Part shown: positions 1 to 64,000 of the stretch, piece after piece
How positions within the stretch are numbered: position 1 is the stretch's first letter
Layout of the letters: each line of letters starts with the position of its first letter
NCBI RefSeq assembly: GCF_044324875.1
Contig: NZ_CP172185.1
Source of the DNA: Escherichia coli
GTDB lineage: Bacteria > Pseudomonadota > Gammaproteobacteria > Enterobacterales > Enterobacteriaceae
Length of the DNA: 64,000 nucleotides
Strand: one strand, 5' to 3'
Made by a program: the position numbers and the translations under genes
Notes under the pieces: model-generated
Told to the model about the DNA's origin: nothing
Seen by the model: the letters and a program-made list of their open reading frames with translations, nothing else
Database searches by the model: none

Positions 1-134
1 ACATAAGAGAATGCGATGGCTTGCAAAAGTAATTCATTGCCTGAATAATATAAATTATATATAAATCTTATTTATGTGATAGTTTGAATTATCATTATAA
101 ATGATACTCACTCTCAGGGGCGTTGCGGTTTACT

Positions 135-857
135 ATGCAGGATACGGATTTTTTCAGCTGGCGTCGCACGATGCTGTTGCGTTTTCAGAGGATGGAGGCC
201 GCAGAAGAGGTCTACCATGAAATAGAGCTTCAGGCTCAGCAGCTGGAGTACGATTACTATTCGTTATGTGTTCGCCACCCGGTACCATTCACGCGACCTA
301 AAGTGGCTTTCTACACCAATTACCCTGAGGCGTGGGTTAGTTATTATCAGGCAAAAAATTTTCTCGCAATTGATCCGGTGCTGAACCCTGAAAACTTTAG
401 TCAGGGCCATTTAATGTGGAATGATGACTTATTCAGCGAAGCACAGCCGTTATGGGAAGCTGCGCGCGCACATGGTTTACGCCGCGGTGTCACTCAGTAT
501 TTAATGCTGCCAAATCGGGCGCTGGGCTTTTTGTCCTTTTCCCGTTGCAGCACGCGCGAAATACCCATTCTTAGTGATGAACTGCAATTAAAAATGCAGT
601 TACTGGTGCGCGAAAGTCTGATGGCTCTGATGCGTTTAAATGATGAAATAGTGATGACGCCAGAGATGAATTTCAGCAAGCGCGAAAAAGAAATTCTGAA
701 ATGGACGGCGGAAGGGAAGACATCAGCAGAGATAGCGATGATTTTGTCAATCTCTGAGAATACGGTCAATTTCCATCAGAAAAACATGCAGAAAAAAATC
801 AATGCACCAAATAAGACCCAGGTGGCCTGTTATGCGGCCGCTACTGGCTTAATTTGA
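135..857 (+). CDS. sdiA: SdiA, LuxR-family quorum-sensing/cell-division transcriptional regulator
   Basis: ORF 123..857; protein begins MQDTDFFSWRR at first ATG (135) after an in-frame TTG; C-terminal LuxR-type HTH (EIAMILSISENTVNFHQKN); 240 aa as expected. Confidence 0.93.
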   Translation: MQDTDFFSWRRTMLLRFQRMEAAEEVYHEIELQAQQLEYDYYSLCVRHPVPFTRPKVAFYTNYPEAWVSYYQAKNFLAIDPVLNPENFSQGHLMWNDDLFSEAQPLWEAARAHGLRRGVTQYLMLPNRALGFLSFSRCSTREIPILSDELQLKMQLLVRESLMALMRLNDEIVMTPEMNFSKREKEILKWTAEGKTSAEIAMILSISENTVNFHQKNMQKKINAPNKTQVACYAAATGLI

Positions 858-884
858 TCGCTTTTCTTTCTGCGTGCCAGATGC

Positions 885-920
885 AAAAACCGGCTGAAAG
901 GCACGCTCTCAGCCGGTTTT
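885..920. terminator. Bidirectional intrinsic terminator between convergent sdiA and yecF
   Basis: Stem ccggctga (890-897) / tcagccgg (909-916) flanked by A5 and T4 runs. Confidence 0.6.
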
Positions 921-923
921 ATA

Positions 924-1148
924 TTACTGACGGTAGGCTTGTTTAATTTGCTTAACCGTTTTGGAAAATACTGCAGCCTGGGTTTCGTCTTCGATCAGCG
1001 CAAGCTGTTTTTCCATCTTTAACATCACGCGGCCCGCGTCAGCTTGTCCCATCGCCTGCAGCATCAGCGTCAGCATCGCTTTCAGGCAGGAGACTTCATT
1101 TGCCAGTTCTTGATTATTCTCGGCAGTAGAAAAATCAGGCGTACTCAT
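924..1148 (-). CDS. yecF: YecF, small DUF2594 protein
   Basis: 74-aa [21 protein letters not shown]...; matches remembered YecF; position between sdiA and uvrY. Confidence 0.85.
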
Positions 1149-1606
1149 TTATTTTCCTCGTCATGTTGCAATGAAAATTTGCGGTGAAAAATGTTAAGGC
1201 GGCGGAGTATACCATAAGCTTTGCTAAAAATAGCAGTGGTTGTTTTTTGAGCGTGATATCGGCAGTGCTATAAAATACGTTAATATAATGACCAATAAAT
1301 ATTTTTATCATGAATGTTTTTTGCCCGTATTGTTCGGGTTAATTAATGTTACATATTCAGCGGGCTGATTTTCATTTTTGCTGAATAAAGTCAATTTTTG
1401 TCACATTTCATCGCAGGGCTTACTGTGAAACGATCCCGGAAGCCGTTGGTGACGGGCGTGACCATAACTGTGGACAATCGAATTTACAAAAACGAGAGAA
1501 AAATCGAATACCCACCATTTTTAACGTTTCAAAGTTGCAATAAAAACCGCTAATATACGAATGACTAACTATCAGTAGCGTTATCCCTATTTCTGGAGAT
1601 ATTCCT

Positions 1607-2263
1607 TTGATCAACGTTCTACTTGTTGATGACCACGAACTGGTGCGCGCAGGGATACGACGCATTCTGGAAGATATAAAGGGTATAAAAGTCGTCGGTG
1701 AGGCATCGTGCGGTGAAGACGCCGTTAAGTGGTGCCGGGCAAATGCCGTTGACGTGGTGCTAATGGACATGAGTATGCCGGGCATTGGCGGTCTTGAGGC
1801 GACGCGTAAAATCGCGCGTTCCACAGCTGATGTCAAAATCATCATGCTTACCGTCCATACAGAAAACCCTTTACCAGCGAAAGTCATGCAGGCCGGTGCT
1901 GCGGGCTACCTCAGCAAAGGCGCGGCTCCGCAGGAAGTAGTGAGTGCGATCCGTTCTGTCTATTCAGGGCAGCGTTACATTGCATCTGACATCGCTCAAC
2001 AAATGGCGTTAAGCCAGATCGAACCAGAAAAAACAGAAAGCCCATTTGCCAGTTTGTCTGAACGTGAATTGCAGATTATGCTGATGATCACCAAGGGCCA
2101 GAAGGTCAATGAGATCTCAGAACAGCTCAATCTCAGTCCGAAAACGGTGAACAGCTACCGCTATCGTATGTTCAGTAAACTAAACATTCATGGCGATGTT
2201 GAGCTGACTCACCTGGCAATTCGCCATGGTCTGTGTAATGCGGAGACATTATCAAGTCAGTGA
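1607..2263 (+). CDS. uvrY: UvrY, response regulator of the BarA/UvrY two-component system
   Basis: 218 aa; TTG start with GGAG RBS 9-14 nt upstream; receiver domain ([16 protein letters not shown]54 in VLMDMSMPG) and LuxR HTH at C-terminus. Confidence 0.93.
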
Positions 2264-4092
2264 GTGATCAGTTTGACGCAAAAGCGTTTTTAAAAACCGT
2301 AACCAGCCAGCCAGGCGTTTATCGCATGTACGATGCTGGTGGTACGGTTATCTATGTCGGCAAAGCGAAAGACCTGAAAAAACGGCTTTCCAGCTATTTC
2401 CGTAGCAACCTCGCTTCGCGCAAAACCGAAGCGCTGGTCGCCCAGATCCAGCAAATTGATATAACGGTTACTCATACAGAAACCGAAGCGCTGTTGCTGG
2501 AACACAACTACATCAAACTCTATCAGCCGCGTTACAACGTTTTGCTACGCGATGATAAATCTTATCCCTTTATCTTCCTGAGTGGCGATACCCACCCGCG
2601 TCTGGCGATGCATCGTGGTGCGAAGCATGCCAAAGGTGAATATTTCGGCCCGTTCCCGAATGGCTATGCCGTACGTGAAACACTGGCGCTACTGCAAAAG
2701 ATATTCCCCATTCGCCAGTGCGAAAATAGTGTTTATCGCAATCGCTCGCGTCCGTGTCTGCAATATCAGATAGGGCGCTGTCTGGGACCGTGCGTTGAAG
2801 GACTGGTGAGTGAAGAAGAATACGCTCAGCAGGTCGAGTATGTGCGCCTGTTTTTGTCTGGCAAAGATGATCAGGTGCTTACGCAACTCATTATCCGTAT
2901 GGAAACTGCCAGCCAGAATCTGGAGTTTGAAGAAGCGGCACGTATTCGCGACCAAATTCAGGCGGTGCGACGCGTCACCGAAAAACAGTTTGTGTCCAAT
3001 ACCGGCGACGACCTTGACGTTATTGGTGTGGCGTTCGATGCGGGCATGGCTTGTGTCCACGTATTGTTCATTCGTCAGGGTAAAGTGCTCGGCAGCCGCA
3101 GCTATTTCCCGAAAGTGCCGGGCGGTACGGAACTGAGCGAGGTGGTAGAAACCTTCGTAGGTCAGTTCTATTTACAAGGCAGCCAGATGCGCACCTTACC
3201 GGGTGAGATCCTGCTCGATTTTAATCTTAGCGATAAAACGCTGCTCGCCGATTCCCTTTCAGAACTGGCGGGACGCAAGATTAATGTTCAAACCAAACCT
3301 CGCGGCGATCGGGCGCGTTATCTGAAACTCGCGCGCACCAATGCGGCGACGGCCTTAACCAGCAAACTTTCGCAGCAATCTACCGTTCACCAGCGGCTGA
3401 CCGCGCTTGCCAGCGTATTGAAATTGCCGGAAGTGAAGCGGATGGAGTGCTTTGACATCAGCCATACCATGGGTGAACAAACCGTCGCTTCCTGTGTGGT
3501 GTTTGATGCCAACGGCCCGCTGCGTGCGGAGTATCGGCGCTATAACATTACTGGCATCACGCCGGGCGATGATTACGCGGCGATGAATCAGGTGCTGCGT
3601 CGGCGTTATGGTAAAGCTATCGACGACAGTAAAATCCCGGATGTGATCCTTATTGACGGCGGCAAAGGCCAGCTTGCGCAGGCGAAAAATGTCTTCGCCG
3701 AACTGGATGTCTCATGGGATAAAAATCATCCGCTGCTACTTGGCGTTGCCAAAGGAGCAGATCGTAAGGCTGGGCTGGAAACGCTGTTCTTTGAGCCGGA
3801 AGGTGAGGGATTTAGTTTGCCGCCAGATTCTCCCGCGCTGCATGTTATCCAGCATATTCGCGATGAATCACACGATCACGCGATTGGCGGGCACCGTAAG
3901 AAACGGGCGAAGGTCAAAAATACCAGTTCCCTGGAAACCATTGAAGGCGTCGGGCCAAAACGTCGGCAAATGTTGTTGAAATATATGGGCGGTTTGCAAG
4001 GTTTACGTAACGCCAGCGTTGAGGAAATTGCAAAAGTGCCGGGTATTTCGCAAGGTCTGGCAGAAAAGATCTTCTGGTCGTTGAAACATTGA
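2260..4092 (+). CDS. uvrC: UvrC, excinuclease ABC subunit C
   Basis: 610 aa; GTG start overlapping uvrY stop (GTGA); GIY-YIG motif ([24 protein letters not shown]) at N-terminus. Confidence 0.95.
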
Positions 4093-4148
4093 TGTCTCTG
4101 TAGCAACATAGGGGTAATCTTACTGACAACAGATAGTTACCCGTCATT

Positions 4149-4697
4149 ATGCAATTTAATATCCCTACGTTGCTTACACTGTTCCGTGTCATCCTTATCC
4201 CATTCTTTGTATTGGTCTTTTATCTGCCTGTCACCTGGTCGCCGTTTGCCGCCGCGCTCATTTTCTGCGTCGCGGCGGTGACTGACTGGTTCGATGGTTT
4301 TCTGGCACGCCGCTGGAACCAGAGTACCCGGTTTGGTGCTTTCCTTGACCCTGTGGCAGATAAAGTTCTCGTGGCTATCGCCATGGTGCTGGTAACCGAG
4401 CATTATCACAGCTGGTGGGTGACCTTACCGGCAGCAACGATGATCGCCCGTGAAATTATTATTTCTGCGCTACGTGAATGGATGGCGGAGTTGGGTAAAC
4501 GCAGTAGCGTGGCTGTCTCCTGGATTGGGAAAGTGAAAACCACTGCCCAGATGGTGGCGTTGGCCTGGCTGCTGTGGCGTCCGAACATTTGGGTTGAGTA
4601 CGCCGGTATTGCACTTTTCTTTGTGGCTGCGGTACTGACTCTGTGGTCAATGTTGCAATATTTGAGCGCTGCGCGTGCAGATTTGCTTGATCAGTGA
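4149..4697 (+). CDS. pgsA: PgsA, CDP-diacylglycerol--glycerol-3-phosphate 3-phosphatidyltransferase
   Basis: 182 aa membrane protein [20 protein letters not shown]... with CDP-alcohol phosphatidyltransferase motif (DWFDGFLAR...[10 protein letters not shown]). Confidence 0.95.
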
Positions 4698-4747
4698 TCG
4701 TTTCGGCGCAATTTTCAGCAAACGATCAAAAGTGGTGAAAAATATCG

Positions 4748-4775
4748 TTGACTCATCGCGCCAGGTAAGTAGAAT
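4748..4775 (+). promoter_or_regulatory. sigma70 promoter of the glyW-cysT-leuZ tRNA operon (TTGACT-16 nt-TAGAAT, GC-rich discriminator)
   Basis: TTGACT at 4748-4753, TAGAAT at 4770-4775, followed by gcaacgc; AT-rich UP-like region upstream. Confidence 0.7.
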
Positions 4776-4848
4776 GCAACGCATCGAACGGCGGCACTGA
4801 TTGCCAGACGATAATAAAATCAAGTGATTAACTGATTGCTTGATGAAT

Positions 4849-4924
<76 letters not shown>

Positions 4925-4978
4925 GTTTAAAAGACATCGGCGTCAAGCGGATGTCTGGCTGAAAGGCCTGAAGAATTT

Positions 4979-5052
4979 GGCGCGTTAACAAAGCGGTTAT
5001 GTAGCGGATTGCAAATCCGTCTAGTCCGGTTCGACTCCGGAACGCGCCTCCA
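4979..5052 (+). tRNA. cysT: tRNA-Cys (anticodon GCA)
   Basis: GGCGCGTTAACAAAGCGGTTATGTAGCGGATTGCAAATCCGTCTAGTCCGGTTCGACTCCGGAACGCGCCTCCA. Confidence 0.97.
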
Positions 5053-5064
5053 CTTTCTTCCCGA

Positions 5065-5151
5065 GCCCGGATGGTGGAATCGGTAGACACAAGGGATTTA
5101 AAATCCCTCGGCGTTCGCGCTGTGCGGGTTCAAGTCCCGCTCCGGGTACCA
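5065..5151 (+). tRNA. leuZ: tRNA-Leu (anticodon TAA), long variable arm
   Basis: GCCCGGATGGTGGAATCGGTAGACACAAGGGATTTAAAATCCCTCGGCGTTCGCGCTGTGCGGGTTCAAGTCCCGCTCCGGGTACCA. Confidence 0.97.
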
Positions 5152-5195
5152 TGGGAAAGATAAGAATAAAATCAAAGCAATAAGCAGTGTCGTGA

Positions 5196-5219
5196 AACCA
5201 CCTTCGGGTGGTTTTTTTG
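5196..5219 (+). terminator. Intrinsic terminator of the tRNA operon
   Basis: aaaccaccttcgggtggttt hairpin followed by T7 run. Confidence 0.8.
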
Positions 5220-5346
5220 TGCCTGCAACTTGTCGTTACACCCTCCTTAATTTTTAATCACCGGCAAAGCCACTCAAAAAGTATCTCTGTTACGGACCGA
5301 CATGTAAGATAGGTGCTGGCGAGTTGAGATCCACAAGGAAAAGCGT

Positions 5347-6012
5347 ATGAAAACGGGACCGTTAAACGAAAGTGAGTTGGAATGGCTGGACGATATTCTG
5401 ACCAAATACAACACTGACCACGCCATTCTTGATGTGGCGGAGCTGGACGGTTTATTGACGGCGGTGTTGAGTTCTCCGCAAGAGATTGAACCGGCACAGT
5501 GGCTGGTTGCCGTGTGGGGTGGGGCTGACTATGTGCCGCGCTGGGCATCAGAGAAAGAGATGACGCGCTTTATGAACCTGGCCTTTCAACATATGGCCGA
5601 TACCGCAGAGCGTCTGAACGAATTCCCGGAGCAGTTTGAGCCGTTATTCGGCTTGCGAGAAGTCGATGGCAGCGAGCTGACGATTGTTGAGGAGTGGTGC
5701 TTTGGCTATATGCGGGGCGTGGCGCTTTCTGACTGGTCAACGTTACCCGATTCGTTAAAACCAGCGCTGGAGGCGATTGCGCTGCACGGTACTGAGGAAA
5801 ACTTCGAGCGGGTAGAGAAGATGTCGCCAGAAGCGTTTGAAGAGAGCGTAGATGCCATTCGACTGGCGGCGCTTGATCTACATGCGTACTGGATGGCGCA
5901 TCCGCAGGAAAAAGCTGTTCAGCAACCGATCAAAGCAGAAGAGAAACCGGGGCGTAATGATCCTTGCCCGTGCGGTAGTGGTAAGAAATTTAAGCAGTGC
6001 TGCCTGCATTAA
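5347..6012 (+). CDS. yecA: YecA, UPF0149 protein with C-terminal SEC-C metal-binding motif
   Basis: 221 aa; C-terminal [17 protein letters not shown] motif. Confidence 0.92.
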
Positions 6013-6073
6013 GAGATCAAATTGGGTGTCAGCGTTAATTCTGGCACCCAATAAGGAATTTGAGGCTATCTAA

Positions 6074-7285
6074 TCACCCCACTTCTGGTAACAAGCCTGC
6101 TGCAATCAAAAATTGCACGCTAATCACAGCAATACCACAGAGAAACACCACCACCAGCGCCGGACGACCACCTTTCACCCGGTAACCCGCCTGAGGATTG
6201 TGCTTTCTGCTTTGCCAGGTCAACAGCGAAGGGATAATCAATGCCAGTAGCGCCAGCGCCACACCGGCGTAACCCAGCGCCATCACAAATCCTCGTGGAT
6301 AAAACAGTGCAAACGCCAACGGCGGCAGAAAGGTAATTGCACCAGTTTGCAATCGTCCACCAACGGTATTTGAACGCTGAAACAAATCTGCCAGATAATC
6401 AAATAAACCTAACGCAACGCCGAGAAATGACGTGGCGAGGGCTAAATCAGCAAATAAATGCACCGCCAGCTCAACATGCGGAGAGGCCACCATTTCGCGT
6501 AACGCCTGTAACAGCCCGTTTAATCCGGCATGATTAGCCAGCAATCCCATAAAGGTTGTTGAATCAATGCTGCCAAGCGTCGCCACCTGCCAGAAAATAT
6601 ATGCCACCAGGGGGATCGCACTACCGATTATAAACACCCAGCGTAGCTTACGAATGTTGCCATCCATATAGCTGACAATACTCGGCACGCTACCGTGAAA
6701 ACCAAACGATGTAAAAATCACCGGGATTGCAGATAGTGCCAGCCCCTGTTGCAACGGCAGGGTTAAAAGATTCACCTTGTGAATATGCGGAAGCAGCAGT
6801 ACCAGCATCACCACCAGAAAAATAATTTTGGCGCTGAACAGAAAACGGTTAAATAAATCGACCAGCGAAGTTCCGACACAAACCACGCCACCGGCAACAA
6901 AAGTGAACAACAGCACGCCAGCGGTTGCCGACATTGAAATACCTGTCCAGTCGCTGATGCTGGAGGCCAACAATTCACCAGCCCCGCTGATGTATGCCGC
7001 AGTCAGAGCATACATTAAGAACATCATACTGAAGCCCGTCAGCCACTGACCGTAGCGTCCCAGATAGCGTTTTGCCAGCGTGCCCAGACCGGTATCTGCC
7101 GGGACATGCTGGTACACCTCCAGCAGTAATAGCGCCGTGTAGCACATCAACGCCCAAAGCCCAATCAACAAGATTAACGTGACGCTAAAACCAACACCTG
7201 CCGCAGCCAGCGGCATTGCCAGCATGCCTGCGCCAATTGTGGTTCCCGCCACGATAAAAACACTTCCCAGAGTTCTGTTTTTCAC
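6074..7285 (-). CDS. tyrP: TyrP, tyrosine-specific transporter
   Basis: 403 aa polytopic membrane protein [30 protein letters not shown]...; aromatic amino acid permease family. Confidence 0.95.
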
Positions 7286-7376
7286 GCTTTCTTCTGTCCT
7301 GACGATCTTTATGAGTGATATCTGCGGCGCAGGTTAAGGCATAACGGCTGCTTCGTCAAACCGGCGTTACATATGG

Positions 7377-7394
7377 TGTAAATATAAATGTACA
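7377..7394. promoter_or_regulatory. TyrR box (TGTAAA-N6-TGTACA) in the tyrP promoter region
   Basis: tgtaaatataaatgtaca matches TyrR box consensus TGTAAA-N6-TTTACA; about 90 bp upstream of tyrP start. Confidence 0.7.
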
Positions 7395-7476
7395 ATAAAA
7401 TGCGTTCAGTCCTGCGCTGGCGCAAAGTCTTGGTAAGCGGCAATCGCTACGCTAGGCTTTTTTTTGAGGAGGAACG

Positions 7477-7716
7477 ATGGACTCTATTCACGGTCATGAA
7501 GTGTTAAATATGATGATTGAATCAGGCGAGCAATATACGCATGCCAGTCTGGAAGCTGCGATTAAAGCGCGTTTTGGTGAACAGGCACGTTTTCACACCT
7601 GCTCGGCAGAAGGGATGACAGCGGGAGAGCTGGTGGCGTTTCTGGCAGCAAAAGGCAAATTTATACCTTCGGAAGAAGGTTTTTCGACCGATCAGAGTAA
7701 GATTTGCCGTCACTGA
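7477..7716 (+). CDS. yecH: YecH, small DUF2492 protein
   Basis: 79-aa ORF MDSIHGHEVLNMMIESGEQYTHASLEAAIKARFGEQARFHTCSAEGM... Confidence 0.85.
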   Translation: MDSIHGHEVLNMMIESGEQYTHASLEAAIKARFGEQARFHTCSAEGMTAGELVAFLAAKGKFIPSEEGFSTDQSKICRH

Positions 7717-7753
7717 TTTGAAACGGCGGCAGTAAACCTGCCGCCGGAGAACA

Positions 7754-8251
7754 TTAGTTTTGAGTGTCGAGGGTAGAGAGTTCTTTGTCGATAAAATACA
7801 AACCTTCGCCGCTTTTGCCTGCAAGACTTAATTTATCAATAATCGATTTGAACAGTTTCTCTTCTTCATGCTGCTCAGAAACATACCATTGCAGGAAATT
7901 AAATGTTGGGTAGTCCTGATTGGTCATTGCAGCATGAGCCAGTTCGTTAATTTTCTGCGTGATTAATTGTTCGTGTTTATAGGTTTCCTGGAATAATTCA
8001 TCAAGTGAGGAATATTCAGCAAACGGAGATTCAACGGTATTAATACGCGGTAAGTTGCCGGTATCAGTCAGATAATCAAACAGACGCTGCATATGCGTCA
8101 TCTCTTCCTGGGCGTGACGGCGCAGGAACGCGGCAGCACCTTCGAAGGTATGATAGCTGCACCAGGCGCTCATTTGCTGATAAAGCAGTGAAGAGTACAG
8201 TTCCAGGTTCATCTGCTCATTAAGTTTTTCAATCATTTCTGGTTTCAGCAT
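7754..8251 (-). CDS. ftnA: FtnA, ferritin (iron storage)
   Basis: 165 aa from [30 protein letters not shown]...; ferritin ferroxidase residues; ORF track extends 5 codons upstream (MWSTI) but the known start is MLKPEM. Confidence 0.93.
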
Positions 8252-8422
8252 GATAGTGCTCCACAAAGGTTATATTTGTTGCTGTGGCGTCACTATAATT
8301 TGTTATTTTATTATTTGCAAAAGGTAAAATATAAACTTCATTTATTAAAAATACGAATGGGAATAAAACGCATTACCGCTATTTATTTAATCAGCGAAGA
8401 TCCCCCTCGCTGATTAAAACAT

Positions 8423-8746
8423 TTAGAGAAAGACAGGGAAGGCGGAATGATGGCACTGATATGACAAAGTGAATTCCGTATTCAAACATAAGGAATCCGC
8501 AAAAAGGCTACAGTTGCCTACTGGCTGACCAAAGGGGATAGCGTGGGTATAGCCTTCCTGTTGGCATGCGCGATCGGCGATCCCGCGACTGACATAACGA
8601 TCGGTATGGGCATGCTGCAAAAAAGCCTGGTCATAAACCAACCGTACAATACCTGTTGCCGCGTCAACTTCGCTCACATGGGCCTGGCGAGTAACCGTAC
8701 ACCCCGCCAGCGTTATTAATGAAAGAGTCAGAATCAGAAGTCTCAT
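8423..8746 (-). CDS. yecR: YecR, putative lipoprotein (flagellar regulon member)
   Basis: 107 aa; N-terminal lipoprotein signal MRLLILTLSLITLAGC. Confidence 0.85.
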   Translation of the reverse strand: MRLLILTLSLITLAGCTVTRQAHVSEVDAATGIVRLVYDQAFLQHAHTDRYVSRGIADRACQQEGYTHAIPFGQPVGNCSLFADSLCLNTEFTLSYQCHHSAFPVFL

Positions 8747-8910
8747 GGTCCAGCCAGAAGAGTAAGAGAAAGCACTATTTTACGTGTTACAGCGCTGCGA
8801 CAATGGCCGAAAAAGACGCCTGGCAGGCGCTATTTCTTGCCATCTGTAGGTGTCAGAAATGGGGGGGCTGCTTTTTGATTATCATTTTTATAACATTAAA
8901 GGGGTATTTA

Positions 8911-8926
8911 TGTGATTTACATCACA
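8911..8926. promoter_or_regulatory. CRP-binding site (TGTGA-N6-TCACA) upstream of azuC
   Basis: tgtgatttacatcaca is a perfect match to the CRP core consensus; about 80 bp upstream of azuC ATG. Confidence 0.7.
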
Positions 8927-9008
8927 TAAAGATTGATTTTTGTGATGGTTGTCATATTATAAGCGCAAAGACAATAACACCTGTATAACAAATGGTCGGA
9001 GTGCCGCG

Positions 9009-9095
9009 ATGAAACTGCGCAAAATCCTGAAAAGTATGTTCAATAACTATTGCAAGACGTTCAAAGACGTACCGCCAGGCAATATGTTCCGATAA
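9009..9095 (+). CDS. azuC: AzuC, 28-aa small membrane-associated protein
   Basis: Manual translation: MKLRKILKSMFNNYCKTFKDVPPGNMFR*; not in ORF track (too short); followed by intrinsic terminator (cctgctccggcaggtttttttgt, about 9099-9125). Confidence 0.8.
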   Translation: MKLRKILKSMFNNYCKTFKDVPPGNMFR

Positions 9096-9209
9096 CAAAA
9101 AACCTGCTCCGGCAGGTTTTTTTGTGTCCTGATGACGGTGGATGTGACTATCGCTGAAGATGTGAAGCCGCTACTATAACGGCTTTCAAAATGCTATCAG
9201 GAGTTTACG

Positions 9210-9461
9210 ATGTCCCAGCCGCTGAATGCCGATCAGGAACTGGTTTCTGATGTGGTTGCTTGCCAGTTGGTTATCAAACAAATTCTCGACGTTCTGGATG
9301 TAATCGCGCCCGTTGAAGTTCGCGAAAAAATGTCCAGCCAGCTGAAGAATATCGACTTTACTCACCATCCCGCCGCCGCAGACCCGGTCACCATGCGGGC
9401 AATCCAAAAAGCCATCGCGCTGATTGAACTCAAGTTTACCCCACAGGGCGAATCCCATTAA
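9210..9461 (+). CDS. yecJ: YecJ, DUF2766 protein
   Basis: 83-aa [30 protein letters not shown]... Confidence 0.85.
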
Positions 9462-9539
9462 AAAACCGCTGCTTCAAAAAGATGAGGCAGCGGTTTCTCA
9501 AAAACGTCATCGGCGCAATTGCATTAGCGCCGATGACGA

Positions 9540-10043
9540 TCAATGCAGCTGATGCGACACGACATTCAGAACATGTTGGTCGGTCTGCACAGGGCACATA
9601 CCAGCAAGTTTCGCACTGCGCACTTCATCAAGAATGGTTTGCAGCAACAGGCCATCATGCTGCTGTTCTTTTTCCAGATCGCGCAGGAAATTGACGGTTG
9701 AATCATCATTCAGTTCTTTCGCTTCATCGGCTAACTGTGCCAACGTACTAGAACGTTGCTCGTATTCTTCCATCGTTTTTTGGAAAAGTTCTTCCAGTGA
9801 GTTCAGTTTTTCACCGGGAACATCAATGGCTTTAACGATGGGAGTAGCGCCGACACTCTTCATAAAGTTAAACATGCGCATCATTTGGGTCACGTTACTC
9901 TGTGCCTGGGCGCGAAGGAAAGTGGCGGTGCCGTTCAGACTCTGTTCAGAACACCAGTTACTCAGGTGAAGGTAGAGATTGGATGCGTAAAACTCGCGGT
10001 TCATTTGAGAGTTGAGTTTGAGAAGCATTCCAGCGGTTGCCAT
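9540..10043 (-). CDS. ftnB: FtnB, ferritin-like protein
   Basis: 167 aa [30 protein letters not shown]...; ferritin-like fold, paralog of ftnA. Confidence 0.92.
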
Positions 10044-10839
10044 ACCTAATATCCTTATATCCAGAAGTGGAGAGGTGCAAGATAAATCAAAACACCATAA
10101 TTACTGTTTGCAGAATAATTCCTTTCTGCCGGTCCGAAATGTGATCGTGGAGTCAATTCTGACGATGATCTGAAATAAGAATAACGTCTGAACGGGTATA
10201 AGAAAATGCTTAAATCATCAAGTTTATATATTTTTACATTTCATTGATGAAATCAATGTAACTGCAATGAATTTTAATGATAGTGCTTTTTGTATCTTGT
10301 TGATATTAATCGATGAATTTGAATTCATGATGAAGTGATGATTTTATAAAACGTTTTTTCATTTTTGCGAGATGGCTCTCATTATACGTGTTCTGTTAAT
10401 TAATGAGCACAGTGATAATTAATGGCGAAATGAATGACGCGCATTTTCCACATCTTTGAGTTGTGGTTATTACACCCTTTCAAAAACTCAACGCCAGGTA
10501 ATGCGGCCTGTTGACTGGTTAAAAAGAAGACATCCCGCATGGGTACCAAAGACAACAAGGATTTCCAGGCTAATCTTATGGATTAATCTGCTGTGCACTA
10601 GACAATTTGTCAGACAAATTGGCTTTCCCTTATGTCTTTTCCCGCTAAATTTATGCACGTTCTCACTGTAATTCTGCGATGTGATATTGCTCTCCTATGG
10701 AGAATTAATTTCTCGCTAAAACTATGTCAACACAGTCACTTATCTTTTAGTTAAAAGGTAATGCTTTGTTTTCCGATTAATTTAACGAATGTCATTCGTT
10801 TTTGCCCTACACAAAACGACACTAAAGCTGGAGAGAACC

Positions 10840-29155: not shown

Positions 29156-29800
29156 ATGATGCAACCATCAATCAAACCTGCTGACGAGCATTCAGCTGGC
29201 GATATCATTGCGCGCATCGGCAGCCTGACGCGTATGCTGCGCGACAGTTTGCGGGAGCTGGGGCTGGATCAGGCCATTGCTGAAGCGGCGGAAGCCATCC
29301 CCGATGCGCGCGATCGTTTGTACTATGTTGTGCAGATGACCGCCCAGGCTGCGGAGCGGGCGCTGAACAGTGTTGAGGCGTCACAACCGCATCAGGATCA
29401 AATGGAGAAATCAGCAAAAGCGTTAACCCAACGTTGGGATGACTGGTTTGCCGATCCGATTGATCTTGCCGACGCCCGTGAACTGGTAACAGACACGCGG
29501 CAATTTCTGGCAGATGTACCCGCGCATACCAGCTTTACAAACGCGCAACTGCTGGAAATCATGATGGCGCAGGATTTTCAGGATCTCACCGGACAGGTTA
29601 TTAAGCGGATGATGGATGTCATTCAGGAGATCGAACGCCAGTTGTTGATGGTGCTGTTGGAAAACATCCCGGAACAGGAGTCGCGTCCAAAACGTGAAAA
29701 CCAGAGTTTGCTTAATGGACCTCAGGTCGATACCAGCAAAGCCGGTGTGGTAGCCAGTCAGGATCAGGTGGACGATTTGTTGGATAGTCTTGGATTTTGA
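29156..29800 (+). CDS. cheZ: CheZ, CheY-P phosphatase
   Basis: 214 aa from [24 protein letters not shown]; ORF track start 29126 is an upstream extension overlapping cheY. Confidence 0.95.
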
Positions 29801-29807
29801 TTTGTAT

Positions 29808-29880
29808 TGCCTGATGTGGCGTGACTACGTCATATCAGGCGGTCGGATAACGCGATGACGCCGCATCCGACAAACGCATA
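29808..29880. repeat. REP/BIME-type extragenic palindromes between cheZ and flhB
   Basis: gcctgatgtggcgtgactacgtcatatcaggc palindrome and gacgccgcatccgaca REP core. Confidence 0.6.
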
Positions 29881-30001
29881 CTATGCTTGATGTGTGGCAG
29901 CAAAAGCCCTAAATCCCGCCTGTTTTGCCCCTTACTCAAACCATTGAACGCTTTGCGCTCTGGCATCATTTACGCTTAATACTCTTTCCAGGATTGGCGA
30001 C

Positions 30002-31150
30002 GTGTCTGACGAGAGCGACGACAAAACAGAAGCCCCCACACCTCACCGACTAGAAAAAGCGCGGGAAGAGGGGCAAATCCCGCGTTCACGTGAATTAACG
30101 TCACTGCTGATTTTGTTAGTGGGCGTGTGTGTTATCTGGTTTGGCGGTGTGTCGCTGGCCCGTCGATTGTCGGGCATGCTCTCCGCGGGATTGCATTTTG
30201 ATCACAGCATCATCAATGACCCGAATCTGATCCTCGGGCAGATTATTCTGCTGATCAGAGAAGCCATGCTGGCGCTGCTGCCACTGATTAGCGGCGTGGT
30301 GCTGGTGGCGCTCATTTCTCCGGTCATGCTGGGAGGGCTGGTATTTAGCGGCAAATCCTTGCAGCCGAAGTTTTCCAAACTCAACCCGCTACCGGGGATT
30401 AAACGGATGTTCTCGGCACAGACTGGCGCGGAGTTGCTTAAAGCAATTTTGAAAACCATCCTGGTTGGCAGCGTGACGGGATTTTTTCTCTGGCATCACT
30501 GGCCGCAGATGATGCGCTTAATGGCCGAGTCTCCGATTACCGCCATGGGTAATGCGATGGATCTGGTAGGGCTATGCGCGCTGCTGGTGGTACTTGGTGT
30601 TATTCCGATGGTGGGATTTGACGTCTTTTTCCAAATCTTCAGCCACCTGAAAAAGCTGCGAATGTCGCGGCAGGATATTCGTGATGAGTTCAAACAAAGC
30701 GAAGGCGACCCCCATGTTAAAGGGCGGATCCGTCAGATGCAGCGAGCGGCTGCACGGCGTCGGATGATGGCCGATGTGCCGAAAGCGGATGTCATTGTCA
30801 ATAACCCGACCCACTATTCGGTAGCGTTGCAGTATGACGAAAACAAAATGAGCGCACCAAAAGTGGTCGCTAAAGGTGCAGGACTGGTCGCGCTGCGCAT
30901 TCGTGAAATTGGCGCTGAAAATAACGTCCCGACGCTTGAAGCGCCGCCGCTGGCGCGAGCGCTGTATCGACATGCGGAGATCGGTCAACAAATCCCGGGT
31001 CAACTGTACGCCGCAGTGGCGGAAGTGCTGGCCTGGGTCTGGCAACTGAAACGCTGGCGTCTGGCTGGTGGACAGCGCCCTGTACAACCTACTCATCTTC
31101 CGGTGCCGGAAGCCCTGGATTTTATTAACGAGAAACCGACCCATGAGTAA
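30002..31150 (+). CDS. flhB: FlhB, flagellar export apparatus protein / substrate-specificity switch
   Basis: 382 aa; GTG start; autocleavage NPTH motif present (VIVNNPTHYSVAL). Confidence 0.93.
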   Translation: MSDESDDKTEAPTPHRLEKAREEGQIPRSRELTSLLILLVGVCVIWFGGVSLARRLSGMLSAGLHFDHSIINDPNLILGQIILLIREAMLALLPLISGVVLVALISPVMLGGLVFSGKSLQPKFSKLNPLPGIKRMFSAQTGAELLKAILKTILVGSVTGFFLWHHWPQMMRLMAESPITAMGNAMDLVGLCALLVVLGVIPMVGFDVFFQIFSHLKKLRMSRQDIRDEFKQSEGDPHVKGRIRQMQRAAARRRMMADVPKADVIVNNPTHYSVALQYDENKMSAPKVVAKGAGLVALRIREIGAENNVPTLEAPPLARALYRHAEIGQQIPGQLYAAVAEVLAWVWQLKRWRLAGGQRPVQPTHLPVPEALDFINEKPTHE

Positions 31151-33221
31151 TCTGGCCGCGATGCTGCGCCTGCCTGCAAACCTGAAATCGACACAATGGC
31201 AGATCCTTGCCGGACCGATTTTGATCCTGTTGATCTTGTCGATGATGGTACTGCCACTGCCCGCATTCATACTCGACCTGCTGTTTACCTTCAATATTGC
31301 CTTGTCGATCATGGTGTTGCTGGTGGCGATGTTTACCCAGCGCACGCTTGAGTTTGCTGCGTTTCCGACGATTCTGTTGTTTACCACGTTGTTGCGTCTG
31401 GCACTTAATGTGGCTTCAACCCGTATCATTTTGATGGAAGGGCATACCGGCGCGGCGGCTGCTGGGAAGGTGGTCGAAGCGTTCGGTCACTTCCTCGTTG
31501 GTGGCAATTTCGCTATCGGTATCGTGGTGTTTGTCATTCTCGTGATCATCAACTTTATGGTTATCACCAAAGGTGCCGGGCGTATTGCGGAAGTGGGCGC
31601 GCGCTTTGTTCTCGATGGTATGCCGGGTAAGCAGATGGCGATTGACGCCGACCTTAACGCCGGATTGATTGGTGAAGATGAAGCGAAAAAACGCCGCTCC
31701 GAAGTGACTCAGGAAGCCGATTTTTACGGTTCAATGGACGGGGCAAGTAAGTTTGTTCGCGGCGATGCCATCGCCGGGATCCTCATCATGGTCATAAACG
31801 TTGTCGGTGGGTTGCTGGTCGGCGTGCTGCAACATGGCATGAGCATGGGACACGCGGCGGAAAGTTATACGCTATTGACCATTGGCGACGGTCTGGTGGC
31901 ACAAATTCCGGCGTTGGTGATTTCTACCGCCGCGGGGGTCATCGTTACGCGTGTCAGCACCGATCAGGATGTTGGCGAGCAGATGGTGAATCAGCTTTTC
32001 AGTAACCCGAGCGTTATGTTGTTAAGCGCCGCCGTGCTCGGTTTACTCGGCCTGGTGCCTGGAATGCCGAACCTGGTATTTTTGCTGTTCACTGCCGGAT
32101 TGCTTGGGCTGGCCTGGTGGATCCGCGGACGCGAACAAAAAGCGCCTGCCGAACCAAAACCGGTAAAAATGGCAGAGAATAATGCCGTTGTCGAAGCGAC
32201 GTGGAACGATGTACAACTGGAAGATTCTCTGGGAATGGAAGTGGGTTATCGCCTGATCCCGATGGTCGATTTCCAGCAGGATGGTGAGTTGCTGGGCCGT
32301 ATACGCAGTATTCGCAAGAAATTTGCCCAGGAGATGGGGTTTCTGCCGCCAGTGGTGCACATTCGCGACAATATGGATCTGCAACCTGCCCGCTATCGCA
32401 TTTTGATGAAAGGCGTGGAGATAGGCAGTGGTGATGCTTATCCGGGGCGTTGGTTGGCGATTAACCCTGGTACCGCTGCCGGGACGTTACCTGGTGAGGC
32501 GACCGTCGATCCGGCATTTGGCCTGAATGCTATCTGGATTGAAAGTGCGCTTAAAGAACAGGCGCAGATTCAGGGGTACACCGTGGTTGAGGCCAGCACG
32601 GTGGTGGCAACGCATCTTAACCACCTCATTAGCCAGCATGCCGCAGAGCTGTTTGGTCGTCAGGAGGCGCAACAGTTGCTGGATCGCGTCGCCCAGGAGA
32701 TGCCAAAGCTGACGGAAGATCTCGTTCCTGGCGTCGTCACGCTCACCACACTGCATAAAGTGCTGCAAAATCTGCTCGATGAAAAAGTGCCGATTCGCGA
32801 TATGCGCACTATTCTCGAAACGCTGGCGGAACATGCGCCCATCCAAAGCGATCCACATGAATTAACCGCCGTCGTGCGCGTGGCGTTGGGACGGGCGATT
32901 ACCCAGCAGTGGTTTCCTGGCAAAGATGAAGTTCATGTTATTGGCCTCGATACACCGCTGGAACGTTTGTTGCTACAGGCGTTGCAGGGCGGGGGCGGAC
33001 TGGAGCCAGGGCTGGCGGATCGTTTACTGGCGCAAACTCAGGAAGCGCTATCCCGTCAGGAGATGTTGGGTGCGCCGCCAGTTTTATTGGTGAACCACGC
33101 GCTGCGACCATTATTGTCTCGCTTCCTGCGCCGCAGCTTGCCGCAGTTAGTGGTGCTGTCGAATCTGGAACTATCTGATAACCGACATATCCGCATGACG
33201 GCGACAATTGGCGGTAAATGA
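31143..33221 (+). CDS. flhA: FlhA, flagellar export apparatus protein
   Basis: 692 aa from MSNLAAMLRLPANLKSTQWQ; overlaps flhB 3' end by 8 nt; ORF track start 31068 is an upstream extension. Confidence 0.95.
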   Translation: MSNLAAMLRLPANLKSTQWQILAGPILILLILSMMVLPLPAFILDLLFTFNIALSIMVLLVAMFTQRTLEFAAFPTILLFTTLLRLALNVASTRIILMEGHTGAAAAGKVVEAFGHFLVGGNFAIGIVVFVILVIINFMVITKGAGRIAEVGARFVLDGMPGKQMAIDADLNAGLIGEDEAKKRRSEVTQEADFYGSMDGASKFVRGDAIAGILIMVINVVGGLLVGVLQHGMSMGHAAESYTLLTIGDGLVAQIPALVISTAAGVIVTRVSTDQDVGEQMVNQLFSNPSVMLLSAAVLGLLGLVPGMPNLVFLLFTAGLLGLAWWIRGREQKAPAEPKPVKMAENNAVVEATWNDVQLEDSLGMEVGYRLIPMVDFQQDGELLGRIRSIRKKFAQEMGFLPPVVHIRDNMDLQPARYRILMKGVEIGSGDAYPGRWLAINPGTAAGTLPGEATVDPAFGLNAIWIESALKEQAQIQGYTVVEASTVVATHLNHLISQHAAELFGRQEAQQLLDRVAQEMPKLTEDLVPGVVTLTTLHKVLQNLLDEKVPIRDMRTILETLAEHAPIQSDPHELTAVVRVALGRAITQQWFPGKDEVHVIGLDTPLERLLLQALQGGGGLEPGLADRLLAQTQEALSRQEMLGAPPVLLVNHALRPLLSRFLRRSLPQLVVLSNLELSDNRHIRMTATIGGK

Positions 33222-33613
33222 TGAGAACCTTATTAGCAATATTATTGTTTCCGCTGCTGGTGCAAGCCGCCGGGGAGGGGATGTGGCAGGCGAGTAGTGT
33301 GGGCGTTACGCTGAATCACCGTGGTGAGTCGATGTCGTCAGCGCCTCTTTCTACTCGACAACCTGCTGCAGGATTGATGACGCTGGTGGCGTGGCGTTAT
33401 CAGCTTATCGGCCCGACACCTGCAGGACTGCGGGTTCGCTTGTGTTCACAATCTCGTTGTGTCGAATTAGAAGGGCAGAGTGGAACCACCGTGGCCTTTT
33501 CCGGTATACCGGCGATAGAACCGTTGCGATTTATCTGGGAAGTGCCTGGCGGTGGGCGGTTAATTCCGCCGCTAAAGGTACAACGGAATGAAGTGATTGT
33601 GAATTATCGTTAA
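33221..33613 (+). CDS. flhE: FlhE, flagellar protein (periplasmic)
   Basis: 130 aa MRTLLAILLFPLLVQAAGEG (signal peptide); start overlaps flhA stop (TGATG). Confidence 0.92.
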   Translation: MRTLLAILLFPLLVQAAGEGMWQASSVGVTLNHRGESMSSAPLSTRQPAAGLMTLVAWRYQLIGPTPAGLRVRLCSQSRCVELEGQSGTTVAFSGIPAIEPLRFIWEVPGGGRLIPPLKVQRNEVIVNYR

Positions 33614-33620
33614 TGATAAA

Positions 33621-33650
33621 AAAGCCGATGTCTGCCATGACATCGGCTTT
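33621..33650. terminator. Bidirectional hairpin terminator shared by convergent flhE and argS
   Basis: aaagccgatgtc...gacatcggcttt inverted repeat flanked by A and T runs. Confidence 0.7.
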
Positions 33651-33665
33651 TGCCGTATAACGCGA

Positions 33666-35399
33666 TTACATACGCTCTACTGTCTCAATACCCAGCGTAT
33701 CCAGACCCAGTTTCAGCGTCTTCGCCGTCAGTTGTGCCAGTTTCAGACGGCTGTTACGCACTTCTTCGTTTTCTGCGCTGAGGATCGGGCAGTGCTCGTA
33801 GAAGCCAGAGAACAGACCAGCCAGATCGTACAGGTAAGCACACATCACATGCGGCGTGCCTTCACGGGCAACCACGGTGAGGGTTTCTTCAAACTGCAGC
33901 AGGCGAGCTGCCAGTTGCGCTTCACGATCTTCACGGATGATAACCGGAGCTGCAGCCAGTTGCTCTTCGTCAATTTCTGCTTTACGGAACACGGACAATA
34001 CACGCGTGTATGCATACTGCATGTATGGCGCGGTATTACCCTCAAACGCCAGCATGTTGTCCCAGTCGAAGATGTAGTCCGTGGTGCGGTTTTTGGAGAG
34101 ATCCGCATATTTCACCGCACCAATACCAACTGCGTTAGCCAGTTTTTCCAGCTCGTCGGCTGGCATATCCGGGTTCTTTTCTGCCACCAGACGACGTGCA
34201 CGCTCCAGGGCTTCATCCAGCAGATCGGCCAGTTTCACTGTACCACCCGCGCGGGTTTTGAACGGTTTGCCGTCTTTGCCCAGCATCATGCCGAACATGT
34301 GGTGTTCCAGCGGTACGGATTCCGGTACATAGCCTGCTTTACGGACGATAGCCCACGCCTGCATCAGGTGTTGATGCTGACGGGAGTCGATGTAATACAG
34401 CACGCGATCGGCATGCAGTGTTTCATAACGATATTTCGCACAGGCGATATCAGTGGTGGTGTAGAGATAGCCACCATCTTTCTTCTGAATGATCACGCCC
34501 ATCGGTTCGCCTTCCTTGTTTTTGAACTCATCAAGGAATACGACGGTCGCGCCTTCACTTTCTACTGCCAGACCTTTGGCTTTCAGGTCCGCCACGATAC
34601 CCGGCAGCATTGGGTTGTAGAGACTTTCACCCATGACGTCATCGCGGGTCAACGTCACGTTCAGACGATCGTAGGTGATCTGGTTCTGCGTCATGGTGAT
34701 GTCGACCAGTTTGCGCCACATCTCGCGGAAATATTCGTCACCGCTTTGCAGTTTGACTACGTAGTTACGTGCACGCTCGGCAAACTCTTCATCTTCGTCG
34801 TAATGCTTTTTCGCATCGCGGTAGAAACCTTCAAGGTCAGCCAGCTCCATTTCACCGGCGTTTTCTTGCTGCTGCTTTTCCAACCACGCAATCAGCATAC
34901 CGAACTGAGTACCCCAGTCGCCGACGTGGTTCGCGCGAATCACTTTGTGACCGAGGAACTCCAGAGTACGCACTGCCGCGTCACCAATAATGGTAGAGCG
35001 CAGGTGACCGACGTGCATCTCTTTCGCCACGTTCGGAGCGGAGTAGTCAACCACAATGGTCTGTTTTTCTGGCGTAGCAACACCGAGACGATCGGACGCC
35101 AGCGCCTGCTGAACATGATCAGCCAGGAAGGCTGGATCAAGAAAAATGTTGATAAAGCCTGGACCGGCGATCTCAACTTTGCTGGCGATACCGTTAAGAT
35201 CCAGATGAGTCAGCACCTGCTCTGCTAATTGTCGCGGTGCCATACCCAGTTTTTTAGCAACTGCCATCATGCCGTTAGCCTGATAGTCGCCGAACTGAAC
35301 TTTTGCTGACTGACGAACCTGCGGTTCGCAATCCGCAGGCGCGCCTGCCGCAATCATGGCCTGACGGACTTTTTCTGAGAGAAGAGCCTGAATATTCAC
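33666..35399 (-). CDS. argS: ArgS, arginine--tRNA ligase
   Basis: 577 aa [21 protein letters not shown]...; class I aaRS HVGH ([15 protein letters not shown]) and C-terminal IETVERM. Confidence 0.97.
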
Positions 35400-35614
35400 C
35401 GGAATACCTTACATTGATGAAGCGAGCAAAAATTGCCCGCACCAGTTAAAGAAATTAGGGCGGGAGTATACTGCAAATGGCTGTTTTCGTCAGCAACGTG
35501 CGCGTGGCGTATTGCCGTTTTCACTATTGCATCAGAAGCGGCGTGAAATCAGCGGTTGGTTGGCGCAGGGCAACAGGGTAAATTAACGCTTTTACTGAAA
35601 GACGAAGAGTGATT

Positions 35615-36181
35615 ATGGCGAACTGGCAATCTATCGACGAGTTGCAGGATATTGCATCGGATTTACCGCGATTTACCCACGCATTAGATGAACTTTCCCG
35701 CCGTCTGGGGTTGGATATCACTCCGCTGACTGCCGATCACATTTCCTTGCGTTGCCATCAAAACGTCACCGCTGAACGCTGGCGTCGCGGGTTTGAACAG
35801 TGCGGCGAGCTTTTGTCAGAAAATATGATCAATGGCAGACCGATTTGTCTGTTTAAATTGCATGAACCGGTACAGGTTGCGCACTGGCAGTTTTCCATTG
35901 TGGAGCTACCGTGGCCCGGGGAAAAACGTTACCCGCACGAAGGTTGGGAACATATTGAAATCGTTCTGCCGGGCGATCCAGAAACGCTGAATGCCCGTGC
36001 GCTGGCATTGCTTTCTGATGAAGGACTCAGCCTGCCGGGGATCTCAGTTAAAACCAGTTCGCCAAAAGGTGAGCATGAGCGATTACCGAACCCGACGCTG
36101 GCGGTCACCGATGGCAAAACGACCATTAAATTTCATCCGTGGTCCATTGAAGAGATCGTTGCCAGCGAGCAGTCAGCGTAA
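35615..36181 (+). CDS. yecM: YecM, VOC-family metal-binding protein
   Basis: 188 aa from MANWQSIDELQDIASDLPRF. Confidence 0.9.
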   Translation: MANWQSIDELQDIASDLPRFTHALDELSRRLGLDITPLTADHISLRCHQNVTAERWRRGFEQCGELLSENMINGRPICLFKLHEPVQVAHWQFSIVELPWPGEKRYPHEGWEHIEIVLPGDPETLNARALALLSDEGLSLPGISVKTSSPKGEHERLPNPTLAVTDGKTTIKFHPWSIEEIVASEQSA

Positions 36182-36185
36182 TTAA

Positions 36186-37020
<835 letters not shown>

Positions 37021-37211
37021 ATCCCCGAGAAGTATAAAAAACGAACGATTTCGGTGATCAGTTGAGCGCGTGACAGTGCGCATAGCGTTGTGCTAAAAAT
37101 TTTTATACATTCATATTAATTATGTAATTTAAATTACTAAAACTGACAAATATATATTCTAAATAACAACTGGGTTATTCTTTAGCAATTAATGATTACA
37201 TTGTAATAAAT

Positions 37212-37220
37212 CATATTCTT
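37212..37220. repeat. Left copy of 9-bp target-site duplication (CATATTCTT) flanking IS1
   Basis: Identical 9-mer directly abuts both ends of the IS1 (37212-37220 and 37989-37997). Confidence 0.9.
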
Positions 37221-37275
37221 GGTGATGCTGCCAACTTACTGATTTAGTGTATGATGGTGTTTTTGAGGTGCTCCA

Positions 37276-37551
37276 GTGGCTTCTGTTTCTATCAGCTGTC
37301 CCTCCTGTTCAGCTACTGACGGGGTGGTGCGTAACGGCAAAAGCACCGCCGGACATCAGCGCTATCTCTGCTCTCACTGCCGTAAAACATGGCAACTGCA
37401 GTTCACTTACACCGCTTCTCAACCCGGTACGCACCAGAAAATCATTGATATGGCCATGAATGGCGTTGGATGCCGGGCAACTGCCCGCATTATGGGCGTT
37501 GGCCTCAACACGATTTTACGTCACTTAAAAAACTCAGGCCGCAGTCGGTAA
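37276..37551 (+). CDS. insA: IS1 InsA (transposition inhibitor / N-terminal part of InsAB' transposase)
   Basis: 91 aa [40 protein letters not shown]...; GTG start. Confidence 0.95.
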
Positions 37552-37973
37552 CCTCGCGCATACAGCCGGGCAGTGACGTCATCGTCTGCGCGGAAATGGA
37601 CGAACAGTGGGGCTATGTCGGGGCTAAATCGCGCCAGCGCTGGCTGTTTTACGCGTATGACAGGCTCCGGAAGACGGTTGTTGCGCACGTATTCGGTGAA
37701 CGCACTATGGCGACGCTGGGGCGTCTTATGAGCCTGCTGTCACCCTTTGACGTGGTGATATGGATGACGGATGGCTGGCCACTGTATGAATCCCGCCTGA
37801 AGGGAAAGCTGCACGTAATCAGCAAGCGATATACGCAGCGAATTGAGCGGCATAACCTGAATCTGAGGCAGCACCTGGCACGGCTGGGACGGAAGTCGCT
37901 GTCGTTCTCAAAATCGGTGGAGCTGCATGACAAAGTCATCGGGCATTATCTGAACATAAAACACTATCAATAA
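37470..37973 (+). CDS. insB: IS1 InsB' frame (expressed as InsAB' transposase via -1 programmed frameshift at AAAAAAC 37527-37533)
   Basis: 167-aa ORF in -1 frame relative to insA; canonical IS1 slippery motif ttaaaaaactc present. Confidence 0.9.
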
Positions 37974-37988
37974 GTTGGAGTCATTACC

Positions 37989-37997
37989 CATATTCTT
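37989..37997. repeat. Right copy of 9-bp target-site duplication (CATATTCTT)
   Basis: See left copy. Confidence 0.9.
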
Positions 37998-38103
37998 TAT
38001 CGATTATTTCAGGCAGTGTTGTGCCGAATTATGCAAGCGGTCAATTCGTTGTATATTTAATTATACAATGATTTCGGTGTTCTGGAATTAATTAGAGGAA
38101 TCT

Positions 38104-39204
38104 ATGCGAGGGAAAAAACGCATTGGGTTAATGTTTTTGCTGATAGCGGTTGTGGTTGGTGGCGGCGGGTTATTGCTGGCGCAAAAAGCCTTACATAAAA
38201 CGTCGGATACCGCATTTTGCCTTTCCTGCCACTCGATGAGTAAACCTTTTGAGGAATATCAGGGAACTGTCCACTTTTCGAACCAGAAAGGGATACGTGC
38301 GGAATGTGCCGATTGCCATATTCCAAAGTCAGGGATGAATTATTTATTTGCTAAATTAAAAGCTTCTAAAGATATTTATCATGAATTTGTTAGCGGCAAA
38401 ATAGACAGTGACGATAAATTCGAAGCGCATCGTCAGGAAATGGCCGAAACAGTATGGAAAGAATTAAAAGCAACTGATTCTGCAACGTGTCGTAGTTGCC
38501 ATTCTTTTGATGCCATGGATATTGCCTCGCAAAGTGAATCTGCGCAGAAAATGCATACCAAAGCGCAAAAGGACGGCGAAACCTGTATCGATTGTCATAA
38601 AGGCATTGCCCATTTTCCACCAGAAATAAAAATGGATGACAACGCGGCGCATGAGCTGGAAAGTCAGGCCGCTACTTCAGTTACCAATGGCGCACATATT
38701 TATCCTTTCAAACCTTCCCGCATAGGCGAACTGGCCACTGTGAATCCTGGTACCGATCTCACCGTCGTTGATGCCAGTGGCAAACAGCCGATCGTTCTGT
38801 TGCAGGGTTATCAAATGCAGGGCAGTGAAAGCACGCTCTACCTGGCGGCAGGTCAACGTCTGGCGCTAGCCACATTAAGTGATGAAGGTATCAAGGCGCT
38901 GACGGTAAACGGGGAATGGCAGGCTGACGAATACGGCAATCAATGGCGTCAGGCGTCTTTACAGGGTGTGCTTACCGATCCCGCATTAGCGGACCGTAAA
39001 CCGCTATGGCAATACGCTGAAAAACTTGACGATACCTATTGCGCTGGTTGCCATGCCCCTATTGCCTCCGACCATTACACCGTCAATGCTTGGCCGTCCA
39101 TTGCCAAAGGTATGGGGGCGCGAACCAGCATGAGCGAAAACGAACTGGACATTTTGACGCGGTACTTCCAGTACAACGCCAAAGATATTACCGAGAAACA
39201 GTGA
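38104..39204 (+). CDS. torY: TorY, membrane-anchored pentahaem c-type cytochrome (TMAO/N-oxide reductase system III)
   Basis: 366 aa [22 protein letters not shown]...; multiple CxxCH haem motifs (CLSCH, CADCH, CRSCH, CIDCH, CAGCH). Confidence 0.95.
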
Positions 39205-39228
39205 TCCTCGTTGATCAGGGAGGAAGTT

Positions 39229-41658
39229 ATGACATTAACAAGACGTGAATTTATTAAACACAGCGGTATTGCCGCTGGGGCGCTGGTGGTGACATCGGCT
39301 GCACCGCTACCCGCATGGGCAGAAGAGAAGGGTGGCAAAATCCTCACCGCGGGCCGTTGGGGAGCGATGAACGTAGAAGTGAAGGACGGCAAGATTGTTT
39401 CTTCGACAGGCGCGCTGGCGAAAACCATACCGAACTCCTTACAGTCTACGGCGGCGGATCAGGTACACACCACGGCGCGTATTCAGCATCCGATGGTGAG
39501 AAAAAGCTATCTCGATAATCCACAGCAACCGGCGAAAGGTCGTGGCGAAGATACCTATGTACAGGTGAGCTGGGAACAAGCATTAAAACTGATTCATGAG
39601 CAACATGATCGTATTCGTAAAGCTAACGGACCATCGGCCATTTTTGCCGGATCTTACGGCTGGCGCTCTTCTGGCGTGTTGCATAAAGCGCAAACCTTAC
39701 TGCAACGTTATATGAACCTGGCGGGCGGTTATTCCGGGCATAGCGGCGATTATTCAACCGGTGCGGCACAGGTGATCATGCCGCATGTGGTGGGTTCCGT
39801 GGAGGTGTATGAACAGCAGACCTCCTGGCCGCTGATTCTGGAAAACAGCCAGGTTGTGGTGCTGTGGGGGATGAACCCGCTGAATACCTTAAAAATTGCC
39901 TGGAGCAGTACCGATGAGCAAGGGCTGGAATACTTCCATCAGCTGAAAAAATCTGGCAAACCAGTGATTGCCATTGATCCTATCCGCTCCGAAACCATCG
40001 ACTTCTTTGGCGATAACGCCACATGGATCGCCCCAAATATGGGTACCGACGTGGCGTTGATGTTAGGGATTGCGCACACCTTGATGGTACAAGGTAAGCA
40101 CGATAAGGCCTTCCTGGAAAAATACACCACCGGCTACCCGCAGTTTGAAGAGTATCTGGCAGGCAAGAGCGATAATACGCCGAAGAGCGCGGCCTGGGCG
40201 GCGGAAATTACTGGCGTACCGGAAGCGCAGATAGTCAAACTCGCTGAACTGATGGCGGCGAATCGCACAATGCTGATGGCAGGCTGGGGAATTCAGCGCC
40301 AGCAATATGGTGAACAGAAACACTGGATGCTGGTGACGCTGGCGGCGATGTTAGGGCAGATTGGTACACCGGGCGGCGGTTTTGGTTTCTCTTATCATTA
40401 CTCCAACGGTGGTAACTCGACGCGTGTTGGCGGCGTGCTGCCGGAAATGTCTGCGGCGATTGCCGGACAGGCCAGTGAGGCCGCTGATGATGGCGGAATG
40501 ACGGCGATTCCTGTTGCCCGTATCGTCGATGCGCTGGAAAATCCTGGCGGAAAATATCAGCATAACGGTAAAGAACAAACGTATCCGAATATCAAAATGA
40601 TCTGGTGGGCGGGTGGCGGTAACTTTACCCATCACCAGGATACTAATCGTCTGATCAAAGCCTGGCAGAAACCGGAGATGATCGTCGTTTCTGAATGCTA
40701 CTGGACCGCAGCTGCTAAACATGCAGATATCGTATTACCGATCACCACATCGTTTGAGCGCAATGACTTGACGATGACCGGTGATTACAGCAACCAGCAT
40801 ATTGTACCGATGAAGCAGGCTGTCGCTGCGCAATTTGAAGCGCGTAACGATTTTGACGTGTTTGCCGATCTTGCTGAATTACTCAAACCTGGCGGAAAAG
40901 AGATCTATACCGAAGGTAGAGATGAAATGGCGTGGCTGAAATTTTTCTATGATGCCGCTCAGAAAGGTGCCCGTGCGCAACGCGTGACTATGCCGATGTT
41001 TAATGCCTTCTGGCAGCAAAATAAACTGATCGAAATGCGCCGCAGCGAGAAGAACGAACAGTACGTTCGTTATGGTGATTTCCGCGCCGATCCGGTGAAA
41101 AATGCGCTGGGTACGCCAAGCGGCAAAATTGAGATTTACTCCAAAACGCTGGAAAAATTTGGCTATAAGGATTGCCCGGCACACCCAACCTGGCTTGCGC
41201 CTGATGAGTGGAAAGGTTCCGCCGACGAGAAGCAGTTGCAGCTTCTGACCGCACATCCGGCACACCGTTTACACAGTCAGCTTAACTATGCGGAACTGCG
41301 TAAAAAATATGCGGTTGCCGATCGTGAACCGATCACTATTCACACCGAAGATGCTGCTCGCTTTGGTATTGCGAATGGCGATCTGGTGCGTGTCTGGAAC
41401 AAACGTGGTCAGATTCTGACAGGCGCGGTGGTGACTGACGGGATCAAAAAAGGCGTGGTATGCGTGCATGAAGGTGCATGGCCAGATCTGGAAAATGGCT
41501 TGTGTAAAAACGGCAGTGCGAACGTGTTAACGGCGGATATCCCCAGCTCTCAGCTGGCAAATGCCTGTGCCGGTAACTCTGCGCTGGTGTATATCGAAAA
41601 ATATACGGGCAATGCACCGAAGTTAACGGCGTTTGATCAGCCAGCTGTTCAGGCATAA
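39229..41658 (+). CDS. torZ: TorZ (BisZ), periplasmic molybdoenzyme TMAO/N-oxide reductase
   Basis: 809 aa from [31 protein letters not shown] (Tat signal, RREFIK); DMSO reductase family. Confidence 0.95.
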
Positions 41659-41734
41659 GACGTGAAAAGCGCCCGGAAATGGGCGCTGAGGTTATGCAAA
41701 CGTAAAACTGCCTGATGCGCTATGCTTATAAGGC

Positions 41735-41815
41735 CTACATAGTCCCTGCAATATATTGAATTAGGAAGGTTTTGTAGGCCGGATAAGGCGTTCACGCCGC
41801 ATCCGGCAGTAATAC
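41735..41815. repeat. REP/BIME elements between convergent torZ and cmoB
   Basis: ggcctacatag...ctgtaggccggataaggcgttcacgccgcatccggcag: REP consensus GCCGGATAAGGCG / GCCGCATCCGGC. Confidence 0.75.
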
Positions 41816-41822
41816 CAGACCT

Positions 41823-43970
<2,148 letters not shown>

Positions 43971-44022
43971 ACAAACTCCCTTTAAAATGGCCGATGGCAC
44001 CTGTCTATGATAGGTGGCAAAT

Positions 44023-44841
44023 TCAGAAAAGAGAAGATTGCTGTGGAATAGCCGGAACTGCTCCGATCTCTGGAAGCGTTTTACGTAAGTCTTCCCACAG
44101 GGTATGTACCAGTTCCGGGGCCTGGGCAATATCTGGCGTATGTAAAAAAAGATAAGGCGTAGTGGTCTGATGCCACTGCGCTAATTTTTGTAACCAGACC
44201 TGAAATAATTCCCGGTTTTGCGTCATATCATCACTACCGATAAAACGGATCAGCGGATTTGTCGCCGTCAGTACAGCATGTACCGGAACCTTAGGTTTTT
44301 TTCGTTGAGCGTCGCGAATAGCTTCACTGTGTGGACGTGCTGCATGAACCGGGCGGCTGTCTAAAATCACCCGATTAACGCCGCGCTGATGTAAACCGCG
44401 ATTAAGTGTTTGTTCCTCTTCCCCTTTGGCGAAAAACTGTGGATGGCGAACTTCCACACCATAATTAAACTCGCCGGGAAGAGAGTCGAGAAAATGCCAA
44501 AGCGCAGGCAGATCCCGTGGGCCAAATGTGGCAGGCAGTTGCAGCCAGTATTGCCCAATGCGCGGCGCTAACGGTGACATGCGGGTCAAAAATTCAGTCA
44601 CTAAATCATCGCAATGCCGTAATGCTGCCTGATGCGAAATGGTCGCCGGAAACTTAAAACAGAAGCGGAAGTCATCTGTGGTCTGCTCACGCCAGCGTAG
44701 GACAACCTCGGATTTCGGCAGGGCGTAAAGCGTGGTGTTGCCCTCCACACAGTTAAAGTGGCGGGCATACTCTTCAAGGCTGGTGATCCCCAACCGCACC
44801 CATTTAGGATGCGACCATTGCGGCAGACCGATGTAAATCAT
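44023..44841 (-). CDS. yecE: YecE, DUF72 family protein
   Basis: 272 aa [39 protein letters not shown]... Confidence 0.88.
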
Positions 44842-45404
44842 AACGCGTGGAGGATCTCTTCCACACTGCGCACACGGGCGATGCGTGGGTAGATATGGTT
44901 GATGCTGTTATTGTGCTGCTCGGCGCTGGCGGCGCTGCAGGCGTCTTCGGCAATCACCAGATTAAAACCGAGTTCCCAGGCATTGCGGGCGGTGGATTCA
45001 ACACCGATATTGGTCGAGATCCCACATAATACTATTGTATCGATACCCCGGCGGCGTAATTGCAACTCCAGATCCGTACCGTAAAACGCACCCCATTGAC
45101 GTTTGATGATTTCGATATCGCTGTCGGTTGCACCTAATGCAGCAGGATGTTGCCACCAGTTTTCGGGTAACACTTTAGCGGGGGAGGGGACATCAACCGG
45201 CTGTTTTAATGCTTCGGCATAATCGGCAGACCAGCCAACGCGCACCAGAAACACGGGCTGACCGCTCGCGCGAAATTTCGCCGCCAGCTTCCCGGCGCGA
45301 TTAACCACCTCATCGGCAGTATGTGGACCTCCGGCAAAAGGTAAGATGCCTTCTTGTAAATCAATCACCACCAGCGCAGTGGTTTTAGCATTAAGTTCAA
45401 GCAT
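44838..45404 (-). CDS. yecD: YecD, isochorismatase-family hydrolase
   Basis: 188 aa from [20 protein letters not shown]; isochorismatase-like fold (VIDLQ...[12 protein letters not shown]); ORF track allows 5 extra N-terminal codons. Confidence 0.88.
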
Positions 45405-45713
45405 GATGACTCCTGACAAAACAAAATCGTGCCTCTCACCTTAATGCGATTAGCCGATGGCGGAACGACAAATTTTGTTAATTTTTATGAGTTCGGGCAA
45501 CACCTTTATAGCAAACTGGCGTAGAGTCTGATTTCAGGCCCGATATAAAGTGGTAACGAGGTGTTCCAGCGCGGGCCAGGCTCTTACGGTGCGGCAGAAT
45601 TTCCAGTATAATAGCCGCCTTTTTTCATTCAGTTGTGACATACAGCTAACGCTGCGACTTGGTCACCTGCGCAGCAGGGGGCATCCGCCGGCAGCTAAGT
45701 TAAGGGATATCTC

Positions 45714-47486
45714 ATGCGTACAGAATATTGTGGACAGCTCCGTTTGTCCCACGTGGGGCAGCAGGTGACTCTGTGTGGTTGGGTCAACCGTCGTCGTGAT
45801 CTTGGTAGCCTGATCTTCATCGATATGCGCGACCGCGAAGGTATCGTGCAGGTATTTTTCGATCCGGATCGTGCGGACGCGTTAAAGCTGGCCTCTGAAC
45901 TGCGTAATGAGTTCTGCATTCAGGTCACGGGCACCGTACGTGCGCGTGACGAAAAAAATATTAACCGCGATATGGCGACCGGCGAAATTGAAGTGCTGGC
46001 GTCCTCGCTGACTATCATCAACCGCGCAGATGTTCTGCCGCTTGACTCTAACCACGTCAACACCGAAGAAGCGCGTCTGAAATACCGCTACCTCGACCTG
46101 CGTCGCCCGGAAATGGCTCAGCGCCTGAAAACCCGCGCTAAAATCACCAGCCTGGTGCGCCGTTTTATGGATGACCACGGCTTCCTCGACATCGAAACTC
46201 CGATGCTGACCAAAGCCACGCCGGAAGGCGCGCGAGACTACCTGGTGCCTTCTCGTGTGCACAAAGGTAAATTCTACGCACTGCCGCAATCCCCACAGTT
46301 GTTCAAACAGCTGCTGATGATGTCCGGTTTTGACCGTTACTATCAGATCGTTAAATGCTTCCGTGACGAAGACCTGCGCGCTGATCGTCAGCCTGAATTT
46401 ACTCAGATCGATGTGGAAACTTCTTTCATGACCGCCCCGCAAGTGCGTGAAGTGATGGAAGCGCTGGTGCGTCATCTGTGGCTGGAAGTGAAGGGCGTGG
46501 ATCTGGGTGATTTCCCGGTAATGACCTTTGCAGAAGCAGAACGCCGTTATGGTTCTGATAAACCGGATCTGCGTAACCCGATGGAACTGACCGACGTTGC
46601 CGATCTGCTGAAATCCGTTGAATTTGCAGTATTTGCAGGTCCGGCGAACGATCCGAAGGGTCGCGTAGCGGCTCTGCGCGTTCCGGGCGGCGCATCGCTG
46701 ACCCGTAAGCAGATCGACGAATACGGTAACTTCGTTAAAATCTACGGCGCGAAAGGTCTGGCTTACATCAAAGTTAACGAACGCGCGAAAGGTCTGGAAG
46801 GTATCAACAGCCCGGTAGCGAAGTTCCTTAATGCAGAAATCATCGAAGCCATCCTGGATCGTACTGCCGCGCAAGATGGCGATATGATTTTCTTCGGTGC
46901 CGACAACAAGAAAATTGTTGCCGACGCGATGGGCGCACTGCGCCTGAAAGTGGGTAAAGACCTTGGTCTGACCGACGAAAGCAAATGGGCACCGCTGTGG
47001 GTTATCGATTTCCCGATGTTTGAAGACGACGGTGAAGGCGGCCTGACGGCAATGCACCATCCGTTCACCTCACCAAAAGACATGACTGCTGCAGAACTGA
47101 AAGCTGCACCAGAAAATGCGGTGGCGAACGCTTACGATATGGTCATCAATGGTTACGAAGTGGGCGGTGGTTCTGTGCGTATCCATAATGGTGATATGCA
47201 GCAGACGGTGTTTGGTATTCTGGGTATCAACGAAGAGGAACAGCGCGAGAAATTCGGCTTCCTGCTCGACGCCCTGAAATACGGTACTCCGCCGCACGCA
47301 GGTCTGGCATTCGGTCTTGACCGTCTGACGATGCTGCTGACCGGCACCGACAATATCCGTGACGTTATCGCCTTCCCGAAAACCACGGCGGCAGCGTGTC
47401 TGATGACTGAAGCACCGAGCTTTGCTAACCCGACTGCACTGGCTGAGCTGAGCATTCAGGTTGTGAAGAAGGCAGAGAATAACTGA
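45714..47486 (+). CDS. aspS: AspS, aspartate--tRNA ligase
   Basis: 590 aa [43 protein letters not shown]...; class II aaRS motifs ([22 protein letters not shown]). Confidence 0.97.
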
Positions 47487-47603
47487 TATGACTCAAATAC
47501 ACGAAATCATTCGCGTTGCATCGAGGCGGCAACTGAGTGAACTCCCATGAGCATAGATAACTATGTGAATGGGATGAGCGAAGGCAGTCAACGAAGAGGC
47601 AGC

Positions 47604-48056
47604 GTGAAGGATAAAGTGTATAAGCGTCCCGTTTCGATCTTAGTGGTCATCTATGCACAAGATACGAAACGGGTGCTGATGTTGCAGCGGCGTGACGATC
47701 CCGATTTCTGGCAGTCGGTAACCGGCAGCGTGGAAGAGGGTGAAACCGCGCCGCAAGCTGCCATGCGCGAAGTAAAGGAAGAGGTCACCATCGATGTTGT
47801 CGCTGAACAACTGACCTTAATTGACTGTCAGCGCACGGTAGAATTTGAAATTTTTTCACATTTACGTCATCGCTATGCGCCGGGCGTGACGCGTAATACG
47901 GAATCATGGTTCTGTCTTGCGCTCCCGCACGAACGCCAGGTCGTCTTCACTGAACATCTGGCCTACAAGTGGCTTGATGCGCCTGCTGCGGCGGCGCTCA
48001 CTAAGTCCTGGAGCAACCGGCAGGCGATTGAACAGTTTGTAATTAACGCTGCCTGA
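47604..48056 (+). CDS. nudB: NudB, dihydroneopterin triphosphate diphosphatase (Nudix)
   Basis: 150 aa from GTG ([20 protein letters not shown]); Nudix box [21 protein letters not shown]; ORF track start 47547 is an upstream extension. Confidence 0.9.
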
Positions 48057-48084
48057 ACAGGCAGGGCTATCTGGAGATATTTTT

Positions 48085-48825
48085 ATGGCAGGTCATAGTA
48101 AATGGGCCAACACCAGACATCGTAAAGCTGCGCAGGATGCTAAGCGCGGTAAAATCTTCACTAAAATCATTCGTGAGCTGGTAACCGCGGCTAAGCTGGG
48201 CGGTGGTGACCCGGACGCTAACCCGCGTCTGCGTGCAGCAATTGATAAAGCATTGTCTAACAACATGACCCGTGACACCCTGAACCGCGCAATCGCACGT
48301 GGTGTGGGGGGGGATGATGATGCAAACATGGAAACCATCATCTACGAAGGTTACGGTCCTGGCGGCACGGCAATCATGATTGAATGTCTGTCTGACAACC
48401 GCAACCGTACCGTTGCTGAAGTGCGCCATGCATTCAGTAAATGTGGCGGTAACCTCGGTACTGATGGTTCCGTAGCTTATCTGTTCAGCAAAAAAGGCGT
48501 GATCTCCTTCGAGAAAGGCGATGAAGACACCATCATGGAAGCAGCGCTGGAAGCAGGTGCTGAAGACGTTGTGACCTATGATGACGGCGCAATTGATGTC
48601 TACACTGCATGGGAAGAAATGGGTAAAGTGCGCGACGCTCTGGAAGCGGCAGGTCTGAAAGCAGACAGCGCGGAAGTTTCCATGATCCCGTCCACCAAAG
48701 CTGATATGGATGCAGAAACCGCACCGAAACTGATGCGTCTGATCGATATGCTGGAAGATTGCGACGACGTGCAGGAAGTCTACCATAACGGTGAAATCTC
48801 TGATGAGGTTGCAGCGACTCTCTGA
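48085..48825 (+). CDS. yebC: YebC/PmpR-family transcriptional regulator
   Basis: 246 aa [31 protein letters not shown]... Confidence 0.95.
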
Positions 48826-48859
48826 TGGGGCCTGCTAAACAGCAAAACGGAGACGCGTG

Positions 48860-49381
48860 ATGGCTATTATTCTCGGCATTGACCCGGGTTCGCGCGTGAC
48901 CGGCTATGGCGTCATCCGCCAGGTAGGCAGGCAATTGTCCTACCTGGGTAGCGGATGCATACGCACCAAAGTGGATGATTTACCGTCTCGTCTGAAGCTC
49001 ATCTATGCGGGCGTGACGGAAATCATTACCCAGTTCCAGCCTGATTATTTCGCCATTGAACAAGTCTTTATGGCGAAGAACGCTGACTCAGCCCTGAAAC
49101 TGGGGCAGGCACGCGGCGTGGCGATTGTGGCGGCGGTGAATCAGGAATTGCCGGTATTTGAATATGCGGCACGTCAGGTAAAGCAAACGGTGGTAGGTAT
49201 TGGTAGTGCTGAAAAAAGCCAGGTGCAGCATATGGTCCGCACCTTGCTGAAACTGCCCGCTAATCCACAGGCGGATGCTGCCGATGCATTAGCTATCGCG
49301 ATTACCCATTGTCACGTCAGTCAGAATGCGATGCAGATGAGCGAATCGCGGCTGAACCTGGCGAGAGGGCGACTGCGTTAA
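48860..49381 (+). CDS. ruvC: RuvC, Holliday junction resolvase
   Basis: 173 aa from [19 protein letters not shown]; catalytic acidic residues conserved. Confidence 0.95.
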
Positions 49382-49382
49382 G

Positions 49383-49985
49383 TTATACCGCCTCGGTCAG
49401 TTCCGGCTGAGGCGTTTCCACTCCCTCCGCATGAATCAACACCAAACCCGGATGATGCCACAAACTGGCTGGCGTGACGGTTTTACGCTCCCACGGAATA
49501 GAACCTAAGAACCAGAATTTCCAGAAAGTGAGTTTTGCATTCGGATTGCTATTTAACAATTCTCCAAACGTCTCTATTTCACCCACCGGAATACATAGCG
49601 CTTTTTTATAAATATCAAAAACAAATTTTGAACAGAACTGGCGCGAAGATTCGTATTTAAAACCGGTGTGGTAAAGTTTGCGTAGCCGGGAGGGAACCTG
49701 TTCAACAATTCGTTGTTTTTGTTGTTCTGTAAGCCCGGCGTCTAATCGCTTTATAGCATAGCGTTGATTAGAAGAACGTTTAATAAAACGAGATAGCGTG
49801 GTGATGGTTGAAAGGGGAACCCGGCTTTCTGCAACCATGAAGTCTTCACCGTTATGACCGATAATGATCCCGACGTGATTACTCCAGCAATTTGATGCAG
49901 CTGATATTTGACCAAATAAGGCAGCACCTATACATGTAAAGACGATATCACCAATTTCATATTCAGCAGGATAATTAATATTCAC
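49383..49985 (-). CDS. yebB: YebB, DUF830 family protein
   Basis: 200 aa [34 protein letters not shown]...; convergent with ruvC, stops 1 bp apart. Confidence 0.85.
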
Positions 49986-50192
49986 ATTGTCATTCCATTG
50001 AAATAGATATGAATATACGTAATAGCATAAAAAATTTATTTTTTCAGGAGGCGCAATATGTATTTTTATTACGCATTTCTTCGCTGAATATGTAATATTT
50101 AAATATTTGCTTCCAATATAACCTGTAGAAAAAATTCTACTGCGCCATTTTTCAGATCATCGGGACGCCTCGCAAGTTTTCTTCATCCTTCG

Positions 50193-50208
50193 CTGGATAT
50201 CTATCCAG
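50193..50208. promoter_or_regulatory. LexA (SOS) box upstream of ruvAB
   Basis: CTGGATATCTATCCAG = CTG-N10-CAG palindrome, about 50 bp upstream of ruvA start. Confidence 0.8.
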
Positions 50209-50259
50209 CATTTTTTTATCATACAGCATTATCTTTGATTCATTACGCAGGAGCGTCAT

Positions 50260-50871
50260 GTGATAGGCAGACTCAGAGGCATCATCATTGAAAAACAACC
50301 CCCGCTGGTGTTAATTGAAGTGGGCGGCGTAGGCTATGAAGTGCATATGCCGATGACCTGTTTTTATGAACTCCCTGAAGCGGGTCAGGAAGCGATCGTT
50401 TTCACCCACTTTGTGGTGCGTGAAGACGCGCAACTGCTGTACGGTTTTAACAATAAACAAGAGCGCACGTTGTTCAAAGAGTTGATCAAAACCAACGGCG
50501 TCGGCCCGAAGTTGGCGCTGGCGATCCTCTCCGGAATGTCAGCGCAGCAGTTCGTTAATGCCGTTGAGCGTGAAGAAGTGGGGGCACTGGTGAAACTGCC
50601 GGGTATTGGCAAAAAAACCGCCGAACGCTTGATTGTCGAAATGAAAGACCGATTTAAAGGTTTGCATGGCGATCTCTTTACGCCAGCCGCCGACCTGGTA
50701 CTCACGTCACCTGCCAGCCCGGCGACCGACGATGCTGAACAGGAAGCGGTTGCTGCGCTGGTGGCGCTGGGCTATAAACCACAAGAAGCAAGCCGCATGG
50801 TGAGCAAAATCGCTCGCCCTGACGCCAGCAGTGAAACATTAATTCGCGAAGCCCTACGCGCCGCGTTATGA
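50260..50871 (+). CDS. ruvA: RuvA, Holliday junction DNA helicase subunit
   Basis: 203 aa [31 protein letters not shown]... Confidence 0.97.
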
Positions 50872-50876
50872 GGTAA

Positions 50877-51890
<1,014 letters not shown>

Positions 51891-51892
51891 GT

Positions 51893-52030
51893 CGGATCGG
51901 TCGCTCGCGGCGCATCCGACACTGGCAGTGTTGCCTGATGCGCCGGCGTTCGCGTCTTATCAGGCCAGCCAGAGATAGCGAACCGTAGGTCGGATAAGGC
52001 GCTCGCGCCGCATCCGACAAATGTGTTCAG
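51893..52030. repeat. REP/BIME cluster between convergent ruvB and znuB
   Basis: Multiple copies of gccgcatccgaca / gtcggataaggcg REP cores. Confidence 0.75.
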
Positions 52031-52037
52031 CGACAGA

Positions 52038-52823
52038 TTAGCTGGCCTGCTTTTTCATCATACTGATAATAAATAACAGTGCCGCACATAGCACTACCGA
52101 CGGACCCGCCGGCGTATCGTAAAATGCGGAAAAGGTTAAACCGCCAGTTACTGCCACCATTCCCACCAAAACAGCGATACCAGCCATCTGTTCCGGCGTG
52201 CGGGCAAAGCGACGCGCAGTAGCTGCAGGAATAATTAGCAACGAAGTAATAATCAACGCGCCGACAAATTTCATCGCTACACCAATCGTCAATGCCGTCA
52301 CCAGCATCAACAACAATTTCACGCGCTGTAATTTCACACCATCAACAAACGCCAGATCCGGGCTAATCGTCATCGACAGCAAATTGCGCCATTGCCAGAA
52401 CAAAATCGCCACCACGATGACCACGCCAATTGCAATAGAGATGAGATCTTCTGGCGTCACTGCCAGCAAATCACCGAACAGGTAAGCCATCAAATCAACA
52501 CGAATATTAGACATCAGACTAACGACCACCAGGCCCAGCGACAGGGCACTGTGCGCCATAATCCCTAATAATGTGTCGATCGCCAGCTGTGGGCGCTTCT
52601 CCAGCCATACCAGACCGCCCGCCAGCAGCAGCGTAACGGCAATTACCGCATAGAATGGATTCACATCCAGCAACAAACCAAACGCGACGCCAAGTAATGA
52701 GGCATGAGCCAGCGTATCACCGAAATAAGACATACGACGCCAGACCACAAACGAACCCAGCGGACCCGCGGCACAGGCGAGCATGATCCCGGCTAACCAA
52801 CCGGGAAATAATAATTCAATCAT
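52038..52823 (-). CDS. znuB: ZnuB, zinc ABC transporter permease
   Basis: 261 aa [41 protein letters not shown]... Confidence 0.95.
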
Positions 52824-53575
52824 GAGCGATCATTTCCCCGACGCAAAACAATTCGTCCCTGTAAATCGTGACGATGATTATGATGATGGCGATAGATACC
52901 CAGTTGTTCAGCACCACGAGGACCAAACATAGAAATAAACTCCGGATGCAGGGAAACAACTTCCGGTGTACCGGAACAACAAATGTGGTGATTCAGGCAA
53001 AGCACTTCATCGGTTTTTGCCATTACCAGATGCAGATCGTGAGAGACCATTAAAACGCCACAATCCAGTTCGCGACGCAACTGGTCAATAAGGTCATATA
53101 ACGCCACCTGACCATTCACATCAACGCCTTGAGTGGGTTCATCCAGCACTAATAATTGCGGTCGATTTAACAATGCTCGCGCTAACAATACACGCTGTGT
53201 TTCGCCACCCGAGAGCTTTTGCATCGGTGCGTTAATCAGATGCCCGGCCTGGACACGTTTCAGTGCAGGCAAAATATCTTCTTTATGTGTGTCAGGGCGT
53301 AAGCGTAAAAAACGGTTTACGGTCAGTGGCAACGTGGTGTCGAGATACAGCTTCTGCGGTACATAGCCGATGCGCAGTTTTCCGTTGCGCTTGATAACCC
53401 CTTCATCGGGTGTTACCAGCCCGAGCACTACCCGTACCAGTGTCGACTTACCTGCGCCATTTGGCCCAAGTAAAGTCAAAATTTTTCCAGGTTTAAGTTC
53501 CAGCGACACATCAGAGAGGACGCGGCGTTGGCCAAAAGAAACCGAGACATTTTCCAGGGAAACCAGACTTGTCAT
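52820..53575 (-). CDS. znuC: ZnuC, zinc ABC transporter ATPase
   Basis: 251 aa; Walker [10 protein letters not shown], signature LSGGETQR; overlaps znuB start by 4 nt. Confidence 0.95.
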
Positions 53576-53601
53576 GTTAATTTTAGTCTTGCAGTAGTCA
53601 T

Positions 53602-53624
53602 GAAATGTTATAATATCACACTTC
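53602..53624. promoter_or_regulatory. Zur box in the divergent znuCB / znuA promoter region
   Basis: gaaatgttataatatcacacttc resembles the Zur operator consensus GAAATGTTATAnTATAACATTTC. Confidence 0.75.
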
Positions 53625-53653
53625 TCATATTCATTACGATGATTGGTCGCATT

Positions 53654-54586
53654 ATGTTACATAAAAAAACGCTTCTTTTCGCAGCATTATCCGCCGCTCT
53701 CTGGGGCGGTGCAACACAGGCCGCAGATGCTGCCGTTGTCGCTTCGCTTAAACCCGTTGGGTTCATCGCTTCTGCCATTGCTGATGGGGTAACAGAAACG
53801 GAGGTTTTACTACCTGACGGCGCTTCAGAACATGATTATTCACTGCGTCCATCAGATGTAAAACGCTTACAGAACGCGGACTTAGTCGTTTGGGTTGGCC
53901 CGGAGATGGAAGCGTTCATGCAAAAACCGGTAAGTAAATTACCTGAAGCGAAACAGGTAACGATTGCGCAGCTAGAGAATGTGAAACCGCTGCTGATGAA
54001 AAGTATTCACGGCGATGATGATGATCACGACCACGCGGAAAAAAGTGACGAAGATCACCATCACGGCGATTTCAACATGCATCTTTGGCTTTCCCCAGAG
54101 ATAGCGCGGGCTACAGCGGTTGCAATCCATGGAAAATTAGTGGAACTTATGCCGCAAAGTCGAGCCAAACTTGACGCCAACTTGAAGGATTTTGAGGCAC
54201 AATTAGCCTCAACCGAAAAGCAGGTTGGTAACGAGCTCGCGCCGCTCAAGGGGAAAGGTTATTTCGTTTTTCACGATGCTTACGGCTATTTCGAAAAACA
54301 GTTCGGACTGACACCGCTTGGTCATTTTACCGTTAACCCTGAGATTCAACCTGGCGCGCAGCGTTTACATGAAATAAGAACACAGTTGGTTGAGCAAAAA
54401 GCAACCTGCGTTTTTGCTGAGCCACAGTTCAGGCCAGCGGTCGTTGAGAGCGTCGCACGAGGGACATCCGTTCGTATGGGAACGTTGGATCCCCTGGGGA
54501 CGAATATCAAACTGGGTAAAACAAGCTATTCAGAATTCCTGAATCAATTAGCCAACCAGTATGCGAGCTGCCTGAAAGGAGATTAA
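53654..54586 (+). CDS. znuA: ZnuA, zinc ABC transporter periplasmic binding protein
   Basis: 310 aa from [23 protein letters not shown] (signal peptide); His/Asp-rich loop ([21 protein letters not shown]); ORF track start 53528 is an upstream extension. Confidence 0.95.
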
Positions 54587-54601
54587 TGAGGAAGTGATTA
54601 C

Positions 54602-64000: not shown

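Follow-up and report, generated by a model that had tools for sequence, protein, structure and literature searches.

The DNA at 8911..9125 of the window (by which we mean the whole 64,000-nucleotide stretch of Escherichia coli DNA analysed, contig NZ_CP172185.1) is the known E. coli azuC/AzuCR locus, and the feature itself holds nothing new; we are highly confident that it is azuCR, a CRP-repressed, FnrS-controlled dual-function RNA that codes for the small protein AzuC. Our own results concern sequence identity, the anatomy of the locus, its pattern of conservation and its predicted duplexes; the binding of GlpD, the repression of targets and the repression exerted by CRP and by FnrS are taken from the literature, and two-site occlusion by CRP is a mechanism that we infer. 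The features of the locus and its neighbours, in window coordinates, are as follows.

8423..8746, minus strand: yecR, the upstream neighbour
8911..8926, strand not assigned: distal perfect CRP site, TGTGATTTACATCACA, from a pattern search; centre at -48.5
8933..8938, plus strand: -35 hexamer TTGATT, from a promoter scan; no variation among the 6 genera or lineages aligned
8941..8956, strand not assigned: proximal imperfect CRP-like site, TGTGATGGTTGTCATA, with 1 mismatch to the pattern; centre at -18.5
8955..8960, plus strand: -10 hexamer TATTAT, from a promoter scan; ends 6 bases before the mapped start
8967, plus strand: AzuCR transcription start, K-12 position 1988001 (PMC8915982) mapped via identical DNA; 42 nt before the ATG
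8967..9125, plus strand: AzuCR transcript (azuR, formerly IS092/IsrB), mapped from K-12 b4434 with no mismatch
8978..8984, plus strand: FnrS pairing site CACCTGT, from complementarity; 25-31 nt upstream of the ORF
8999..9002, plus strand: Shine-Dalgarno sequence GGAG, read from the sequence; 6 nt before the ATG
9009..9095, plus strand: azuC coding sequence, 28 aa and stop, from translation, NCBIfam NF033642 and identity to K-12 b4663
9051..9080, plus strand: predicted cadA-pairing seed (AzuCR nt 85-114, codons 15-24), from the best local duplex
9096..9125, plus strand: intrinsic terminator, consisting of an A-run, stem CCTGC (9103-9107), loop TCCG, stem GCAGG (9112-9116) and T-run (9117-9123)
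9210..9461, plus strand: yecJ, the downstream neighbour

Read directly from the window sequence, 9009..9095 on the plus strand translates as MKLRKILKSMFNNYCKTFKDVPPGNMFR followed by a TAA stop, exactly the 28-residue product that a preliminary description of this DNA had placed there. The coding DNA does not differ at any position from K-12 b4663 (reference AzuC YP_002791245.1 / WP_010723106.1), and the translation matches the NCBIfam equivalog NF033642 (stress_AzuC; cut-off 30 bits) with 75.9 bits and E = 1.3e-21, its residues 2-27 aligning to profile positions 1-26 of 26. The comparison with the published AzuC sequence that the preliminary description had proposed therefore upholds its identification of the protein, as does the RefSeq annotation of azuC ('stress response protein AzuC', WP_010723106.1); no evidence contradicts the AzuC identity. 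In K-12 MG1655 the same DNA carries two annotations, the CDS azuC b4663 ('small regulatory membrane protein AzuC') and the ncRNA azuR b4434 ('small regulatory RNA AzuR', 1987843..1988001, minus strand).

The window runs in the orientation opposite to K-12 coordinates, and between 8872 and 9140 it departs from K-12 at just two bases, both in the spacer of the perfect CRP site (TTTACA in the window, TTTGTA in K-12) and neither of them a contacted base; two more differences lie further upstream, and from the -35 hexamer to past the terminator there is no mismatch. K-12 AzuCR (b4663/b4434) and the window thus share the protein, the RNA from its start to its 3' end, the -35 and -10 hexamers, the FnrS site, the terminator, the same two CRP sites and the same neighbours, yecR and yecJ. 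A 601-base query around the locus found a match in 5,419 of 5,426 complete E. coli genomes, the listed records showing yecR, azuC and yecJ, and a 231-base core query found one in 5,418 of the 5,426. Among individual genomes, E. coli TW10690 has an IS5 transposase that splits yecH (L001, 445..1413) and E. coli SCU-306 has a yecJ annotated as a frameshifted pseudogene (L007, 457..527); azuC is intact in both.

The preliminary description had called the gene 'unannotatable-by-length', which does not agree with the databases: azuC is annotated in all 40 rows sampled evenly down the ranking of the 231-base core matches, and curated family models for AzuC exist in both NCBIfam (NF033642) and Pfam (PF28150). 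Its related contention that ORF-length cut-offs hide the gene stands for the ORF lister, whose default cut-off of 60 aa misses azuC, and falls for reference annotation, which routinely includes it. Even with the cut-off lowered to 20 aa the lister returned only a 48-aa ORF with a TTG start (8949..9095) that encloses azuC. Because this TTG, at 8949, lies upstream of the transcription start at 8967, it cannot be the azuC start codon. A GGAG or GGGG is kept ahead of the ATG in all aligned genera.

The locus has its own promoter and its own terminator, in agreement with the preliminary description of a self-contained unit between yecR and yecJ, and the span given there, 8911..9125, coincides exactly with the stretch bounded by the perfect CRP site and the 3' end annotated for azuR. 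The hexamers found by the promoter scan are separated by 16 nt, a spacing that fits a start at 8967, and the -10 hexamer is invariant in every aligned sequence. The annotated transcript is 159 nt long, 5 nt apart from the 164 nt given in PMC8915982. At its 3' end the predicted fold of 9094..9125 (A-tract, CCUGC-UCCG-GCAGG, U7) has a free energy of -15.2 kcal/mol (z = -4.3) and none of 200 shuffles was as stable, which confirms the intrinsic terminator that had been described downstream of azuC; the U7 run (9117..9123) follows directly after the G+C-rich hairpin, with the annotated azuR end at 9125. The loop differs among the five genera compared, in all of which stem and T-run are unchanged. 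A consensus terminator scanner made no call at the azuC terminator, where direct folding found the hairpin; pairing of the A-run with the U-run, which makes the stem longer, is the probable cause.

Its flanks, one an A-run and the other a T-run, make the azuC terminator look bidirectional. A search of 7000..11000 against Rfam at a permissive E-value returned no family at threshold, only the sub-threshold terminator look-alikes STnc370 and rsmX. The former, a Salmonella sRNA candidate, was placed at 9091..9155 on the minus strand (33.4 bits against a gathering threshold of 54, E = 0.065); we rejected it as the identity of a minus-strand feature, the match being below threshold and resting almost wholly on the azuC terminator hairpin in reverse, and a search of the literature on STnc370 turned up nothing of relevance. 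On the other side of the locus, just downstream of yecR, a hairpin at 8816..8830 (GCGCCTGCCAGGCG(T)) drew a terminator call on both strands and is probably the yecR terminator. A TACTAT sequence at 9172..9177, which precedes the yecJ start by about 35 nt, is kept in all genera viewed, including those lacking azuC, and is likely the -10 box of a promoter belonging to yecJ itself.

AzuC carries a net charge of +6, and its residues 2-19 fit an amphipathic helix lying on the membrane surface, with a hydrophobic moment of 0.60 compared with 0.26 +/- 0.13 in shuffled sequences, 0.8% of which reach 0.60. The protein has been described as amphipathic and membrane-associated, and as co-purifying with GlpD, whose dehydrogenase activity it raises (PMC8915982). 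Within E. coli it is preserved while the DNA drifts: even the copies with the most diverged DNA (96-98% identity) encode a protein identical to WP_010723106.1, and the coding changes seen in the species are all synonymous (AAA to AAG at Lys5, CCA to CCG at Pro23).

Homologues beyond the species were sought in two ways. A degenerate DNA pattern for residues 19-27, scanned over the contigs of one genome per species, matched E. albertii, E. whittamii, Escherichia sp. E1V33, two further 'E. coli' species representatives and a Pluralibacter MAG; a match in a Methylocystaceae MAG was dismissed as chance. Because the pattern fixed residues 19-27, it returned only Escherichia and the one Pluralibacter MAG besides that chance hit, and owing to this bias a second sample was drawn by synteny, through YecJ homologues, with the following outcome.

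Enterobacter hormaechei: azuC present directly upstream of yecJ, 27 aa, PF28150 match
Kluyvera: azuC present directly upstream of yecJ, 29 aa, PF28150 match
Kosakonia: azuC present directly upstream of yecJ, 27 aa, PF28150 match
Pluralibacter: azuC present directly upstream of yecJ, 28 aa
Salmonella (L020): no azuC found upstream of yecJ in the genome sampled
Citrobacter (L021): no azuC found upstream of yecJ in the genome sampled
Cedecea (L026): no azuC found upstream of yecJ in the genome sampled

In at least five genera (Escherichia, Enterobacter, Kluyvera, Kosakonia and Pluralibacter), then, azuC precedes yecJ in the same orientation, and its patchy distribution suggests loss in some lineages. 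The PF28150:AzuC assignments in Enterobacter, Kluyvera and Kosakonia are precomputed matches; in these three genera codon 28 is a stop and the proteins have 27 or 29 residues. Variable sites fall on first, second and third codon positions in the ratio 3:1:15 for Escherichia and Pluralibacter, and 5:6:17 for the synteny-sampled alignment of six lineages from five genera, a pattern indicating that the protein is under purifying selection and ruling out a fortuitous ORF.

The same transcript acts as an RNA. AzuCR was first predicted as an sRNA gene, IS092/IsrB, and has since been found to bind Hfq and ProQ and to repress targets in vivo; it represses cadA and galE by direct base pairing, for which compensatory mutations provide the proof, through a pairing region that lies inside the coding sequence and pairs near the cadA ribosome-binding site, and because of that location translation and base pairing interfere with each other (PMC8915982). 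In our scan of AzuCR against K-12 cadA (-100..+60, in 30 x 30 nt windows, full-length RNAduplex having given meaningless end-to-end duplexes), the best predicted duplex, at -26.9 kcal/mol, joined AzuCR nt 85-114 to cadA -16..+14, a stretch that takes in both the start codon and the ribosome-binding site. Of 100 dinucleotide-shuffled versions of AzuCR, none did as well (mean -20.1, sd 2.5), with a narrow margin of 0.2 kcal/mol over the best shuffle, at -26.7. For galE there was no single site; three rival duplexes of -27.6 to -28.9 kcal/mol fell at different galE positions. Codons of the cadA-pairing stretch show no excess of synonymous conservation, with third positions varying in 7 of 10 compared with 9 of 13 in codons 2-14, so that in this small sample the RNA function leaves no detectable extra footprint, and folding of the whole transcript was unremarkable (z = -0.98).

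Translation of azuC is subject to control by another RNA. FnrS pairs 25-31 nt upstream of the ORF for AzuC and represses its translation (PMC8915982), and at exactly this distance the window has CACCUGU (8978..8984), complementary to GCAGGUG at the FnrS 5' end with a predicted duplex of -11.5 kcal/mol. CACCTG is kept in five of the six aligned lineages, the exception being E. albertii, which has CAGATAT (L013, ~9256..9262) where the others carry CACCTG(Y/A); FnrS control of AzuC may consequently have been lost there.

The promoter carries two sites related to the CRP pattern. Perfect matches to TGTGA-N6-TCACA number two in the 64-kb window, compared with 0.10 expected, and none of 100 shuffles reaches two. 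One is the distal site of azuC, which agrees with the extended CRP consensus at 16 of 22 positions; the other, TGTGATCTGCATCACA at 17718..17733, falls in sequence that matching E. coli records annotate as flhD, and presumably corresponds to the CRP activator site known from the flhDC promoter. Allowing up to one mismatch gives only three sites in the window, two of which sit 30 bp, or three helical turns, apart at the azuC promoter. The second of these, the proximal site, occupies the promoter spacer and the first two bases of the -10 hexamer. The half-sites of the distal site are invariant and its 6-base spacer is variable among 8 E. coli strains and 6 Escherichia lineages, the spacer showing four variants among the divergent E. 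coli copies, in which the half-sites never vary. Across genera, Escherichia, Enterobacter and Kosakonia retain the distal site well, and in Pluralibacter and Kluyvera it is degenerate. The proximal half-sites TGTGA and GTCATA are invariant in all five of these genera, with variation in the alignment of six lineages limited to the central spacer and one flanking base, and the imperfect proximal site is thus better conserved across genera than the perfect distal one.

CRP usually activates from centres at -41.5, -61.5 and -71.5. The azuC sites, at -48.5 and -18.5, are off these positions; this, and the location of the proximal site within the core promoter, suggests that RNA polymerase is occluded. 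Work on azuC and CRP was reportedly presented by Hemm et al. in 2010. PMC8915982 and the review PMC12612679 describe CRP as repressing azuCR transcription, with AzuC-SPA and AzuCR RNA highest in glucose and AzuC-SPA raised in a crp deletion mutant, and the legend to Fig. 1 of PMC8915982 speaks of predicted CRP binding 'sites', in the plural, which would correspond to 8911..8926 and 8941..8956. The preliminary description was right about the perfect site, gave it no role and overlooked the second, CRP-like site. Repression by CRP may thus work through occlusion at both sites, possibly by two cooperating dimers; we found no dissection of such two-dimer occlusion at azuCR in the accessible literature. 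A more specific version, which we put forward tentatively and consider rather less probable than its alternatives, follows from the invariance of the proximal half-sites across five genera: the proximal site would carry CRP repression, and the perfect site would be a later, Escherichia-specific addition that brings in a second dimer and tightens repression cooperatively.

Four other accounts of the locus bear on this assignment, two of them concerning what the transcript does. The preliminary description treated the locus as a small-protein transcription unit; AzuC is indeed encoded, and what that description lacked is that the transcript is also the dual-function RNA AzuCR (azuR b4434, PMC8915982). 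That the transcript is nonetheless plain AzuC mRNA without RNA function is very unlikely. Such an mRNA would show the strong coding signal that we see (NF033642, codon-position variation), no extra nucleotide conservation in the proposed pairing region, no Rfam family and unremarkable whole-RNA folding, but for K-12 it has already been refuted by the published compensatory-mutation experiments, in which stop-codon mutants still repress cadA-gfp and galE-gfp and compensatory mutations restore regulation (PMC8915982); the annotation of azuR as an ncRNA in K-12 and the 30-nt duplex predicted over the cadA ribosome-binding site, better than 100 of 100 shuffles, also speak against it. The converse account, the original IS092/IsrB call of a non-coding sRNA whose 28-codon ORF is fortuitous, has practically no probability left. 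It has in its favour the first prediction of the locus as an sRNA gene (PMC8915982), an sRNA-like size and a Rho-independent terminator, and against it the concentration of variable sites at third codon positions (15 of 19 and 17 of 28), an identical protein in E. coli copies differing by 2-4% in DNA, a recognisable protein of 27-29 aa kept in five genera, and GGAG 6 nt before the ATG. Detection of the SPA-tagged protein and ribosome profiling, the experiments that the preliminary description had suggested, are already published, as PMC8915982 cites, and with the conservation pattern they refute a purely non-coding role.

The remaining two accounts concern regulation and independence of the unit. 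With its perfect consensus core immediately ahead of a weak -35 hexamer, the distal site invites the default assumption that it is a class I or class II activator site, turning azuC on when glucose is absent, and the layout does superficially resemble CRP-dependent promoters. Activation is nevertheless exceedingly unlikely here: neither centre falls at -41.5, -61.5 or -71.5, the core promoter encloses the second site, and the published measurements (PMC8915982, PMC12612679) have AzuC-SPA and AzuCR RNA at their highest in glucose and AzuC-SPA going up when crp is deleted. Alternatively, azuC could be a leader peptide or attenuator of yecJ and not an independent gene, given that wherever we found it, in five genera, it stands directly upstream of yecJ on the same strand and combines a short ORF with a terminator. 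We give this scarcely any credence, since the terminator is strong and has no evident anti-terminator pairing, the TACTAT box some 35 nt before yecJ is kept in Salmonella and Citrobacter, which lack azuC, a discrete RNA of ~160 nt has been published (PMC8915982), and AzuC has a protein partner of its own, GlpD (PMC8915982).

The preferred reading of azuCR as a dual-function RNA can be cast as a working model. Transcription of an independent sigma-70 unit would proceed from the -35 at 8933 and the -10 at 8955, start at 8967 and end at the terminator near 9125, yielding one transcript of ~160 nt with two functions, as mRNA for AzuC and as the regulatory RNA AzuR. As mRNA it would direct synthesis of the 28-residue cationic amphipathic AzuC, which would stimulate GlpD; as AzuR, a stretch inside the coding sequence, predicted for cadA at ~9051..9080, would pair with the cadA and galE mRNAs and lower their expression. 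As the two functions overlap, translation and base pairing would compete. When glucose is absent cAMP-CRP would repress transcription, in our reading by binding at -48.5 and -18.5 and so excluding RNA polymerase, and under anaerobiosis the sRNA FnrS would pair with CACCUGU at 8978..8984 and repress translation.

Several known systems are comparable in function and unrelated in sequence. SgrS/SgrT of E. coli, like AzuCR, combines in a short RNA a small protein with pairing to sugar-metabolism mRNAs; SgrS has distinct regions for coding and for pairing, with both products acting in the same pathway, whereas in AzuCR the regions overlap and compete and the products act in partly different pathways (PMC8915982). 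Spot 42/SpfP of E. coli and VcdRP of Vibrio cholerae are likewise CRP-repressed dual-function RNAs in carbon metabolism. Their arrangement of coding and pairing regions is another, and their targets differ from those of AzuCR, SpfP acting on CRP itself and VcdP on citrate synthase.

The Storz laboratory's azuC/AzuCR is a textbook case of a small protein encoded by a dual-function RNA, and AzuC serves here as a calibration case, a real 28-codon gene that can be recognised from raw sequence; the warning about ORF-length cut-offs is valid for naive ORF calling and not for current reference annotation. The comparative data contribute small refinements only, namely the spread of azuC-yecJ synteny and the deeper conservation of the proximal CRP-like site. 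If the proximal site is indeed the primary site of repression, this would be a modest refinement of the mechanics of the azuCR promoter.

Follow-up and report, generated by a model that had tools for sequence, protein, structure and literature searches.

Expression of the Escherichia coli araFGH operon is reportedly governed by two AraC sites, araFG1 and araFG2, together with one CRP site, as described in work attributed to Kosiba and Schleif in 1982, Hendrickson et al. in 1990 and 1992, and Johnson and Schleif in 2000. The CRP site of this promoter overlaps the −35 region, with AraC bound upstream of it (PMC2893085). For ftnB (yecI), the described leader is 127 nt long and contains four GGA motifs, three of which are bound by CsrA, one of them over the Shine-Dalgarno sequence (PMC6686035). 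Two start sites lie about 66 bp apart, both with A at +1 and both used in a condition-dependent manner (PMC13273102). CpxR is given as an activator of ftnB in published listings (PMC9600279, PMC2731931, PMC10100675), and ChIP places FNR at its promoter in vivo (PMC2690998). PMC3212961 cites Partridge et al. (2007) for an unusually distant upstream FNR site at E. coli ftnB, and work cited there found that H-NS binds and represses Salmonella ftnB. Binding of CsrA, CpxR, FNR, AraC and CRP to the region in general is taken here from the literature, boxes are assigned to the individual proteins tentatively, and the anatomy of the region, its conservation pattern and its polymorphism come from the present analysis.

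In the 64,000-nucleotide stretch of E. coli DNA analyzed here (the window), ftnB (9540–10043, minus strand) and araF (10840–11829, plus strand) are divergent and separated by a gap of 796 bp (10044–10839), equivalent to MG1655 1,986,129–1,986,924. The ftnB ORF was 100% identical to K-12 FtnB and matched the Pfam Ferritin family, and AraF was 100% identical to its K-12 counterpart over 317 aligned residues. The gap had been described in the first-pass annotation as unusually long and AT-rich, which was borne out: its GC content was 35.3% vs. 50.5% window-wide, with 22.7% at 10200–10349. Where the annotated K-12 genome corresponds to the window, the flhD–uspC gap, which measures 1,555 bp with an IS1 element inside it, was the only one of similar size; the other gaps measured reached at most ~390 bp, or ~480 bp beside IS1. 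The inverted repeat singled out in the same annotation, ATGAATTtgAATTCAT (arms ATGAATT and AATTCAT around tg), was located exactly at 10313–10328, where it contains an EcoRI site. No annotated feature was present within the gap in the records of MG1655 and six other RefSeq E. coli genomes, and an Rfam search of 8000–12000 with E up to 1 gave no match within 10044–10839. A promoter and terminator scan of the gap returned no sigma-70 consensus promoter; its two weak terminator-like sites, 10436–10454 (minus strand) and 10691–10703 (plus strand), were judged not meaningful, and neither covers the repeat at 10313–10328. Overall, 10044–10839 is an ordinary control region that has already been characterized. 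Its earlier reading as the shared control region of ftnB and araFGH stood as regards the ftnB promoter and the araFGH promoter with its AraC- and CRP-type sites; a role for the repeat in this architecture found no support.

The gap can be read as a composite of three parts: an ftnB-proximal module (10044–10247), an AT-rich, Escherichia-specific spacer of 306 bp (10248–10553) and an araF-proximal module (10554–10839). We consider it highly probable that its length stems from the loss of a DJ-1/PfpI gene and that the flagged palindrome at 10313–10328 is most likely a functionless chance product of AT-rich drift. BLASTN comparison with 31 non-Escherichia loci gave alignments only to 10554–10839 and to about 10048–10247/10259, and the spacer stands where other genera have a DJ-1/PfpI gene and its flanks. 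Of 38 related loci, 24 carried a full-length 185-aa gene of this family (Pfam PF01965, E = 2.6e-29) in their araF–ftnB gap, on the araF strand; among the genera concerned are Salmonella, Citrobacter, Lelliottia, Enterobacter, Huaxiibacter, Silvania, and Leclercia. A remnant or frameshifted copy was found in three further loci of the 38 (L014, L036, and L038), and the gene was cleanly absent from L007. The araF–ftnB distance was 789–800 bp across all Escherichia compared to about 1.0–1.44 kb elsewhere, and the intergenic flanks of the gene in C. amalonaticus total 834 bp (318 + 516), near the 796 bp of E. coli. We infer that the Escherichia ancestor lost the DJ-1/PfpI gene and that the gap is unusually long because two ordinary intergenic regions were thereby fused.

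The spacer also differed from its flanks in constraint. Across eight Escherichia lineages, 28% of its columns were invariant, vs. 86% in the ftnB-side flank and 74% in the araF-side flank; among eight E. coli, it held 9.5 variable sites per 100 bp, vs. 1.5 and 4.2 in the flanks. A tblastn search of the E. coli spacer for traces of the DJ-1/PfpI gene gave nothing better than E = 0.12 and an nhmmer search starting from the spacer nothing better than E = 7; a profile built from 22 non-Escherichia central segments matched only the overlapping AraC site. Given this absence of detectable homology to the gene or its flanks, at the protein or nucleotide level, either a decayed remnant or unrelated replacement DNA is compatible with the spacer. 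Resemblances picked out by eye (HIFELWLLH vs. HIFDFALTL, and CTGGTTAA vs. CCTGGTAA) were without statistical support and were dropped. Judging from its AT content and from the Salmonella ftnB data cited in PMC3212961, the spacer would probably act as AT-rich upstream DNA coated by nucleoid proteins such as H-NS. A CRP-like sequence within it, TGCGAgatggcTCTCA (10366–10381, two mismatches), shares 12 of 15 bases with 10680–10694 and is partly conserved within Escherichia; an equally good site occurred in 45% of random regions, and it is a weak candidate only.

The ftnB-proximal module of about 200 bp was kept across genera, and the known elements of ftnB control fall into place within it. A published ftnB start site (NC_000913.2 position 1984821, 128 nt 5′ of the ATG; supplementary start-site data of PMC3415461) maps to 10171 of the window, where the published upstream sequence ...GACGTTATTCTTATTTCA also ends (PMC3415461). 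From this distal start (an A), the minus-strand leader spans 128 nt (10044–10171) and carries four GGA motifs, seen as plus-strand TCC at 10052, 10060, 10120, and 10133. The corresponding, annotated −10 element is TATTCT at 10178–10183 (minus strand); the counterpart of this block in Citrobacter is GCTATGCT. The same hexamer recurs on that strand 66 bp downstream (10112–10117), with a predicted proximal start at A 10105, which suggests that it serves the second ftnB start. The CpxR consensus is GTAAA-N5-GTAAA, and a consensus scan identified GTAAAAATATATAAA (10223–10237, minus strand, one mismatch, centered at about −59 from the distal start) as a candidate box. The surrounding block ATGTAAAAAAnnATAAA / GTAAGnnnnnGTAAG was kept across genera. 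In the gap as a whole, the best match to the 19-mer Fur sequence GATAATGATAATCATTATC had 7 of 19 mismatches, which 88% of random regions equaled, and matches to the ArcA consensus were at chance level.

All AraC-type half-sites and CRP-like sites A and B lie in the 286 bp proximal to araF, a module that is itself conserved across genera. Placement relied on consensus scans and on cross-genus footprinting (36 sequences, at least seven genera), which clearly delimited the constrained blocks of the region; the AraC consensus and the comparison with araI draw in part on the oligonucleotides in PMC2893085. Farthest from araF is a minus-strand tandem site, cAGCAGATTAATCCATA-agat-TAGCCTGGAAATCCTTG (10556–10593), with the 17+4+17 layout of araI1–I2. 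Its half-sites at 10577–10593 and 10556–10572 had one and two mismatches, respectively, to TAGC-N7-TCCATA. An equally good half-site occurred in 3% of random regions, and the better one never exceeded one mismatch in any of the 36 sequences. A second minus-strand tandem site, CAGTGAGAACGTGCATA-aatt-TAGCGGGAAAAGACATA (10631–10668), had two and three mismatches (two at 10631–10647), and the block TTATGTCaTTTcCCGCTgAATtTATGyACG...TACTGTAATTCTG was ~90% conserved across genera. Both pairs show a 21-bp direct-repeat register.

Closer to araF, CRP-like site A, TGTGAtattgcTCTCC (10680–10695), departed from TGTGA-N6-TCACA at exactly two positions in each of the 36 sequences, with an invariant TGTGAT, and the mean column identity of 10680–10719 was 93%. 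It is followed by the invariant minus-strand block TATGGAgaattaatttcyCGCTA (10696–10718), where both AraC boxes, B (TCCATA) and A (TAGC), are perfect but 13 nt apart in place of the canonical 7 nt. Depending on the real core promoter, this block is either a proximal AraC site or core-promoter spacer plus −10 region. CRP-like site B, TGTCAacacagTCACT (10725–10740), had two mismatches in E. coli, two to four in Escherichia and five to eight in other genera. The plus-strand block GGTAATGCyTTGTTTT (10757–10772) was nearly invariant in all genera and is a candidate extended −10 element (TGc-TTTGTT) or leader element; nine of 12 of its bases match what we take to be the gal P1/P2 −10 region, TTATGCTATGGT.

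Two candidate core promoters for araFGH follow from this arrangement. If transcription started at A 10729, TAAAAC (10717–10722) would be the −10 element and CRP site A would occupy a class II position at −41.5; a start at 10774/10775 would place CRP site B at −41.5/−42.5. With the 10729 start, araFG1/araFG2 would correspond to 10631–10668 and 10556–10593, and with the 10775 start to 10681–10718 and 10631–10668. Conservation favors site A with the 10729 start. Hendrickson et al. (1992) reportedly describe a galP1-like promoter in which a G at −12 matters, and this together with the invariant TGcTTTGTT block favors the start at 10775. The sole araF start in one start-site data set, supported by three reads from arabinose-free cultures, falls at 10582, within the distal AraC site, and does not mark the induced promoter (PMC3415461); a sigma-S study reports two araF promoters. 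The araF leader holds, on the plus strand, the 8+1+8 repeat AACGAATGtCATTCGTT (10784–10800) and after it TTTT; the repeat was intact only in E. coli and in part in E. albertii, and folding of the leader RNA was no better than that of shuffled sequences (z = +0.2 to +0.9). The Shine-Dalgarno region CTAAAGCTGGAGnnAACC with the araF ATG at 10840 (10821–10842, plus strand) was conserved, and the mean column identity of 10820–10839 was 94%.

The gap was rich in perfect inverted repeats, with five compared to a null mean of ~0.5 (P about 5e-4 to 7.5e-4) and a density of 6.3 per kb compared to 0.61 per kb window-wide. This enrichment means that the prior for function of a palindrome here is not negligible. 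The flagged palindrome was nevertheless not special by itself, because 41% of random regions matched or beat it: in 796-bp Markov-1 sequences of the same composition, this was the share holding a perfect inverted repeat with arms of at least 7 bp and a loop of at most 6, and with the loop limited to 2 it was 23%. Two repeats in the gap were stronger, those at 10603–10621 (9+1+9) and 10784–10800. A further one, CATTGATgaaATCAATG (10242–10258, 7+3+7), overlaps a 7+2+7 repeat at 10238–10253, and its DNA hairpin was calculated at −4.6 kcal/mol (z = −1.9). Within Escherichia, only its ftnB-proximal half was conserved (TCAATGAAATGT, minus strand). It reads TTGAT-N3-ATCAA at 10244–10256, which was considered as an FNR site and rejected on account of its wrong spacing.

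Conservation data pointed to a short evolutionary history for the flagged palindrome. Its sequence, ATGAATTTGAATTCAT, occurred once in the whole window, and only two of its 16 columns were invariant in the eight Escherichia lineages. The palindrome was confined to E. coli proper, being absent from the closest non-coli lineage (where GTATATTTAAACTTGT replaces it), E. albertii, E. whittamii and other Escherichia; its arms were not kept across related species, as those of an operator should be. Within E. coli, positions 10312 and 10313 vary: among 5,426 genomes queried with exact 30-mers, 3,247 carried the K-12 type and 1,183 the window type, and the outer pair was broken (GTGAATT...) in at least 358. 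As a single-stranded DNA hairpin it reached only −3.6 kcal/mol (z = −1.5). No RNA family, conserved ORF or annotated feature covers it, and it does not coincide with a Nac-type ATA-N9-TAT pattern. The nearest AraC-type box is 228 bp away and the araF ATG 512 bp away; on the opposite side, the ftnB start sites, −10 elements and CpxR box (10105–10237) are at least 76 bp distant. The known sites could essentially all be placed without the palindrome, whose sole contact with any of them is one base, 10313, shared with an adjoining FNR-type box. The flagged palindrome is thus young and variable, and most likely without a function of its own.

The palindrome at 10603–10621 is a better operator candidate. 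This perfect 9+1+9 repeat, CAATTTGTCaGACAAATTG, is flanked on either side by a canonical AraC tandem site, its DNA hairpin was calculated at −7.3 kcal/mol (z = −5.7), and a dimeric regulator might bind it; it could be assigned to none of the known araFGH regulators. Its core, TTGTCNGACAA (10607–10617), occurs exactly once in the window and was unchanged in 22 of the 36 sequences (at least seven genera), 230–234 bp from the araF ATG; the central base varies freely, and the core was lost in the C. freundii complex. Its GT-N3-AC pattern resembles operators bound by GntR regulators of the FadR/PdhR subfamily. That 10603–10621 may be the operator of a third araFGH regulator or, as a weaker variant, that the flagged palindrome and its FNR box form a recent, E. 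coli-specific operator far upstream of ftnB, is a tentative proposal that we think will probably prove wrong. If the former were true, the classic araFGH map would still lack one element, at 10603–10621 instead of 10313–10328.

The FNR-type box, TTGATattaATCgA (10300–10313), is the sole site of a known type near the flagged palindrome and its one plausibly functional neighbor. It matches nine of ten specified bases, is centered at about −135.5 from the distal ftnB start and is perfect in its K-12 version (TTGAT-N4-ATCAA), and we infer that it is the far-upstream FNR site of Partridge et al. (2007). Across Escherichia, only the left half, TTGATA, was invariant; the box was complete only in E. 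coli, in which its right half is polymorphic. Taken as a recent, E. coli-specific ftnB operator, the palindrome itself would be bound by a dimeric regulator, either FNR at a weak or extended site or a partner at −135/−150, acting through looping or displacement of H-NS. The abutting FNR box, the in vivo binding of FNR at the ftnB promoter (PMC2690998), the far-upstream site cited in PMC3212961 and the abundance of palindromes in the gap are all in its favor. So is the fact that at least 82% of the 5,426 E. coli genomes carry the palindrome intact (30-mer counts), and a function limited to E. coli proper would be compatible with the conservation data. By eye, however, the palindrome halves TGAAT and ATTCA, which are 4 nt apart, agree with the FNR half-site at only three of five positions apiece. 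Polymorphism within E. coli affects both the FNR box, in its right half, and the palindrome, at its first base, and neither that half nor the palindrome is present in sister lineages. Literature cited in PMC3212961 also doubted that FNR activates ftnB from such a distance in E. coli. We regard such an operator as improbable.

A role as an ArgR operator (ARG box), tying ftnB or araFGH to arginine availability, appears very improbable, despite a core, TGAAT-ttga-ATTCA, that matches the consensus TGAAT-W4-ATTCA at ten of ten specified bases. The exact core occurred in only 0.85% of random regions, a figure to be read knowing that the resemblance was noticed after the fact and among many motifs; against the 18-mer wnTGAATwwwwATTCAnw, the site has three mismatches. 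Functional ArgR operators need two ARG boxes 2–3 bp apart. No partner was present at this spacing, and the next best 18-mers had four to five mismatches and lay at wrong distances. A second exact core at 9699, within the ftnB coding sequence, indicated that chance copies occur in the window. Like an ARG box in its exact TGAAT-N4-ATTCA core, the palindrome differs from one in being single, partnerless, unconserved across Escherichia and without an arginine-gene link, and a literature text search for ArgR with ftnB showed no reported link among the abstracts listed or in the one hit looked at closely.

We give hardly any credence to the palindrome as the start of a small-protein gene. Each arm does contain an ATG, one opening a 34-codon minus-strand ORF present in the program's ORF list (10224–10328, ATG at 10328) and the other five codons on the plus strand (ATG at 10313), but the ATG and frame are gone in the closest Escherichia lineage, no Shine-Dalgarno sequence was seen by eye, the ORF would enter the ftnB promoter, and the curated MG1655 record lists AzuC and YecV yet nothing here. 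An AraC, CRP or Fur site of the araFGH or ftnB promoters can practically be dismissed, as nothing but location in the shared control region speaks for it: no AraC half-site (≤3 mismatches), CRP site (≤3) or Fur box (≤7) overlaps 10313–10328, the palindrome is an inverted repeat and araI-type operators are direct repeats, and the reporter fragment described as holding all known araFGH regulatory elements begins at about 10466, downstream of it (PMC2893085).

With the flagged palindrome read as a chance product of drift in a gap lengthened by gene loss, it would contribute nothing to the classical arabinose promoter or to the promoter of the moderately studied ferritin-like gene. In practical terms, annotators should be warned that the whole 800 bp need not be regulatory.

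Compared with other enterobacterial gaps left by gene loss, the ftnB–araF gap lacks a recognizable pseudogene fragment in Escherichia, but shares with them conserved syntenic flanks, retention of the gene in outgroups and independent decay in other lineages (a frameshift, a 45-aa remnant and a clean deletion). Its long AT-rich upstream stretch of 23–29% GC recalls the H-NS silencing and anti-silencing of ferritin genes (E. coli ftnA and Salmonella ftnB), with the difference that the E. coli ftnB gap is without a Fur-like box; by this analogy, such silencing would be a likely mode of action only. With the known regulation of ftnB the locus agrees in leader length, the four GGA motifs, the start site and its −10 element, and CpxR- and FNR-type boxes at sensible positions; it differs in having a polymorphic FNR box as far out as about −135, complete only in E. 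coli, and in that the flagged palindrome matches no reported ftnB regulator. Relative to the described E. coli araFGH promoter, three AraC-type blocks and two CRP-like sites were recognized here, and the flagged palindrome is no part of it. It is nonetheless the same locus, with AraC-type half-sites upstream of a −35-overlapping CRP site, the reverse of the araBAD order, and with every AraC-type half-site pointing away from araF.

The gap at 10044–10839 (796 bp) separates two divergent genes, ftnB, an ORF at 9540–10043 (−) with a Pfam Ferritin match and a product identical to K-12 FtnB, and araF, an ORF from 10840 (+) whose product showed identity with K-12 AraF across 317 aligned residues. 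Its GC content was 35.3%, compared to 50.5% for the window, with a low of 22.7% at 10200–10349. The long, AT-rich ftnB/araF region with an inverted repeat described in the first-pass annotation was borne out, the repeat ATGAATTtgAATTCAT lying exactly at 10313–10328. Of 5,426 complete E. coli genomes, 5,412 contained the gap sequence with 95–99% identity, and the identity to the MG1655 gap was 98.9%, the window being E. coli but not K-12. Along the corresponding stretch as annotated in K-12, the flhD–uspC gap alone was of comparable length, and the remaining gaps measured were at most ~390 bp, or ~480 bp beside an IS1 element. No annotated features were present inside the gap in MG1655 or the other RefSeq records inspected.

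The flagged palindrome at 10313–10328 is real, yet statistically unremarkable, unconserved and polymorphic. Among Markov-1 random sequences with the length and composition of the gap, 41% held one or more perfect inverted repeats with arms of at least 7 bp and a loop of at most 6, and 23% held such a 7-bp-arm repeat with a loop of at most 2; by itself, the palindrome is no more than chance expectation. The DNA hairpin it can form is weak, at −3.6 kcal/mol (z = −1.5). The gap overall was enriched in short perfect inverted repeats (5 observed, P ~5e-4 to 7.5e-4), two of which were stronger: CAATTTGTCaGACAAATTG at 10603–10621 and AACGAATGtCATTCGTT at 10784–10800. Columns invariant across eight Escherichia lineages made up 86% of the ftnB-proximal block, 74% of the araF-proximal one and 28% of the spacer between them (10248–10553), where the palindrome lies; in the palindrome itself, 2 of 16 were invariant. 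Its position read GTATATTTAAACTTGT in the closest non-coli lineage and was occupied by unrelated AT-rich strings in the remaining Escherichia species. Variable sites among eight diverse E. coli numbered 9.5 per 100 bp in the spacer vs. 1.5 and 4.2 in the flanks, and positions 10312 and 10313 were both variable. Exact 30-mer matches over 5,426 genomes assigned the K-12 type (ATCAATGAATT...) to 3,247 genomes, the window type (ATCGATGAATT...) to 1,183, and a type with the outer pair broken (ATCGGTGAATT...) to 358, leaving approximately 630 with other variants.

The core of the palindrome is an exact match, noticed post hoc, to TGAAT-N4-ATTCA, which we take to be the ARG-box core consensus and which is expected in 0.85% of random sequences. 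An ArgR operator is very unlikely: the partner box that such operators require was not found, a second exact core was located within the ftnB coding sequence, and a limited literature text search, mainly of the abstracts listed, returned no ArgR–ftnB connection. Scans placed no Rfam family and no terminator over the palindrome, and pattern scans for Fur, ArcA and Nac gave no match there. The 34-codon ORF opening at its right-arm ATG is unconserved and carries no annotation.

The unusual length of the gap is best explained by lineage-specific loss of a DJ-1/PfpI gene. Scanning one genome per species with FtnB yielded 38 loci, in which the araF–ftnB gap measured 789–800 bp in 7/7 Escherichia loci and ~1.0–1.44 kb in Citrobacter, Lelliottia, Enterobacter, Huaxiibacter, Silvania and Leclercia. 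The extra DNA outside Escherichia was an ORF of 185 aa that runs on the same strand as araF and belongs to the DJ-1/PfpI family (PF01965, E = 2.6e-29), for example at 2927–3484 (−) in the related ftnB locus L008 and at the same position in 23 other loci, corresponding to window 10248–10553. The gene was full-length in 24 of the 38 loci, in these six genera and Salmonella (including two Salmonella loci without araF), and was absent between araF and ftnB in all Escherichia loci. Decay outside Escherichia is independent: one locus kept a 45-aa remnant (L014), one a frameshifted copy (L036) and one a partial copy (L038), and the gene was cleanly missing from L007.

When the E. coli gap was compared with other genera by BLASTN, only two blocks aligned, an araF-proximal one of 286 bp (10554–10839; 70–80% identity) and an ftnB-proximal one of ~200 bp (10048–10247/10259). 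Alignment of the 306-bp spacer was confined to Escherichia, and tblastn, nhmmer and a nucleotide profile detected no similarity of it to the DJ-1/PfpI gene or to that gene's flanks. In C. amalonaticus, the intergenic regions on either side of the gene sum to 834 bp, a figure near the 796 bp of E. coli. On the simplest reading, gene loss in the Escherichia ancestor accounts for the gap length and would have fused two ordinary intergenic regions. The spacer also contains a CRP-like sequence, TGCGAGATGGCTCTC (10366–10381), alike in 12 of 15 bases to the conserved araFGH CRP-like site TGTGATATTGCTCTC (10680–10694); it could be due to chance or be an orphaned control site of the lost gene. Separately, araF and araG were missing from loci of S. 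enterica subsp. diarizonae (L009, ~1866–2830) and subsp. arizonae (L012, 2355–2814). L009 retains an araH 3′ fragment (matching window 13756–14599) adjoining an araFGH control-region remnant (matching 10607–10725 and 10796–10839), and L012 retains an araH fragment only; these remnants are scars of araFGH deletion.

The known-type sites, which the first-pass annotation had mapped incompletely, could be placed without the flagged palindrome, which is unnecessary for placing any of them. Its one notable neighbour is an FNR-type box; of the other sites, the nearest lie 76 bp away on the ftnB side and 228 bp away on the araF side. On the ftnB side, the published transcription start at NC_000913.2 position 1984821 (PMC3415461 supplement) corresponds to window 10171, the start farther from the ftnB ATG, and is preceded by TATTCT at 10183–10178 (−). 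A second, identical TATTCT lies 66 bp downstream (10117–10112, −), a spacing that agrees with a 2026 report of two ftnB starts ~66 bp apart whose use switches with condition (PMC13273102). A putative CpxR-type box, GTAAAAATATATAAA at 10223–10237, found by consensus scan, is kept across genera, and membership of ftnB in the Cpx regulon has been reported (PMC9600279, PMC2731931, PMC10100675). The FNR-type box, TTGATattaATCgA at 10300–10313, shares its last base with the flagged palindrome and is centred ~135 bp upstream of the distal start; it matched 9/10 specified bases in the window strain and all in K-12, with conservation within the genus limited to the left half. FNR occupies the ftnB promoter in vivo (PMC2690998), and an FNR site located unusually far from the gene on its upstream side has been reported in E. 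coli, together with doubts that it activates ftnB (Partridge et al. 2007, as relayed in PMC3212961). We infer that the box at 10300–10313 is this site. Beyond ftnB, MG1655 synteny placed the dual-function small RNA AzuR/AzuC and its 28-aa protein (MKLRKILKSMFNNYCKTFKDVPPGNMFR) at ~8967–9125 (+); an Rfam scan with E up to 1 gave no match for this RNA, the only sub-threshold matches nearby being STnc370 (9091–9155, −) and rsmX (9042–9122, +).

On the araF side, every AraC-type half-site found by consensus scan lay on the − strand. The better half of the distal tandem (10556–10593) had 0–1 mismatch in 36/36 sequences, a middle tandem was placed at 10631–10668, and an invariant block at 10696–10718 contained perfect TCCATA and TAGC boxes whose spacing is non-canonical. 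Between the two canonical tandems lies the perfect 9+1+9 palindrome CAATTTGTCaGACAAATTG (10603–10621), the most interesting leftover of the region. In a set of 36 araF-upstream sequences covering at least seven genera, 22 contained its exact core TTGTCNGACAA, with a varying central base, at a fixed 230–234 bp from the araF ATG; the core was lost in the C. freundii complex. Judged from sequence, it looks like a candidate operator for a dimeric regulator, its GT-N3-AC presumably being the pattern of FadR/PdhR-type GntR proteins.

A CRP-like site at 10680–10695 had exactly 2 mismatches in 36/36 sequences, and another at 10725–10740 was good in Escherichia only. The former, universally conserved, is at −41.5 of a candidate araFGH core promoter starting at ~10729 (−10 TAAAAC). 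The latter is at −41.5/−42.5 of a second candidate, starting at ~10775, with the invariant block GGTAATGCyTTGTTTT, which we take to resemble the gal P1/P2 −10 region. Both may exist, since two araF promoters were reported in vitro in a sigma-S study (PMC3141248); the choice between them leaves the verdict on the flagged palindrome unchanged. Published data (PMC3415461 supplement) also include an araF-oriented start at 10582 (+), very weak at 3 reads, which lies within the distal AraC site with GCTAATCT ahead of it. Three copies of the AraC A-box GCTA with A/T-rich sequence after it are present (10569, 10644, 10715), and each also serves as a −10-like element. In the araF leader, the 8+1+8 repeat AACGAATGtCATTCGTT at 10784–10800 (+) is followed by TTTT; it is intact in E. 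coli only and partial in E. albertii. The leader was predicted to fold no better than shuffled sequence.

Overall, the gap is an ordinary divergent control region that has already been characterised. The ftnB leader contains four GGA motifs, the same number as in the CsrA study (PMC6686035). A reporter described as holding all known araFGH elements begins at ~10466, and the site order found in the gap is the same as the published one, with AraC upstream and CRP overlapping the −35 region (PMC2893085).

Follow-up and report, generated by a model that had tools for sequence, protein, structure and literature searches.

The stretch of E. coli chromosome investigated in this study (64 kb, hereafter the window) carries flhE, the last gene of flhBAE, and argS, encoding arginine--tRNA ligase, in converging orientation. 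With reference to the list of open reading frames, Pfam, tblastn and the RefSeq annotation, the neighbourhood reads flhA (31068-33221, plus strand), flhE, argS, yecM (35609-36181, plus strand) and cutC (36195-36941, plus strand). The gene identities were obtained from tblastn searches with ArgS and FlhE, with ArgS matching at 100% over residues 1-577, and from strain TUM14771, whose identical DNA is annotated in RefSeq. The features of the junction are as follows:

33218..33613, plus strand: flhE (open reading frame list; Pfam PF06366 FlhE, 140 bits; RefSeq annotation of identical DNA), with the second ATG at 33221 as the start according to RefSeq and the stop TAA at 33611-33613
33611..33616, plus strand: tandem stops TAA-TGA at the end of flhE (direct sequence comparison)
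33614..33665, no strand: the flhE-argS spacer of 52 bp, which is the entire yecT-less haplotype
33666..35399, minus strand: argS, converging on flhE, with its stop at 33666-33668 (open reading frame list, tblastn, RefSeq annotation)

The spacer reads TGATAAAAAAGCCGATGTC-TGCCAT-GACATCGGCTTTTGCCGTATAACGCGA. No yecT or other LprI-type coding sequence was detected in this gap, and the junction is contiguous in the same way as in other yecT-less genomes. A search of the complete 64-kb window for yecT returned a best tblastn E-value of 7 and nothing meaningful with blastn. The sequence-only reading had described the flhE and argS stops as 52 bp apart, with one hairpin and no yecT between them, and this description is borne out by the open reading frame coordinates, the folding and the yecT searches.

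Two further elements were noticed elsewhere in the window. A full-length MicL small RNA gene lies at 36713-37020 on the plus strand, overlapping the 3' part of cutC and extending past it, as it does in K-12 (Rfam RF02654, 362 bits). About 200 bp past the 3' end of MicL, an IS1 copy starts between micL/cutC and torY (37221 to about 37988), with a perfect left inverted repeat GGTGATGCTGCCAACTTACTGAT at 37221-37243 and an InsB-type open reading frame at 37470-37973 (Pfam DDE_Tnp_IS1, 261 bits). Because of this IS1 copy, a 24-kb query taken from the window matched a median of 35 places per genome, as well as many plasmids.

The hairpin between the converging stops

The spacer harbors a single hairpin at 33620-33651, composed of AAAAGCCGATGTC (33620-33632), the loop TGCCAT (33633-38) and GACATCGGCTTTT (33639-33651), and situated 6 nt from the flhE stop and 14 nt past the argS stop. 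The stem has a 9-bp G+C-rich core and reaches 13 pairs with its A:U extensions, 6 of the pairs being G-C, and it is closed by a loop of 6. Its computed folding energy is -25.4 kcal/mol on the plus strand and -25.5 on the minus strand (z = -4.3 and -4.4, respectively), and 0 of 200 shuffled sequences folded equally well. The parts of the hairpin and its flanking tracts are:

33618..33623, read on the minus strand: A6 tract, equal to U6 in the argS transcript (sequence, and a terminator scan match on the minus strand)
33624..33632, no strand: left arm of the G+C-rich stem, GCCGATGTC (folds; identical in the window, CFT073, the divergent genome SCPM-O-B-8794 and E. albertii)
33633..33638, no strand: loop TGCCAT, variable among lineages (CTGCAATA in CFT073, where it is enlarged by G33639 -> A; CGTAACCGC in E. 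albertii)
33639..33647, no strand: right stem arm, GACATCGGC (folds and comparison)
33648..33651, plus strand: T4 tract, a short U tract for the flhE transcript (sequence; TGTT in CFT073)

The last 4 nt of the A6 tract can pair with the T tract at 33648-33651. During the terminator scan, for which at least 5 T in 8 positions were demanded, a match was obtained on the minus strand from 33651 to 33620, where the stem is followed by TTTTTTATCA. In the argS direction, then, a stable G+C stem-loop, a U tract, nearness to the stop and conservation at orthologous loci were all found together, and the hairpin is most likely the intrinsic terminator of argS. Read on the minus strand, the hairpin with its U6 would make up a canonical intrinsic terminator for this gene. 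Since A6 flanks the hairpin on one side and T4 on the other, it probably ends the flhBAE transcripts too, more weakly; on the plus strand the same hairpin followed by U4 would stop flhBAE transcription less efficiently, giving a shared bidirectional terminator. The plus strand, however, offers only TTTTG (4 U) after the hairpin, which falls below the scan rule and failed the scan, and CFT073 has TGTT in place of the T tract and SCPM-O-B-8794 has CTTT, such that flhBAE may be read through or may stop in another way. The TGTT of CFT073 also suggests that it is mainly the argS direction that is under selection.

In E. coli K-12, full-length RNA profiling by Ju and colleagues (2019, Nat Microbiol) reportedly revealed bidirectional terminators between convergent genes across the whole genome. 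The junction of the window resembles that class in having a single G+C-rich hairpin with A and T tracts between converging stops, each strand presenting a hairpin followed by a run of U, whereas it differs in its asymmetry, with U6 for argS against U4 for flhE, and in being a prediction from sequence.

The stem of the short spacer has been kept in three species, as the four sequences compared have an identical left arm and, apart from G33639->A in CFT073, an identical right arm. The flanking motifs ATAAAAAA and ATAACG are likewise the same in E. albertii, SCPM-O-B-8794 and both E. coli forms, while the loops differ, and all variants of the short-allele hairpin fold at about -17.8 to -25 kcal/mol. 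A perfect 13-bp palindrome at an intergenic site could also be a REP/BIME repeat, a small RNA, a palindromic site for protein binding or something similar, with no terminator function. We consider this very improbable, as several observations speak against it: a query containing the spacer matched a median of one place per genome, which is not the behaviour of a dispersed repeat; an Rfam scan of 30000-40000 recorded no family in the spacer even at E <= 1; the A tract, G+C stem and T tract are arranged as in an intrinsic terminator, 6 nt from one of the converging stops and 14 nt from the other; and other Enterobacteriaceae carry an equivalent hairpin, different in sequence and the same in architecture, at the same place after argS.

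Two haplotypes in E. coli and other Escherichia

The sequence-only reading had placed a short gene, yecT, between argS and flhE in MG1655, and this proved correct. The gap between the same two stops there is 784 bp instead of 52 bp, a net difference of 732 bp, and it holds yecT (b1877, 162 aa, in the argS direction) and yecV (b4778, 14 codons). The K-12 order argS-yecV-yecT-flhE (b1876, b4778, b1877, b1878) shares with the window the flanking genes, their order and convergence, and a terminator starting ATAAAAAAGCC directly after argS. It differs in the stem of that terminator (AAGCCTGATC/GATCAGGCTT against GCCGATGTC in the window), in a separate 14-bp inverted repeat after yecT, and in the flhE stop, which is TGA and not TAA-TGA. 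The additional K-12-type DNA, about 728 bp, is AT-rich and lies between the argS terminator and the flhE stop.

Homology between the two forms is limited by the last sense codon of flhE (CGT TAA TGA in the window, CGC TGA in K-12) on one side and by a point about 5 nt before the argS stop on the other. The sole segment common to both spacers is ATAAAAAAGCC(T)GAT, which forms the flhE-proximal edge of the argS hairpin in both alleles and whose score was reached by 6-10 of 500 shuffles. A clean insertion or deletion was therefore rejected as a model, because global alignment scatters the 52 bp over the 784 bp with no real homology other than this segment. An origin of the yecT segment as a mobile element (insertion sequence, integron cassette or prophage remnant) was also rejected, since no boundary repeats were found in the K-12 interval and no recombinase is annotated there. 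Two side observations were made in MG1655. A perfect 11-bp direct repeat, TGTGAATTATC, occurs in its locus (L001) at 1099-1109, in the 3' end of flhE, and at 1228-1238, across the yecT stop, 129 bp apart; by our estimate about 0.1 such repeats would be expected by chance, and it could be a coincidence or a relic of the joining of the yecT segment. The other concerns a 100-nt bin of argS at about 34569-34668 (900-1000 nt from the 3' end of the gene), in which the window and CFT073 agree throughout and MG1655 departs from them at 12 positions, compared with 0-5 in adjacent bins; this looks like a small recombination patch in the argS of K-12.

The distribution of both forms was investigated in 5,426 complete E. 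coli genomes, 5,425 of which hold the locus. The short junction was detected in 1,782 of the 5,426 (112-bp junction query, at least 80% covered), and yecT-interval sequence in 3,642 (784-bp K-12 query), among which 3,554 were covered by at least 80% and some others contain IS1 insertions or truncations. The two classes together account for 5,424 of the 5,425 locus-bearing genomes, in a ratio of roughly 1:2. The short allele is found in CFT073, of phylogroup B2, and 3 kb of the window are 99.9-100% identical to TUM14771 (100%), MS 69-1, NMBU_W05E18, 28Eco12 and many others; NMBU_W05E18 belongs to ST38 and phylogroup D (PMC7311804) and 28Eco12 to ST38 (PMC6963479). The 52-bp spacer of the window recurs in the RefSeq genomes of CFT073 and other B2 or D strains, where the annotation has no gene between flhE and argS; the CFT073 spacer differs at 3 of 52 positions, by which its stem is one pair shorter and its plus-strand T tract is broken. 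The yecT allele occurs in K-12, B-derived strains, O157:H7, O55:H7, O26:H11 and O121:H19. It is degraded in some lineages, as seen from IS1 insertions in the interval (hits H31 and H57) and from O121:H19 (H69), which has a partial copy of 86%, and truncated products of yecT are annotated in Shigella flexneri (proteins P0003-P0008 and P0021-P0023). The flhE-argS difference is thus a deep, lineage-level polymorphism of two alleles in E. coli.

Beyond E. coli, we scanned for FlhE in one genome per species and obtained 80 loci, E. fergusonii not being recovered. A 55-bp spacer was detected in E. albertii (L007) and in SCPM-O-B-8794 (L004), the latter a divergent genome labelled E. coli whose argS is only 93% identical to that of the window; both show the same stem arms, GCCGATGTC and GACATCGGC, and the same flanking motifs, with other loops. 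The yecT allele was detected at the same place in E. whittamii (L006) and Escherichia sp. E1V33 (L005), where, in comparison with MG1655, the YecT protein is 96-98%, the yecT DNA 95.7-97.1% and the spacer DNA 90-94% identical, a spacer divergence comparable to that of argS and flhA between species. Our literature search found nothing on strains E1V33 or SCPM-O-B-8794, and no paper describing the flhE-argS polymorphism. A recent import of either haplotype from another species was rejected, because the mismatch profiles per 100 nt in flhA/flhE and argS are species-typical and show no sharp tract boundary. Since the short spacer is present in E. albertii and the yecT version in E. whittamii and E1V33 at species-level divergence, both haplotypes are older than E. 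coli, and each has orthologs in more than one species.

The end of flhE also varies among the short alleles. It reads CGT TAA TGA in the window (33608-33616) and the E. coli short alleles, CGG CAG TGA in E. albertii and CGC CAA TGA in SCPM-O-B-8794 (4391-4399 in both of the latter loci), and the FlhE of these two is one Gln longer. Judged from these codons, the TAA of E. coli appears to have come from CAA, a change by which the tandem stops were produced.

Taken as a whole, the best explanation, to which we give a probability of roughly 0.85, is that two old haplotypes exist at this junction, that the short one is complete, and that its hairpin, the sole functional element of the 52 bp, would serve as a shared bidirectional terminator, activity in both directions being predicted from the features described above. 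The 52 bp of the window represent an intact yecT-less haplotype, one of two that segregate in E. coli and across Escherichia, and the alternative haplotype of K-12, O157, O26 and others keeps a terminator at the same position by argS, with about 728 bp containing yecT and yecV beyond it.

Two other accounts of the missing gene were considered. The first, a recent deletion of yecT in the window strain and hence a strain-diagnostic indel, has on its side that MG1655 is 732 bp longer at the site; it is extremely unlikely, as 1,782 complete genomes, belonging to two or more deep phylogroups, share the identical junction, E. albertii and SCPM-O-B-8794 have an orthologous spacer whose stem is the same, and the spacer of the window is no subset of the K-12 sequence, so that deletion breakpoints inside K-12-type DNA are lacking. 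The part of the sequence-only reading that stands is the absence of the segment relative to MG1655; the diagnostic value does not, the short junction being common to those 1,782 genomes (CFT073 and ST38 of phylogroup D included) and orthologous in E. albertii, and the difference is no clean indel either, as the spacers cannot be aligned except over about 15 nt bordering the argS terminator. The second account, that yecT was acquired by K-12 or its lineage specifically, agrees with the AT-rich composition of the gene (39% G+C) and with its repression by H-NS/StpA and activation by BglJ-RcsB in K-12 (PMC3950696), which is typical of foreign DNA. It is next to impossible in view of the yecT-interval DNA in 3,642 of 5,426 genomes, O157:H7, O55:H7, O26:H11, O121:H19 and B strains among them, and of yecT at the same site in E. 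whittamii and Escherichia sp. E1V33.

Gain and loss of yecT

Outside Escherichia, yecT was absent from the flhE-argS site in all 76 of the 76 loci examined. Most of these gaps measure about 3-3.7 kb and harbor an MFS_2 transporter and a GH88 hydrolase (L008-L083, at about 4400-8000 of each locus), and those of Salmonella and some Citrobacter contain an additional PBP2-like transpeptidase. Four Enterobacter/Lelliottia genomes (L041, L043, L048 and L051) possess their own spacer of 54-57 bp with a different hairpin, AAACCCGGCG...CGCCGGGTTT, and these short spacers arose independently. The flhE-argS gap is thus a recurrent site, or hotspot, of gene-content change in the Enterobacteriaceae.

The gene yecT must have been acquired within Escherichia, because it is absent from the outgroup loci, has 39% G+C as compared with 53% in its flanks, and is H-NS/StpA-repressed and BglJ-RcsB-activated in K-12. 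Whether the short allele of E. coli then reflects primary absence or secondary loss is more finely balanced, and we lean slightly towards primary absence, in favour of which E. albertii has an orthologous short spacer and, within E. coli, the short form is carried by B2 and D. These phylogroups usually branch early in E. coli.

Secondary loss would mean that the ancestral Escherichia already had yecT and that the short haplotype stems from one ancient deletion or replacement, which remodelled the argS terminator and was kept or spread by homologous recombination. We rate it somewhat short of even odds. The K-12-type 3' flank of argS is closer to the argS terminators of Citrobacter and Salmonella than the short type is, for example in TCAGGC(C)TTTTTTATTGCC, with maximum scores of 13-17 for the K-12 type against 9-12 for the short type; the short-type flanks, however, also beat shuffled sequences in this comparison, as both types do, which makes the difference one of degree. 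The FlhE of the long allele ends in Arg-stop like that of the outgroups, and E. albertii and SCPM-O-B-8794 have the extra Gln codon; moreover, yecT is present in two of the four non-coli Escherichia genomes. On the other hand, E. albertii has the short allele, none of the 76 non-Escherichia loci has yecT, and the short allele is held by the early-branching B2 and D groups. That E. albertii and E. coli lost the segment by separate deletions is made less likely by the hairpin sequence they have in common.

The yecT product and a possible role in immunity

The YecT protein of MG1655 matches Pfam PF07007 (LprI/DUF1311) with 64.8 bits against a cut-off of 22, over profile positions 1-106 of 106, and on reading its sequence the N-terminus shows a hydrophobic, signal-like segment; the product is thus predicted to be a secreted LprI/DUF1311 protein. 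Its nearest relatives outside Escherichia are 60-62% identical. Among the five homologues examined, three (P0011, P0017 and P0018) immediately precede a PAAR gene. T6SS genes (VgrG, or TssM and TssA) and a neighbouring effector of peptidoglycan-hydrolase type are found on the contigs of P0011 and P0017 as well; the remaining two homologues (P0012 and P0015) lie outside T6SS clusters. The homologue loci are:

L085, 2755-6380: T6SS cluster visible, with VgrG, a 761-aa effector (2755-5037) containing a Pesticin/lysozyme-like domain (28.2 bits, cut-off 25.8), a second LprI gene and then the YecT homologue
L084, 917-6818: T6SS cluster visible, with a CHAP-domain effector and four small open reading frames preceding the YecT homologue
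L089, 1853-2667: YecT homologue immediately before a PAAR gene

Weak EF-hand matches were noticed near residue 435 in both large effectors, that of L084 and that of L085. Clusters of the L084/L085 type belong to Citrobacter and Enterobacter/Pantoea-type genomes and are not present in E. coli, and no effector or T6SS gene adjoins yecT in E. coli.

LprI/DUF1311 proteins, orphan ones included, have been published as T6SS immunity proteins (PMC9796082, PMC8867033, PMC12135965), examples being the orphan immunities of Pantoea agglomerans (PMC9796082) and SED_RS06230 of Salmonella Dublin (PMC8867033), and rescue from Etse4 toxicity by Etsi4 of EHEC has been demonstrated experimentally (PMC12981562). 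YecT resembles these proteins in its LprI domain, in its signal-like N-terminus and in the position of some homologues upstream of PAAR. It differs in that yecT of E. coli stands alone and that T6SS clusters do not surround two of the five homologues; no paper linking yecT itself with the T6SS was found in our literature search. As a speculative and rather unlikely proposal, yecT may protect, as an orphan immunity gene of LprI type, against lysozyme- or pesticin-like T6SS effectors of neighbouring Enterobacterales such as Citrobacter, Enterobacter and Pantoea, in which case its presence and absence would form a long-lived trans-species polymorphism, which competitors armed with a T6SS might maintain through fluctuating selection. 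If this were true, yecT-less lineages, such as B2 and that of the window (phylogroup D-like), would have a specific sensitivity to these effectors, and a function would be given to a gene that has no known one, along with a possible reason for the old dimorphism.

At the level of the locus itself, the site in the window is an intact and common allele, by which neither the flagellar export operon nor argS is affected. The short junction is already contained in the annotation of thousands of genomes and belongs to ordinary accessory-gene variation. The gene order of K-12 is not the default of E. coli between flhE and argS, and yecT is an accessory gene absent from about one third of the complete genomes.

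Follow-up and report, generated by a model that had tools for sequence, protein, structure and literature searches.

Does the copy of IS1 that lies between cutC and torY in this Escherichia coli chromosome change the expression of torYZ, and why did it land at this particular place? Both questions are raised by a 64,000-nucleotide stretch of DNA (hereafter the window), in which IS1, among the best-characterised of bacterial insertion sequences, occurs exactly once. An IS1A-like element entered the extremely AT-rich cutC-torY spacer of a non-K-12 E. coli by simple insertion, and we consider it probable that torYZ is further insulated or unchanged, and not activated. The element used its usual route, in which the InsAB' transposase is made via -1 frameshifting at the A6C motif and cuts the target with a 9-bp stagger. 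The polarity of IS1, combined with the lack of a good -10 in the flank, would then leave the weakly expressed torYZ genes further insulated or as they were. As for the place, IS1 has a preference for AT-rich DNA, a kind of DNA that H-NS typically binds, and other AT-rich spacers of the window have also been struck in other strains; the site was therefore probably chosen for this preference.

The inserted DNA is a complete IS1 and displays every testable defining feature of that element (coordinates of all features are given in the table). Its terminal inverted repeats of ~23 bp begin GGTGATGCTGCC / GGTAATGACTCC, and the two arms, 23 nt each, are imperfect and 78% complementary. Between them, the insA and insB' frames are both intact. 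The insA product is at once a DNA-binding regulator and the N-terminal part of the transposase, and on a conceptual -1 shift the two frames read without interruption as an InsAB' fusion of 232 aa (37276..37530 joined to 37530..37973), in agreement with the 'programmed frameshift' annotation that PGAP gives to near-identical copies. In keeping with this arrangement, the NCBIfam model NF033558 ('IS1 family transposase') is split over the two ORFs, with model positions 1-81 in InsA and 75-199 in InsB, and InsA alone scores 91.3 bits, under the 100-bit whole-protein cutoff of the family. The insB' frame matches Pfam DDE_Tnp_IS1 (PF03400) with E=2e-78.

The closest well-known relative is IS1A of E. 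coli K-12 (MG1655 19796-20563), which is likewise 768 bp long, has identical ends and shares the A6C frameshift and the DDE_Tnp_IS1 transposase. The two copies differ by 3 bases in 768 and in their chromosomal location; InsA is identical, and InsB carries 2 substitutions, one of which falls outside the fused protein. Identity to copies annotated by PGAP as 'IS1-like element IS1A family' is 99.6-99.9%, and a single base, A at IS1 position 561, is private to the window among the copies examined. Judged by its sequence, the element is complete and apparently functional. The hexamers of its own promoter (CTGCCA, TATGAT) are those given for the K-12 insAB promoters (PMC3946193).

Table. Features of the cutC-torYZ interval, in window coordinates.
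Feature	Position	Strand	Basis or remark
cutC, upstream neighbour	36195..36941	+	NCBIfam NF008603, 481 bits; homologous-locus annotations
MicL sRNA, 3' part of cutC and 3' UTR	36713..37020	+	Rfam RF02654, 362 bits, full length
Native AT-rich tract, IS1 at its edge	37062..37220	.	G+C profile
Predicted sigma-70 'constitutive' torYZ promoter, GTGACA-18-TAAAAA	37070..37099	+	PMC3946193 Table 2
Left 9-bp target-site duplication, CATATTCTT	37212..37220	.	abuts IS1 left end
Complete IS1 element, IS1A-like isoform	37221..37988	+	768 bp; 765/768 identical to MG1655 IS1A
IRL, GGTGATGCTGCCAACTTACTGAT	37221..37243	+	inverted-repeat search; unique in window
IS1's own weak promoter in IRL, CTGCCA-16-TATGAT	37228..37255	+	promoter scan
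insA	37276..37551	+	91 aa, GTG start; Pfam Zn_ribbon_InsA and HTH_Tnp_IS1 (PF03811, PF12759)
insB' frame	37470..37973	+	167 aa; -1 relative to insA; DDE catalytic part
A6C programmed -1 frameshift motif AAAAAAC, within TTAAAAAAC	37527..37533	+	read from sequence
IRR	37966..37988	+	contains outward -35-like TTGGAG at 37975-37980
Right 9-bp target-site duplication, CATATTCTT	37989..37997	.	abuts IS1 right end
Remaining native torY-proximal spacer	37998..38103	+	weak sigma-70-like matches and torY ribosome-binding site
torY, pentahaem c-type cytochrome	38104..39204	+	366 aa, intact; exact protein in many NCBI assemblies
torZ, S-/N-oxide reductase catalytic subunit	39229..41658	+	809 aa, intact; coordinates transferred from L015 gene calls

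How did the element get there? IS1 duplicates 8-10 bp of its target, mostly 9 bp, and a perfect 9-bp duplication is what we find. The repeated sequence occurs exactly twice in the window, directly outside both IS1 ends. Two copies alone would be unremarkable, since 11 of 100 shuffles held at least two matches to the 9-mer. What makes the repeats informative is their placement against the element and not their mere double occurrence: the chance that the 9 bp after an element equal the 9 bp before it is roughly 4^-9. The window is collinear with MG1655 from 1,996,966 to 1,932,237, in reverse orientation and at 97-98% identity, and the two MG1655 alignments that flank IS1 overlap by exactly 9 bases (K-12 1958240-1958248). 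Because the flanks are collinear and the overlap is exactly 9 bp, no rearrangement adjoins the element: it is a simple insertion polymorphism, in which nothing was deleted or rearranged. In fact, the micL-torY interval of MG1655 is free of mobile elements and reads ...ATAAATCATATTCTTTATCGATT..., with the target in single copy, and the empty site with a single CATATTCTT is also found at other loci (L013 and L015-L018). Four of these, L015-L018, come from NCBI assemblies that encode an identical TorY protein, and they show 0 mismatches to the window from -1045 to +2007 of the site. The insertion spares MicL and cutC, and both torY and torZ remain intact.

These results bear out every checkable part of what the preliminary description had proposed. 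It had recorded a full 768-bp IS1 with both terminal repeats, insA, insB and the A6C site, all of which were found intact. Its identical flanking direct repeats were recovered as CATATTCTT at both ends, and its view of a simple transposition without neighbouring rearrangement agrees with the collinearity to MG1655 on both sides. It had also expected MG1655 to carry no IS at this position, and the alignment to MG1655 and to other strains indeed returns a single CATATTCTT.

In torZ, over ~39996-41680, the window departs from L015-L017 by ~30 clustered differences that begin at +2008 of the site; this clustering suggests that a recombination boundary may lie inside torZ.

Is the insertion peculiar to this strain? 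The exact window junction occurs in 0 of 5,426 complete E. coli genomes, and its search in species-representative genomes and JGI metagenomes gave 0 matches. The closest complete RefSeq genome, among the 5,426 searched, is 99.4% identical over 22 kb. Other IS1 insertions in the cutC-torY region are found in the same orientation as that of the window in 10 genomes and in the opposite orientation in 37; a search designed for both orientations shows at least 57 genomes visibly occupied in the 1-kb region. The 37 genomes were returned by a reversed-IS1 query, and an apparent orientation bias (13 insertions, all towards torY) was accordingly discarded as an artefact of query design.

Twenty loci were mapped onto the empty site. 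They define 15 distinct junctions in the 386-bp spacer, at window-equivalent positions 37042-37256, and 5 further sites inside torY, with target-site duplications of 8, 9 or 10 bp. For example, NZ_AP023230 (YJ4), NZ_CP088131 (strain 81) and NZ_CP062853 carry the same element in the same spacer with 8-10 bp duplications. Some of the other spacer insertions lie 11-17 bp from the window site, but none has the window junction; the nearest full insertions are 11 bp to the right (L004) and 15 bp to the left (L005). The left junction of L011 is only 1 bp from the window site, but it is joined with a deletion into torY.

One of these insertions, an IS1 in reverse orientation with the duplication GTGCCTAAT, lies 75 bp upstream of the torY ATG in ~26 genomes, including L027 (NZ_AP023230.2). 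It looks like a lineage marker, and torY downstream of it is annotated as intact. The strains that carry it are mostly clinical or associated with multidrug resistance (YJ3/YJ4, M505, M719, MIN12 O89m:H10, NDM2 and others).

In three cases, L010-L012, the right side is deleted into torY. Here IS1 has no target-site duplication (L010, NZ_CP122517, 2038-2805; L011, NZ_CP063467, 3501-4268; L012, NZ_CP126343, 3379-4146), and the loci look like IS1-mediated adjacent deletions or like the outcome of recombination between two copies of IS1. In the torY interior, L011 and L012 have their right junction in common, and their left junctions in the spacer differ; at L020, a full IS1 sits just 5 bp from this common right junction. 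At L009 (NZ_CP046416, strain LZYWN_4), torY is interrupted by two different IS1 copies, one that is 92% identical to the window IS1 and has an 11-bp duplication, and a second, IS1A-like and in opposite orientation, further downstream. In other strains torY has been destroyed by many insertions and deletions, an indication that the loss of TorYZ is tolerated.

Is the spacer a hot spot, or simply a generic AT-rich target? As controls, we applied the same two-orientation design to three other AT-rich spacers of the window in the 5,426 complete genomes. Counted as lower bounds on raw genomes with kinship ignored, matches at least 80% covered were found in at least 40 genomes for cutC-torY (at least 57 visibly occupied), at least 9 for araF-ftnB (at least 15), at least 6 for yebB-ruvA (at least 19) and at least 75 for uspC-flhD, a known IS target. 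The araF-ftnB spacer corresponds to window positions 10044-10788 and the yebB-ruvA spacer to 49929-50160. The uspC-flhD matches come mostly from laboratory derivatives of MG1655, plus ~20 natural strains. Once obvious clones are collapsed, the excess of cutC-torY over the neutral controls is ~1.5-2-fold, and cutC-torY is the most AT-rich spacer in the window. A special hot spot, or selection for insertion here, was therefore rejected: all AT-rich spacers tested are occupied and the excess is small after clone collapse. Since every tested AT-rich spacer is occupied and the excess fits the highest AT content, we conclude that the recurrence is best explained by a generic target preference and probably not by selection. 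Thus, the species carries IS1 in AT-rich spacers quite generally, and the recurrence of IS1 in this spacer makes the window insertion less special.

What, then, would the insertion do to torYZ? Upstream, the MicL terminator, read from the sequence as a hairpin at ~36987-37013 followed by a T-run at 37014-37020, ends 200 bp before IS1, the distance of about 200 bp downstream of the cutC/MicL terminator that had been given earlier. Downstream, 115 bp separate IS1 from the torY ATG. The earlier figure of 116 bp had the right position and counted the first base of the ATG, and its statement that the transposase genes read towards torY was confirmed. The lowest G+C content of the entire window, 16-18% over 100 bp, adjoins the insertion on its left.

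Genomic SELEX places both sigma-70 and sigma-S holoenzyme sites in the cutC-torY spacer (PMC3946193 and PMC5493296), and these published RNA-polymerase sites fit the expectation of the preliminary description that the AT-rich spacer should hold the torYZ promoter. The sole published prediction of such a promoter, chosen computationally within a SELEX peak of low resolution and not a mapped transcription start, ends 121 bp upstream of IS1; the supplements of two genome-wide transcription-start papers make no mention of torY. With the predicted promoter on the far side of the element, IS1 now separates it from torY.

Could IS1 bring a promoter of its own? Its inverted repeats carry an outward -35 that can build strong hybrid promoters, and in E. 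coli ST131 an upstream IS1 raises transcription only when a good, well-spaced -10 is available, and otherwise lowers it or leaves it unchanged (PMC8764528). At the torY junction, no good -10 stands 16-18 bp from the outward -35. With a 17-bp spacer, TTGGAG (37975-80) is paired to TATCGA, a match of 3/6 plus 3/6 that has no T at -10 position 6, and the best match across the junction, GAGTCA-18-GATTAT, reaches 7/12. A standard promoter scan found no outward-facing promoter, only IS1's own inward one. A strong outward or hybrid promoter was thus rejected on the poor -10 at the required spacing and the empty scan. Given a predicted promoter upstream of IS1 and a poor hybrid promoter, the evidence leans towards separation of torYZ from its promoter, and away from read-through or a hybrid promoter. 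IS1 is known from the classical literature to be transcriptionally polar. The best reading of these data is that the effect of IS1 on torYZ expression would be neutral to mildly reducing.

Two known insertions serve for comparison. In E. coli ST131, IS1 has likewise inserted directly ahead of an operon, at afaA (PMC8764528); that region is regulated by H-NS, as the torY spacer may be, and in both cases it is the outward -35 of the inverted repeat that counts. At afaA, however, a well-spaced -10 completes a strong hybrid promoter and transcription is ~7-log2 higher, whereas the -10 at the torY junction is poor. In the same work, IS1 lowers osmB and leaves ugd unchanged (PMC8764528).

The second case, IS1H upstream of flhD in MG1655 (1978503-1979270), is also a strain-specific polymorphism with a short target-site duplication in an AT-rich regulatory spacer, in the same chromosomal neighbourhood. 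The IS1H insertion upstream of flhD is known to raise flhDC expression and motility. It lies upstream of the promoter region, whereas the torY IS1 lies downstream of the predicted promoter. The window has no IS1H upstream of flhD: at 17690-17697 the site is empty and the K-12 alignments overlap by 8 bp.

A rival reading holds that a functional torYZ promoter lies within the 115 bp left between IS1 and torY, so that the insertion causes no measurable change. A sigma-S holoenzyme SELEX peak is indeed reported within a few bp of where torY starts (PMC5493296), weak -10-like hexamers such as TATATT (38052-38057) remain downstream of IS1, and the ~26-genome lineage retains intact torYZ with IS1 just 75 bp upstream. 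Yet the best sigma-70-like match in these 115 bp is at most 8/12, the resolution of SELEX-chip is too low to place a promoter, and the published sigma-70 pick is upstream of IS1. We therefore regard a surviving downstream promoter as rather unlikely.

The opposite view is that IS1 turns on a near-silent torYZ through a hybrid promoter, through insAB' read-through or by disrupting an H-NS complex, the recurrence of insertions being then a sign of selection. IS1 and IS5 break up H-NS silencing at bgl and flhDC, so the idea has precedents. The spacer is indeed recorded as H-NS-bound, being flagged HNS in PMC3946193 for an H-NS SELEX site, and its G+C content is 16-18%; the outward -35 can in principle support strong hybrid promoters (PMC8764528) and the transposase reads towards torY. 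It could further be argued that at least 57 genomes are occupied, against at least 15 and at least 19 for two control spacers, and that the insertion 75 bp upstream of torY is common to ~26 genomes of one lineage. However, the -10 at the needed spacing is TATCGA, with 3/6 matches and without the conserved final T. Activation of the bgl/flhDC type would require a promoter still connected to its operon; the predicted one at 37070-37099 is cut off by the insertion and not freed. IS1's own promoter is weak and repressed by InsA. Across genomes, both orientations are seen and the insertions are scattered over 15 or more positions, most of the excess relative to the control spacers is gone once clones are collapsed, and the IS1 copies inside torY or with deletions of its 5' end (L002, L009-L012, L020, L022, L023) look like relaxed constraint and not like a gain of function. 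Activation of torYZ is thus unlikely.

A broader form of this idea, which we consider quite improbable, is that IS1 insertions in cutC-torY are repeatedly selected because they rewire expression of a cryptic, stress-inducible S-/N-oxide reductase, TorYZ, up or down, in parallel to bgl and flhDC. Examples would then be the window insertion and the one that is fixed in a lineage of ~26 genomes, 75 bp upstream of torY. If IS1 were in fact selected to tune TorYZ, this would be one more natural IS-mediated regulatory switch and a clue to the conditions in which TorYZ is important; the control spacers speak against it. In the passage of PMC5122715 that summarises Gon et al. 2000, a strain with TorYZ only does not respire TMAO unless the system is overexpressed. 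Expression of torZ is weak and rises a few-fold with HOCl, copper and paraquat (PMC12096835).

One draft assembly deserves mention, because it breaks at the very same point. Contig DAJLVL010000001.1 of GCA_025523695.1 (L019) has its position 1 at the exact start of the right-hand CATATTCTT, which suggests that a repeat, probably IS1, occupies the identical site in that strain. Because its torZ differs from that of the window, the case would be either an independent insertion or a recombined allele. A contig of the same assembly ending ...ATAAATCATATTCTT, if present, would confirm that the same site is occupied there.

Finally, it is scarcely credible that IS1 was misplaced at repeat resolution or that only a fraction of the culture carries it. 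Being a multicopy repeat, IS1 does interrupt assemblies made from short reads, and the L019 contig ends exactly at the insertion site. But both window junctions are clean, a perfect 9-bp duplication of a target that is single-copy in empty-site strains would not arise from a misjoin, the window copy has its private base at position 561, and an independent draft assembly is broken at the same boundary.

The preferred reading, insertion into an AT-rich target with little or no effect on torYZ, makes this a known element with known behaviour at a site that is polymorphic within the species; the observation is correct but ordinary. Insertion into AT-rich intergenic DNA is normal IS1 behaviour, and we see here routine strain-to-strain variation that matters little beyond strain typing. 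For this purpose, the exact junction is useful as a lineage marker: 0 of the 5,426 complete genomes have it, although one draft assembly is interrupted at that position. The insertion may slightly shift the expression of torYZ, whose normal level is low and whose physiological role is uncertain.

The rest of the window differs from MG1655 in other respects. At 33623-33663, ~40 bp replace ~770 bp between argS and flhE of MG1655 (K-12 1961798-1962569, with yecV and yecT), so that the window strain lacks yecT and yecV. Intact flhDC, mot, che and flh genes, together with a single IS in 64 kb, make Shigella an unlikely source and favour E. coli. A match to the C0465 sRNA (Rfam, 100 bits) lies on the minus strand at 23377-23454, between cheW and tar, and the glyW-cysT-leuZ tRNA cluster lies on the plus strand at 4849-5151, both in the positions expected from K-12.
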